Positions 1 through 64,000 of a stretch of 64,000 nt of DNA are shown in pieces. The stretch is taken from positions 1-64,000 of the forward strand of contig CAWJIM010000003.1 in the NCBI GenBank assembly GCA_963842945.1, read 5' to 3'. The position numbers and the translations under genes are program-made. This DNA comes from an uncultured Gemmatimonadales bacterium. Its GTDB lineage: Bacteria; Gemmatimonadota; Gemmatimonadetes; Gemmatimonadales; GWC2-71-9. The notes below the pieces were generated by a model that saw nothing but the letters and a program-made list of their open reading frames with translations, searched no databases and was not told the DNA's origin. How positions within the stretch are numbered: the stretch's first letter is position 1; each line of letters starts with the position of its first letter.

Positions 1-63
1 AGGACTCTCCTGATCCAGAGTCAGGCGTGTTGCCAGTTACACCAAGGGGCAGTTTTTGTGTCA

Positions 64-136
64 TGGAGCTGAGGGGGATCGAACCCCTGACCTCTGCAGT
101 GCGATTGCAGCGCTCTCCCAGCTGAGCTACAGCCCC
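64..136 (-). tRNA. tRNA-Ala(CGC)
   Basis: Reverse complement GGGGCTGTAGCTCAGCTGGGAGAGCGCTGCAATCGCACTGCAGAGGTCAGGGGTTCGATCCCCCTCAGCTCCA folds as a cloverleaf with anticodon CGC and a GTTCGA T-loop; CCA not encoded. Confidence 0.96.
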
Positions 137-270
137 ACGAAGGCGCGAAAGTTACCGATCCTCCCCCACCGACGTCAACCAAATTGAAGCCCGTCAGCCC
201 CTGGTCGGCGTGACAGGTACCCTCGAAAGCTCTAGCTTACAGGGTCCAACTCCAATATCCCAAGTCCGGC

Positions 271-2797
271 ATGACAACGACGCCTCAGTCCCCGCCCGCA
301 GACCCCCTTCAGGCCGGCCGAGCCGCTCTCGCCGAGGGGAACTGGGAGGCAGCGCGGCGGAGCTTCGAGGCTGCCAGCCCCCAGCGGGATTCCCCCGAGG
401 CACTCGAAGGCCTGGGCATGGCCTGCTGGTGGCTGGAGGAGTACGCCAGCGGAATCGAAGCCCGGGAGTGTGCCTACCGGCTCTACCGCGCCCGCGAAGA
501 CATGCTCGGGGCTGCCCGGATGGCCATCTGGCTCAGCCATGACTACGCCGAATACCGGGGAGAGACGGCGGTCGCCAATGGCTGGCTCCGCCGGGGCGAG
601 CGCTTCCTCGAAAAGCTTCCTCTGTCGCCCGAACATGCCTTGCTCGCCCAAATCAACGCCCACAACGCTCTCATGGGTCAGCGTGATCCGGTGGCCGCCC
701 GCCGGCTCAGCGCCGAGGCCGCGGAGATCGCGAGGAAGGTCGGCCCCGCCGACATAGAGATGCTGGGCGTGGCGCTCGAGGGGCTGGCGATGGTGAACGA
801 GGGCGAGGTGGCTCAGGGCATGAGCCGTCTGGACGAAGCCACCGCGGCCGCCCTCAGTGGCGAGTTGAACGACCCCACCCTGGTGGGAACCGCGTGCTGC
901 TACCTGATCCGGGCATGCGAGCAGGTGCACGACTATGACCGGGCGGCCCAGTGGTGCCACCGGGTGCGAGAGTTCAGCCGGCGCTGGAATCTGACCGGAC
1001 TCTTCTCCGCTTGCCGGATCCAGTACGCCGGTCTTCTGACCATCCGGGGCGCGTGGACCGAGGCCGAACAGGAGATCGAGGCCCTCCACCGCCACGTCGA
1101 ACAGGTCCAGCCCCGCCTGGTCCCGATCGCGCAGATTCGCCTGGCCGACCTTCGCCGCCGGCAGGGCCGCTGGGACGAGGCCGAAGAGCTCCTGGCCAAG
1201 AGCGGGGCCCATCTGCTGGCCGTGCTGGGGCGGGCGCAGCTGGCTCATGATCGGGGCGAGATGGGCGCTGCGGCAGAGTTGGCCGAGGAGTACCTCCGCC
1301 GGGTGCCCGCGGCCGACCGCACCGAACGAGTGCCGGGTCTCGACGTTCTGGCCCGGGCACGTGCCGGTGAAGGCTCGCTGGACCAGGCCCGAGTTGCCAT
1401 CGCCGAGCTGCGGACGATCGCCGACAGAGTGGGGACCGAGCCGCTGCAGGCGATCGTCGCTCATGCGGAGGGCTGCCTGCTTGCCGCTCGAAGGCAACCA
1501 TGAGGCCGCCTGCGAGCGTTTAGAGTCGAGCGCGTCCTTGTTCGAGCGGAACGAGACTCCGTTCGAGGCCGCCCGGTCGCGGCTTCAACTGGCCCAGAGC
1601 CTGAACCGGTTGGGGCGCCGGGAGCCGGCTTCCCTGGCCCTCGAGGACGCCCACAACACCCTGGAAAAGCTGGGTGCGGCGCGACCGGCGAAAGTCCCGA
1701 CACCTCCCGAAACCAAGACTGCCGGTCCGAGCGTCCCCCTTCTGTTCCAGATTCAGGACGCGCTCGCCGGCCACTACTCGATCCAGCGCGAGCTGGGCAA
1801 GGGTGGCATGGCCACTGTCTACCTCGCCCGCGACCTGCGACACGACCGGCTCGTGGCGCTCAAAGTCATGCGGGCGGACCTCGCCTCTTCAGTCGGGCCG
1901 GAAAGATTCCTTCACGAGATCCGCATCACGGCCCAGCTCCGCCATCCCCGCATTCTCCCGGTATTCGATTCCGGTGAGGCGGCGGGCCAGCTCTGGTATA
2001 CCATGCCGTTCGTCGAAGGGGAGACCCTGAGGCAGCGGCTGGTCCGCGAGCGCACCATCGCCGTGGAGGATGCGGTCCGAATTACCTGCGAGGTGGCATC
2101 GGCTCTGGACTACGCTCACCGGCGCAGCGTCGTGCATCGGGACGTCAAGCCCGAAAACATCATGATCGAGGAGCAGCACGCCGTCATCGCGGACTTTGGC
2201 GTGGCCCGGGCACTGGACAAGGCAGCGGGCGAGGGTCTCACCGCCACGGGCTTTGCGGTTGGAACGCCGGCGTACATGAGCCCGGAAGAAGCCAGCGGAG
2301 TGCAGGAGGTCGACGGACGGGCCGACGTCTACGCCCTGGGCTGCGTGCTGTACGAGATGCTCGCCGGCGGACCGCCCTACACCGGAACGCCGAAGGCGGT
2401 GATCGTCCAGCGGCTTCATGGTCCTCCTCCGGCCATCAGCCAGCGCCGGTCGGGGGTGCCCCGCTGGCTGAGTCAGGCGATCGCCAAGGCCATGGCGATC
2501 GATCCCAACGATCGATTCAAGACTGCCGGTGAGCTCGCGGAGGCCTTGAGCAACCCGGCCCATTCGGGCAGTTGGCTCGCCCGCATAACCGCCCGTCTCC
2601 TCAACCGGGCACTCCTGCTCACGAGTCTGGCTTTCTTCCTGGCGGTACCAGCTTCGGGCCGTCTGGGAGCATTGCTCTCCGTGCCGTTTTATGTCTCACC
2701 GGCCTGGCTCAGAGTCGATCCCAACTTCTCGGGGTTTGCGAGGCAATCCCGAGTTCCAGAGGCTGTCGGACACTCAGCTCTCCCGCTGAGCCACTGA
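271..2797 (+). CDS. MalT/LuxR-type TPR-like helical domain fused to a Ser/Thr protein kinase (frameshift near 1490)
   Basis: ORF 271..1503 is an Ala/Leu/Arg helical repeat region that continues in ORF 1247..2797 (GNHEAACERLE...LEKLGA), followed by GKGGMATVY, VALK, HRDVKPEN, DFG, GTPAYMSPE. Confidence 0.8.
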
Positions 2798-2809
2798 AGG
2801 AGTACTTCC

Positions 2810-4490
2810 ATGCCCCACGACACGCAGCAGCGACTCTGGCGGTCTATTGGAGGTGTTGCGCTCTGGCTGGTTGTTCCAGGGGGACTGAACGCACAGGAAC
2901 ACCAGCACCCGCCCGGAATGCCGACCGCCGAGTCCACCTCCCCGACACCGCTCTACGAGAACCTCGGGAGTCTCCATCATACGGTGACGACCGAGTCGGA
3001 GAAGGCGCAACAGTACTTCGACCAGGGCCTTCGCCTGACCTATGCCTTCAACCATGACGAGGCGGTCAAGTCGTTCAAGCAGGCGCTGGCGCACGACTCC
3101 ACCTGTGCCATGTGCTACTGGGGCATTGCGTACGCGCTGGGGCCCAACATCAACCTGCCGATGGACAGCTCAGTGGTGAGACCGGCCTGGGATGCGTCTT
3201 ACAATGCCGTCCGGCTGTCGGTGAACGTCTCGCCCAAAGAACGGGCCTACATCGATGCCTTGAGCAAGCGCTACTCGGCCGACCCCAAGGCAAACCGCGC
3301 CGCGCTGGACACCGCCTGGGCTCGAGCCATCGGCGCAGTATCCCGGAAATATCCTGATGACGACGATGCGGCGGTCCTGTACGCCGAGTCTCTGATGGAC
3401 CTCCGCCCCTGGAACTACTGGAGCAATGCCGGGAAATCCACTGGCGCCGAGTACCAAAGAACAGGTGAAAGTGCTGGAGCAGATCGTGAAACGAAATCCG
3501 GATCATCCGGGTGCCTGCCACTTCTACATCCACGCCATCGAAGCCTCACCCGACGCCCGCAAAGCGCTTCCCTGTGCCCAGCGCCTCGGCAGTCTCATGC
3601 CCGGAGCCGGCCACCTGGTTCACATGCCTACCCACATTTACATCAAGCTGGGTGAGTGGGATCTGGCGGCTGAGCACAACGCGCACGCGCTGCATGCCGA
3701 TGAAGAGTTCATCAAGGAGCGGCATCCGACCGGCGTGTATCCGCTGGGTTACTACACCCACAACTTCCACGTGATGTGGTACGCCCTGAACATGCTGGGC
3801 CGGAGCGAGGACGCCCTGAAGACAGCGCGGACCATTGGGGAGAAGATTCCCCCGGAGGTGGTCAAGCAGATACCCTCACTGGAATACTACTCCCCCACCC
3901 TGCTGTACACCCTGGTGCGCTTCTCCCGCTGGGACGACATCCTGCGCCAGCCGGCGCCTGCGAGTCATCTCCGCTACACCACCGGCAGCTGGCACTACGT
4001 GCGGGCGTTGGCGTACACTGCCAAGGACCAGCCCGACTCGGCAGCGATCGAGCAAGACGCGCTGGTGGCAATTGCCCAGGCCATGACGGCCGATCTGATG
4101 ATGAACCTGAATTCCGGCAAGGCGCTGCTGGAGATCGCCAAGGCCCATCTGGCGGGTGAGATGGCCGCCAAGCAGGGACGGGTCGACGAGGCAGTCGTTC
4201 AGCTCAAAGCCGCCATTCAGGGAGAAGACCAGCTGATCTACGAAGAGCCCCCGGCCTGGTACATGCCCCTGCGGCAGCGGCTGGGCACCATTCTGCTGGC
4301 GGCGGGAAAACCGGGGCAGGCAGAAAAGATATTCCGCGAAGATCTCGACCGGCGACCGGAAAACGGGTGGTCGTTATATGGTCTGGCCCAGAGCCTTCGT
4401 GCCCAGGACAAGGTGAAGGCCGCCGAGAAAATCGAGGAACGATTCGAAGAAGCCTGGAAGACAGCGGATGTGAAGCTGGCGCTTCAATAG
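2810..4490 (+). CDS. Secreted TPR-repeat protein (frameshift near 3440)
   Basis: Signal-peptide-like N-terminus; AQQYFDQGLRLTYAFNHDEA, HPGACHFYIHA, GHLVHMPTH; ORFs 2810..3655 and 3426..4490 join; GAAGGAG RBS upstream. Confidence 0.8.
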
Positions 4491-4502
4491 CCGGCTATAG
4501 CT

Positions 4503-5366
4503 CTACTCTGGAATGCTCTTCCGGGTGATGTACACCAGCGTGCACCCTCCCACGCTGGTGGTTGTGTCATGGGTGGTGCTCGGGCTGGCCCGATGGTAGT
4601 CCTCGGGCCCGAGCTCAATGCCCTGACAGCGGCAGTCTCCCGAGATCAGGCAAAGCTCTTCCACCCAGTCATGGCGGTGCCGGGCGATCGTAGCGCCGGG
4701 CTCCACGCGGAGAAGAGAGATCTCCACCCCCTCTTCCTCGCTGCCGCTCAGGGGCAGGGCCAGCGTTCCCGGCTCCATCAGGTTCCAGGCGGCCTTGCCT
4801 GAGCGGACGGCACGGGGTGAGTCGAGCGGCGCCGCCGTCGGCGAGCCCGCCACCGCAAGCAGGACGGTGTCCATCACCACGGCCATCTGACGCCCGGGTA
4901 CCTTGCCCGCCGCGGGAAGGAAGTCGCCGGCGCCGAGTCGCATCCCATCGCCATCCAGCTCACCTCGCATGATGACGTACCCCAAATGTCCCGGGTGGTA
5001 GGCCTCCGACAACCAGGATCCGGTGGGGAGCGACAGCAGCGAGGTCAGTGCACCTTCCGGGGTGCCGAACAGCACCTTCACCTCGAGCCCGTTTTCCTCT
5101 CGCCATTCACCCGGCCCGTTCAGGACAAAGGCAAAGTTGTTGCCTCCAACCCGATCCAGGATCCGCTGCCGCAAGGCCTCGGGAGAAACGAGCGGCTCAA
5201 TACCCAGGGCAAGCAACGCCGCTGTCTCCCGGAATTGCCGTAGGTCCGTGGCGCAGCTCTCGCACCCCGCAGCCAGATGACTTGCCAGGGTCCCATCAGC
5301 ATCGGCGTCGGCGAGACCCAGCGCGAACGCCGCGAGACGATTCGCCAGCTCCGGTGGGTGGCTCAT
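4503..5366 (-). CDS. ChrR-like anti-sigma factor (zinc-binding motif plus cupin domains)
   Basis: HLAAGCESC near the N-terminus; C-terminal cupin HRH..EE..GD...H; overlaps the stop of the ECF sigma gene. Confidence 0.75.
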   Translation of the reverse strand: MSHPPELANRLAAFALGLADADADGTLASHLAAGCESCATDLRQFRETAALLALGIEPLVSPEALRQRILDRVGGNNFAFVLNGPGEWREENGLEVKVLFGTPEGALTSLLSLPTGSWLSEAYHPGHLGYVIMRGELDGDGMRLGAGDFLPAAGKVPGRQMAVVMDTVLLAVAGSPTAAPLDSPRAVRSGKAAWNLMEPGTLALPLSGSEEEGVEISLLRVEPGATIARHRHDWVEELCLISGDCRCQGIELGPEDYHRASPSTTHDTTTSVGGCTLVYITRKSIPE

Positions 5367-5980
5367 AGCGCCTCGCGCCGAAGGCTCCGCTCCAGCTCTG
5401 CCCGCACCTGCTCCAGTGCCTCCCGAAGCGATGCCACCACGTCATCGGCCCGAATCCCCAGCCGCTCCGCGACATCGGCGACGTTTGCGCCGCCCCGCGA
5501 CGACAGGGCGAGAATTTCCCGTTGCCGCGGCTGAAGCTGGTCCAGAGCCCGATTGACCCGGGAGCTGCGAAGCTCGGGTGGACACCGCAGGAGCCGGCGG
5601 GTCAGCGGCACATCTCCTGTTCGATCATGGAGCGCCCGCGCGCTCGGCACCGGCGTTTCGGTTCTCAGCGCGATGGCCCAGCTGCGGCACCGCTCCAGCA
5701 GCCAGGGTGAAAGCGCCGGAAGCTGACCGAGCCACGCCCGCTTTTCCCACAACTCGGCGAAGGTCTCTTCCACGGCACCTTCGGCATGCCGGGCGTCTTC
5801 GCTGATCCCGAGCGCCACGGCGTAGAGGGAGGGGCCGACCAGGTCGAACAGCTCGCCCAGTGCGGCCTCGTCGCCTTCGGCGATCCATCGCGCCAGCTGG
5901 CGTTCAGCGGCGGCACCGTCAGGTGCAGAGACCTTGCGGCGCGAGTGTGGGTGGTCGGCTGAGAGAGGTGTAGAGCTCAC
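5363..5980 (-). CDS. ECF-type RNA polymerase sigma factor (divergent)
   Basis: GDEAALGELFD (region 2) and ALDQLQPRQREIL...VAERLGI (region 4); coupled to the anti-sigma gene. Confidence 0.75.
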   Translation of the reverse strand: MSSTPLSADHPHSRRKVSAPDGAAAERQLARWIAEGDEAALGELFDLVGPSLYAVALGISEDARHAEGAVEETFAELWEKRAWLGQLPALSPWLLERCRSWAIALRTETPVPSARALHDRTGDVPLTRRLLRCPPELRSSRVNRALDQLQPRQREILALSSRGGANVADVAERLGIRADDVVASLREALEQVRAELERSLRREAL

Positions 5981-6024
5981 AACAGGAAAATACAGTACTC
6001 GAGTGGCGCCGTGTAAACCCTATT

Positions 6025-6522
6025 TCATTTCCGCTGGAGATCGTAGGTCAGGACCTGCTCTTTACCGTCTTCGCCCGGACCGGAAACGAGGATAGTGAGC
6101 CGCTTTCCGGAGGCCCGCTGGTAGCTGATCCGGGTGGGAAAGTCGTGCGCGAGATTTTCAAAGACCGCGCGCTTGGCTTTGGGGTCGTATTCCGACAGAG
6201 GGAACGAAACCGAGGACTTACCCTCAGGAAACGGCGTCAAAACCAGAGTATCGCCTTGCTGCTCGAAGCGCTCGAACTCGAAGCCAGCCGGCTTTCCATT
6301 CTCGGTGTACTTGCTGGCGCTGAGAATCTGCCCGCCATCCACGCCGGTATAATGCGCCTCGAATTCGCGGCCTCCGATCTTGCCGCGCCAGACACCTTCG
6401 AGCCAGCTCAGATCGGTGATTTGAGGCGGGGCAGCGGGGCGGCGGGGCAGCGGGGCGGCAGAAGCGAAAAGAAGCAACCCTAGAGGGAGGACGACCGCGC
6501 GCATTTGCCGCTCCCGGAGCAT
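6025..6522 (-). CDS. Secreted DUF6265-like protein
   Basis: Signal peptide, DLSWLEGVWRG and VFENLAHDFPTRISY motifs. Confidence 0.7.
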   Translation of the reverse strand: MLRERQMRAVVLPLGLLLFASAAPLPRRPAAPPQITDLSWLEGVWRGKIGGREFEAHYTGVDGGQILSASKYTENGKPAGFEFERFEQQGDTLVLTPFPEGKSSVSFPLSEYDPKAKRAVFENLAHDFPTRISYQRASGKRLTILVSGPGEDGKEQVLTYDLQRK

Positions 6523-6613
6523 GTGTCCGATGAAAACCGAGGAGAAAACCTAGGGGAACAATCTTGCTCGACTGCTGCCCCGCTGCCCCGCCTGCCCCGC
6601 TGTCCCCTGCCGC
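6426..6613. repeat. Inverted pair of GCGGGGC(A/G) octamer tandem arrays
   Basis: Four copies at 6426-6457; complementary TGCCCCGC copies at 6572-6613. Confidence 0.75.
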
Positions 6614-7789
6614 CTACTGGTACTGGATATACAGCGGCTTGGGATACAGATCCAGGACCTGCTGCGGCGTCATCATCGGCTTGTCGTTCTTGTAGAACAG
6701 CTTGAAGCCGGTGTATTGCACCGGATGGCGGACGACGAACCAGCGGTAGGCGCCCATCTTGCTCCCCGGTGTCCCCCATCCGTCCATGTCGATGATTACC
6801 TGAACCCGCGGGTCCAGCCGGATCTGGGACGCATTGGTCAGCATGTTCCGGGTGAACCGGTGTACCACCAGGACCTTGGGCGGAAGCTGCTGCTCCTCGA
6901 CTACCCGTGCCAGCACGCCGATCGCGTGGTTGACCTCCGACGCATCCATCCGGCCCATCCAGTCGGTCCCGGGCCGCTTGCCGTCCTTCATGGCGAACTC
7001 GGGATCCAGCGCCAGGTGCACGTGGGGGTACTTGAGATAGGGTACGACGACCTTGAGCTCGTCTTCGACGTTGCTGACCCCGACCTGGATGTCTAGAAAA
7101 ACGATCCAGCCCCGTTCCTCCGCCCAGCCTGCCACTCGGCGGATCACGCTATCCGGCATCTGGAGCCGGTACTTCCGCGCCGGGCCTGGATAGCCCTGAG
7201 CCACTGTGGCGATGAGATGCAGTGCCGGCAGCACCTTCTGGCCGCTGTCCGCCGCAGCCCATTCGGTGGCCACCTTTTCGAGGCGGACCAGCATCTCCTC
7301 CGGGGGGAGCTCGCCCAGAATTCCCATGCGCTTCGAGAGCGGGTTCCCATAGAACGCCACGATCCGATGTTCCGGGAGAAGCGAGCCGGGCAACGGTGGG
7401 GGGGCCTTGACCGGCCACAAGGCCGAGTCGCTGGGACTGATGTTGAATGGCCCACGCTTCTTGGGAGGGGCCGCAACGGATGGGTTCTTTACCCCGGCTT
7501 TGGAGCTGTCCCGGTGGGCCGAGTCAGTGAGCGCCGCCCGGCTGTGGGTCAGCAGGCTGTCGAGCAGGGTGACGGTGTCGCTTGCCGCCGAATCGGTCGG
7601 CGGGGTGCGCGGAATCAGAATGGGACGGGGAGACCAGAGCGCCGGCTGCACCTCCCAGTCCTGCTTCGGGTCCTCCTGCTGCTGCACCGCGCGAGCGGAG
7701 GCGTTGCCGCAACCGAGCAGTACCGCGGTGAGAAATGCGATAATGATGGTAGAGCGCAACGTGGACGTGGCCGGGAAGGAACGGTCCAT
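6614..7789 (-). CDS. Conserved hypothetical lipoprotein
   Basis: Lipobox-like LLGC; RIVAFYGNP, FLDIQVG, LALDPEF, DMDGWG, GFKLFY motifs; ATG at 7789 preferred over 7897. Confidence 0.65.
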   Translation of the reverse strand: MDRSFPATSTLRSTIIIAFLTAVLLGCGNASARAVQQQEDPKQDWEVQPALWSPRPILIPRTPPTDSAASDTVTLLDSLLTHSRAALTDSAHRDSSKAGVKNPSVAAPPKKRGPFNISPSDSALWPVKAPPPLPGSLLPEHRIVAFYGNPLSKRMGILGELPPEEMLVRLEKVATEWAAADSGQKVLPALHLIATVAQGYPGPARKYRLQMPDSVIRRVAGWAEERGWIVFLDIQVGVSNVEDELKVVVPYLKYPHVHLALDPEFAMKDGKRPGTDWMGRMDASEVNHAIGVLARVVEEQQLPPKVLVVHRFTRNMLTNASQIRLDPRVQVIIDMDGWGTPGSKMGAYRWFVVRHPVQYTGFKLFYKNDKPMMTPQQVLDLYPKPLYIQYQ

Positions 7790-7871
7790 AAGCCCAGATT
7801 CAAGAGAGATGCGGTCGCCGGTCGGCTTACCGCACCGATCTGCAAGGCCAGGGCCAAGCCGCACTTCTGCC

Positions 7872-8792
7872 TCAATCCCCATCGCTGTACGGGACATCCA
7901 GCGTCATGCCGTCTCGCGCAATAATTGTCTCCGGGAACACCGCCTTGGCCTCGGCCAGGAGCTCCGCGGTGTCCCGGTTGTATCGCGAGCTGATATGGGT
8001 GAGAACCAGCCGGCGGGCCCCGGCCTCGACCGCTACCCGGGCGGCCTCGGCAGCGGTCGAGTGGCCGGTCTCCTTTGCCCGTTCCTGTTCGTCACCGCCA
8101 AAGGTGGCCTCGTGCACCAGCAGATCGGCTCCGCGGGCGGCCTCGACCACCGAGAGGTGGGGACGAGTGTCCCCCGTATAGACCAGAGACCGACCCTGCC
8201 GGGGGGCGCCGACCAGGTCGCTCGGGGCGATGGTTCGGCCATCCGGAAGCGTGATGGCCTTGCCCCGATGCAGGTCTCCCCAGAGCGGACCCTCGGGAAT
8301 GCCCAGCTCCCGGGCCCGGGCTGGGTTGAAGCGGCCCAGACGGGCGTGCTCCACCAGCGCAAAGCCCACGGTGTCGGCCCGGTGATCGGTCTCGAAGACC
8401 ACGACGTCATAGTCATTGCGGCCCAGCCGATCGCCCGGTTTGACCTCCAGGATCTCGACCGGAAATTTGTTGCGCTCGATACCCAGCGAAATTGCCGCGC
8501 CGAGTACCCGCTGGGCACCCTTGGGCCCGTAGAGCATCACCGGCGCCGAGCGATCCTGCAGCCCCAGTGTCCGCAAGAGGCCGGTGACGCCGAGCATGTG
8601 ATCGGCATGATAGTGAGTGAAAAATATCTCGCGAAAAGTGAAGCCCACGCCGTAGCGCATCATCTGGCGCTGGCTTCCCTCTCCGCAATCGAAGAGGATG
8701 GTCTCGCCTTCCCGCTGTACGGCCAGGCCGGCCACGTTTCTGTCGATGGTGGGGATGGACGCGCTGGTGCCCAGGAAGGTGATGCTCAGCAT
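7872..8792 (-). CDS. rnz: Ribonuclease Z
   Basis: FLGTSASIPT, FDCGEG, THYHADH, GDTRP, HEATF, LTHISSRY; the C-terminal part of ORF 7872..9689. Confidence 0.93.
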   Translation of the reverse strand: MLSITFLGTSASIPTIDRNVAGLAVQREGETILFDCGEGSQRQMMRYGVGFTFREIFFTHYHADHMLGVTGLLRTLGLQDRSAPVMLYGPKGAQRVLGAAISLGIERNKFPVEILEVKPGDRLGRNDYDVVVFETDHRADTVGFALVEHARLGRFNPARARELGIPEGPLWGDLHRGKAITLPDGRTIAPSDLVGAPRQGRSLVYTGDTRPHLSVVEAARGADLLVHEATFGGDEQERAKETGHSTAAEAARVAVEAGARRLVLTHISSRYNRDTAELLAEAKAVFPETIIARDGMTLDVPYSDGD

Positions 8793-8803
8793 GGCCCTGC
8801 CCC

Positions 8804-9689
8804 TTAGAACAGCTTGACCGTCACCCCGACCTTGCCCGGATGTTTCTTGATCTCGTCCAGCAGCTCCTTCAAGGACTTGGACACGTCCCGCATGTCGTAA
8901 TACAGACCGCTGTCGGTGGCGAACTTGCCCAGGGTGCCCTGGCCCCGGTTGATGGCCGCGAGCGTCGAATCCAGCCGCGCGGTCATGGCGGCCAGGTTGC
9001 CGGTGAGCGTGTCGGCGCGGGTGAGCGCACGGCCCAGCGCAGGATTGGCCAGCGTGCTGTCCAGACGGCTGCTCAGCTGCCGGAACGACGCCATGGTGCG
9101 GGTGAGCTCCGCGGTGGGCCCGTGGGTGGAATCGCCGTAGATCCGCATGGTCCGCTCGCGCCGCCTTGAGGGTGCCCTCCATGGCGGTGAGCATCGAGCG
9201 GAGCTGGTCGGCCGTTTCCTTGTTCATGATGGCCTGGGCCCCGATCAGGATGCTGTCCGCCCGGTCGCTTAATGCCAGGGCCCGCCCTGAGAGTCCGAGA
9301 TCCTGGACTCCCAGAATGACCTTCCCCGGAGGCAAGAACTCGGCGGCGCTTCCCGGATCGAAGTCCACCGCGTAATCACCGACCAGCGTTACCGAGACGA
9401 TCTTTGCCTCCGCATCGACGCGAGGGCGGACGTTGGCTGGGAGACTGGCCGTCACCATCACGTTGCCGACACCTCGAAACTCGATCCGTTCCACCTTGCC
9501 GACATTGACTCCTGACACCCGCACCGGCGAGGCGCGCTTGAGACCGCTCGCGTTGGCGAACTTGATCAGCGCCAGATTGTCGGACGACACGGACCGACCG
9601 CTGAGCCACATGGTTCCGAAGATGAAGACCAGGATGGCCACGGTCACAATCGTGCCGACGATGACTTCACGGGAATAGCGAAGGTCCAT
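8804..9689 (-). CDS. mlaD: MlaD/MCE family protein (frameshift near 9155)
   Basis: N-terminal TM; FANASGLKRASPVRVSGVNVGKV; GTLGKFATD C-terminus in ORF 8804..9148. Confidence 0.85.
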
Positions 9690-9694
9690 GGGGC

Positions 9695-10447
9695 TCAGGC
9701 CGCGAACGAGGGATTGTCGAAGTCACGCTCCAGGAACTCACGGACCTTCTGATTCGTCGAATCGCGGAACTCCTGCGGCGTCCCCTGCATCACGATCTTT
9801 CCCTCGCTCAGGAGGGCCAGCCGGTCCGCCACTCGAAAGGCGCCGCGGACGTCATGGGTCACCATGACGCTGGTCACGCCGAGCTCATGGTCCAGCCGCT
9901 GAACCAGGCCGTCGATGATGTCGGCATTGACCGGATCGAGACCGGAGGTGGGCTCGTCGTATAACAGGTACTTCGGATTTCCGGCGATGGCCCGGGCAAT
10001 GCCGACCCGCTTCCGCATGCCCCCGGAAAGCTGGGCGGGAAACTTTTCGATGGTATCGGCCGGCAGATTGACCAGCCGAATGCACTCGGCCACGCGCTGA
10101 TGGCAGTACTCCAGGTCGGCGTAGCGGTCCTCGTCGGTAATGCCGAGCCGCACATTCTCGAACACATTCATCGAGTCGAAGAGCGCTCCGTTCTGGAAGA
10201 CGTACCCGATATGCGAGCGAAGCTCGGACAACTCCTGGCGCTTGAGCAGGCAGACGTCCTTCCCATCGACGTAGATCTCGCCTTCATCCGGCCGGATCAG
10301 GCCGATGACGTGCTTGAGCAGCACACTTTTGCCGGTTCCGGAGGGCCCCAGCAGTGCCACCGTCTCGCCCTCGCGGACCTCGAAGTCGACGCCGTTCAGC
10401 ACCACCTGTTTGCCGAACGCCTTATGGACGTTGCGAAGTTCGATCAT
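9695..10447 (-). CDS. mlaF: MlaF-type ABC transporter ATP-binding protein
   Basis: GPSGTGKS, LSGGMRKRV, YDEPTSGLD; starts MIELRNVHK. Confidence 0.9.
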   Translation of the reverse strand: MIELRNVHKAFGKQVVLNGVDFEVREGETVALLGPSGTGKSVLLKHVIGLIRPDEGEIYVDGKDVCLLKRQELSELRSHIGYVFQNGALFDSMNVFENVRLGITDEDRYADLEYCHQRVAECIRLVNLPADTIEKFPAQLSGGMRKRVGIARAIAGNPKYLLYDEPTSGLDPVNADIIDGLVQRLDHELGVTSVMVTHDVRGAFRVADRLALLSEGKIVMQGTPQEFRDSTNQKVREFLERDFDNPSFAA

Positions 10448-11220
10448 TGATTCAAGAGCAGTCGGGTGAGCACCGTGTCCAATACGAGAATCAGCACGGA
10501 GCTGGCGACCACCGCCGTGGTGGTGGATTTGCCCACGCCCTCCGCGCCCTGCTGGGTGTTGAAGCCCATGTAGCAGGAGATCACCGTAATGGAGCCGGCA
10601 AAGAAGAAGGCTTTGATCACCGAGTACCAGGCATCCCAGGGCCGCCAGTAGTACTGCGCTCCATAAATGAAGTCCGCGTCCGTCACCGGCAGAACGGCTT
10701 TGACCGAGATCCAGCCGGACACCACCCCGGAGAGGTTCGCCAGAATGGTGAGGGCAGGTATCATCAGGAGGCCGGCCAGCACCCGGGGGATCACCAGGTG
10801 CGACGCGGGCGAACGGCCCAGGCTCTCCAGCGCGTCGATCTGTTCGGTCACCCGCATGGTTCCCAGCTCGGCCGCATAGCGGGCGCCGATCCGGCCGGCC
10901 AGAATCAGCGCGGTCAGCACCGGGCCCAGCTCCAGAATGATGGACGAGACCACCAGCGTTCCGACCACATAGTACGGGATGGCGCCGGTAAACTGGTAGC
11001 CGGTCTGCAGGGCGGTGACCGCGCCCGGCAAACGCCGAGATCAGCAGCACGATGAACAGACTTCCAGCGCCGATGTTCCAGGCCTCGATCATCATTCTGG
11101 GCCACCAGATTCGGACCTCGCTGAGGCCGCGAATGGCTTCCAGCGACGAAATAGGTCAACCGCCCCACGTGCGGATGCGCCATCCAGTACCAGCCGGCCG
11201 ATCAGGGCCAAGGGATTCAT
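10444..11220 (-). CDS. mlaE: MlaE-type ABC permease (frameshifts near 11030-11150)
   Basis: ELGPVLTAL..AGRIG..AAELGTMRVTEQIDAL, GAEGVGKSTT. Confidence 0.88.
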
Positions 11221-11279
11221 GGGGACCAAAGCTAATTCCGTTCAGGTTGCGCCGTTAGGCGAGCACTACCTGCAGCTTC

Positions 11280-11930
11280 ATGCGCGCCGCGTTCCGCGCG
11301 GAGTCTGCTGCGCTGGTTCGGTCGCAACGGACGCGACCTTCCCTGGCGCCGAACCCGCGATCCGTATCGCATCATGGTCTCGGAGTTCATGCTGCAGCAG
11401 ACCCAGGTAGCCCGGGTCGAGGGGTACTACCACCGATTTCTGGCGCGCTATCCCACCCTGGAGGATCTGGCGTCAGCCCCGCCGGCTACGTGCGCGAGAG
11501 CTGGGAGGGCTTGGGCTACTATCGACGAGCGGTCAACCTGCACCGGCTGGCCCAGGAAGTCGTGCAAAACAGAGGAGGCGTCATTCCCTCGGATACCGGT
11601 GAGCTCCGCCGGCTGCCGGGAGTCGGGCGGTACACCGCGGCGGCGGTCGCGAGCTTTGCTTTCGAGCGCGAGATCACCCCAATCGACACCAACGTGGCCC
11701 GGGTGCTTCGCCGGGTGTTCCATTCCCGGGCCAGATCGAAGGCGTTGGTTCGACGGCTCGGAACAGTCCGCGGCGATGCTGCTGCCGAGGGGTGGCAGGA
11801 AAGCCTGGATGTTCAATCAGGCAATCATGGAGCTGGGAGCGCTGGTCTGTACCGCTCGGGTGCCCCACTGCGGGACGTGTCCGGTGCGGGCGATTTGTCA
11901 GACGGCGGTTCGGGAAACAGGGAGAACTAG
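11280..11930 (+). CDS. mutY: A/G-specific adenine glycosylase, short form (several frameshifts)
   Basis: RDLPWRRTRDPY, VSEFMLQQTQV, WEGLGYYRRA, LPGVGRYTA, DTNVARV and Fe-S motif CTARVPHCGTCPVRAIC, spread over two frames. Confidence 0.85.
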   Translation: MRAAFRAESAALVRSQRTRPSLAPNPRSVSHHGLGVHAAADPGSPGRGVLPPISGALSHPGGSGVSPAGYVRESWEGLGYYRRAVNLHRLAQEVVQNRGGVIPSDTGELRRLPGVGRYTAAAVASFAFEREITPIDTNVARVLRRVFHSRARSKALVRRLGTVRGDAAAEGWQESLDVQSGNHGAGSAGLYRSGAPLRDVSGAGDLSDGGSGNREN

Positions 11931-12382
11931 CGCAGCATCGCTCCGGCAAGGAGCGCAACCAGCCCGAGAGGTCCCCGCGATCGAGGCGACAATCCGCTGG
12001 CGGGCTCGCAATTCGTCGAAGTAGCGCGGCCGCCTCACCGGTAGGATCCAGCCGCCCCAGCCGGGTTGCCGTGGGCAAGGCGATAAGCAGCGTGATCAGC
12101 GCGGCGATGACGCCGGCACCCTGCATGATCACCAGCCAGATGGCTGAATCCGGCGATCTCACCTCCGCTGATCTGGAAGGTGAGAATGATCCCCGAGAGA
12201 ACCGTGAGCAGGGCGCCCGGTGCTATGGCCACCTTGGTCAGCTTCGACTGGGCTCGAACGACCGCGCCGAGTCCGCTGCGCTCCTCCTGTTTGGCGGCGA
12301 TGCCCATCACCATCGAGGCGATGGCCCCACCCAGCCACATGGTAAAGCCCAGCAGGTGAAGAAAGAGCCAGGCGCGACTCAC
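11927..12382 (-). CDS. Small four-TM membrane protein (frameshifted)
   Basis: FLHLLGFTMWLGG and hydrophobic helices continuing in ORF 11674..12162. Confidence 0.6.
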
Positions 12383-12804
12383 GAAGGCGTCGCCGACAGG
12401 ATAGCGCCATCGATCGGCTGGCGGCCGGAGAAGCCGGTATCGATCTCGTGCCAGTGCCTGATCCGGTCCTCACCCAATCGCCAGCAGAGGAAGATGGGGC
12501 GATCGTCCCTCAGGGAATAGAAGTCCACCAGCCCGCCCTCGAAGCCCTTGAAGACACAGCCGATGGCCTCGAGCTCCTGGAGATACTGATTGATGCGATT
12601 GGCGTGACGGGTCACTTCTTCCCGGGCGGCGACCAGTTCCTGAGTCTCGCCCCAGTCAGCCCGAGCCCCGCCGGTCAGGACCTCGAAACGGCCCACCGCC
12701 GCGCGCCACGCCGGGTACTCCACCGTGAGATCCGCGACCACCCGACGGACCAGCGGCAGCGTGCGTTCCGCTTCTTCCAGGGTAAACAGCTTGAATTCAG
12801 GCAT
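12379..12804 (-). CDS. DUF2203 family protein
   Basis: FTLEEAERTLP, GLVDF, LCWRLGE..I.HWH...GF.GRQPI. Confidence 0.85.
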   Translation of the reverse strand: MPEFKLFTLEEAERTLPLVRRVVADLTVEYPAWRAAVGRFEVLTGGARADWGETQELVAAREEVTRHANRINQYLQELEAIGCVFKGFEGGLVDFYSLRDDRPIFLCWRLGEDRIRHWHEIDTGFSGRQPIDGAILSATPS

Positions 12805-12818
12805 GCCCACTCCGTCGC

Positions 12819-13226
12819 CTACCCCCATACGATCTTCACTGCCGGTATCTGTTCCGGGTGACTGATGAACCCTACCACCCGCCCAGCTTCGTCCACAACC
12901 GTGATCGTCGGCCTGAGGTGCGACTCGCTTGGGTCGAGGTCCATCCGGACCTCGAAGCCGTCGAGCTCCCGGTCCGGCCGCACCACCGGCGAGTTGGTCC
13001 GCATCAAGGAATCGGCCCGGGTATGCCAGGGATGTTTGCCCTCGGCCAGGCAACGGGTGACCAGATCGCGATCGCTGAGGGTCCCCAGGAAGCGGCGGGT
13101 TCGATGGTCGTCCACCACCGGCACCACCGAGATGTTCCGGGTCTTCAGCATGATGGCGACCTCACTCGCCATCGCTCCGGCCACCGCCACATGCGGATCC
13201 GGAACCATCACTTCAGAGGCTTTCAT
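12819..13226 (-). CDS. CBS domain protein
   Basis: MKASEVM, VPVVDD...GTLSDRDLV, VVDEAGRVVGFIS. Confidence 0.8.
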   Translation of the reverse strand: MKASEVMVPDPHVAVAGAMASEVAIMLKTRNISVVPVVDDHRTRRFLGTLSDRDLVTRCLAEGKHPWHTRADSLMRTNSPVVRPDRELDGFEVRMDLDPSESHLRPTITVVDEAGRVVGFISHPEQIPAVKIVWG

Positions 13227-13256
13227 GGGCTCAATTTGACCCCAATGAGGTAGGGG

Positions 13257-14088
13257 TCAAGAGTCGGCGCCCCAGCGTTCCAGAGCTTCGCGGGTGGCGC
13301 GGCGCCCTTCCTGAGCATACTCGCGCACTCGATCAACCCGGAACGTGGTATGTCGCTCCACCCGCGGTCTGACGTACACCAGCGGTGGGCGGCCGGAGTC
13401 GGCCCGCCAAAGGGCTAACTGGCTCTGGGTGTTTCCCGCCATCAGAATTCCGACCGCGTCATCATGGGCTCGGAGCAGCGCAGGCGAGGGCGGCGGGTTG
13501 CCGGAAGCCGTGTCAAAGCCCGGTCCCACATCCACGGCAAGGACCAGCTCCACCTCCAGGTCGGCTGCGGGCTCGAACGGCACAACGGCGCGCAGCCCTC
13601 CGTCCCCGAACCTCCGCCCGTTCATGATCACCGGAGGGTAGTACAGGGGAAGTGCGCAGGTCGCGCAGAGCACGTCGATCAGCGGAGCATCGCCGGCCCC
13701 CGAGCCAAAGAGCACCAGCTCCCCGGTATCGAGATCCACGGCGGTGACCGTCAGTGGGACGCTGAGGTCGGCAAAGCGGCGGGCGGGAACGATGCGCCTC
13801 GATGGCGGCTCGGAGCGGCGCCGGCTTGAGCAAGGAGCGAAGAAACAGTCCGGCTACCGGCGCCCAGCGATCCCGCACAATGCCGCGGGGGCCCACCTCG
13901 GCCATCCGCTCCAGCAGCTCATCGTTCCCCATTCCGCTGGCCAGACCCGCCGCCACTACGGCCCCCATCGAGGTTGCGACGTACCAGGTCGGTTCAAACC
14001 CCGCTTCCTTCAGGGCTCGACAGGCGCCCAGGTGGGCTGCGGTCTTGGCGCCACCGCCGCTCAGCACCACCGCGGCTGACCGGGTCAA
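13257..14088 (-). CDS. Patatin-like phospholipase (frameshift near 13795)
   Basis: VLSGGGAK, ATSMGA nucleophile, DGG motif; TTG start overlaps the upstream stop. Confidence 0.85.
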
Positions 14089-14528
14089 GCCCGCTCTTTC
14101 TTCCGGTGCTGGCTCTCGGCGCGGGAGTAACGGGCGCGCTCTTCGCTGGTCTCCGGCACCAGGCGGGGAACCCGTGTCGGCCTGCCCTCCTCGTCCAGCG
14201 CCACGAAGACTACATGGGCGGTATGCGTGTGCCGCCGCTCTCCGCTGCTGACCCGTTCGGCATAGACCTCGACCGTGATGTCCATCGACGAGTTGCCGAC
14301 GTAGTCCACCGTCGCCATGCACGTCACCAGCGCGCCCACCGGAATCCGCTCCCGGAAATCCACCCGCTCGATGCTGGCGGTCACGGCGGGACCGCCGGCG
14401 TGCCGGATGGCTGCCACTGCCGCCGCCTGGTCGACCAGTGCCATCAGCTCACCGCCGAACAGGTCGCCCCGGACATTCTGCATGTGCGGCATGACGAACG
14501 TGGTGATCTGACCGACAGAGTAGGACAT
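14085..14528 (-). CDS. Acyl-CoA thioesterase (hotdog fold, YciA-like)
   Basis: NVRGDLFGGELMALVDQAA, VTAS, VGNSSMDI, FVALDEEGRP. Confidence 0.9.
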   Translation of the reverse strand: MSYSVGQITTFVMPHMQNVRGDLFGGELMALVDQAAAVAAIRHAGGPAVTASIERVDFRERIPVGALVTCMATVDYVGNSSMDITVEVYAERVSSGERRHTHTAHVVFVALDEEGRPTRVPRLVPETSEERARYSRAESQHRKKERA

Positions 14529-14583
14529 GGGTCGAGACCCCTCCCGCTCCGTTTTCTCCGGTCGCTCTGTCTTCTGGGCCCGC

Positions 14584-16433
14584 TTAATAGTCCACCGGCC
14601 TGAGATAGTACTCGCCGATCGCGGTCCCGCTCAGCATGGCGACCGTGGGCAGTCGCCGCTTCCAGTGAGTGGAGTCGAGCCGGCTGCGGACGAGATGAAT
14701 TTCCGATTCCTCGAAGCCCAGGGCAGCGATGTCCGGCTGGCGGTATCCCAGAAGAATCCAGTGCAGGATAGCATCGGCCCGAGGATAGGAGATCCCGAAG
14801 TCACCCTCATCGGTTTGGCCCTTGATCAGGTCGGCGCTGGCCGGTTTGGCCACGATGACGTCGGGCACGCCGAGATGCCGGGCCAAAGCCCAGACCTGGG
14901 TCTTGAACAGATCGCCAATCGGGTTCACCGGCGGCGAGTCGTCGGCATGCCAGGTGAAGTAGCCGAACAACCGCTCGGTCTTGTTCCCGGTGCCCAGCGG
15001 CAGAGCGCGCAACGCCGCCGATAGGTCGAAGAGAGTGATCATGCGGGTGCGGGCCATGATATTTCCCAGCCGGGCCGGCTCCACCTCTCCACCGATGGCT
15101 GAAGCGAGGGCATCAACGGCGGCGGAAATGTCCACCATTCTGCTGGGAATCTCGAGCGCATCGATCACCAGTTGGGCGTGGTCCAGACTCTCCCGGCTCG
15201 AGGTCCGATAGGGCATCCGGATCCCCATCACGTTGGCCGCTCCCAACGCCTCGACGGCCAGATACGCCACCAGCGAGCTGTCCACTCCTCCCGAGAGGCC
15301 GATCACCACGCGGTCGAACTTGCGGCGGCGTTGCACCTCGTCGCGGATGAACTCGACCAGCCAGCGCCGGGTAAGCTCCGGGTCAATGGCGAGCGGGTCC
15401 TGACTCGGGTTGAAACGGGCGGGTGAGGGGGGAGCGGGGCAGCGGGGCGGCGGGGCGGCGGGGCAGAAACGTCAGCGGGGGCTCGCTCGCCCTTCTCGGA
15501 GTCCTGAACCGGCCGTCCGCCACGCTGCCCCGCTGCCCCGCTGCCTTGCCTCTCTCGCCTGGCGTGATGAAGCGACCCCAGGAGATGCGGCAGTCGCATC
15601 TCGAGATCGGCCAGGAGGGGAAGATCTGCCCGGGCGCGAGTGATCTCCTCGAAGTCCAGTACCGCTGGAATGATCGCCTCCTGAAAGACCGGCGCTTGGG
15701 CCAGAATGTCCCCCCGGGGACCGGCCAGGATCGACCCGCCGGGAAATGCCTTGCCGCCCTCGAATCCCACCAACTGCGGTAGCGCGACGTAGACGCCGTG
15801 CTCACCGGAGATGTCCTGAGCTAATCGGGCCCAGCGGGCCAGACTCACCGGACGCCCAGCGGTGTCATCGCTGGTGACCACCCCGCGAGCGGGGCTGGCA
15901 CTGGGAATGATGATCAGCTGCGCGCCGTCGAGTGCCGCGAGCATGGGCGTGAAGGAATGCCAGGCGTCCTCGCAGATGAGCATCGCGGCTCGACCCCAGC
16001 GGGTGTCGAACGCCTGCACGCTGCGGCCGGCCTCGACGAACCGCTCCTCGTCGAAGACGCCATAGGTCGGCAGAAAGATCTTCCGGTGGATGTGGCGGAT
16101 CCCGGCGTCGGGTCCCCCCAGGGTGGCATAGAGCCCGGAGTTGTAGAGCCGGTTTCCGTGGACTTCGTAGAAGCCCAGCGCAATGTCCAGGGAGGGAGTG
16201 CCGGCTTCGGCGTGCTGCCGGCTCAAATCGTCGAACAGCTGCTCCGCGGGCACGGCAAGATCGCGCACCCCGCCCTCCAGGAAGTAGCCGGTGAGGGCGG
16301 ACTCAGGTGCAACGATCAGGTCCGGCGGCTCGGGCCAATGGCCCACTTCCCGAAACAGCGCGCCTACCCGGCAGAGATTCTGCTCGTACGCACCCTTGTG
16401 GGGCCGTATCTGGGCTATGGCGAGTCGGAGCAC
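14584..16433 (-). CDS. nadE: Glutamine-dependent NAD+ synthetase (nitrilase domain plus synthetase domain, frameshift near 15410)
   Basis: PESALTGY, RKIFLPTYGVFDE, LICEDAW; then GLSGGVDS, NIMARTRM, GTGNKTE, PSADL. Confidence 0.85.
15434..15545. repeat. Inverted pair of GCGGGGC(A/G) octamer arrays inside the nadE linker
   Basis: Four copies at 15434-15465; complementary copies at 15523-15545. Confidence 0.75.
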
Positions 16434-16462
16434 GTACTAAAGGTAGATTACCTTTACTTACC

Positions 16463-16939
16463 ATGCCCGATCTGCTTCACGCCCTGCACGGCGTTCCCAA
16501 CGCTTGTCAGATCCTGACCAATGTGATCACCGGCGGTCAGCCCAATGCTGCGCAACTTCGCGCCCTGAAGGAGGCAGGTGGTGGCGTGGTCCTGGATCTC
16601 CGAGACCCGATGGAGCCCCGCCCCGTCGATGAGCCCGCAGTGGTACGGGAGCTCGGCATGGAGTACGTCAACATACCGGTCAGAGCCGGCGCTTTGGACG
16701 ACGCCACGCTGGACCGTATCCTTGAAGCACTGCGAAGCGCGGGAGAACGAAAAGTTTTCTGCCACTGCGGAAGCGGTAACCGGGTTGGCGGCGCGCTGAT
16801 TCCCTATTTGATGCTCGATCGACACATGGAAGAGCAAGACGCCGTGGATCAGGCCATGCAGGTGGGACTTCGCAGCGCCGAGATGATGGAATGGGGTCTC
16901 GATTATGCCCGGAGGCACCAGGGCTCAAGCGAGAGTTGA
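16463..16939 (+). CDS. DUF442/Blh-like phosphatase-fold (sulfur transferase-like) protein
   Basis: TGGQP, VLDLRDP.E, LGMEYVNIPV, HCGSGNR (CX4R). Confidence 0.8.
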   Translation: MPDLLHALHGVPNACQILTNVITGGQPNAAQLRALKEAGGGVVLDLRDPMEPRPVDEPAVVRELGMEYVNIPVRAGALDDATLDRILEALRSAGERKVFCHCGSGNRVGGALIPYLMLDRHMEEQDAVDQAMQVGLRSAEMMEWGLDYARRHQGSSES

Positions 16940-16988
16940 GAAAACAATTCCGGGTCGAGCCTGACCGCGACCCCGACCCGGAACGCTC

Positions 16989-18426
16989 CTAGCGGGGTCG
17001 GCGACCTCCGCCACCACCGCCATCACCGCCACCACTCGAAGATCGAGCACCTCCGCCGTCGTGGCCACCGCCACCACCGCCCGAAGATCGAGCACCTCCA
17101 CCGTCGTGACCACCGCCACCCGAGCTCCTTCCCTCTGACCCGCCAGCGCCGCCGCTGGAGCGGGGCGGTGAGCTTCCCCGATCGGCCTCTCGGCGAGAAG
17201 GCGCTCCCCTAATTGGCTCCCGCTCGGCTGACCGGGGGGACTCGCCGGCACTCCGTTCACCAGATGCCCCACGCGAGGGTCTCGCCTCAATTTCACGGCG
17301 AATGAGCCGGGGTTCTCCGGCCGAGCGACCGTCGCTCCGCTCCGCCGGCCGCGCCCGTCTTGCCACCGGACGACCCTGTACCCGGGACGCATTGTCGATC
17401 AGCCGGCGAGGCGCCGGACCATCCGGAAGGGCGGAAGTAGGTCGTTCTGCGACCCGGCGAGCGGCACCTGCGATGCCCGGTCCGCGGGCCGGGGAAAGGG
17501 GCGAACGGTACCCCGTATTCACCGAGCGAATGTCATTACGACGGTCGCGGTAGCCGCCGAACCTGCCCCCAAAGCCGTAAGGTGTGTAGGAATTCCCATA
17601 GCCGTACGGCCCATACCCGCCACCGCCATACGGGTAATAGCCATACGGGTGGTAATAGTACGGCCGCGGATAGACGTAGCGGGGATAATAGGCCGGCGCG
17701 TAGTAATAGGGATTGTAGAAGAACGGGTTGTAGAACGGATTATAGGCGTAGAAGTACGGGTCGTAGTAGTAACTGCGATAGGGCCAACCGAAGGCGATCG
17801 AGACTCCGAAGGGCGACCCGTAATACGCCGCACCGCAGAAGCTGTAGCACCAGGAATCATGGTACGACGACCCGTGATAGTTTGAGCTGTAGTCGGCCGC
17901 GTAGTTCAGTATGTTCGACCACGTCGTAGTTGAGCAGGTCGTAGTCGAAGTCGCCCTGAGCCATCCGCCGGACGAGGTCATTCAGCTCCTGCTCCGGATC
18001 GTTCGCAAGCCGGGAGGGCGCAAGCGCCCCATAGTCCCAGTGGTCGCCCGTGACGAATCCCTCAAACCGGAATGGCTCCCGCGAAACCGCCGCGTACACG
18101 GTGCCACGGCCTTTGGCATTGGTCTCGAAGGCATCCCTGCCTCCTCGCCCTTTTGCCTCATACCTCTTACCCCCACGCGCGAAATTGTCCTTGTCGGGAT
18201 CGACCGGGAACAGCACCCGGAGGTAGCCCTCGGGATCCACCTGAAGGATGAGGAGGTAGCCGTCTTCCTGGGTTCGCACCTCAACCTTGGCGTGGTCGCC
18301 CGGGAGGAAACGTCCGTCGTTGTTGAGCCAGAGCTGGATCGGGGGATCGTCGTGCGCGGCAGCGGACGGCTGAGCTGAGCCGGAATCGGCAGCGAGCAGA
18401 AACGGTAGAAGCAGCACGCTGATCAT
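16989..18426 (-). CDS. Secreted DUF4384-like protein with Tyr-rich and Arg/Ser/Gly-rich low-complexity tail (frameshift near 17915)
   Basis: Signal peptide MISVLLLPFLLAA; DGYLLILQVDPEG.LRVLFP; tail in ORF 16989..17981. Confidence 0.7.
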
Positions 18427-18569
18427 AGGAGCCTCCGAACGACCTGAACCACGATGGACCGCGGCGGTTACAGCATCAGTCCTCGTCACCGCTGCGAACG
18501 GCGTGCCACCGTGTATATGCTTGTAGAACAACTGCTTAAGAATTGCGGTAGCAGAAAAGTGTCCTCTTT

Positions 18570-18983
18570 TCATGCAATTGAAGTTTCTCGCCCGCCATTC
18601 CAACGATGCCAATACATTCGCATTTCGGTGATCCGGCCGGCTTCAGTCTCACAGAAAATTGCTCCTCGGGCCTCGACCCACTCGCCGGTACGCCGCCGCC
18701 GGAAGACACACTTGAACTCGGTGGAGAACCAAGGCCCAGCGGCATAGATCTCCCCGGAGCTGAAGGTGATCTCCGACTGATTGTAGGGCACTTCATTCCA
18801 GTAGCCCCGAATCGCGTCGGTACCCTGGAGAGGGGCGGTGAACGGCGTCTCTATGAACACGGCGTCCGGGGCGTACACCGTCATCAGCAGGTTCATGTCG
18901 CCGGTGGCCCAGCCGCGCCCGAAAGTATCCGTCAGTGAGCGGCCCAGCGCTCGAGTGGCCTCGGTAGATTGATCTGCCGCCAT
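18570..18983 (-). CDS. NTF2/SnoaL-like protein
   Basis: YAPDAVFIETPF...GTDAIRGYW...GRITEMRMYW. Confidence 0.8.
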   Translation of the reverse strand: MAADQSTEATRALGRSLTDTFGRGWATGDMNLLMTVYAPDAVFIETPFTAPLQGTDAIRGYWNEVPYNQSEITFSSGEIYAAGPWFSTEFKCVFRRRRTGEWVEARGAIFCETEAGRITEMRMYWHRWNGGRETSIA

Positions 18984-19254
18984 GATCCTGAACTTACCTT
19001 CCTGGACCACGATCGGTTGTGCCTCGGCATCCGCGTTCCAGCCTTGGCGCTGGAGCCGCTGGACGGTGCCGCGCTCCCATGCCCGCCTCAAACCGGTGTA
19101 CGACAGCCTGGTAGCCGACGGCGGTGGGCTCCAAACTTGCGAGACAGCTTCCGTTCCCCCCATCCCCTGCCCGAAGCGGAACAGGCAACTCCTTGAGTCA
19201 ACAGCCATTGCGAGATTCGGCCCGCGCCCGAGAAACGAACTGCCCGCGGGGTCA

Positions 19255-20841
19255 GTGCAAAACGCGCCCGGGCTACTGGAGCTGCGGATTTCTGATCGGC
19301 TGCTTGGTCCTGTTCGTCGCCGCTCGTTTACCTGCCCAACAGGCGCAAGGGGATGAAGCCTGGTCACACGGACAATACGAGGCGGCCCGCGCGGCATATC
19401 AGCGCGTTCTGGCGCAGTCGCCCGGGAACGTACGGGCCAATCTTCGAATTGGCGTGATGCTCTCGTGGGAAGGCAGCCTCGACTCTTCGCTGGTGTACCT
19501 GGCCCGCGCGCGCGCGGGGGATCCGGCAGACGTCGAGATTCGGCTGATTCAGGCCCGGGTTCTGGCCTGGGACAGCAGTACGACGCGGCTTTGCTGCGAT
19601 ACGACAGCGTTCTGGTGACTCACCCCGGTTTGCGCGATGCTTCGCTCGGACGAGCTCAAACGCTCGCCTGGGCGGGAAAATTGGAACAGTCGCGCTCTCT
19701 CTATGATCAGATTCTGGCCCGGGACTCCACCGATGTGGAAGCCATGCTGGGGCGGGCACGGGTCAGCGCCTGGAGCGGCGATCTCGCGTCTGCCGAGGAG
19801 GCATACCACCAGCTGCTCACCCGGGATTCTCGCGATCTCGAGGCGAGAGTCGGGCTGGGGTACGTGTATCTCTGGCAGGGTAGAGAGGCCGCGGCTGAGC
19901 GCCAGGCGAGCTATGTTCTGGCCATCGACCCGAACCACAAAGGCGCCCGCGAGCTGCATCGGGTCGCCCGGGAGGCTTCGCGGCCGTCGGTAGATGCGTC
20001 GGTGAACTGGAGCAATGACTCGGATGAGAACACGAGCTTTTGGCAGACGCTGGGGGCCACTGCGACGCTGGGGCAAGGCGTATGGGTGTTCGGATCGGTC
20101 AATGCGCTGGAGACCAGCGATCCGGTGCGGGAGGCAACTCGGGTCGGCGGTGAGGCGGGACTTTCGTACCGGACCGCTAAGGTGCAGCTGCAGGGTGCCG
20201 CGAGGAGCCCGCAGGCTTACGCCCGAGGTGTCCCCACCTCGAACCGCGGCAACGTACCGGGCGCGCGCGCGAGCTATCGGCCGGTGTCTCTGCTGGGTGT
20301 CAGTCTGGGCTACTCGCGGCAGCCCTTCGACGAGATCGCGGCGCTGATCGAGCAGGGACTCGACATCGAGTCGCTGGACGCAGGGTTGGACGTGAAACCA
20401 ACAGCCACTCTCACCCTGTACGGCGGGGCGGGCGCCGCCTGGTTCAGTGACGGAAACAGCCGCACCAGCTTTTCGGCAGCACTGAACCAGAAGTTCGCAC
20501 GCAAGTTCGTGGTGGGAGCATTCGGCCGAACGCTGAGCTACGAGCAGCAAGGAGTAGGGTACTTTTCTCCGGACCGGTTTTCCTTGATCGAAGGAACGGC
20601 TGGGTATTCCCACGAGACCGGAAGCTGGGGCGCCAGTCTCAGTGGGGGGCTTGGCGCCCAGCAGATCGGAGAGCAAGGAGCAGCGCAATCCGAATGGCAC
20701 CTCGAGGGCCGGACCGGTCCGCGATGGGGTAATGGCAACCGAATCGAGGTGTTCGGACTGGTGACCAACAGTGCTGTCAGCAGCACGACCGGGGCCTTCC
20801 GCTATAGGGCTGCGGGGCTAGTCGCCCGGATCGGCTTTTAG
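19255..20841 (+). CDS. TPR-repeat protein with C-terminal outer-membrane beta-barrel (frameshifted, start uncertain)
   Basis: Signal peptide, repeated A..LAW.G TPR units, amphipathic strands, GYFSP motif, terminal Phe. Confidence 0.7.
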
Positions 20842-20856
20842 TCGCAGGAACGTCGG

Positions 20857-20940
20857 ATGCGCGTTCTGGTGATTGGCGGGACCAATTTCATAGGCCCCCG
20901 AGTGCCGAGCGGCGGAAGACCAGGCGGCTCAGCGGGGTGA
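20857..20940 (+). pseudogene. Remnant N-terminus of an NAD-dependent epimerase/dehydratase
   Basis: ATG 16 nt after the upstream stop, AGGA RBS; translates MRVLVIGGTNFIGPRV then degenerates and stops after 27 aa. Confidence 0.6.
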
Positions 20941-22408
20941 TACGTAAGTCTCGAAGAAGCCCGCGCCTGAATCGCTCACTGTCTCACCCAATATTCTCCC
21001 CCGAAGGGTGAAGCGTCCCCGCATCTGGAGGAAGGCTCGCCGGAAACCCTCGGCATTACTGGGCGTGGCCAGCGCGTCTTCCACTTCCACGGCCAGCCGG
21101 AGGGAATCCTGGTCCCGAGTTGCCACCAGATCGAACCGGCTTGGAGCAGCGAACCCGGGTCTACCCCGCGCCAGACGGGATCCAGCGTAATGGATGGCGT
21201 TGAAGCGCAGCACCTGCTTGACCCCCAATGAATCCACCAGAGTGAGAAAAAACGGAGAGCGGACCGCGGTCGTTTGACTCTGGTTCCGCTCCGGCCCGTA
21301 TACGCCGCCATACAGCAGCGACAGGCGCCTTCCCTGCCCGGCGCCCCACTCCCAGGTCACATCGCGCCAGACACCCCAGTTGTGATCGTGGTAGGCAGGA
21401 ACCTGATGGAATTGCCGGCAGCGCCCAGACACGCAGATGGTAGCCGGAGGCACGCGCGACTAACCCGGGCACGACGTAGCCGGAGACGAACTCGTCACTC
21501 CGCAGCTCGACCGGCGGGAAGTACCGGTTGGGCACCGGCTCCAGGGTGACATCGATTCGTACCGTCCCGCCGGACCCAGGCGCACCGCCGATCAGATGAT
21601 ACACTCCACTTCGCTGGGTGACCGAGCTTCCGCCAACCATCAAGTCTGCCCGCGTGGTATCGAGTCTCACCCGGTGGGACGGCTCCCGCAGCAGAAAGCG
21701 CTGGTACTCCCCGTCGGCCCGCCGGTGAGTCACCAACAGCTGGCCCCCCCAGCGACCCGCTGCCGCCGGGTTGTGCTGATCCCGAGGGATCTCGCCACCT
21801 ACGAGGTAGGTGATGTACCACCACTCGTTCTGCGACGGAACAATGTTGAAGTAGTGCCACTCGCCCCAGGTGGAATCGGCGATGGGTGGAATATGGAAGC
21901 GGTCGAGCTCGTCGTAGAGCTGCTGCCTCGAGGGTGCCAGGTAGGCGGAATCAGCCGGAGAGTCCTTCCATGAACCGGCTATGAGGTTCAATCCCGAGCC
22001 CACGCTCACAGCCCGGCTCGGAATCTCACCGCCTGCCCTGACCGGGAGCACGCGACTGCCTCGCTGGAGATAAAGAAGCTTGCCTTCAACTGTCGGGGAG
22101 ACAGTCCGTATCAGGTTGCGGTGACGCGCTCCGCCGAAGACCTGACGCACGAGGAAGCGGGCCCGGTCAACCCCAAAGAACATGCTGCCGATTCCACCGG
22201 TTCTCATGGCTTCCACATCGATACCCTGGGGCAGGACCGTCACTTCCCCTCCCCCGACCAGAGACACATCGCGGGACTGATCCAGCATGGCCTGGCCAAC
22301 CGAGAGGAGGACGATCATGACCCCCACGCCGAGTGAGAAACCCAGCAGGAGGAACAGGGAACGGAGCTTCCGGACCAGCAAATGGCGGAACGCCAGTGTG
22401 GCTATCAC
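20929..22408 (-). CDS. MacB/FtsX-type permease N-terminus fused to an AttH/CrtC-like domain (frameshift near 21440)
   Basis: LAFRHL...RS...GVGVMIVLLSVG; later WGEWHYFN, AYHDHNWG, WEWG, GFFET. Confidence 0.65.
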
Positions 22409-23132
22409 GCGGTAGAAGCAGGAAGCCGGGGAACAGCGGGCGCTTCGCTGCGCTCAGGGATGACAATATGGCCGTCCAACATGTGAATCACCCGGTCGGC
22501 CTGCTCTGCCAGGCGGTCGTCGTGGGTGACCACCACCAGCGTGGTTCCGTCCTGATTCAGCCGGCGGAAGAGATCGAGGATCTCGTGGCCGGTGGCCGCG
22601 TCCAGCTCGCCGGTGGGTTCATCGGCCAGGAGAACCGCCGGCCGGTTGGCCAGGGCACGAGCGATGGCCACTCGCTGCATCTCTCCGCCCGATAGTTGGG
22701 TGGCTCGGTGCCGGGCTCGGTGCCCCAGTCCTACGTAGCCCAGCAATTCCAGCGCTCGAGCGCGGCGGAGCTCCCGCGGCATTCCGGCTTCGGCCATGGG
22801 AAGCTCCACGTTCTCCTGGGCGGTGAGCACCGGAAGCAGGTGAAATCGCTGGAAAATGAAGCCCAGCCGAGTCAGCCGGAGGCGGGTGAGCTCGCGATCG
22901 GACAGTGATTGCAGAACTGTTCCCAGGATCTCTACCGTGCCCGAGGTGGGAGCGTCGATTCCGCCGATGAGTTGCAGCAAGCGTGGACTTGCCGCTGCCG
23001 GAAGGGCCAACCACCGCTACGTACTCACCGGCACGAATTTCCAGTGACACTCCTCGCAGGGCATGCACGGCTTCGCCGTACATCGGGTAATCCTTCCTGA
23101 AGGTCGCGAGCGACCAGCACCGGCCGGCTCAT
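22405..23132 (-). CDS. LolD/MacB-type ABC ATP-binding protein (frameshifted)
   Basis: [33 protein letters not shown]. Confidence 0.9.
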
Positions 23133-24324
23133 GCCGCCTCGGCTCGAAGAACTGCGGCGATGGCTGCCCGCGATGCGAGCCAAGCCGGATACAACGCAGC
23201 CAGAGATCCGGTCAGGAGCAGAACCAGCGCCGCTCTGGTAAGGCTCTCGCGCCGGGGCACGAAGAAGGAGAACGCGGCGGGGAGGCCGGGAAAGCTGGTC
23301 AGGATGCTGTCCAGATAGCGGGCCGTTACCAATCCAAGAACGATCCCCAGAGCCGACCCGATGACGGTGAGAGACACACCCTGCAGCAGAACCTCACGGA
23401 CTACCGTTGCGCGACTAATGCCAATAGCTCGCAGGGTTGCGATCTCCCCGAGTCGCTCATTGACCGTGATGGTAAGCAGTGTGGCGATGAGCAGCACGGT
23501 CACGATGAGACTCATGGTGCCGAGGATATAGGAGAGCTGCCGAAAGTAGACCAGCCGCTGCTTGAACTCGCGCACCAGATCGGCCACGCTGCTTACTTCG
23601 AGCTGAGGGAATCGCTCGCGCAGATGCTTTCGCCACGCCCGGAGCGGCAGTGTCCTCATGGCCCTGACCATCAGAAGCGAGGCTTGGTCCCCGGCTCTCT
23701 TGCCGGCCAGCGACTGCATCACCGGGAGCACCGTGCCGACCGACGGCTGGTCCCGGTAGTCGTACACCCAGCGCACCAGACCCCGAACCACCAGCGTCCT
23801 GCCCACTGCGGCGGTGACGACCTGCGGATCCAGCCGGCCCACCAGAGTGACACTGTCTCCGACCTCGCCTGAAGGATCGCGCCGCGGGCAGGCTGAGCAA
23901 CACGCCGATGCTGTCGCGTCGGGCTCAGGTCTCGTCCCGAGACGAATCGTGTAGAGGGCCTGCGCCTCGGGCTGGATCCCGTAGCCAAACAGAGTTATCA
24001 GGCTGTCTCTCCGCCGGCCGTAGAGACGAGGCTGCCCAAGACGGCTCCCGCCGCGGCAATGCCCGGCATATGCCGAATGGTTGTGACCAGCTGGGTGGCG
24101 CCGGACAGCGTGGCATCGGTATCAAACGGCAGCGTTCCTTTGGGGGTCAGCCGGATCTGATATCCTTTGGCCAGAAGCAGCTCGGCAAATGACTTCTCGA
24201 TTCCACCACTCAGCATCACCATATCCAGCAGCATGGCTGCCGAGACCGCGATGCCCGCGATCGAGAGGCCGGTCCGCAGCCGATGTCGACCCAGGCTCTT
24301 GAGACTCCAGCCCAGCCCTCTCAT
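23129..24324 (-). CDS. FtsX/MacB family ABC permease (frameshifted)
   Basis: RHRLRTGLSIAGIAV; ERLGEIATLRAIG; LYPAWLASR. Confidence 0.85.
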
Positions 24325-25160
24325 CCGCGGCCCCACAGCACCAGAGGGCGAGTTTGGACCAGTCTCCAGGCCGCCAGGGCACCGGCCACGGCTCCCAGCA
24401 GCAGCGACAGCACGATGCTGAACCAGACGATGTCGGGCGTGATAATGGAGAAGGTCAGGACGGTGTCGAAGAAGCGGCGATAGTAGGCGTTGGTGGCCGC
24501 ACCAGCCAGGTAGGCCAGTCCGGTTCCGAGCAGGCAGCCCAGCGCCGCCACCAGAATGGCTTCCAGCAGAAGGGCGCCGAATATGGTACGGCGCCGCACG
24601 CCCACAAATCGCATGACAGCGGCATCCAGCCGACGCTCCTCCACCTTGAGGAGCATGATGCAGAGGACGAAGACCGCGCTGGCCACGATGGTGATCACCG
24701 CAATCGCCCGGTGAAAGCGGCTTACCACACGGAAGGTCTGGGAGGATTCCGCGGCGATGCTCGCCGACGGGTAGGCCCGGAACCCGTAGGCGCTCCGGTT
24801 CAGAACGGCGCCGGCTGAATCTGCAGAAATGCCGGTCCTGAGACCGATACTTAGACGATCCACCCGGTCCGGGGACCCCAGGAGGGCCGCCAGGTCGGGA
24901 AGGTGCATCCGAAGATGGCGCTCGCGTTTAGCGATCTCAGCCGGATCCGCCCTGGGCTCGTAGATGGCGGAGATCGTCATCAGGGTGCCGGCCGTATCCG
25001 GCCGGGGGCCCAGCCGGACGGTGTCACCTACGGAGAGCCCCAGCTCATTGGCCAGTTGGCGCTCGACTGCCACCCCGGGGAACTTGTGCCGCGGCTGAGC
25101 AGTGCCACGATCGGAAGCACGAGCAGCTGCGACGGCCAAGTGCCGGGCCAGAGTAATCAT
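24321..25160 (-). CDS. FtsX family ABC permease
   Basis: LGLSVGDTV, EERRLDAAVMRFVG, LLEA, C-terminal TMs. Confidence 0.8.
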   Translation of the reverse strand: MITLARHLAVAAARASDRGTAQPRHKFPGVAVERQLANELGLSVGDTVRLGPRPDTAGTLMTISAIYEPRADPAEIAKRERHLRMHLPDLAALLGSPDRVDRLSIGLRTGISADSAGAVLNRSAYGFRAYPSASIAAESSQTFRVVSRFHRAIAVITIVASAVFVLCIMLLKVEERRLDAAVMRFVGVRRRTIFGALLLEAILVAALGCLLGTGLAYLAGAATNAYYRRFFDTVLTFSIITPDIVWFSIVLSLLLGAVAGALAAWRLVQTRPLVLWGRG

Positions 25161-25218
25161 GAAGGAAACTAGTGCCGCACGGTTCCTTTCTGGGAACGCC
25201 TGGAGCGAGAGGAAGTCA

Positions 25219-26163
25219 ATGACAGTTCAGAGCCAACCGAGGGTTGCGGTGGTGGGTATGAGCGAGCCCGGTCAGGGGCTGGGCGTCGCTGGTGGCGGGA
25301 GCCGGCTGGCCACTGACGATCTACGACCCGGATGCCGCATTGCTTCACGATGGCGAAGATGATATCGCGACCCGGAAGCGGCACTCTCAGGGGGTCGGCC
25401 TTCCCGCCATGCGGAAGCCCGGGAACGACTCGGCCCCGGGCGAGGTCCGGCTGGGACGTAGCCTCCTGGATGCCGTGAGTAACGCCGACTGGATCATTGA
25501 CGCCACCCGGGGAGACTTGCTCCATCGGCAGCGGCTCCTGGAACAGATCGAACGCGCGGCAGGCCTGGCAGCCATCGTGACCTGCGGCGCTCCTGGCTTT
25601 TCTCCGACGGATCTGTGTGCCCGCCTTCGCCGACCCACCCGGCTCGTCGTGGCGCATGCCCTCGATCCCGTGGAACACGTGCTGGCGGTGGAAGTGGTAC
25701 CGGGCACGCTGACCGATCCAGCCGTGCTGGACGAGCTACAGAAACTGGCTCCGCCAACTGGGACGGGTACCGGTCGTCCTGCGGAAGGAAGTGCCGGGAA
25801 ACGCCACTGGACGAATTGCCGTCGCAGTATGGAGGGAGTGCATTCGGCTGGTGCTGGACGGCGTGCTGGAGGTGCGGGACGTGGATGTTCTGGTCTCCTC
25901 AGGCCTGGCGGCCCGCTGGGCGGCGGCCGGACCGTTTCAGACGGCCTATCTGGAGGCGGGCGAACGACAGACGGCGCAGCTCAGCGCCTTGTTGCGGGCT
26001 TTGGAGACCCGCTGGGGAAGGTGATACCGGCTTCTCTCTGCCGCCGGCCGAGCACCAGCACTTGATTCGATTGATCGAGCGGGCCTACGATGGCGAGGGG
26101 GACGTTCTCAAGGGTGCGCGGGACGAGCGGCTGGCCGAGTTGAGGAGAATCGTAGGTTACTGA
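25219..26163 (+). CDS. 3-hydroxyacyl-CoA dehydrogenase-like protein (divergent, frameshifted)
   Basis: RVAVVG..., PTRLVVAHALDP....VEVVPG, KEVPG, G.RWAAAGPF over three frames. Confidence 0.7.
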
Positions 26164-26969
26164 CTGCCGAAAAGGATGCTCGAAGCTCAGATACAGGAAC
26201 AGGCCCTCCGCATCACCGCCTTCAGGCCCCAACCCAATGCTGTATGCGGCTCCCGGCACTACCTGCAGATGCACCGAAATCGAAGGCGGCACGCATGCCG
26301 GGATTCAGGACCCAGGTTGATGCCTCGATCCACCTGCCCCTCACTCACGACCTCCCCCACTTCGTACCAGACTGATCTCCAGCAGAAGATTGAAGCGGGG
26401 ACGAGCCAGCCAGATAACACTGCCGCCCAAGGTTGAAACCATGACGTCGTCGCCTGGTCGCCCGCGGCATTGCGGGCTGACGGCGTCAGGGTGGCTCCCG
26501 CGTTCCAGTGAGTGACCACAGCTCCGCTCAGCACCAGCGTCAACGGAACATTGACCTGAACCCCCACTCCTCCCCTTCCTCGGCCGGCAGCTTCACTTCC
26601 TGTAGGTAACAACAGACTGAGCCGGGGAGCGGCGACGAATTTTGCCTGAGGATCGCCCGCCAGCTGATACCGATAGTTGATGGCCAGGTCGCCCATGCCG
26701 GTGCCGCGCCCTTCGGTGTTCAGGAAAGGAATGGTGTAGCTGAGCTGGTGCTGGATGCCGCCGAGCGGCCATTCCTGGGTGAAGGAGAAGGCCCAGTCTC
26801 CGCCGGTGCGGGCGTAGTTACTGATGTGCTGAACGACCCCGGCTTCCTGGTTGTAGGCCTCTTCCACCAGAAAGGAGTTGTCCTGGATTTGAGCGGTGAG
26901 CGGTGAGCCGTAAGCGGTGAGCAGGACTACCCAAAGGGAGAGGAGTACTCGACGGCTCCGGTAGCTCAT
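26157..26969 (-). CDS. Putative outer-membrane beta-barrel transporter (frameshifted)
   Basis: Signal peptide, IQDNSFLVEEAYNQE.GVVQH, G.GD..INYRYQL, LPTG, C-terminal LYLSFEHPF. Confidence 0.65.
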
Positions 26970-26999
26970 GAGTTCCCCGCTTACCGCTTACCGATGTAT

Positions 27000-28358
27000 C
27001 TACCCGAGCCACTCCCGGAAGGTCCCGAAGAGCAGCCATCCATTCAGCCCCATGATCACGCAGGCAACCAGCCACGCCAGAGCGGCCGTGCCAGTGCTGT
27101 TCACAAACTCGCCCATTTTCGACCGCTGACTGGTGAAATACACCAGGGGTACCACGGCAAAGGAGAGCTGGAGGCTCAGGACGACCTGGCTCAGGATCAG
27201 GAGCCCGCCGGCCCCGTGCTCACCGTAAGCTGCCGTAACGATCACGGCAGGAATGATGGCAATCAGCCGGGTGATCAGCCGCCGGAGCCAGGCCGGTAAC
27301 CGAATGTTGAGGAAGCCCTCCATCACAATCTGACCAGCCAGCGTCCCGGTGATGGTCGAGTTCTGACCCGACGCCAGCAGGGCGACGGCAAAGAGGGTGC
27401 TGGCCATTGTGGTTCCCAGCAGCGGCGCCAGCAGGCGGTAGGCATCGCCTATATCCGCCACCTCCTGGTGGCCGGTGTTGTGGAACGTGGCCGCGGCCAG
27501 GATCAGAATGGCCGCGTTGATGAAGAACGCGAACAGCAGAGCCACGGTTGAGTCCAGGGTGGCGAAACGAATGGCCTCCCATTTCGATGCTGCGTCGGGC
27601 AGCACCTTCCGGGTCTGCACGATGGATGAGTGCAGGTACAGGTTGTGGGGCATGACCGTGGCGCCCAGAATGCCGATAGCGATGTACAGCATCATCGGAT
27701 TGGTCACGATCTGGGAGGTTGGTATCAGGCCCCGGGCGACGTGCGAAAGGTCAGGCTGGGCCATGATCAGCTCAGCGGCAAAACAGGCACCGATGGTGGC
27801 CACCAACGTGATCACCAGCGCCTCGAGGTAGCGGAATCCCTTGTGCTGCAGCAAGAGGATGAGCAGCACGTCGAACGCGGTGAGACACACACCCCACACC
27901 AGCGGAATTCCGAACAACAGGTTCAAGGCAATGGCCGACCCGATCACCTCCGCCAGATCACATGCGGCGATGGCGATCTCGCACAGAATCCAGAGCACGA
28001 AACTGACCGGGCGCGAGTAGTGGTCCCGGCAGGCCTGCGCCAGATCTCGGCCGGTTGCAATACCAAGCTTCAGGGCCAGAGCCTGGAGGAGAATCGCCAT
28101 CAGGTTCGAGAGCAGGACTACGCTCAGCAGGGTATAGCCGAACCGCGCTCCACCGGCCAGATCGGTTGCCCAGTTTCCCGGGTCCATGTAGCCCACGGCC
28201 ACCATGTAGCCCGGCCCGGCAAAGGCGAGCGCCTTGCGCCAGAAGGACACGCCCTTGGGCACGTGGACGGTGTGATACGACTCCGGCAGGCTCGGTAGCG
28301 TGCGAGGATAGCGCCAGGCCCCGAGTTCGCGGACGGGCTCGGACGAAGCAGCGCTCAT
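27000..28358 (-). CDS. mntH: Nramp divalent metal (Mn2+) transporter
   Basis: [32 protein letters not shown]. Confidence 0.95.
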
Positions 28359-29041
28359 ACGGCCCTCGTGCAGGCGCACTGCAGAACGTGACTGAGCTCG
28401 CGACCGATCACGTGCTTTTGATCGCCTACCTGGATGGTGACTAGATCGTCGAACGGCTGCCGGTCCAAAACCGTAATCCAAACGCCGGGCTTGATCCCCA
28501 ACGAAGCGATGTAGCGCAGCCGCTCGGGCTGGTTCTCATGAACCCGGTGGATCTCGACGGTGTCACCAACCGGAATCTCGGATAGTGGTGTGCAGGAAAG
28601 CTCATGGACGAAGCCGTCTGCGGATGGGATGGGGTCCCCGTGGGGATCCACCTCCGGGTTGCCCAACGCATTTGCCATCCGTTCGACCAGGGTGTCGGAG
28701 ACCGCGTGCTCCAAACGCTCGGCTTCAGCGTGAACCGTGTCCCAGGAATAGCCCAGGAACTCAACCAGATAGGCTTCAATGAGACGGTGCCGGCGAACCA
28801 TCCGGAGCGCTGCCCGGCGACCCTCATCGGTCAGCTGGACCCCCCGATAGGGGATGTGCTCCGCCAGCCCGTGCTCGGACAGCCGCTTGACCATTCCGGT
28901 AACTGACGGCGGGGAAAGCGCGAGCAGGTGGGCGATCTCGCTGGTGGAAGCGGGACGACCCTCCGGGGATAGCTGGTAAATGGCCTTCAGGTAGTCTTCG
29001 ACTGACCGGGTCAGGCCGTCGTTCACGGTTGCGGCACTCAC
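28355..29041 (-). CDS. mntR: DtxR/MntR family metal-dependent regulator with FeoA-like domain
   Basis: [32 protein letters not shown]. Confidence 0.9.
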
Positions 29042-29053
29042 ACAGGGCTCCGT

Positions 29054-29067
29054 TTAGGCTTGCCTAA
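29054..29067. promoter_or_regulatory. Putative DtxR/MntR operator
   Basis: Perfect inverted repeat TTAGGC-TT-GCCTAA 13 nt upstream of the mntR start; extra GCCTAA half-site near 29084. Confidence 0.7.
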
Positions 29068-29115
29068 TACAAGTGTGTGAGACGCCTAATGTCAAGTTTC
29101 ACCGGGTTTAAGTAC

Positions 29116-29685
29116 CTACGCCAGTTCAGCCAGGAAGCTGGTGAGAATCCGTTCCGTCATTCCCCAGATGATGGCGTTCTCGAGCTGGTAGGCCTGGACC
29201 TGCCTGCTCTGCCCTGCAACATCCAGCTGGACCGGATGATGGGTGTCGGGGCGAAGCAGGTAGTCGACCGGCACCCAGCTCGCCTGAGCCACCTCAGCGT
29301 TGAGCCGCATGGCCGGACGCTGGGGCAGCAGGAAAACGAAAGGCCGTACAGCTATGGGCGGGAGTACTGGGGTCCGGGGGATGACGTCGGCCAGACTGCC
29401 CGCGAGATCCTCTCGCCGGAGCTCGACCCCTACCTCTTCGGCGGTTTCCCGCATAGCGGTGCCGGCAAGGTCGGCGTCGCCTGGCTCTCGTCGGCCGCCA
29501 GGCAAGGCCATGTGACCGGACCAGGGATCTCCCGAACGGTCGGCCCTGCGGATGAGCAGGATGGAATCGGGCTGAGGGCTAAGAATGATGGCGACGGCTG
29601 CCCAGAGCAGGGTGGGATCGTCATCAGCAGAACCCTCTCCCGCGGGGCTAGACGCTCCCGCAGGCGAGCTGCCCGCAAGCGTCAC
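29116..29685 (-). CDS. Nudix CoA pyrophosphatase
   Basis: LLIRRA...WSGHMALPGG, RETAEEVG, IWGMT. Confidence 0.85.
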   Translation of the reverse strand: MTLAGSSPAGASSPAGEGSADDDPTLLWAAVAIILSPQPDSILLIRRADRSGDPWSGHMALPGGRREPGDADLAGTAMRETAEEVGVELRREDLAGSLADVIPRTPVLPPIAVRPFVFLLPQRPAMRLNAEVAQASWVPVDYLLRPDTHHPVQLDVAGQSRQVQAYQLENAIIWGMTERILTSFLAELA

Positions 29686-29699
29686 TGAGTGGGGCGAGG

Positions 29700-30554
29700 T
29701 CAATTGGAGAGTCCGGTTAGCCGCTCGCTGACCTCCCATAGCCGTCGCGCGGCTGCCTCATCGTAGGACTCACGCGACGAGGTCACCGGCCTCTTGTTGA
29801 CGAAGTACTTCCCGGTAACACCATCTACTTCGGGCGATGAAGCCAGGTAGACGATCGTTTCCGCTCCTTTCTCCGGCTTGGCACCGAAGGTGCGAGCGGG
29901 CGCACTTCCGGCAGCCGTCACCCCCATGTAGTCAGCCAGGAGTCTGGTGGCGATGACGCCCGGATGCAGGCAGTTGGCGGTGACTCCGCTACCCCTCAGC
30001 CGCCGCGCCAGCTCATAGGTGAACAGGATGTTGGCCAGCTTGGACCGGCTATAGGCCTGATTACCGTCGTAGCCTCGCTCGCCCTGGAGGTCGGCAAAGT
30101 CCAGGTGCGATCCGCCATGGGCGCCGGACGAGACGTTGATGATCCGGGACGGGACAGCCTCCTTCAACCGGTCCAGCAGCAGGTTCGTGAGGAGAAAATA
30201 GGCCAGGTGGTTGACGGCAAACTGCTGCTCCAGGCCGTCAGCCGTCAGCTCTCGCCGGCGGGTAAACACTCCCGCGTTGTTGATCAGCACGTGGATTTGA
30301 GGGTGGCGGTCGCCGATCAGGGCGGCCGCTCTTCGGATCTCATTCTGGGAAGACAAGGTCTGCCGCCACCACCTGGGGCACTGGCAGCGGCGGGACGGCT
30401 GATCTCGCCTGGCGACCTTGTCCCCGTCGGCCTGTCGCCGGCAAACCAGTACCAGGCTGGCGCCCAGACTCGCGAGTGCTTCTGCGCTGGCCTTGCCAAT
30501 GCCCCGGCTGGCGCCGGTGATCACACAGACACGGTCGGTCATCTCGGCGGCCAT
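29700..30554 (-). CDS. SDR oxidoreductase (retinol dehydrogenase-like)
   Basis: TGASRGIG, NNAG, YSRSK, HPG. Confidence 0.9.
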   Translation of the reverse strand: MAAEMTDRVCVITGASRGIGKASAEALASLGASLVLVCRRQADGDKVARRDQPSRRCQCPRWWRQTLSSQNEIRRAAALIGDRHPQIHVLINNAGVFTRRRELTADGLEQQFAVNHLAYFLLTNLLLDRLKEAVPSRIINVSSGAHGGSHLDFADLQGERGYDGNQAYSRSKLANILFTYELARRLRGSGVTANCLHPGVIATRLLADYMGVTAAGSAPARTFGAKPEKGAETIVYLASSPEVDGVTGKYFVNKRPVTSSRESYDEAAARRLWEVSERLTGLSN

Positions 30555-30561
30555 GGGCGAA

Positions 30562-31398
30562 TTACTGGAGATTCGCCGCCAGCCAGTCGAGCGTGGCGTC
30601 AAATACGGTATCCAGCTCGGCCGTCGCTGAACGCCAGGGGTGGGTTGCGCCGAAGGTATGGCCGCCGCGCTCGATGGGCAGCAGCCGGGTCTTCTTGCGG
30701 TGGCTGGCCGCCTTGAGGGTTTCGGCTTCGGTGAAAAGCACGGATTCGTCTTCGGTTCCGTGGATGATGAGCCAGGGAACCCGGATCCGGGCCGCCGCTG
30801 CCTCGATATCCAGCGTATCGGCGTTTTGCTCGATGTCGTCCAGCACGTCGGTGTACAACGGCAGGATCTGACCGGTACGCGCATTCTGGATTTCGGTGTG
30901 GCCGCGGGCCCGCCAGGCGCTGCGTTGATCCTCCGGCCATCGCTCGACCCGGGAGATGGCCGCCCAGGTCACCAGGGCCCTGATTCGGGAATCTCGCGCT
31001 GTCTGCAGGACTGCGGTGCCACCGCCGCGCGAATGGCCAACCAGAGCGAGCGTACTCGGCACGGCAACGCCCAAATCGCCGCTCATCAGAGCATCGAGAA
31101 CGCCTTGAAGGTCCTGGAGCTCGGCGGAGAAGGTGTTGTGCCCGAAGCGATCCGGCAGCGAGAACTCACCGGCGTCGTCTACACCGCTCCCGCTGAGGTT
31201 GAAGGTGACCGCGGTGAATCCGGCCCGGGCCAGGCGCTCGGCCAGGTGGGGGAACATTCCCCAGTCCTTGAAGCCCTTGAACCCGTGCACAACCACCACG
31301 GCCGGTCGCGATGTGTTCCGGGCCGCCGATCGAACATCAATGAGGATCTGTCCCAGCGTTCCGGGGAGGGAATGCTTGCTAAGAGCAGGGGTGGCCAT
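30562..31398 (-). CDS. Alpha/beta hydrolase
   Basis: HGFKGFKDWG, GHSRGG, HGTEDESV, GHTF. Confidence 0.9.
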   Translation of the reverse strand: MATPALSKHSLPGTLGQILIDVRSAARNTSRPAVVVVHGFKGFKDWGMFPHLAERLARAGFTAVTFNLSGSGVDDAGEFSLPDRFGHNTFSAELQDLQGVLDALMSGDLGVAVPSTLALVGHSRGGGTAVLQTARDSRIRALVTWAAISRVERWPEDQRSAWRARGHTEIQNARTGQILPLYTDVLDDIEQNADTLDIEAAAARIRVPWLIIHGTEDESVLFTEAETLKAASHRKKTRLLPIERGGHTFGATHPWRSATAELDTVFDATLDWLAANLQ

Positions 31399-31422
31399 CG
31401 CTGAATGGTAGTCGGACAGAGG

Positions 31423-32382
31423 TCAGAGTACCGCCGCCTCCAGCAGCTCGACCTCTCCGGCATCGGCGTCCAGACGGGCGCGAACGCCGAGCGGCAGTGT
31501 CCACTGGGCTTCGATATGGCCGACCGGGAACCCGTAGGCCACCGGGATCCCCAGGGGACCGAAATAGGTCGCGAGCACCTCGTCGAAGCCGAGGGCCCCA
31601 TCCGAGGTGGCGCGATCCATCTGGGTAAACCGGCCGATGAGCACTCCGGCCAGATGCCGGAGAATCCCCAGGGTCCGGAAATGGGCCAGCATCCGATCGA
31701 CGCGGTAGAGATCTTCGCCCACGTCTTCCAGGAAGAGGAGAGCTCCTTCGAATTCGGGAAAGTACGGCGTGCCGACGAGACAGTGGAGCAAGGTGAGATT
31801 CCCCCCAATGAGCGGGCCTTCGGCTGTTCCGCCGGTCAGGGTGACGATCCGGTCCTGGGGAGCCAGAACTTCTTCGGGTGGATCAAGGCGATCCAGCCGG
31901 CCGGCCGGCTGGGGCAAGGTGAGCACCCGGGAAAAATGGCGCCGGCTGAAGCTGGGCATGGCCGCACGAGCCACCGGTCCATGGAAGGTGACGACACCAG
32001 TGCACCGGGTCACCGCATTGAGCAACGTGGTGATGTCGGAAAAACCGATGAGCGCCTTGGGGCGACGGGCTATCGCCGCGAAGTCCACCCGGTCGAGCAG
32101 CCGGAGGCTGCCATAGCCTCCCCGTATGCACCAAACTGCATCAATGGCGGGATCCTGGAACGCCGCGTTAAGATCGGAGAGGCGTTCATCGTCAGTGCCG
32201 GCCAGGTAGCCATAGTGCTTATCGGCATTTCGTCCCAGGACGGGTTCGTAATCCAGCGCACGGCAGAGTTCTTGAGCCCGTGTTAGATCGTCTCTCTCCA
32301 GCACCGGGCCAGCAGGAGCAACTAAGGCAATGCGGTTGCCGGGCACGAGTCGCGGGGGCTGGACCAGCGCTTTTGACCGCAT
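31423..32382 (-). CDS. ldcA: LD-carboxypeptidase (peptidase S66)
   Basis: RGGYG, GFSDIT, GGNL, LEDVGE, GH. Confidence 0.9.
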   Translation of the reverse strand: MRSKALVQPPRLVPGNRIALVAPAGPVLERDDLTRAQELCRALDYEPVLGRNADKHYGYLAGTDDERLSDLNAAFQDPAIDAVWCIRGGYGSLRLLDRVDFAAIARRPKALIGFSDITTLLNAVTRCTGVVTFHGPVARAAMPSFSRRHFSRVLTLPQPAGRLDRLDPPEEVLAPQDRIVTLTGGTAEGPLIGGNLTLLHCLVGTPYFPEFEGALLFLEDVGEDLYRVDRMLAHFRTLGILRHLAGVLIGRFTQMDRATSDGALGFDEVLATYFGPLGIPVAYGFPVGHIEAQWTLPLGVRARLDADAGEVELLEAAVL

Positions 32383-32430
32383 CGATGATCCCGAAGTAGA
32401 TTGACGAACCTCAACCACGGAGAACGCTCA

Positions 32431-32991
32431 GTGCGTGCTTCGCAGCCCGCATTGCTTGCTGCTGGTCGCGTGATCGCCGAGATGCGCGACTCGATGGTCT
32501 CTCAGTGGGCCGATTGGTTGGGAGACCGGATGACTGCAGCCCCCACGATACCGCGGTCTACGGTCGAGCGGGAGTTCCGGCTCCTCTTCGATGTCCTGAC
32601 CGAGATGGTTGGCCCGCTGCGGCGAGAGGTGAATACCGTCTGGTATCACGTGTGCGAGCACTACGGCCGGGTGGCGTCGGCCCGAGGACTGGCCGCTGGT
32701 GAGGTAGTGGAGGAACTGCAGTTCCTGCGGGAGCTGCTCATACGAGAGCTGGCGCCGATCCTGGTGGCCATGCGCGCTCGCCAAGGCATGGCGATCATGT
32801 TGCGGCTGAACCGGGTGATCGACAAAGGCGTCGCCGTTGCGGTGGTGGGGTACACCGATGCCCTGGTGGCCACCCTGTTCTCCCAGAACGGTGTGCCTCT
32901 CAGCAGCACCGAGCAGGACGTTGCCGAGGTAGACCGGCAACTCGACCTCATGGAGCAAGAGCTCCAAGCCGTTTCCCAGCAGATCAAATAG
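32431..32991 (+). CDS. Helical hypothetical protein (RsbRD-N-like)
   Basis: Intact ORF; HYGRVASARGLAAGEVVEELQFLRE pattern. Confidence 0.55.
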   Translation: MRASQPALLAAGRVIAEMRDSMVSQWADWLGDRMTAAPTIPRSTVEREFRLLFDVLTEMVGPLRREVNTVWYHVCEHYGRVASARGLAAGEVVEELQFLRELLIRELAPILVAMRARQGMAIMLRLNRVIDKGVAVAVVGYTDALVATLFSQNGVPLSSTEQDVAEVDRQLDLMEQELQAVSQQIK

Positions 32992-33003
32992 CGGCACTCA
33001 CCG

Positions 33004-34173
33004 GTGCCGCTGTCGCCTGTTTCGGAGCTGCTCCCGGCGGCTCCCTGGTTGCTGCCCTTCCTTACTCTTCCCCGGCTTGCTCGTCGTACTCCCAACCTGA
33101 GTGATGCACCTCGGAGCTCCGGGCCGCTGGTGTCGATCATCATCCCAGCTCGGAATGAGTCCAGGACCATCCCCACGGTCATACAATCCGTGCTGGAATC
33201 GACCTATCAGCCATTCGAGGTGTTGGTGGTGGACGATCGGTCGACGGACGACACAGCCAGCGTAGTCCGCGGATTTGCTTCGGACGCCCGACTCCGACTC
33301 CTCGGCGGCGAGGAGTTACCGCCAGGGTGGTACGGAAAGCCCTGGGCCTGCATGCAGGGATATCGCGCATCGCAAGGCGAACTGCTCCTGTTTACTGACG
33401 CCGATACCCGGCACTATCCCGAGCTCCTGGAGCGGGCCGTCGGCGCGCTGCTCACCCAGCGGGCTGACCTGGTGACCGTCTCCCCCCTGCAACGCTGCAT
33501 CAGCTTCTGGGAGCGGATAGTCATGCCCCAGATCTGGTATCTGCTGGCACTCCGATACACTCCGCGGAGTGTCAACCGGGCACGGCGCGCTCGCGATGTC
33601 ATTGCCAACGGACAGTTCATTCTGACCAGCCGCACGGCATACGAAACCGCCGGCACGCACGCCGCTGTTCGCCACGAGGTGGCTGAAGACCTGGCTCTGG
33701 CCCAGACGTATGTGGGCAAGGGCCTCAAGCTCCACTTTGCCTTCGCCGACCGGTTGATGGAGACCAGGATGTATGAAGGACTTTCTTCATTGATCGAGGG
33801 ATGGTCCAAGAACGTCTACCTGGGCGGACGCCGCTCATTCCCTAACGAGCCATTCCAGAGAGCCCTGGTTCCAGTGATGCTGATCAGCGCAATGGTGTTC
33901 TGGCTGGTTCCACCCACGCTGTTGGTGTGGAGTGCCGCTGAAGGCTCATCGCTGATTTCGGCCGCAGCCCTGGCTGTGGGATTGTCCTCGGTATTCTGGA
34001 TGCTGATCTGCTATGGGATGCAGATCCCCCCACTCCACGGCCTGGGCTACCCTCTTGGCACGCTCATGGCACTCTACATCGTTCTTCGGTCGACCTGGCG
34101 GGGGAGTCGGAGAGTCGAGTGGAGAGGACGGGTATACAGCCAAAGCAAGAGGGACAACGTGGGAGAGCAGTAA
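33004..34173 (+). CDS. Membrane GT2 glycosyltransferase (CrtQ/HpnB-like)
   Basis: IIPARNE, DDRSTD, GWYGKPWAC, FTDAD, ANGQ, EDLALA. Confidence 0.85.
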   Translation: MPLSPVSELLPAAPWLLPFLTLPRLARRTPNLSDAPRSSGPLVSIIIPARNESRTIPTVIQSVLESTYQPFEVLVVDDRSTDDTASVVRGFASDARLRLLGGEELPPGWYGKPWACMQGYRASQGELLLFTDADTRHYPELLERAVGALLTQRADLVTVSPLQRCISFWERIVMPQIWYLLALRYTPRSVNRARRARDVIANGQFILTSRTAYETAGTHAAVRHEVAEDLALAQTYVGKGLKLHFAFADRLMETRMYEGLSSLIEGWSKNVYLGGRRSFPNEPFQRALVPVMLISAMVFWLVPPTLLVWSAAEGSSLISAAALAVGLSSVFWMLICYGMQIPPLHGLGYPLGTLMALYIVLRSTWRGSRRVEWRGRVYSQSKRDNVGEQ

Positions 34174-34190
34174 ACACCGGACGGGCCGGC

Positions 34191-34844
34191 CTACTGCCGG
34201 TCTACCACTACGTTCTGGGTGGGAATTCTGGCGCCGAGAAGACGTCCCTCACCATTGAGCCTCAGATCGTAGCGGGTGTCACCGATATCCATGCGCACCG
34301 AGTCGGCATTCGGGGGAGAGAGCTTGGCAAGCAATGTCTGTCCCCCTCCCAGATTGAAAAAGGGAACGGAGGATCCCTGGTTGGCGGCTCGCGCTCGACG
34401 CACGGCCTGCTCGATCAACGCGAACGAGAGGTTGAGGTAAGGAATAGCCCCCGACTCGGTTCCCATGACCCGTGTCACCAGCCCGCTGCTGCCGATCTCG
34501 TCCACCGCGGCACTGTCTTCCTTGAAGATCACCCGAGCCCGCTGAACAATCCTCGGACGGGTCGACCCACTGTCAGTGCCTTCCTGTACGGTCACTTCGA
34601 TTAAAGGGACGCTGCCGTCGGGCGCGAGGACGGCGGCGTAGCGCTCTGAGGTAGCCTTGGCGTTCCGGATGCTAAGGGTGCCTTCCAGCTTGGTTGCAGT
34701 TCGGACAAACCGCTCGGTGGCGACCGTGTCGCGCCCGCGACGAACCAAAAACGACCCACTGTCAGTGGCGGTCTGCGCCAATAGCGGGCCAGCCCAGCCG
34801 AACAGCGCGGCGGATGTGATTGCAAGCAGAGATAGTGTCTTCAT
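34191..34844 (-). CDS. Secreted hypothetical protein
   Basis: Signal peptide MKTLSLLAITSAALFGWAGPLLA; beta-rich mature region. Confidence 0.6.
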   Translation of the reverse strand: MKTLSLLAITSAALFGWAGPLLAQTATDSGSFLVRRGRDTVATERFVRTATKLEGTLSIRNAKATSERYAAVLAPDGSVPLIEVTVQEGTDSGSTRPRIVQRARVIFKEDSAAVDEIGSSGLVTRVMGTESGAIPYLNLSFALIEQAVRRARAANQGSSVPFFNLGGGQTLLAKLSPPNADSVRMDIGDTRYDLRLNGEGRLLGARIPTQNVVVDRQ

Positions 34845-34965
34845 GGTTGGAAATGTTCCCGCCCGTGTTCCGGGAGTCAATTCGACCCCACCCGCAGGAT
34901 TCCGATAACGTCCCCACTCCTGGCCGCAGCTACCGTGGGCATCCGCTTTCGGCGATGGGCCACGG

Positions 34966-37900
34966 ATGGAGCTACAGCAAGCACTGCGGTCGATCGGCTC
35001 CATCGCCGATTTGCCGGGACTCATCACAACGCTGGGCCATTCCGCCAAGTGGGAGCCGGTTCCACGCTCGGCCTGGAACAAACCGGGATCTCGTACCTTC
35101 GATCTGACCCTGGTCGGCCAGACTGCTGGTCTTCCCTGGTTCGCCATACCCAGCTCGCGGGCTGAGCGGGATGCAATCTTGCTGGCCCGGCGGATCGCGC
35201 GTCGAGGCAAGGCGGCAATGGTGTTAGCGCTGGACAGCCAAACTCACCAGCTCGGGGTATCGGTGGCGTTTGGAAGCGCTCCCGGCCTGCAGGTCAACCT
35301 CGGCAGCCCTGACGCAGAGTCGGTAGTGTCTCTGGCTCGTCTGGCGGGCACGGTGGAAGGGGGCACACTCGCCTTCGCGGCTCGAGCGGCCGATGCACTC
35401 TCAACCGAGCCGGTCGGCAGGCGCTTCTTCCGGGAGTTCAAAGGAACGCTCGACCGGATGGCCGCCGCACTGCCCGAGCGTATGCCGAGAGCAGACCGGC
35501 ACGCGACTTGTCCTACTCCAACTGACCCGCGTCCTCTTTCTCTACTTCATCCAGAGTAAAGGCTGGCTGGGGCAGCGAAACCGCTTCCTGGCCGAGGAAG
35601 TGGACCGCTGTCTCAGCAGGGGGCGCCGAATCCACCGCGACTTCCTTCGGCCACTCTTTTTCGGAACCCTGAATCAACCCCGGTCTGAACGAGGCCGTAC
35701 AGCTCGGCAATTTGGCGCCATACCCTTTCTCAACGGCGGCCTCTTCGAGCCTCACTCGCTCGAGCGGCGCTATCGGGCGGATATCCCGAACCCCCTGTGG
35801 TGTGATGCCTTCGACCGGCTGTTCGAGCGCTTCCACTTTACGGTCTCGGAGGGCGACAAACCTGGCAGCGTCGCCCCTGACATGCTCGGCCGCGTCTTCG
35901 AGGGCGTCATGGACCCCGAAGATCGGCGGGCGTCGGGCACGTTCTATACTCCCGCCGCTCTGGTGGAGCGGTTGGTCGATGCGGCGTTAGCCGTGGTCCT
36001 CGCCATTCCGAATGGGATGCACGGAGCAGGAGGCCGAGCGCCGGTTGATCGAGCAAGATCCTGTTGCTGCTGGCGTGCTCGACGGGATAACAGTGCTCGA
36101 TCCGGCGGTAGGTTCGGGAGCATTCCTCCTGGGCACGCTGAACCGGCTCGCCGTCACCGCCGAACCCTCCGGCCACGCCGAGCGCAAGCGCCGCGTTCTG
36201 CAGCAAAGCCTGTTTGGCGTCGATCGAAATGCGGCGGCAGTGCGTCTGGCGGAGTTACGCCTTTGGCTCTCCGTCATCGCCGATGACCCCAGTGGTTCTG
36301 CCCATGCCGTGCGCCCCCTGCCCAACCTTGACTGTCTGATCCGTCAGGGAGACAGCCTGTTCGATCCCGGAGGTCTCGACCTGCTCTCTGCCGCCTCGCG
36401 CCAGGATCGGGCCCTGATAACCGAGATGTCCCAGGTGCGGAAACTGGTCATTGGCGCAACCGGATCACAGAAGAGGAGCTGGGTTCGCCGGCTGCGCCAG
36501 CTCGAAGCGCAAGCACTGGGCAACTCTCTTCGGAGGCCGAGGAGCAACGTCGTGGTGCCATTGCAGGCTATTTGCAGCTCGCCCGGGCTCCGGATCTGTT
36601 CGGCGGGCAGCGAGGGCTGGATCGGGAGTTGCGCGCCGGTCTGAACCAGGAACGCACCGCTCTCCGCCGGCTGCGTCAGGCGCGCCGGCAACTGTCCCGC
36701 CATGACGAAATGCCCTGGTTTCACTATCACAGCGCATTCGCCGACGTCTTCGCCCAGGGAGGCTTCGATCTGGTGATTGGCAATCCACCCTGGCTGCGCT
36801 CCGAAGCAATCCCGCCCAGCACGCGGAGGCAGATCGCTGCCCGGTATCGCTGGTGGAGAAGCCGCACCGGCTCGCTACGCCAACTCTCCCGATCTGGCAA
36901 TCGCCTTCCTCGAGCGGGCCTTCGAGCTGGCTCGGCCCCAAGGCATGGTGGCCATGCTGGTACCCGCCAAGATCGCTACTGCCGGCTATGGCGCGGGCGC
37001 CCGGCATGCGCTCGCCAGCTCCACGACACTTCATCTGGTGGCGAACGTCACCGGCACTCCTGAGGCAGCATTCGATGCCACCGTATATCCGCTGGCGCTG
37101 GTTGCCGGCAACTCCACTCCACCTTCCAATCAGCTGATTCGCACAGATCTGTCTTCCGATAGGGGACATTGCGTCGAGCAAACTCAACTTCGCGGCGGTG
37201 CACCGTGGATCCTGAAGCACGCCGGTGTCCACGCGGTCTTAGCCGAGCTGGAGCAGCAGCATCCTCGCCTGGCCGAGAACCTCACTTGTCATCTGGGCGT
37301 CAAAACCGGGCTGAACCAGGTGTTTCTCGATCCACCCGGCGATATCGAACCGGAGCTCACCCGTTGGGCGCTTCGAGGGCGCGACGTCAGGCCGTTTCGT
37401 TGCAGTCCGAAATTGCGGCTGCTCTGGACTCATGATATCCGGGGGAATCCGCTGTCCCAGCCTTCCGCCCAAGGCTCTGGCCTTCTTGAATCCGTACGCT
37501 GATGCTCTTCGGCGTCGGCAGGATTTTCGACGGGGCCCGTTTTGGACCGTGTTCCGGGCGATGCCCGCCGTGGCACGGCATCGCGTCATTTGGCCTGATC
37601 TGTCCCGGCAGCTCAAGGCAGCCGCGCTGACCGGCCGAGCCACAGCCTGAGTGGATCCCGCTCAACACCTGTTATGTGACACCGGTTGCAAGTGTCCTGC
37701 AGGCGCACGCGCTGGCCGCCTGGTTGAATTCCACCTGGATCCGCGCGGTAGCGATGCTGGGGGCGGTACCGGCAGCCGGTGGGTTCTTTCGATTCAATGC
37801 CGGGGTGGTCAGGGCTCTCCCACTTCCGCCTGCGGCACTGCGAGATCGGGACCTGGCTCAACTCGCGCTCGATGGGCGAGCCGGCAAATCGGTTGCGGGA

Positions 37901-37999
37901 GAGCTCGACGCGCGGGTGGCACATCATCTCACTCTCTCGGAACGCGCGCAAAAGGCGCTTCGTGCTGCGCTGCACAGCTGCTCCATCGATCATCGCTGA
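34966..37999 (+). CDS. Large N6-adenine DNA methyltransferase (Eco57I/TaqI-like), several frameshifts
   Basis: [35 protein letters not shown]...[15 protein letters not shown] across five ORFs. Confidence 0.85.
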
Positions 38000-40259
38000 A
38001 GCGCTGGTCGAGGTGCCGGACGCCCTCCTTACTGTGCTGCGCCCCGGACCATTGGTCCCGGCTGCGCAGATTGCGGCTCACCTGGCACGGACTCTCGGCC
38101 CGGCTGAATCTCCCGCTCAGCCCCCCTCCTGGCTGCTGCAGTGCCAGCAACGGAGCTTTCGCCGCGTGTTAGCCGCCATCCAGCGTTACCGGGGTGCACT
38201 CCTGGCAGACCCGGTGGGAAGCGGCAAGACATTCATTGCCCTGGCTGTAGCGGCCGAGCTCAACCGTGGAACAACCGCGTGCCTGGTTCCGGCCTCGTTG
38301 CTGTCCCAGTGGCACGCCACCGCAGAACGGCTCGAGGTTCCCGTTGAGCTCTGCTCCCACGAGCAGGTCAGCCGGGGACGGCTGCCGCGCGGCACCCGTG
38401 GACTTGTCATAGTCGATGAAAGCCATCACTTCCGAAACCCCACACCAGACGCTATCGCCACCTCGCTCCCTGGCTGATTGGCCGCTCCGCACTGCTGCTG
38501 ACCGCTACGCCGATCGTCAACCGAGCGGCAGACCTCGCGGTTCAGTTGCTGCTGTCCATTCGAGATGATGCCCTGATACTGGAAGGGGTGGGCTCACTTC
38601 GGGAGCTGCTCAAGCAAGGCTGCTCGGCTCCAGCGTTGGGCGAGCTGGTGTTCGAGAGCGACGCAGTGATTGAGTCCAGGCCCCAGCGGGTGGTCCTGCG
38701 CCGAGCGGCTGATCCAAGAGAGTCCTTGGCTGGGAACGCGGTGCTCGCGAGAGTGGACAGGCTCAAGCTTTCCCGATGTCAGACCATAGCGGAGTTGATT
38801 CGGGGCGTGTTCTTCCGGGCTGCGGCCTCGAGCCCGGCGGCACTTCACGAGAGCCTCTGTCGTTACCGCCGTCTGCTGCTGCACGCGCGCGACGCGCTGA
38901 AGGCGGGACAGATGTTGGACAGGACGGAACTGAGACGCTTCACCCGCGAACTCGACGACCAGCTGGTCTGGTGGGAGCTGCTGCCTATAGGCCGGCGCCA
39001 TCGGAGATCGAGACTCAGCGATCTGGAGCAGCTGGAGCTGATGATCCATGAGATTGAAGATCAAACTTCAAGAGAAGATCCGAAGCTGGAACGCCTCTGA
39101 GGACGCTTCTGAACGAGGGCACGCCAACGCTGGTGTTTGCCACCAGCCGCGCAACGGTGCGCTACCTGCGGGACGCACTATCCGATCTACGCGTCGCCTG
39201 GTGCACCGGCGAACGGGCCGGCATAGGATCCGCCCTATTGCCCCGAGAAAATGTGCTCGGCTGGTTTCGTGAACCTACGTCATTGCCTCAGGCGCCGAGG
39301 CACCTGGTCGTGACTGATGTGGCGGCCGAAGGACTGGATCTGCAGCGCGTAGCCCGAGTGGTGCATTACGACCTTCCCTGGACCCCCATGCGGGTAGAAC
39401 AAAGAGAAGGACGAGCTGTGCGTTACGGCTCGAGACACGCCCAGGTGGAGGTGGTCACGCTGGCCTTACCCCCGCCGCTGGAGCGGCGGATCCGCCTCAA
39501 CGCCACACTGGCTCGGAAAAACAGACTGCCCGCCGCAGTGGGACTCGGTCCCTCGGGCAAGCATGTCTGGCGCTGGCGAAGCGAGCTGGCAAGCCGGTTC
39601 GATGGATTACCCTCGGCCACAGGACTGGCTCATGTAGTCGACCCATCGAGCGGACTTCTTGCGGGCTTTGTGTGCCTCCCCTTCGGCCGCACTGACGGCC
39701 TGAGCAGCACAGTCCTCTGGATCGATGACCAGGCAAACTGGACCGAGTCACCCGAAGTTCTGGGGGCCCGGCTCGACTCGGCCGCCGCTCAATCAGGAAC
39801 TTGTGAGCCCGACCCTTCCCAGCTGCAGCACTATCTGGCCCTCTTGGCCAAACCGATCCGGGAGCGCCTCAATTCCGCCACCGGACGTCGCTGGATCGTT
39901 CCTGATCCGAAGCCCCGCAGCCCGAGTAGTTTTGGCCCAGCTCCACGTGCTGGTGGGACAGGCTGTGCGTCGCCACGACCCGGCGGCTCTGGCTCAGCTG
40001 GAGCGGGCCATCGGGTTTGCCACCCGAGGTCACACCGCGGGTGAGGCTGCCCTGATGGAGCGGCTGGCGAAGGCCACGGCAGCGCGAACTCAAGGCTCTT
40101 ATCCGGACACTGCCGCGGGAGGCGCCGAAGCCGGATCAACTCGAGGTCAAACTCACCGGCCTGGTGCTCTTCGGGCCTGCGAAAAACGAGACGAGCGCGG
40201 TAGCTTCTCCGTCATGTCTCAGCTGCAAACCGCTCTCTTCGATCTCGACGGCACCCTGA
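37962..40259 (+). CDS. SNF2-like superfamily 2 helicase, several frameshifts
   Basis: LADPVGSGKT, DESHH, LTATP, TDVAAEGLDLQ, YDLPWTP...EQREGR. Confidence 0.85.
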
Positions 40260-40868
40260 TCGACTCGATCAGGCTCATTCTCGACAGCTATCACCATACG
40301 CTCACCCATCACAATCTTCCGGCCCGATCAGACGAAGAGTGGCTTCGGGGAGTAGGAACCCCGCTGCACGTCCAGTTCTCCCAGTGGCGTGACACGCCGG
40401 AGATGCTGGAGGCCATGATCGCCACCTATCGGGAATTCAATCTCAAGCACCACGATCGAATGGTGACCGTGTACCCCGGCGTGGTGGAGGCGGTGAGAGA
40501 GATCAAATCGGCGGGGATACAAACCGGTCTGGTCACCAGCAAGAACCGGCAGGGCGCTCTCCGCGGGCTGACGCTGGTTGGTCTGGAAGCGCTGATGGAC
40601 GTAATGGTCTGCGCCGACGAAGTGAGCAACCCCAAGCCACATCCGGAGCCGGTCGAGAAGGCAGTGGCGCTATTGGGGGCAGATCCGGCACGCACCGTTT
40701 ACGTGGGCGATAGCACTCACGACATGCACTCGGGCCGAGCAGCCGGAGTCAAGACGGCCGCAGCGCTCTGGGGGCCCTTCGGGAGGTCGCATCTGGAAAG
40801 TGCCGCGTCCGGACTACTGGTTGGAGAAACCGAAGGATCTGGTCAGCCTGATGATCAAGAAAGCGTGA
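40214..40868 (+). CDS. HAD family hydrolase (PpaX-like)
   Basis: FDLDGTLID, VTSK, KPHPEP, YVGDS..D; C-terminal frameshift. Confidence 0.88.
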
Positions 40869-40902
40869 GGGGGAAGCAAAAGCTGAGCGGTGAGGGGGTA
40901 AA

Positions 40903-43690
<2,788 letters not shown>

Positions 43691-43904
43691 TACTGGCGAG
43701 ACCTATCCCCCGACACTTCAGCAGGTTGTGTTGTACCGGCTCAGGTGCTTGCTAGTTCGGTTGCTTCAGTTGTGGACCGATGTAATGCCCAGCGTGGAAG
43801 GTACTTGGCGGGCTGCTCTCCGCTAGAACTATGCCGCTTGCCAACCCCACCTCCCCGGCTATTTTACCGCCGCTTCTGCCCCTCGACACCCAAGGGTTTT
43901 TTTC

Positions 43905-44525
43905 ATGCGCCTTCTTCCCCGCGACGAGAAGTTCTTCGACCTCTTCAGCAACGTCGCCAACATCAGCGTCGAGGCCGCCCAGCTTCAGGTGGACCTGCTA
44001 AAGTCCGAACCGATGCGCCGGCGGGCCATCGTGGACGCCATCAAGCGACTCGAGCACCAGGCCGATGAGGTCACCCATGAAGTGGTGAGCCGGCTCGATC
44101 GGGTATTCATCACCCCGCTCGACCGGGAAGACATTCACCTGCTGGCGTCAAGGCTGGATGACGTCATGGACCTGATCGACGGAACCGCCAGCCGGGTCCA
44201 GATGTATCAGGCCGGCGAAGCCCCGCCCGGCGCCATTCTCATGGCTGATGTCGTGCTCCGGGCCACGCAACAGCTCCGGGTAGCGGTTATGGCGCTGGAA
44301 AAGAACAAGGACCGCGTGGTGCTCGATGCCTGCGCCCAGGTGAAGCGGCTGGAAGAGGAGGGTGACTCGGTTTATCACGAATGGGTCGCCCGGCTGTTCG
44401 ACGGCTCGCCCGACGCGCTCATCGTGATCAAGTGGAAAGAGATCTACGACACGCTGGAGAAGACGCTGGACCACATGGAAGATGCCGGGAACGTGCTGGA
44501 GTCCATCTCGATCAAGCACGGCTGA
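43905..44525 (+). CDS. DUF47 (PhoU-like) Pit accessory protein
   Basis: LEHQADE, FITPLDREDI, LEEEGD, IKWKEIY. Confidence 0.9.
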   Translation: MRLLPRDEKFFDLFSNVANISVEAAQLQVDLLKSEPMRRRAIVDAIKRLEHQADEVTHEVVSRLDRVFITPLDREDIHLLASRLDDVMDLIDGTASRVQMYQAGEAPPGAILMADVVLRATQQLRVAVMALEKNKDRVVLDACAQVKRLEEEGDSVYHEWVARLFDGSPDALIVIKWKEIYDTLEKTLDHMEDAGNVLESISIKHG

Positions 44526-44527
44526 GC

Positions 44528-45565
44528 ATGGATCACGACGTCCTCTATGTCCTGGTCATCATCGGCGTTGCGCTGACCTTCGATTTCATCAACGGCTTCC
44601 ACGACAGTGCCAACTCGATCGCAACGGTAGTTTCGACCCGGGTGCTGAGCCCGGGAGTAGCGGTGGTGTGGGCGGCGTTCTTCAACTTCATGGCGGCATT
44701 CGTGGTGGGAACGGCGGTTGCCAGGACTGTGGGCAAGGGGCTGATCGACCCCATGGTAGTGGATCCCAGTGTGGTGCTGGGCGGACTGTTGGGCGCCATT
44801 CTCTGGGATTTGATCACCTGGTTTCTGGGACTTCCTACCTCATCCTCCCACGCCCTGCTGGGAGGCTACGGTGGGGCCGCCATCGCCAAAGCCGGATTCG
44901 GAGCTCTGATTCTCTCAGGCTGGGTCCTGCCGGTCGTCTTCATCGTGCTCTCACCGTTGCTCGGTATGGCGATCGCACTGGGGCTCACCGTAGGATTATC
45001 GTGGCTCTTGCGGAGCAAGCGTCCGGGGCCGCTGGACAAGGCTTTCCGAAGGTTGCAGCTCGTCTCCGCCGCTCTCTACTCTTTGAGTCACGGGGCCAAC
45101 GACGCGCAGAAGACGATGGGCATCATCGTCGGCCTGCTGGTCTCCACCCAGCATCTTTTCCTGAATCAGCAGGGCTGGCTCGGCTTTTTCTACGTGGCAA
45201 CCGCTGATCGAATTCCGCTGTGGGTCGAGCTCGCTGCCTACACCGCCATTGCCTGCGGGACCGCGCTCGGCGGCTGGCGCATCGTGAAGACCATGGGAAC
45301 CAGGATCACCCGCCTTCGGCCGTTCGGCGGATTCTGTGCGGAGACTGCAGGCGGGATCACGGTATTGATCGCCTCCCGGCTGGGTGTGCCGGTCAGTACG
45401 ACGCACACCATCACCGGCGCCATCGTGGGCGTGGGGGCGGCGCAACGGCTCTCCGCTGTCCGGTGGGGAGTTGCCCGGCGGATCGTGTGGGCCTGGATCC
45501 TGACCATGCCCATGAGCGCCGCGATTGCTGCGGTGGCGTATTTGGTGTTGAGTAAGAGGGTCTGA
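44528..45565 (+). CDS. pit: PiT inorganic phosphate transporter
   Basis: NGFHDSANSIATVVST, PTSSSH, HGANDAQK, PVSTTH. Confidence 0.93.
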   Translation: MDHDVLYVLVIIGVALTFDFINGFHDSANSIATVVSTRVLSPGVAVVWAAFFNFMAAFVVGTAVARTVGKGLIDPMVVDPSVVLGGLLGAILWDLITWFLGLPTSSSHALLGGYGGAAIAKAGFGALILSGWVLPVVFIVLSPLLGMAIALGLTVGLSWLLRSKRPGPLDKAFRRLQLVSAALYSLSHGANDAQKTMGIIVGLLVSTQHLFLNQQGWLGFFYVATADRIPLWVELAAYTAIACGTALGGWRIVKTMGTRITRLRPFGGFCAETAGGITVLIASRLGVPVSTTHTITGAIVGVGAAQRLSAVRWGVARRIVWAWILTMPMSAAIAAVAYLVLSKRV

Positions 45566-45583
45566 CGGCTCTGGCGTCTGCGG

Positions 45584-46732
45584 TCACGCAGCCTGAATCA
45601 TGCCCCGATTCTCGATAGCCTCCCGATAGTCTTCCAGAAGACGATCATACACTTGATCCCAGTTCCGTTCGGCTGCGGTGGCCAGGCCTCCCTGGGCCAG
45701 GCGGTGTCTCAGATCGGGGTCGTGCAGCAAGCGCCGAATTCCCTGCCCGATGGCGGCTGAGCTGTTGGGCGGTACCAACCACGCGTTCTGGCCGTGACGG
45801 GCATACTCCAGCACTCCCGCCGCGTTGGCGGCCACACAGGGAAGCCCGGATCCCATGGCCTCCAGCAGAGAGTTGCCGAAGGTTTCGGTGGGGGAAGGGA
45901 AAACGAACAGGTCTGCGGAGGCATAGGCTTCGGCAAGCCTCTGCTCATGCATCAGGCCGAGCACATGAACCCCGGGTATCTGCCGCCGCCGAATGCTGTC
46001 CTCCAGCGGACCCCGTCCTACCAGGGCCAGCTGAGCCGATCCCCGCTCAGCACCGAGTGAGCTCCAGGCAGTCATGAGCTGCCTCAAATTTTTTTCTCGG
46101 GCTATGCGACCGATGTAGGTGACCAGGAGATCGTCCGGGCCAAGCCCGAGAGCCTTGCGGTAAGCCTCACTGCGAAACCGGGGGTGGAACTCGTCGGGGT
46201 CGACCCCTCGGCTCCAGATGCCGGTATGCATTACCCCGCGGCTCCGGAGGTGCTGCTGATACATGTGGGAGGGACAAAGCACCCGGTAGGCCTGGCCGTA
46301 GAACCAACGCAGATAATGCCACCCCAGCCGTACCGCCCATTCCACCCCATACCGAGCCGCGTACTTGTCGTAATCGGTGTGAGCCGACGCGATCACCGGC
46401 AGCCGGAGCTGGCGAGAGGCCTTGAGACCGGCCAGGCCCACCGCGAACTCGGTGGCTACATGAGCCACATCCGGTTGAAAGGCCCGGAGGTCTTCCACGA
46501 TGTCGCGCTGACGGGGAAATGCCCACTGGACATCAGGATAGAGGAAGAGCGGCACGCTGGGAGAGCGGTGCACCTCAGGGCGATCCGGCTGGCCGGGTGG
46601 GAGTGCGTAACTGGCGGAGTACACCCGGACGACGTGGCCCCGTTGCTGCAGTGCCTTGGTCAGGCGGAGCAGGGTGACGCCGACCCCGCTCACCATGGGC
46701 CAGTAAACCTCGGAAAACAGGGCGATCCGCAT
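45584..46732 (-). CDS. GT4 family glycosyltransferase
   Basis: Y.PMVSGV, GRIAREKN, FPSPTETFGNSLLEAMGSG. Confidence 0.9.
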   Translation of the reverse strand: MRIALFSEVYWPMVSGVGVTLLRLTKALQQRGHVVRVYSASYALPPGQPDRPEVHRSPSVPLFLYPDVQWAFPRQRDIVEDLRAFQPDVAHVATEFAVGLAGLKASRQLRLPVIASAHTDYDKYAARYGVEWAVRLGWHYLRWFYGQAYRVLCPSHMYQQHLRSRGVMHTGIWSRGVDPDEFHPRFRSEAYRKALGLGPDDLLVTYIGRIAREKNLRQLMTAWSSLGAERGSAQLALVGRGPLEDSIRRRQIPGVHVLGLMHEQRLAEAYASADLFVFPSPTETFGNSLLEAMGSGLPCVAANAAGVLEYARHGQNAWLVPPNSSAAIGQGIRRLLHDPDLRHRLAQGGLATAAERNWDQVYDRLLEDYREAIENRGMIQAA

Positions 46733-46832
46733 GGGAGAAGGCTATGGCACGGCCCGATAAGCGACAAGGTGGCCGGCGACCCGGCCCATACCGCCAATAC
46801 CAAGAGCCCATTGCCTTTTCTAAATTGCGCGC

Positions 46833-47459
46833 ATGAAGATCCGGGAGCCCATCAACGGAGCATCTCATCTCGTGGGCCTTCTGCTCGCGGGGGCCGGCAC
46901 CGTCCTCCTGCTTCGGATGGCACGCGGCCCGGAGCAGCTCGCCGCATTCGCGATCTACGGCGGCACCCTGGTTCTGTTGTACGGGGCCAGCAGTCTGTAT
47001 CACTCACTTCCTCTGTCAGAGCCTCGTCTCCGGGCGCTCCGAACTCTCGACCACATTGCCATCTATTTCCTGATAGCGGGCACCTACACCCCGATTGCGC
47101 TGCTCACCCTGAACAGTCGTTTGGGCTGGGCTCTGCTGGGGGTCGTTTGGCTGATTGCGATGGCGGGGATTCCGTTCAAGCTCTTCTTTCTCGACGCGCC
47201 GGTCTGGGTCTCCACCGCGACGTACCTCGCGATGGGATATCTCGCCCTCGTGGCCGTGATTCCGCTGGCGCGGGCGGTGTCCCTGGGAGGTCTCCTCTGG
47301 CTCGTGGCCGGCGGAGCCGCCTATACTGTCGGCGCCGTCATTTTCAGCTGTCGCCGTCCCGACCCGCTCCCATGGTTCGGGCATCACGAGATCTGGCACA
47401 TCCTGGTACTCATCGGCAGCGCGTGTCACTTCGCCTTCATGCTTTACCACGTGGCCTGA
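46833..47459 (+). CDS. Hemolysin III / PAQR family membrane protein
   Basis: [28 protein letters not shown]. Confidence 0.9.
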
Positions 47460-47460
47460 G

Positions 47461-49035
47461 ATGAAAGGACTACAGATTCGCGCGCCGGAGCTTCCCGAGG
47501 CGCGCCAGATCATCACCCCGGAGTCACTGGCTTTTGTCGAGCTACTCGCCCGGCATTTCGGGCCTCGTCGCCTGGCGCTGCTCCACCGCCGGCGGGAGGT
47601 CCAGCGGTGCCTTAGAGGGGGCGAGCTGCCCAACTTCCTGGAAGAGACTCGGGAAATCCGCGAGCGCAGCTGGCAGGTGGCGCCCGCACCAGCGGATCTG
47701 AACGATCGGCGGGTGGAGATCACCGGACCGGTGGAGCGGAAGATGATGATCAACGCGCTCAACTCCGGGGCCAAGGTCTTCATGGCGGATTTCGAGGATG
47801 CGCTCTCTCCGCCGTGGACCAACGTGATTGCCGGCCAGCTCAACTGCATGCAAGCGGTCCGCCGAACCCTGGAATACGCGAGTCCGGAGGGCAAACGGTA
47901 CCATCTGAACGACCAGCTCGCGACGCTGGTGGTGCGGCCGCGCGGCTGGCACCTCGAGGAAAAGCACGCGCTGCTGGACGGCGAGCCCATCTCGGCCAGC
48001 CTGTTCGACTTTGGGCTCTACTTCTTTCACAACGCGCGGGAGCTGCTGGCCCGCGGCAGCGGGCCGTACTTCTACCTGCCCAAGCTGGAGAACCATCTCG
48101 AGGCGCGGCTGTGGAACGAGGTGTTCGATCTGGCGCAGGATGCGCTGGGCATTCCCCGCGGGACAGTGCGAGCGACGGTCCTCATCGAGACGATCCTCGC
48201 GGCCTACGAGATGGATGAGATCCTGTACGAGCTACGGGACCACGCGGCCGGCCTCAACGCGGGCCGGTGGGATTATCTGTTCAGCATCATCAAAAACTTT
48301 CGGGACCGGGCGGACTTCCTGCTGCCCGACCGTTCCCAGCTGACCATGACGATTCCGTTCATGCAGGCGTACACCGAGCTGCTGGTGAAGACCTGTCACC
48401 ACCGGGGAGCTCACGCGATCGGCGGAATGGCAGCGTTCATTCCGAGCCGCCGCGACCCACAGGTGAATGAGACAGCGTTAGCCAAGGTTCGCGAAGACAA
48501 GCTGCGGGAAGCCCGGGCGGGCTACGACGGAGCCTGGGTGGCACATCCCGACCTGGTCCCGGTGGTGGCAGATGTGTTCGAGTCAGTGCTGCAGGGCAAG
48601 CCCCACCAGAAAGAGCGTGAGCGGGATGATGTGGAGGTCACCCGGGAGCAGCTGATCGATGTTCGGATTCCCGGAGGTCGCATTACGGAGTCCGGCCTAC
48701 GCGGAAACCTCAGCGTAGCACTGCAATACCTCGCGGCCTGGCTGGGGGGCTCGGGTGCCGTTGCCATCAACAACCTGATGGAAGACGCGGCAACGGCCGA
48801 GATCTCTCGGTCACAGCTGTGGCAGTGGATTCGCCATGGTGCCACCACCGATGCCGGAGACCGGATCACGCTGGAGTGGTGCCGGACGATCCTGGCCGAG
48901 GAGCGGCAGCGCTTGGAGGCGGAGGGAGGAGATCAGCAGCGGCTCGCCGCGGCGGCCGACCTGCTGGACACGATGTTTTCCGCGCGGGAGTTCCCCGAGT
49001 TTCTCACGCTGGCGGCGTACCAGAGACTGAGCTAA
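47461..49035 (+). CDS. aceB: Malate synthase A
   Basis: [41 protein letters not shown]. Confidence 0.95.
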
Positions 49036-49070
49036 GAGCTGGGAGCTACGAGCTTCCAGCTCCTAGCTCT
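49035..49070. terminator. Hairpin between convergent aceB and tRNA-Asn
   Basis: AGAGCTGGGAGCT...AGCTCCTAGCTCT inverted repeat. Confidence 0.55.
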
Positions 49071-49071
49071 A

Positions 49072-49144
49072 CTGGGGCGGCTGGGGTCGAACCAGCAACC
49101 TCCCGGTTAACAGCCGGGCGCTCTGCCAATTGAGCTACACCCCA
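49072..49144 (-). tRNA. tRNA-Asn(GTT)
   Basis: Reverse complement TGGGGTGTAGCTCAATTGGCAGAGCGCCCGGCTGTTAACCGGGAGGTTGCTGGTTCGACCCCAGCCGCCCCAG; anticodon GTT. Confidence 0.96.
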
Positions 49145-49226
49145 AAGTGGTCAAGGCAACGGGGCTGTGACTCTACTTGGGTCGGGCCCACAAGGTCAAG
49201 TGATTCCGGGCCCTGCGTGTAGTCCG

Positions 49227-51507
49227 TCAGCGGATTGGCTGCTCCTCTAGACCCACCCGCAGATCGAAGTCTTCACGAGCAAGACCTCGCGTGACTGGGC
49301 CCCCCTGTCGCTCGGGGATGGGCGCCTCACTCCACCCAGCGGCTTCCAGTACCTCCGCGGTTAGCCGGTTCACGGTATCGGCCTGATCCGGCGTTGTCGC
49401 GTTCGCCGCGGCCAGGTCGAGCCAGGCCAGGCGCTTCCGCAAAGGCATACCGTTCCACCGCGGCATCTCCGGCGATTCGGGCAAAGCGATAGGCGAGCGC
49501 CGGCTCGCCTCCCCGGTCGGCATGCCGGGCGATCTCTCGCGCCATCTCGCCACTGCCGGATGAGGCTGTAAGCCGCTCGAGCGCAAGCGCCAGGCTTCGA
49601 TGAACCTCGCCCCTGCGGGCGTCGCTCAGTCCATCGCGCACCACATGGGCAATGACCGGGTGAGCGCAGCGGTAAGAGCCTCCTTCCTCAACCAGAAGGC
49701 GCCGATCAACCAGGGCGTCGGCCACTCCCGCTGCGTGCAGTCGCGAGATGCCGTGCACGTGCGAGAGCACCTCCGAGCGGCACCCCAAACCGGCCACCGC
49801 GACGGTCATGAGGATTTCCCGCAGCTCGTCAGGGAGTCGTTCGATCCGCTCCGCAATGACATCGTGCACGGTCTGAGAGACGGGAAACTCCCTTCCCTGC
49901 TGGCTCATGGCTTGAGGGGAGACAGTCCACTCGCCGGTCTCATCGTCCACCGCGAGCAGGCCCTGGGCGAACATGGTCTTCAGTAGCTCGATGACGTAGA
50001 ACGGGTTACCAGCGGTCACTCCATAGATCCGATTGGCGAACCGCCTGGCACCCGTCGGCGTGCTCACATGCCCCATCTCATGGATCATCCGCCAGAGCTC
50101 TTCCTCCCTCAGTGGCTGAACCGAAATGACAGTGGCGTGAGATTTGGCCCGCAGGACCCGACACAATCGCACCGAGGGTGCATCTCGTTCTACTTCTCCC
50201 GAGTTCAGGGTACCCAGCCAGAGCACCGGGGCTTCTTCGGTCCGCCGAACCAGGTACCGCAGCAGGTCGCAGCTCTCGCCGTCACACCACTGCATGTCAT
50301 CAATCGAAACAACCAGCGGACGCTCCGCTGCCAGGGCGAGAATTACCTGCGCCACGCCCTCGAACAGCCGCCACGCGGAGGAGCTGTCCACCGGCGGCGA
50401 TAGCTCAGGCAGCGAGGGGAACCGCTGCCGCATTTCCGGCTGCAGGCGAGCCACTTCGGCCAGCCACTCGGGGGGCGCACCGGCCAGTCCCGGCGTGCTG
50501 AGCGCATCGCGCAGCATCTCCATGACCGGCTCGTAGGGAATGCCGGGTTTGGCGTCGTAGCCGTGGCCTCGCAAGACACTGCCGGCATTGGCCACGGCCC
50601 AACGGAGAAACTCTTCGGCCAGACGCGATTTGCCGACGCCGGCCTCCCCCTCGAGCAGCACGATCCTGCTCTGGCCTCGTTTCACTTCTTTCCAGGTTTC
50701 CAGCAGCGATCCCCACTCGTTTTCCCGCCCGATCAGCCTGGCTTCGAAGCTGGGTGCCCGGGCATACCACTCATCCGACATGGGACGAGCATTGATGGGA
50801 GAGACATCGGCTTCGACCCGACGAATAAGGTTGAGCAACCCCCGGCTGGGCTCGCACCCGGTCTCCTGGAGCAGAGTTGCTCGGTACTGCTGGTAGCGTC
50901 CGAGCGCGGCGCCCCGGTCGCCGGCCAGATAGCGCGCCTCGATGGCCAGCCGGACCGCGTCGTCGGAGAGCGGATCACCCGCGAGCCAGCGGTCGGCGAT
51001 CGCGATGGCATCGCGCCAGCGCCACTGGCCCATTGCTTCCCGGGTCAGTGTGCTCAGGGCCTCCTGGTATTGATGCATGAGGCCGCGCCGAGTCTCGGCG
51101 GCCCACTCTTCGAATCGTGGAGAATGACGAATGGAAAAACCCGAGAGGAAGCGCGGAATCTCCGTGGTGAGCGCAAGGGCCGGCTCCTGGGCCGCTCGGC
51201 GGCGAAATTCGCACACCTCGCAATCCAGGGGGCCTTCCAGACCTACACTCGCGCGGCTGATGCGGAGCAGCTCGCCGATCTGACCCCGGAGATGTTTCAG
51301 CGCCTGCCGGAGGGACGCCCGCGCCTCGTCATCGGACGACTCTCCCCAGAGGAGTCCGGCCAATTCCTCGCGGGTGTGAAGTCCGGATTCCAGAGCGAGA
51401 TAGGTGAGAAGGGCGAGCGCCTTGGCGCTGGGCTGCGGCACCAGGCGGCCCGTATCGGCGCGGGCGAGTATCGGTGGACCGAGCAGAGTCAGGCAGACGT
51501 CTGCCAC
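49227..51507 (-). CDS. SARP/AfsR-like regulator: wHTH-BTAD-AAA ATPase (frameshift near 49430)
   Basis: LTLLGPP, REELAGLLWGE...ARASLRQAL, DPLSD, GCEPS, LIGRE, GEAGVGKSRL, IDDMQWCD, TAGNPFY. Confidence 0.88.
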
Positions 51508-51569
51508 CGTAATGGTCCTGTGGGGGATGTTACAACCTGGAGAGGAAAACCCGGACCGGCAAGGGGCCT

Positions 51570-51611
51570 TTCACGATCAATTCACGATCGGTCGTCAAAT
51601 TGTGCTACGAT
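51570..51611 (+). promoter_or_regulatory. Putative activator-dependent promoter 1
   Basis: TTCACGATC at 51570 and 51581 (11-bp period), then ATTGTGC-TACGAT (extended -10-like). Confidence 0.6.
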
Positions 51612-51640
51612 TTCAACACCCGACCCAAGGAGGTCACATC

Positions 51641-51804
51641 ATGTCAGGCAGCGACACCTTCCGGATCACCCTTACCCCGGAGCAGAAGGAACAGGTGCGT
51701 AAGGCTACCGGGAAAGAGGCGAACACCATCGAGTTGACCGTCGAAGAGTTGGAAGAGCGCATCGCGCCGATGACCCTGGGAAGCGGAGAGCGTACCCCAG
51801 CTGA
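51641..51804 (+). CDS. Precursor-like peptide 1 (about 54 aa, ...VEELEERIAP-MTLG...)
   Basis: AAGGAGGT RBS; MSGSDTFRITLTPEQKEQVRKATGKEANTIELTVEELEERIAPMTLG; TGA at 51802 is one base out of frame (probable indel), and as given the frame reads on to 52003. Confidence 0.75.
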
Positions 51805-51806
51805 AA

Positions 51807-51848
51807 TTCACGGAACTTTCACGGAAGCCGTGAAGATTGTGCCATCGT
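51807..51848 (+). promoter_or_regulatory. Putative activator-dependent promoter 2
   Basis: TTCACGGAA at 51807 and 51818 (11-bp period), then ATTGTGC-CATCGT at the same spacing as promoter 1. Confidence 0.6.
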
Positions 51849-51896
51849 TTCGCCACACCAGTCACATCACGCATAAACACCTTGCCGGAGGACATC

Positions 51897-52037
51897 ATGA
51901 AAGACCAGAAGAATCAGTTCCGCATCGAGCTGACCCCGGACCAGAAGAATCAGGTTCGCCACGCAACCGGCAAGGATGCAGAGGCAGTGGAGCTCTCGGT
52001 TGAAGAGTTGGAGGAGAGGATCGCCCCTGCCAGCTGA
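51897..52037 (+). CDS. Precursor-like peptide 2 (46 aa)
   Basis: GGAGG RBS; MKDQKNQFRIELTPDQKNQVRHATGKDAEAVELSVEELEERIAPAS; 28/37 identical to peptide 1 over the shared block. Confidence 0.8.
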   Translation: MKDQKNQFRIELTPDQKNQVRHATGKDAEAVELSVEELEERIAPAS

Positions 52038-52067
52038 AGCCGCAAGCCGAGTAGCGGTAATCTGGGT

Positions 52068-52136
52068 GGCCCAAGCCAAGGTATCGGCTTGGGCCCCCGC
52101 CGCCGACCGGTCCGGACCTCAACGGGTCCGGACCGG
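52068..52136 (+). other. Two tandem GC-rich hairpins after the peptide genes
   Basis: GGCCCAAGCC/GGCTTGGGCC (52068-52095) and CCGGTCCGGACC/GGTCCGGACCGG (52107-52136); no adjacent U-tract. Confidence 0.7.
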
Positions 52137-52196
52137 CCGTCTGGTGCATATGGTTTTCACGCTACAGCTTAGAACGTCCTCACAAGTCCCGATCCC

Positions 52197-54137
52197 ATGC
52201 CGGACATCATCAGCTCCCCCGAAAGCTCCATTGAAGAGCTCCGGGATGAGGTAGCCCGCCTTCGGCTGATCCACGCGATCGGCCTCGAGTTCAGCACGTC
52301 GCTGGACTTCGACGAGCTGCTTCCCCGGATCTTCCATCGCGTGCTGGAGGCGCTCGGCGCCGAGGGTGGGTCCCTCTGGATCGCGGAGGATGAAGAGCTC
52401 TGTTGCCGACTGGCCGAGGGGAGAGCGGGCAAGAAGCTGGTCGGCGCCCGGGTGCCGATCGGCACCGGGTTCGTGGGTGACGTGGCCCAGCGGCCCAGGA
52501 CCACGATCGTGACCCGCGCCGTGGAAGACCCGCGCTACCAGCCGGCCCTCGACTCGGGAGAAGCTCTCGCCACTACCGTCATGGCCACGGCCATGGTATC
52601 CGGCGGGGTCACCGTCGGATCGATTCAGGTAGCCAACAAGGTGACCGGCGATGGCATCTTCGATCAGCGCGACCGGGAGCTGCTCGAGGGACTTGCCGCC
52701 AGTGCAGCCGCTGCCCTCCGCAACGCGCAGCTCCACAGCGTCGAAAGCCGGGCTCGGGACCTGGCGGTCCTGCTGGAGATCAGCCGTGAGATCACCGCCA
52801 CGCTCGACCTCGACCGGGTGCTCCGCTCGGTAGTGAATCTCGCGTCTCAGGCGCTGCCGTTCGACCGCGGAGCAGTGGGTCTATATCAGAAGGGTCAGTG
52901 CGAGATCCGCGCGGTGGCAGGACAGGAGAAAGTCGACCAGGATGACCCCAAGCTGCAGGACCTGATAGCCCGGGCGGCGTGGGCGGCAGGTCATGGAGAG
53001 CAGCTCTATCTCTCCGATCGGACCAACACCGCCTCGGATGCCGAGCGGATGTTCGTCTCGATATTCGGCCCAGACCTGGAGTCGGACGGAGTCGAGAGCG
53101 GGCTCTACCTGCCGCTCAAGGATGAAGAGGGAGTCGTCGGGGTTCTGGTCTTCGAGTCGGGCAAGCCTGACCTCGCCACCGAGAGCCAGCTCGAAGTCGC
53201 GGCCATCCTGGCCAACCAGACCACGGTCGCCCTTCGCAACGCCCAGCTCTACCACGAGGTCCCCATGGTGGACGCGCTGGGAGCGCTCGCCGCCAAGAAG
53301 AAGGCACTGTCTTTCCCTGCCCCGCCGCAAACTGCAGCTGTACCTCGCCGTTGCCCTCGCCGTCCTGGCCGCATTGACCCTGTTCCGCTGGCCCCTTCGG
53401 GTGTCCGGCAGCGGGGCCAGTTTCCGGCCGGTCGCCTATGCTCCGGTCCGAGCGCAGGTAGCCGGCGTGGTCGAGCGGCTGCTGGTTAACGAGGGATCCA
53501 CGGTCTCCCGCGGTGCGCCACTCGCGACGCTGCGCGCCACCGACCTCATGGCCGAGCGCGCGACCACGGCCGCAGACCTGGAAGCGGCGGAGCGCTCCGC
53601 CGCGCTGGCAGCGAGCCGGGGCGATCCGGCAGAGCAGCGGATGCAGCAGATCCGCGGTGAATCGCTGCGCCAGGAGCTGGCGTTGCTGGACGAGGAGGTG
53701 GCGCTCACCACGGTTCGAGCACCAACAGCGGGTATGGTACTCACTCCTCATGTCGGCGAGCAGGTCGGCAGCTCGCTCGAGGAAGGTGATCTGCTGCTGA
53801 CGCTTGGGCCGGACCGACACGCTGGAGCTCGAGTTCGGGATCGATCAAAGAGACATCGCCCGGGTGACGCCGGGACAGACGACCCTGCTGCGGGTGGACG
53901 CGCTGCCGCAGCGCACATTCGACGCACGGGTGACCTCGGTCGGCCTGGTTCCACTCGACAGCGGTTCCACGGTGCACTACCCGGTCCGGGCCGTGGTGGC
54001 CAATCCTCAGGGTCTCTTGAAGCCCCAGATGGCGGCATACGCCAGAGTGCTCACCTCACCGCGAGAGCGCGCTCGATCGAGTGCTCCGAGGGCCGAGCCG
54101 GTGGCTCAGGGTAGCGTGGTGGAAGGTGCGTCCATGA
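52197..54137 (+). CDS. GAF-GAF-TM-membrane fusion (HlyD-like) protein, frameshifts near 53315, 53805 and 54070-54100
   Basis: Two GAF domains (LDFDELL...ALRNAQL; LDLDRVL...ALRNAQL), a TM helix, VRAQVAGVVERLLVNEG.TV.RG.PL and VRAPTAG lipoyl-like halves. Confidence 0.82.
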
Positions 54138-55113
54138 GATATCTCCCTCTCGCTCGCCGGCCTCGTGGCCTGTGGTCAGCAGCCTGCCGCCCGTCCTCCA
54201 GCACAGGGGACGGAAACTGCGTCACTCACCGCGCAGGCGCCGAATGTCGTCTCGGTGGACACGGTAACGCTTCAGGTCCCGCTCAGACTGCCATCGCAAC
54301 TCTACGTGGAGCACGATGCGGCGGTTTTCGCCCGATCCTCGGGCGTGGTCCAGTCCATTCTGGCCGATCTCGGTAGCCGGGTTCGAGCCGGGCAGTTGCT
54401 GGCGCAACTGGAGACCACGGACCAGGAGATTGCGCTGTCTCAGGCGCGGGAAAAGTTCACCAGCGCCCAACAGACAGTCGAGCGGCAGCGGGCATTGAAG
54501 GTGGCGGGCGTCGTCACCCAGGCCGACTCCGAACGGATCGAGAGCGAATATCGCGAGGCAGTCCTGGATCTGCGGAAGGCCGAACGCGATCTCGATCTGA
54601 CTCACATCACCGCACCATTTGCCGGGATGGATCACCGCCCGCTCGGCGCGGATCCACCGGATGGTCAATTCAGGCGACTCGCTGTTTCGGATTACGGCAA
54701 TGAGTCCGTTACTCGCCGCTATTCGGGTACCCGAGGCTTCCGCAGGGGGAATCCGCATCGGAACCTCGGCTGAGGTGGTGGGCCCGAACGGGGTAACCGT
54801 CTCTGCCCGGGTCATTCGAGCGTCGCCCGTGCTGGACGCGGGGAGCGGCACCCGTGAAATCATCCTGCAACTCGGCGAACAGGCCGCCGGCCTCACCCCG
54901 GGGAACAACGTCACCATTCAGCTGGGGGCAACCCGCCGGCAGGTCGTGGTAGTGCCCCGAACGGCGGTCGCGCAGGACGGCTATGCCCTGATCTGGGATA
55001 ATGAGAAGACGATCCTTCGCCCGGTGACCATCGGCGCCGAGCTGGGCGACGGGAGGGTTGAGGTGCTGAGCGGGCTCGCTGCCGGAGAGAAGGTCGTCCG
55101 GAGCGCGCAATGA
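54134..55113 (+). CDS. RND-type periplasmic adaptor (MFP), probable lipoprotein, frameshifted
   Basis: LVAC lipobox; ARSSGVV..DLGSRVRAGQLLAQL; ITAPF.G; VEVLSGLAAGEKVV; ATGA overlap with the upstream gene. Confidence 0.85.
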
Positions 55114-57162
55114 GCAGCGGCCCCAAGCTTCGCGAAGATCTCGTGCTGGTGGAGCAGACCTACCGCGGGGAGCAGAGCTTCATCGTAAAGGATCCGGAGA
55201 GCCGCAAGTACTTTCGGTTCCGCCCGCTGGAGATCCGGGTGATGCAAGCTCTGGACGGCCAGCACACACCGGCAGCCGCGGCGGACCTGCTCCGGGCCAA
55301 CGGCGTCCCGGTATCCGCAGCCGCGGTGGAGAAGTTCGCCGCCAAGCTGACCGGGATGGGACTCTGCCAGAGGACGCTGGCCGAGCAATCGGTGTTGTTG
55401 ATGGAACGGCTCCGCGCCGAACGTCGCCGGCGGCTGAGTCCGCGAGTGTTTCAGGGCGATCTCTTCCGGATCAGGTGGTCGGTCGGTGATCCGGATGAGT
55501 TGCTGAACCGCTGGTTGCCGCGTCTGCGGTTCTGCTTCTCCCGCACATTCCTCGGCCTCTCGGTTGCGCTGTTCCTGGTCTATTTCGTAATCGTGGGTCT
55601 CAGGTGGTCGGAATTTTCCAGCGCACTGGCTGACCTCTACACGCTCAGAGTGGGCTTCGGGGATCTGGTGGTGCTGTGGGTGACCGGCACCGTCATTATC
55701 GCGATCCACGAGCTGGGTCATGGCTTCACCTGCAAGTATTTCGGCGGCGAAGTGCACGAGATCGGTGCAATGCTGATCTATTTCGAGCCTGCGTTCTTCT
55801 GCAACGTAAATGACGCCTGGACCTTTCCGGAGCTGCGCGCCCGGCTCTGGGTTACCGCCGCCGGTTCCTGGATTCAACTGGTACTCGCCAGCGTCGCGGC
55901 CATCATCTGGTGGGCCGCCAACCCGGGTACCCTGGTGTCGCAGGTGGCGTTTGCCGCGGTTCTCATCGGCGGGCTCACCACGGTCCTGATGAACCTGAAT
56001 CCGCTGATCCCGCTGGATGGCTACTATGCGCTGAGCGACTATCTCGAGGTTCCCAACCTGCGGCAACGCGCCGGACGCCATGTCTCCTGGCTGATCAAAA
56101 CCCGGGTGTTCCGTCTGGATCTGCCGGAACCTCCGGCCGACGAGCGGGAACGGCGCATCTTCCTGATCTATGGCACCCTGGCGGCCGGATACATCACCCT
56201 GATCCTGGCCTTCTGTGCCGTCAACACCTATGGCTGGCTCAGCCGCACACTCGGCAGCATCGGAACCCTGATCTTTGCGGGTATGGTCTTGCTTGCCCTC
56301 CGGCGGCAACTCCTGGCTGTGGAAGGATTCGTTGGCAGCCGTATTTCACAAGCTGACTACCCGGCTGAGATCCGCCCGGGTTCGGTCGCGGCTGCTGGCC
56401 GGTGCCGCCGTGGTGCTCATCCTTGGATGTCTGATCCCCTGGCCAATCACGGTCTCGGGCCCGTTCACGGTCTGGGCTGGGGCATCGCTCCCCCTGACAG
56501 CACCGGACAGTGGGATGGTCGGTCAGGTCAATGTTCGGGAGGGAAGCTGGGTGGAGACAGGGAGCCCGCTGCTTCGGCTTCGCAGCTTCGGCCTGGAGCG
56601 GGAGGCGGTTGTGCTTCGTCGGACGGTCGATTCGCTGTCTCTGGCGATTGCCCGGGCCAGGGCTGCCGACCGGTCCTCGGACGTGGCCCAGATGGAGGCT
56701 CTCCTGTCCGTCGACGCAGCCAGGCTGGGAGGACTCGACGATCAAATCCGCGCTTTCAGCATACGGGCGGTAAGTTCCGGCAGAGTCCTCACCCCGCGGC
56801 CGGAAGAGCTGGCGGGCCGCGGAGTCTCCCGGGGAGAGGTTCTGCTCCGCCTGGGACGAGTGGACAGTCTCGAAGTGCGGATCTCGCTCAGGGGAGCCGG
56901 GGCGAGCTCGGTTGTGTCGGGCCAGCCAGTCAGCCTCCTCCCCAACACCATGGCGGCAGAGGCGCTGACCAGCAGAATCCTTCAGGTATCCACCACCGCC
57001 GAGCCGACCCACTCGCTGGAAGGAAGGGTGCGGTTGGCGGCGCTCGACCCCTGGCGCCCGGGGATGAGCGGCCGGGCCAGAGTCACGCTGCGCCAGTCCA
57101 ACCTCTGGGGCGCCCTCTGGTGGTCCATTCGGCGGGAGATTCGGAGCGATATCCTCCTCTGA
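55110..57162 (+). CDS. PqqD/RRE-like domain - M50 (site-2) zinc protease - MFP fusion (frameshift near 56320)
   Basis: N-terminal FIVKDP...YFRF...LDG.HT...L..MGL; HELGH; AAGS; NLNPLIPLDGYY; C-terminal APDSG.V..V.VREG.WV..G.PL and RPGMSGRARV. Confidence 0.85.
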
Positions 57163-57242
57163 GCTGACCGCTTGCGCAGATCATGCCCGTGTTACAACCA
57201 TATAGCATCTCGTTTTCAGGAGCTTGCACCATTCGCCGTGAC

Positions 57243-58072
57243 ATGCTGGCCCTGGTGCGTCAAGCCTTTGATGGGCGCTACCAAGTCGAAAGTGAGATCG
57301 GCCGGGGGGAAACGCGCGCATCTTTCTCGCTCGTGACGCCGAGGGGCGCCCTGTCGCGCTCAAGATCCTGCATCCCGAGCTCCTGGTCAGCGTCGCCGCC
57401 GACCGATTTCTCCGGGAGATCAAGCTCGCTTCTCAGCTCAGCCACCCTCATATCGCGCGGCTGCTGGATTCAGGAGAACGCGACTGGCTGATCTACTACG
57501 TGATGGAGTTCGTGGACGGCCAAACCCTGCGGGAGCGGCTCGACAGCTCGCGGCAACTCTCGATCGTGGAGACCCTCCGGATCGCATCCGATCTGCTGGA
57601 TGCGCTGGATCATGCCCACCGGCAGGGCATCATTCACCGCGACGTCAAACCCGCCAACGTGGTGCTGTCGGCGCGCGGCGCAATACTGCTGGACTTCGGC
57701 ATTGCCCGGGCGGTCATTGCTTCGGGAACCGACCAGCTGACCCGGTCGGGAATTGCCGTCGGGACATCGACCTACATGAGCCCGGAGCAGATCACGGCGG
57801 TGACCGACATCGATCACCGCAGCGACCTGTACTCGGTGGGCTGCGTGCTCTACGAGTGCCTGGCGGGCCAGGCGCCATTCGTCCACCGCAACGAGGCCGT
57901 GGTGCTGCAGCTCCACCTCACTCAGCCGGCTCCGGACGTCCGCACCCTCCGCGGCGACACACCCCCGGAGCTTGCCACCGCAATCGCCAAGGCTATGGCC
58001 AAGGCGCCCAACGATCGCTGGCGCTCGGCGGCCGAGATGCGAGAGACCTTGGCGGCGGTGCCCGTCCCGTAA
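57243..58072 (+). CDS. Stand-alone Ser/Thr protein kinase (frameshift near 57310)
   Basis: EIGRG, VALKILHPE, RFLREI, HRDVKPAN, DFG, GTSTYMSPEQ; no TM or C-terminal domain. Confidence 0.88.
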
Positions 58073-58157
58073 TCTCGAATCGCAGGTTCCCTCTGCTGGC
58101 CCGCTCCAGTACCCATCTCTATCTTGTAAAGACACTCCCGATTTCCGAGGCATCCCC

Positions 58158-60720
58158 TTGGCCGACTCTGCTCGAACCCTTACGTGCGGCACTCGAAGGG
58201 CGTTATGCCGTTGAGCGGCTGCTCGGGCAGGGTGGGATGGCCACGGTGTACCTGGCCAGAGACTGCCGCCACGATCGCCCGGTGGCCATCAAGGTGCTCC
58301 GTCCGGAGCTCGCGGCCTCCTTAGGGGCAGACCGATTCCTCCGCGAGATCAAGCTCGCCGCCAATCTCCAGCACCCGAACATTCTTGCACTGTACGACTC
58401 GGGGGATGCCGGGGGATTCCTTTATTACGTCATGCCGTTGGTGGAGGGTGAGTCTCTGCGTGCCCGGCTCGACCGGGAAAGCCAGCTCTCGGTCCCGGAT
58501 GCCATTCAACTCACCTGCGAGGTGGCCGAGGCGCTACACTGCGCCCACAGCCGGGGCATCATTCACCGAGATATCAAGCCGGAAAACATCCTGATCCAGG
58601 AAGGGCACGCTCTGGTGGCCGACTTCGGGATCGCCCGGGCGGTGACGGAGGCGGGGGGCGACAAGCTCACCGAGACCGGCATGGCCGTCGGCACACCCCA
58701 CTACATGAGTCCGGAACAGGCGCTCGGCTCGCGCTCACGTGGATGGGCGCAGCGACGAGTACAGTCTGGGTTGCGTGACCTACGAAATGCTGGTAGGCCA
58801 GCCTCCCTTTGACGGGCCCAACGCCATGGCAATTCTGGCCCGCCACTCGATGGAGGGGGTGCCGAGCCTGCGGGTCGTCCGGCATTCCGTTCCCGACGAG
58901 GTCGAGACTGCAATCGGGCGGGCTCTGGAGAAGACGCCGGCCGACCGCTTTCCCACGGTTCGGGAGTTCTCCGATGCTCTGCTGCAGGCGGATCTCGGCC
59001 CGACCGCACGGCGGACCTCACCGCAGGCATTACGGGCAAACCGGAGAAGTACTCCAGTCAAGTCGCCGGCGCTCTCGGCCAAGAGTCCGCGACTCTGGGC
59101 ACTCGCGGCTGCGGTACTGGTGGCGTTGACAGGCACCGGTTGGGGGATCTGGCGCTTCTCGCACCGACCGGTCGCACCGGCATCAGCAACCGGATCCGGC
59201 GGTCTCGACCCTCACCGCATCGCGGTCCTCTATTTCCAGGCGGAAGGCGGTAAGGACTCGCTCGGGTACTTGGCGGATGGTCTCACCGAGGGTCTGATCC
59301 GCCAGCTGGACCAGGTTCCAGGATTGGATGTCATATCCAAGGGAGGAGTTGCGGCCGTACCGAGGCGACAGCGTGTCGCGGGATAGCGTCGCGCGCGCCC
59401 TGCGATGCCGGGACGCTGGTGGCCGGGGGAATCGAGCGGGAGGGTGGCCAGCTCAGGGTGACCGTGCGACTGGTCGACGGATCCAGTGGAGCCGAGTTTG
59501 GCCGGGCTAGCTTTGCCGAGCCCGCTGGTAAGCTGCTGGCAGTTCAGGATTCAGTCAGTCAGAAGGTGGCCGGCCTGATTCGCGAGCGTCTAGGCGAGGA
59601 GATCCGGCTCCGGGAGCAGCGCAATCGAACTCGCAGCGTGGCAGCATGGGCATTGGTCCAAAGAGCCGAGCAGGCGAGAAAGCAGGCCGAAGCCCTGGTG
59701 GAGAAGAATGACACGACCGGAGCCAGCGCCGGCACATTCGAGCGAGCGGATTCGCTTTACGCCCAAGCGCATTTGGCGGATCCGAGCTGGACCGAGCCTC
59801 TGACAGACCGGGCCGGGGTTGCCTACCGGCGCTCGCGCCTGGTCGGGCTGAACGGTGTGGCCGCCAAGCCATGGATCGAAAAGGGCCTGAAGCTCGCCGA
59901 CAGCGCGCTGGCACTCGCGCCGGAGGACCCCGACGGCCTGGAGGTGCGGGGTACACTCCGCTACTGGAAATGGCTGCTCAGGATCGAGGCCGACCCCCAG
60001 GCCGTCGATCAGCTGCTCAACGGTGCGCAGAACGATCTGGAGACCGCCGTCAGAGTGAATCCATCACAGGCGGGCGCCTGGGCGATCCTCAGCCATATGT
60101 ACAGCAACACCAAGAGTGAGACCGACGCGAAGCTGGCTGGCCTGCGCGCCTACGAGGCGGACGCGTATCTCCGAGATGCCCCCCAGGTCCTTAACCGGCT
60201 GTTCACCACCTCCTACGACCTGACTCAGTTCGCGGATGCAGCCCGGTGGTGCGATGAGGGCGCGCGCCGCTTTCCCAGCGATTTCAACTTCACCGGGTGC
60301 AAGCTCTGGATAATGACCACCAGGATCCGAGACCCCGATGTGGCGCTCGCGTGGAAGCTGGCTGATAGCCTCAGGAAGCTAGCCCCCGCGAGCCGGCGGG
60401 AATACGACACCCGGGACGCGAGGATGGCCGTCGCCATGGTGCTTGCCCGGGCCGGGCTAAAGGACAGCGCGCGAGCAGTGGCACTCCGAGCCCGCGGCGG
60501 AACCGACGTGGACCCCAATCAAGATCTCGCATATAGCGAGGTCTATGTACATCTCCTGCGCGGTGATAAGGACCAGGCACTGGAAGCGCTCAAGCGCTAC
60601 CTGGCCGCAAACCCGGAGCGAAGGATTTCTTTGGCGGATACAACCCATACCACCACTAGCTGGTGGTTCCGGGGTCTGGAGGATGATCCGCGGTACAAAG
60701 CGCTGGTCTTCAGTAAGTAA
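58158..60720 (+). CDS. Ser/Thr kinase - TM - TolB-N-like - TPR receptor-type protein (frameshifted)
   Basis: [39 protein letters not shown]...LADGLTEGLI; TPR helices; DDPRYKAL. Confidence 0.88.
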
Positions 60721-60857
60721 AGGTTGGGGCTAGACAACTCTGGTACTTGTTGCAAATTGGTGTTGGTACACTGACACAAATGACGGATTTGTAACCTGCC
60801 TCCTGTCCTGCCGGCCATGGCCGTTCGGGCGCTGGCTTAAATCGGAGGAACGCCAGG

Positions 60858-62243
60858 ATGCGCCGACTCACCTTTGCTGCCGCCGTCTGCGGCACGCTCG
60901 TCTTTGCCGCCTGTAACGACCAGGCCCCGACCGAGCCAACCCTACCTCGACCCTCGGAAAACTTTGGCTCCTGCCGGGCGACCCCGTTTCCCCTCGCCGG
61001 GGCCAATGGCATCGCACAGCAGATCGTGAACATCTATACCGGAACGTCGAAGGCCCAGTCACTGTTGCGGGCGGAGGCACTGCTGCGGGCCGGGGCAATC
61101 AAACTGTTATGGGATACCTGCCATCCCGATGCCGCCAGGAAGGCCGCCTTTGCCTTCATCGACTGGTTGAATCGCCACACCCCGGCAGGCAAACAAACTC
61201 AGGTTCAAACCCTTATTCTTGCGATACTCAGGGGCATCGGTGAGGTGACTGGTGCACCAGCGGACGGCGACTTCGGAGTAGGATTCTTCGACCCCGCCAA
61301 CACCCAACAACACAGTGATCACAACCGTGAATCACCATGCCCTGCTCGAGCTGGAGCCGGGCTCCTTCCTCGTGCCCACGGAGATCGTGATCAGCCGCAA
61401 GGCAGGTGACCCTGATCTCACCAACTTCGACGGGAACCAGTTTCCACCCACATACGACTACAACGCCATCAATAGCACGAACACCCATGTTCTCCAGCCG
61501 GGCAAGACGGCTAACATAGCGTTCTGTCTCGTGATCATAGGGGGGCCGGAGACGCCGGGTAACGGATATCCTGATCCCGCGAATCTGGCGCATCGGGCAC
61601 AATCCGGTTGTGGGCGCGCCGGGCTTCCCCTTCGAGATCCTCGAGCCGTTCGACCTGGAAGGGACGGAGCTTCGGAACAGCTTGACCTGCCCGGGGATCG
61701 ACGACGTGATCGGTAGCGCCGGCGGCGGGCTGCAGAACTTTGTCAACGCGGCTTTGCATACGGCCGGCCGCTTCCTGCCTACCTCAGCCGCTCTGGGCCG
61801 CCACGCTGGGGACGCTTCCGCCTCCGCCACCCCGGAGTGGTAAGGCAGGTAGCTTGAGCCCGTTCAAGCCGGTGGAGACGAGCTCCAACTCTATCGAGAG
61901 CTTCGGCAGCGACCTAGGCCCAGAAGACGGGAACGTTGTGGATCAGCCGCTCGATGCCTGCGGAGATGGATGCGAACCTACGTACAGGATCGCGGACGGC
62001 GAGGTAGGGATCCCAGGGCCGACCGACTTGACGGCGACGCTGATCCCAGGGGAAGGCTCGACCGGAACACTCAGCGGCACGACGATCCAGTCGACCTCGG
62101 AGACAGCACCCTACACCGCTGTTTTCGATGACCTGACCATATCAGCGCCTGGTACTTATCAGCTTAGGATTAGCTCGCCGGGCGTGGCGTCACACACCAC
62201 AGGAGTCTTCACCGTTAGCCCGGCTCCGCCACCAATCCCCTAG
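60858..62243 (+). CDS. Hypothetical lipoprotein (frameshifted over four ORFs)
   Basis: GGAGG RBS; MRRLTFAAAVCGTLVFAAC lipobox; Ig-like C-terminus FDDLTISAPGTYQL. Confidence 0.6.
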
Positions 62244-62263
62244 GTCCCACGGGAGAGCCGTAC

Positions 62264-62303
62264 GCAGCAGGTGGTCGGCATCCGCCGGCCACCTGTTGCT
62301 TTT
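62264..62303 (+). terminator. Rho-independent terminator
   Basis: GCAGCAGGTGGTCGGC-ATCC-GCCGGCCACCTGTTGC followed by TTTT. Confidence 0.75.
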
Positions 62304-62505
62304 GTGCGTAATGGCCTAGGTGGTTGTGAGCTTCCAGGCGCAGTCCTGCCTCGGGTAGCGGTGATGGAGTGCTAAGTTCGACGATGGTGCTCACCGCGAC
62401 GTCCCAATTGTGCGGTGTAGATTGAACCGACAAGCTTCTAGTTTCCCGCACCCCGGCGTCGTATTTTTGGGAATAGTTTTCCCCCCGCCATCCTGAGGCA
62501 CTCCC

Positions 62506-64000
62506 GTGGCCGATGTGCTCGAACTGTTGCGTACCGCGCTCGAAGAGCGCTATGCCGTCGAGCGTCTGATCGGCGAAGGTGGCATGGCCACCGTATACCT
62601 CGCCAACGACATCCGGCACGACCGTAAGGTCGCCATCAAGGTCCTCCGCCCGGAGCTTGCCGCCTCCATCGGGGCCGACCGGTTCCTCCGCGAGATCAAG
62701 GTCGCCGCCAAGCTCCAGCACCCCAACATCCTGCCCCTGTACGACTCCGGCGAGGCCTCGGATTTCCTCTATTACGTCATGCCGTTCGTGGAAGGCGAGT
62801 CGCTCCGGGCCCTGATGGAGCGGGAGCAGCAGCTCTCCTTGCCCGACTCCATCCAGCTCACCTGCGACATCGCCGAAGCGCTCCATTACGCCCACACCAC
62901 AAGGTCGTCCACCGCGATATCAAGCCGGAGAACATCCTGCTCCGGGACGGACGACCCTTGGTGGCGGACTTCGGCATCGCGCGGGCAGTGAGCGCAGCAG
63001 GCGAGAAGCTGACCGAAACCGGAATGGCGGTGGGAACCCCGCACTACATGAGCCCGGAGCAGGGCCTCGGCCAGCGAGCACATCGACGGACGCACCGACC
63101 AGTACAGCCTGGCGTGCATGCTCTACGAGATGCTGGTGGGCCAGCCGCCGTTCCACGGGCCTAATGCCATGGCCATCCTGGCGCGGCACTCACTGGAGGC
63201 GGTGCCCAGCCTGCAGGTGGTGCGCAATTCGATTCCCGATGAGGTGGAAGACGCGATCATGCGGGCGCTGGAGAAGACCCCGGCCGATCGATTTCCCACC
63301 GTCCGGGATTTCGCCGATGCGCTCGCCGAGGTGGATCTCGGAAGTGCTGCACGCCGTACCTCCTCCCGCTCGATGCGAGCACGGCGCACTGCTCCCCAAG
63401 GCGTCCGGCGCACCACCGGCAGTGTACGCGCGGAGCCGAAGGGGCTTCCAGCCAAGGTCCTGGCGTTTGCCCGATCTCGGGGCAGGGTGTTCTGGTCAAT
63501 CGTGACCGTCGCGATTCTGGCCGCCCTGGGGCTCTCGGCCTGGTGGGTGTGGCTGCGACCCGGCACGGCCTCGGGCGCGGCTTCCGGTTTCAGTCCCAAT
63601 CGGATCGCGGTGATGTACTTCGACAGCCGCGGCCGCCAGACTCGATCGGGTACCTGGCCGACGGTCTGACTGAGGCGTTGATCCACGAGCTGAGCGAGGT
63701 CAAACCGCTTCAGGTGATTTCCAGAACGGCGTTGCCCCATATCCAATGCCGCTGTCGCACCGGACAGCATCGGGCGGGCGCTTAAAGTCGGAACGTTGGT
63801 CAAGGAAGTGACGCGGTTCGGTGACAGGCTTCGGGTCAGCGTCTCGCTCATCAATGCCGCAACCGGCGAGGAGATCGGCAGCAAGACCCTGGAGCGGCCC
63901 AGGGAAGATCTTCGCACCTGCAGGACGACGTGGCGCGGGAGGTCTCGCTCTTTCTTCGCCAACGCCTGGGAGAGGAGATCAACCTCCAGGAGATCCGGAC
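62506..64000 (+). CDS. Ser/Thr kinase - TM - TolB-N-like protein, paralog of 58158..60720 (partial, frameshifted)
   Basis: [35 protein letters not shown]...[10 protein letters not shown]; runs off the window end. Confidence 0.85.

Follow-up and report, generated by a model that had tools for sequence, protein, structure and literature searches.

A family of small peptides with conserved acidic leaders and short cationic tails, encoded beside an M50 protease and HlyD-type adaptors in Gemmatimonadota

Within a 64,000-nucleotide stretch of DNA from an uncultured Gemmatimonadales bacterium, hereafter the window, two small genes encode members of a peptide family that is large and apparently undescribed. 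We think it fairly probable that these peptides are precursors, each made of an acidic leader of about 43 residues ending in ELEERIAP and a very short cationic core, and that they are processed by a protease and exported. The two putative precursor genes are:

51641 to 51804, plus strand: precursor peptide gene 1, with a 43-aa leader (51641-51769) ending in ELEERIAP and a tail from ATG 51770
51897 to 52054, plus strand: precursor peptide gene 2, with a 44-aa leader (51897-52028) and, as assembled, the tail AS and TGA 52035-52037

Both genes start at an ATG (51641 and 51897) with a GGAGG-type ribosome-binding site 6-9 nt before it, and their products are identical at 28 of the 37 residues of the FRI-to-IAP block (hand count). 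A sequence-only reading of this DNA had reported the shared residues, the divergence directly past IAP and the wrong starts of both peptides in the open reading frame (ORF) track; all are borne out, the first two by comparing the two products. As assembled, the frame of peptide 1 is open to 52003 (120 aa, with a 77-aa 'tail'), the ORF list reads across it as 199 aa from GTG 51404, and peptide 2 stops two residues past IAP. Since the frame of 36 further unique genes taken from related genomes ends 4-15 codons past IAP, leaving tails of 4-15 aa, both window tails are outliers, and 1-base deletions probably distort both. Read one base on, peptide 1 ends KRRAYPS-stop (TGA 51802-51804; the base is needed near 51776-51781), in agreement with database orthologs ending in ...AGKRRAYPS or ...AGKRRAYPA (P0078, P0119), and contigs from two of four public short-read runs of close relatives have ATAG behind 51775 and so regain the frame of the orthologs. 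In its next frame peptide 2 ends KPQAE-stop (TAG 52052-52054), and an additional C follows 52033 in the contigs of all four runs. It should be noted that these contigs are 88-99% alike to the window and come from strains other than the source organism, that the tail region varies among them, and that they hold eight further indels besides. The sequence-only reading had guessed a one-base indel in each gene (TGA 51802 for peptide 1; ...KPQAE with a TAG near 52053 for peptide 2), and both guesses gain support from these comparisons. Allowing for assembly indels, the true window tails are probably about 8-11 aa long.

The long assembled frame of peptide 1 and the 199-aa listed reading could also mean that there are no small genes here, only one longer ordinary ORF or chance ORFs. 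We find this hardly credible, given the frame ends in the 36 other genes, the strong ribosome-binding sites at both ATGs and a dN/dS of about 0.2 (see below). Moreover, the 44 longer database forms (105-442 aa) are all singletons, and the 37 of them with a recognisable motif are over-extended starts or read-throughs, in which the motif lies at most 15 residues from the C-terminus or near residue 28-39. One long ordinary ORF, which the sequence-only reading had named as the outcome that would speak against it, is thus contradicted by the relatives' frames and by the singleton long forms.

Following the homolog search suggested by that reading, peptide 2 recovered from the organism's own genome both peptide 1 (E 2.1e-13) and two additional paralogs (contigs C19 and C21), and a profile of the four paralogs matches 2847 small proteins at E<=0.01. 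Profile matches occur in 66 of 401 Gemmatimonadota genomes and in 21 of 24 other genomes of the same genus, and the family is also present in soil metatranscriptome contigs. Neither window peptide matches a Pfam family at E<=0.01, no NCBIfam precursor model matches them (no NCBIfam match of any kind at E<=0.1 save a chance one to PRTRC_E, 0.025), and matches in the ESM Atlas are confined to 'hypothetical protein' clusters of 51-302 members. The label DUF1192 (PF06698), given by JGI to some members, is a source name only, and neither window peptide matches that Pfam model. Literature searches returned no description of a LEERIAP-peptide system, the motif-word matches among those listed being botanical or mycological (apparently through 'Keteleeria'). 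Searches on clusters of HlyD, M50 and precursor peptides returned unrelated work only, those on RiPP recognition element, site-2 protease and HlyD returned the daptide paper only, and none of the titles or abstract openings listed for Gemmatimonadota RiPP precursors fits the system.

The contrast between leader and tail was measured on the best 120 of the 2847 matches, 117 of which (tail of at most 20 aa) were kept and three of which, the read-throughs P0015, P0016 and P0020, were dropped; P0091, with VEERIAP, was kept, being accepted by the motif pattern used for tails, though flagged by one stricter pattern. Identity is 0.86 in the leader and 0.14 in the tail, which supports the earlier proposal of precursors with a conserved leader and a variable core, and five different tails occur on one identical leader block. 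The 117 tails are 6-15 aa long, stand directly past the LEERIAP-type end and have a net charge of +1 to +5. Lysine and arginine make up 26% of their 1108 residues, with D at 0.3% and E and C at 0%. The 37-aa leader block has a net charge of -3.8, whereas the tails are net positive throughout. As a composition control, off-frame translation of the tail DNA gives 9.2% D/E versus 0.7% in frame. Purifying selection acts on the leader block, as a dN/dS check proposed in the sequence-only reading revealed: the ratio is 0.19-0.20 over its 37 codons (37 genes; 666 pairs, 535 usable), and the window pair has dN 0.215 and dS 1.65.

The peptide genes are accompanied by a regulator gene and, downstream, by genes for two adaptors and a protease:

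49327 to 51507, minus strand: SARP-type regulator with BTAD and AAA_16 STAND ATPase domains (Pfam), divergent from the peptide genes
52197 to 54136, plus strand: GAF-GAF-TM-HlyD-type membrane-fusion protein, one 646-aa ORF in clean relatives
54078 to 55113, plus strand: second HlyD-type adaptor, with a lipoprotein signal (..IAGC) in the clean ortholog; the window copy lies over two frames
55110 to 57162, plus strand: RRE-M50 intramembrane protease with a C-terminal HlyD-like domain, 684 aa in clean relatives

Nearly every gene of this cassette is frame-broken in the window, with breaks near 53300, 53805, 54625 and 56300, and the locus may conceivably be decaying. The GAF-HlyD gene is split over three frames, implying about two indels; the SARP matches its clean 759-aa ortholog over residues 4-700 only, its C-terminus probably being affected by an indel; and the protease is intact over residues 1-394 (55110-56285), with a frameshift near 56285-56314 and its true C-terminal frame at 56314-57162. 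Among relatives, the order SARP, peptide(s), GAF-HlyD, HlyD, M50 is found at 12 of the 20 loci examined. At species level, SARP and GAF-HlyD adjoin the peptide at 49 of 68 loci, with part of the cassette at four more. The examined flanks hold no cassette protein at 8/20 and 13/68 peptide loci, and such orphan copies would have to be served in trans. In the 401 genomes of the phylum the protease is matched in 53, in 47 of them together with the peptide; three genomes (G170, G112, G075) have a strong peptide match without a protease match, and six have the reverse.

In domain scans, the only protein types found in the window cassette and in that of a clean relative are SARP, GAF-HlyD, HlyD, M50-HlyD and kinases. 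By Pfam and NCBIfam, the cassettes of the window and of the clean relative G198 encode neither a pump of the ABC, RND or MFS type nor an outer-membrane factor. Genes of the aminotransferase, dehydrogenase, methyltransferase, radical-SAM, YcaO or LanB type are found neither in the cassette nor beside the two orphan copies. Because it encodes no tailoring enzyme, the cassette probably makes an ultrashort cationic peptide that is left unmodified.

The regulator and the peptide genes are linked by a repeated DNA element, found twice in the window:

51570 to 51586, plus strand: TTCACG-N5-TTCACG repeat with an 11-nt period, 55-71 nt before peptide 1, in the intergenic region common with the SARP gene
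51807 to 51823, plus strand: second TTCACG-N5-TTCACG box, 74-90 nt before peptide 2 and 3 nt past the inferred peptide 1 stop

An exact TTCACG pair with 11-nt spacing lies within 140 nt upstream of 25 of 38 unique peptide genes. The organism's own genome contains eight exact boxes where 0.35 are expected, and four of the eight precede its four peptide genes. A promoter regulated by a SARP combines a BTAD activator with 11-nt-phased direct repeats upstream of the target, and both features are present here. Streptomyces SARP activators such as AfsR (afs box) use 11-nt-phased direct-repeat operators. The regulator resembles AfsR in joining BTAD and a AAA STAND domain, and its hexamer repeats likewise stand 11 nt apart just upstream of the target and are kept across genomes. 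The actinomycete repeat is of the TCGAGxx type, whereas the predicted sites here read TTCACG and precede mini-peptide genes in a Gram-negative phylum. From this arrangement we infer that the TTCACG boxes are SARP operators.

The protease joins a leader-reading type of domain to an intramembrane catalytic site. Its match to the NCBIfam model daptide_HExxH (NF041824) spans profile positions 13-367 of 379 and, at 210 bits, falls short of the equivalog cut-off of 300, and H200, E201, H204, N297, P298, P301, D303 and G304 (HExxH, NPxxPxDG) are invariant in 34 protease sequences. Residues 1-120 are modelled with a pLDDT of 81 as a beta-beta-beta-alpha-alpha-alpha fold, and the seven best Foldseek matches of this model are all RRE domains, among them TbiB1 (5v1u, 5v1v), a lasso B1 protein (6jx3) and PqqD (5sxy), with weak E-values (from 2.3e-3 at best) and probabilities of 0.99-1.00. 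Judged by this predicted fold, the N-terminal domain is an RRE; a PDB sequence search with residues 1-405 of the protease gave no match at E<=1. A predicted complex of these residues with the C19 paralog lends weak support to binding of the peptide by the protease: it scores 0.45 (best of three controls, 0.01), at least 66% of contacts are common to the runs, and the partner pLDDT is at least 47. The mark that it passes is passed by 116/157 solved complexes and 2/215 mismatched pairs, yet passes at a score of 0.60 or under comprise only 18/157 solved complexes plus both passing mismatches. Because RRE-leader complexes of other families have been solved, the pass may also reflect likeness to these.

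Among known systems, the daptide leader peptidase (MpaP/DapP; precursor MpaA/DapA) comes closest. According to the accessible part of the daptide paper, the leaders of daptides contain the motif ELExMEAP, whose last residue is P(-1), and are cleaved by a site-2 protease fused to an RRE, daptide chemistry requires a C-terminal Thr that is invariant in the precursor, and daptide cores are rich in branched aliphatic residues (bioRxiv 10.1101/2023.03.08.531785). Streptomyces azureus and Staphylococcus hominis are named as producers in the accessible daptide texts, and the corresponding part of a 2025 daptide preprint mentions neither HlyD nor any word beginning with Gemmatimon. As far as these texts go, both systems have several short precursor genes per cluster and a positively charged product; the RRE-fused intramembrane M50 protease is common to both, with the relative here encoded three genes downstream of the peptides. 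Judged from the same texts, the two leader ends share E(-8), L(-7), an acidic residue at -6, A(-2) and P(-1) and differ at -5 to -3. Unlike in daptides, a terminal Thr is found in none of the 117 tails, the cores (6-15 aa) are hydrophilic and cationic, there is no ABC exporter, and genes of the DapB/C/D/M type (oxidative decarboxylase pair, PLP aminotransferase, methyltransferase) are missing. Furthermore, the protease here has an extra C-terminal HlyD-like domain and is accompanied by two adaptors, one with two GAF domains, and the longer leader has another conserved block (LTPEQKxQVRxATGKDAE); the phylum also differs, being Gemmatimonadota here. The missing terminal Thr, tailoring enzymes and ABC exporter rule out a daptide system as such.

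The same features bear on whether the tails are tailored after all, by enzymes encoded elsewhere (e.g., with daptide-like C-terminal chemistry), before the leader is removed, which would make the product a true modified RiPP. Recruitment of tailoring enzymes is usual among leader-guided systems, the protease here has an RRE domain and the peptides a daptide-like leader, and the orphan precursor genes point to parts of the system acting in trans. We nevertheless consider this quite unlikely, given that no tailoring gene lies in the cassette or next to either orphan copy and that Thr is absent from all 117 tail ends and Cys from all 117 tails.

A pearlin-type scaffold, to whose C-terminus a PEARL enzyme would add an amino acid from aminoacyl-tRNA, the product being built there and cut off, had been suggested by the sequence-only reading from a likeness to the acidic C-terminal region of such scaffolds (AmmA/BhaA), and very short tails could resemble a scaffold end. 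This lead finds no support. The own genome (86.9% complete) has no PF04738 match, which is a weak negative since control genomes are equally silent, and no LanB/PEARL gene appears in 12/12 complete cassettes, compared with the window proteins, or in Pfam scans of the window and G198 cassettes. Tails that are genetically encoded, variable and charge-constrained would be needless for a mere scaffold end, and we regard the pearlin explanation as very improbable. A second suggested likeness, to the LEPRxLL-type motif at the N-terminus of large secreted proteins, likewise finds no support: no NCBIfam or Pfam model of this kind matches the peptides, and no large tagged secreted protein occurs among the 44 longer singletons, in a search whose profile is that of the long Gemmatimonadales leader and which is weak for long proteins. 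The ELEERIAP end instead parallels the daptide motif ELExMEAP, as given in the accessible text.

Other peptide systems share fewer features. The model of YydH/LiaK-type proteases (NF058609) matches weakly (39 bits, E 6.5e-10; cut-off 225 bits), and epipeptide maturation of this type likewise pairs a membrane HExxH protease with a small exported peptide, as we suppose ours to be, but no radical-SAM epimerase or ABC transporter is found here. Prochlorosin-type multi-precursor systems similarly combine one conserved leader with hypervariable cores and many genes per genome. Double-glycine bacteriocins with PCAT/HlyD export have an HlyD-type adaptor in the cluster, according to the accessible part of Wang et al. 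2011 (PMC3140520), in which the HlyD/M50 group that we had considered in cyanobacterial bacteriocin clusters is not borne out, with C39-ABC peptidases described and M50 not mentioned. In contrast to both of these systems, the leaders here end in IAP without a GG or GA cleavage motif, there is no C39 domain or ABC transporter, and the cores are far shorter.

From these parts we infer how the leader may be bound and cut and the tail exported. The divergent SARP/STAND activator would bind the 11-nt-phased TTCACG boxes and activate all the peptide genes, the two orphan copies elsewhere among them. The cytoplasmic N-terminal RRE of the M50 protease would dock the ELEERIAP end of the leader, and its HExxH/NPxxPxDG site would cut past Pro(-1), by analogy with daptide precursors. 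The freed tail could then exit via the periplasmic adaptor domain of the protease, the lipoprotein adaptor and the GAF-gated adaptor.

The same cassette might instead serve regulation inside the cell. SpoIVFB acts on pro-sigma-K and RseP on RseA in regulated intramembrane-type proteolysis, and if the M50 protease did likewise, the acidic 43-aa part would be a working cytoplasmic regulator (e.g., a partner of the SARP/STAND or GAF protein) and the basic tail a membrane tether or degron. Conservation is as strong in the N-terminal leader half (LTPEQKxQVRxATGKDAE) as in the ELEERIAP end; acidobacterial relatives keep ..VEELEERIAP but lack this half, which hence may have a task apart from RRE docking. 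For tails of as few as 4-6 aa with an identity of 0.14 it is difficult to imagine a sequence-specific role outside the cell, and the cassette has no pump. We still hold this unlikely: three conserved HlyD-type periplasmic adaptor domains point to passage through the envelope, the nearly complete exclusion of acidic residues and the constant net positive charge indicate that the tails are constrained and not drifting, and, by the accessible daptide text, the nearest relative of the protease to have been characterised strips exported peptides of their leaders.

If processing and export do take place, we lean slightly towards a diffusible signal rather than a competition factor. It is possible, if doubtful, that the system is a novel release machine of diderm bacteria, in which a leader-reading M50 protease-adaptor fusion and two adaptors, one gated by cytoplasmic GAF domains, would cut off and export without an ABC, RND or MFS pump unmodified cationic peptides of 4-15 residues; these would form a signalling code that varies between strains and feeds back via the SARP/STAND protein and the TTCACG boxes. 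Such a machine would be a Gram-negative counterpart of the Gram-positive peptide pheromones, in a phylum that is abundant in soil and whose secreted peptides have hardly been studied. What distinguishes the cassette is that a daptide-like leader and protease are joined to another output, namely ultrashort, charge-constrained and hypervariable peptides, with no recognisable pump. Should the mechanism hold, leader-guided processing would extend beyond tailoring chemistry, a compact leader/protease pair would be available for the release of arbitrary short peptides, and peptide signalling or warfare in Gemmatimonadota would become directly testable. Gene callers routinely miss or mis-start peptide genes of this kind.

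Scans for other elements around the peptide genes gave no consensus sigma-70 promoter and no intrinsic terminator in 51450-52250, and only a chance sRNA match (E 0.79) with Rfam over 51400-52300. One structured region lies between peptide 2 and the GAF gene:

52064 to 52145, plus strand: two strong GC-rich hairpins, with no T-run

Its predicted minimum free energy is -69.3 kcal/mol (z -6.05; 0/200 shuffles as good), and the hairpins may act as a partial terminator or stabilise the mRNA. A soil metatranscriptome contig of 773 nt (depth 39), from a relative and possibly containing DNA, spans 51645-52300 and gives a hint that the peptide region is transcribed.

Peptide 1 (ATG 51641) and peptide 2 (ATG 51897), both on the + strand, are each preceded by a GGAGG-type ribosome-binding site, and they lie in a region whose GC content is 0.56-0.58, against 0.65-0.69 in its flanks. 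Alignment confirms the sequence-only reading that the two agree at 28 of 37 positions in the FRI-to-IAP block and differ directly after it, and that the ORF track masks both, peptide 1 within a 199-aa ORF (GTG 51404) and peptide 2 within a 66-aa ORF (TTG 51837). With peptide 2 as query, the own genome (24 contigs, 86.9% complete, 6% contamination) yielded peptide 1 at E 2.1e-13 and two further paralogs, on contigs C19 and C21, whose tails (the residues after IAP) are SKQSVTPRIGPRGGL and VKAW; this genome holds four peptide genes and one cassette. Profile A1, built from these four paralogs, matched 2847 proteins at E<=0.01, of 3445 candidates scored; the matches are labelled only 'hypothetical protein' or 'DUF1192 family', and both organism names given are Gemmatimonadales.

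The pattern of conserved leader and variable core proposed from the window pair is borne out across this family. Tail statistics were drawn from 117 of the best 120 of the 2847 matches, leaving out three read-throughs with tails longer than 20 aa (P0015, P0016, P0020) and counting P0091 (VEERIAP), which a stricter motif pattern flagged and the tail-statistics pattern accepted. In these 117 proteins a LEERIAP-type motif is followed by a tail of 6-15 aa (mean 9.5; 108 distinct tails), and pairwise identity is 0.86 in the leader block and 0.14 in the tails. Tail identity is still 0.23 where leaders are at least 95% identical, and one identical 37-aa leader block bears five different tails. The tails (1108 residues) contain 26% K+R, 12% P, 12% G, 0.3% D and neither E nor C (0% each); their net charge is +1 to +5 in all 117, that of the last 37 leader residues -3.8. 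Of the 117 tails, 105 begin with A, S, M or T and 58 have K as second residue. Because D and E make up 0.7% of residues when tail DNA of the fetched loci is translated in frame vs 9.2% off frame, we conclude that the tails are translated and compositionally selected, though almost free in sequence. The leader block is under purifying selection, with dN/dS of 0.19-0.20 over 37 codons of 37 genes (666 pairs, 535 usable), a set that excludes the C21 copy, which carries an insertion, and includes one gene of the unpublished genome G057 (locus L011); in the last 13 leader codons pN is 0.11 vs a pS of 0.65. The window pair itself has dN 0.215 and dS 1.65, which marks the duplication as old and maintained by purifying selection. 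A less likely view takes the leader as the working part of the peptide; the constraint on the leader block is compatible with it, and the in-frame scarcity of acidic residues, which suggests selection on the tails as well, speaks for the tail.

The peptide genes belong to a cassette with the following further members:

Cassette genes around the two peptide genes
49327-51507, divergent, upstream of the peptides: SARP-type regulator, BTAD and AAA_16 STAND ATPase domains
Downstream gene 1, + strand: GAF-GAF-TM-HlyD adaptor, 646 aa in the clean relative L028
Downstream gene 2, + strand: second HlyD adaptor with a lipoprotein signal, 344 aa
Downstream gene 3, + strand: M50 core with C-terminal HlyD_3, 684 aa

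The order SARP, peptide(s), GAF-HlyD, HlyD, M50 recurs in 12 of 20 loci fetched around peptide matches of near-complete genomes, and none of the four cassette proteins occurs in the other 8. Among 68 species-level loci from a public genome collection, SARP and GAF-HlyD adjoin the peptide in 49, and wherever the contig extends far enough the remaining genes follow; the cassette is partial in 4 (L074, L080, L088, L105), 2 are ambiguous (L052, L089) and 13 are without any cassette protein. By title nearly all 68 are Gemmatimonadales or Gemmatimonadota, two being Longimicrobiales, and four carry an Acidobacteria(ota) or Actinomycetota label, two of these on contigs of ~1.5 kb. Across 401 genomes of the phylum the peptide profile was found in 66 (E<=0.001), the protease in 53 (E<=1e-30) and both in 47, counts which are not independent, as the genomes are akin, and which include the unpublished G057 (both features) and G182 (protease only). 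In 16 of the 19 peptide-only genomes every match is weak (best E 6e-9 to 5e-4), and in three it is strong (G170, G112, G075); the six protease-only genomes are G268, G156, G182, G348, G055 and G389. Within the window's genus, 21 of 24 other genomes have the peptide profile. One or two Ser/Thr kinase genes lie 3' of the protease on the same strand in the window (57856-59386) and in L025, L028, L030, L032, L035 and L044; they are absent from the more distant cassettes L036, L038 and L043, and kinases are abundant in these genomes. On C19, ~4 kb downstream of the orphan peptide gene, lies a longer SARP-AAA-TPR regulator (L045:10897-14241, 1114 aa), with 30% identity to a clean relative's cassette regulator.

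The protease is closest to NCBIfam model NF041824, the daptide biosynthesis intramembrane metalloprotease (210 bits, cut-off 300, positions 13-367 of 379). It matches the YydH/LiaK epipeptide protease more weakly, and its residues 25-86 give a faint PqqD-like match. Invariant in 34 protease sequences are H200, E201 and H204 (HExxH) and N297, P298, P301, D303 and G304. The predicted structure of residues 1-120 (pLDDT 81) has three strands followed by helices, and its seven best Foldseek matches in the PDB are all peptide-recognition (RRE) domains, from lasso-peptide B1 proteins complexed with leaders (5v1u, 5v1v, 6jx3) and from PqqD (5sxy); E-values are weak (2.3e-3 at best), with probabilities of 0.99-1.00 and TM scores of 0.61-0.70 on the target for these seven. 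Ranks 8, 9 and 12 are cyanobactin heterocyclases, and rank 10 is one non-RRE protein.

As described in the daptide preprint (bioRxiv 10.1101/2023.03.08.531785), daptide systems have an intramembrane site-2 protease with an RRE fused to its N-terminus and a mean of 2.3 short precursor genes in each cluster, use the leader ELExMEAP (E(-8), L(-7), D(-6), P(-5), M(-4), E(-3), P(-1)), end their precursors in an invariant Thr, and co-occur with ABC transporters, an aminotransferase, a dehydrogenase and a methyltransferase. ELEERIAP fits the same register in part, with E(-8), L(-7), an acidic residue at -6, A(-2) and P(-1), and departs from it at -5 to -3; because of this partial fit we place the putative cut, by analogy, after Pro(-1). 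Unlike the daptides so described, none of 117 tails here ends in Thr, and the cassette is without tailoring genes and without an ABC transporter. Domain scans of the cassette and of the surroundings of the orphan copies revealed no tailoring enzyme, which weighs against hidden tailoring of the tails, a less likely rival that the likeness to daptides would favour. That the peptides are pearlin-like scaffolds, a likeness that the sequence-only reading saw in their acidic LEERIAP end, is a very unlikely rival; the same end resembles the daptide motif, and the accompanying protease is nearest to a daptide model. In the literature, including two bioRxiv daptide papers without their supplements, whose cluster lists could include relatives of the protease, we did not find this peptide family or the M50-adaptor machine described. 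Complex prediction for residues 1-405 of the protease and the C19 paralog, which is intact, scored 0.45 (best of 3 controls, 0.01), with contacts agreeing by at least 66% between runs and partner pLDDT of at least 47, which we grade as weak support: 116 of 157 solved complexes pass the mark, against 2 of 215 mismatched pairs, and at scores of 0.60 or under only 18 of the 157 and both passing mismatches do so. Because RRE-leader complexes of other families have been solved, the pass may partly be likeness.

We favour, with moderate confidence, one joint mechanism, in which the SARP activator would switch on the precursor genes, the RRE domain would dock the leader, the M50 site would cleave after Pro(-1), and the short cationic tail would exit via an assembly of three adaptor-domain proteins, with the GAF domains as a possible cytoplasmic gate or sensor. 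Several tails per genome under one regulator resemble multi-precursor systems more than one-ligand-one-receptor signalling; signalling is favoured in turn by the positive-feedback architecture and by the absence of an immunity gene, and we place a signal slightly ahead of a weapon as the role of the tail.

The window has two copies of TTCACG-N5-TTCACG (51570 and 51807), one upstream of each peptide gene (0.28 expected from shuffles). A set of 38 unique peptide genes was drawn from the window, its genome and related loci; 25 of them have the exact pair at 11-nt spacing <=140 nt upstream, two more have a pair 33 nt apart, three a single hexamer, and eight, mostly later genes of tight arrays, no TTCACG hexamer upstream. 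A third box is frequent at cassette-proximal genes, 21-23 nt further up. Direct repeats phased by 11 nt are a known operator form of SARP activators, and by this analogy we infer that the boxes are putative SARP operators. The own genome has 8 exact boxes vs 0.35 expected from hexamer frequency, four of them preceding the four peptide genes. Each of the other four (G000:C3:65137, C18:71436, C21:57709, C21:285488), which all lie beyond the window, is followed by a small ORF, three of which open with a lipoprotein-type signal (..VIGC, ..LASC, ..IAAC); these may be extra regulon members, immunity or receptor lipoproteins being one reading. Two GC-rich, very stable hairpins without a T-run (52064-52145, z -6.05) lie between the peptide genes and the GAF gene, and L028 has a similar hairpin 3' of its peptide gene. 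A 773-nt metatranscriptome contig from a relative (depth 39) covers 51645-52300, and parts of the peptide stretch occur in six RNA runs, which hints at transcription in relatives.

Tails are 4-15 aa long in 36 other unique genes of related genomes, the sole outliers being the window tails, 77 aa and 2 aa as assembled. One base on, peptide 1 would read KRRAYPS before TGA 51802, and database orthologs of its leader type end in MTIAGKRRAYPS (P0078) and MTAAGKRRAYPA (P0119); in the next frame peptide 2 would read KPQAE before TAG 52052, and its orthologs end SSLKPKPRG (P0003) or SSLKPKPR (P0044). We compared 51400-52300 with contigs of four public runs from four studies (three soil/rhizosphere DNA, one soil metatranscriptome). 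In all four a further C stands behind 52033, a further A behind 51803 and a further T behind 52060, each extending a short same-base run of the window, and two have ATAG behind 51775, so that the frame becomes that of the orthologs; the run contigs disagree with one another 3' of 52040 and hold 8 more indels. The extra base that the sequence-only reading had guessed for each gene thus finds support for peptide 1 in two runs and in orthologs P0078 and P0119, and for peptide 2 in all four, while relatives 88-99% alike do not fix the exact tails of the window strain. The second box starts 3 nt past the inferred stop TGA 51802, a position that fits peptide 1 ending there. Similar breaks spread the GAF-adaptor gene over three frames, the second adaptor gene over two, and the protease gene over two, the wrong frame staying open by chance; each is one ORF in a clean relative. 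The Ser/Thr kinase gene is likewise split (57856-58812 and 58739-59386). With roughly one indel per kb across 52197-57162 and 57856-59386, we read the broken frames as probable signs of an indel-prone, unpolished-looking assembly, not of gene decay; this load may also depress the completeness figure. One long ordinary ORF, a further rival, draws on the open frame around peptide 1 as assembled and is contradicted by the short tails of the 36 other genes.

In an Acidobacteria MAG (L105:6787-9089), an RRE-M50-HlyD protein 38% identical to the window protease is immediately preceded by three tandem genes whose short leader ends in VEELEERIAP and whose tails, of ~28 residues, are rich in N, G and P; the locus has the look of a sister system from another phylum. 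Given this locus and the single database matches P0276 (Deltaproteobacteria MAG) and P0280 (Blastocatellia MAG), the ELEERIAP-type tag with this protease extends past Gemmatimonadota; the long LTPEQK...ATGKDAE leader looks specific to that phylum. A profile search for longer forms of the peptides showed no giant secreted proteins bearing the tag, though it was a poor test of the short motif. The leader of P0001 is partly duplicated internally. P0280, one 123-aa ORF, has three leader-like repeats (..VEEMEEVIAP, ..VEDMEEVIVP, ..VEELEEVIAP) with a short segment after each, and may be a multi-core precursor.
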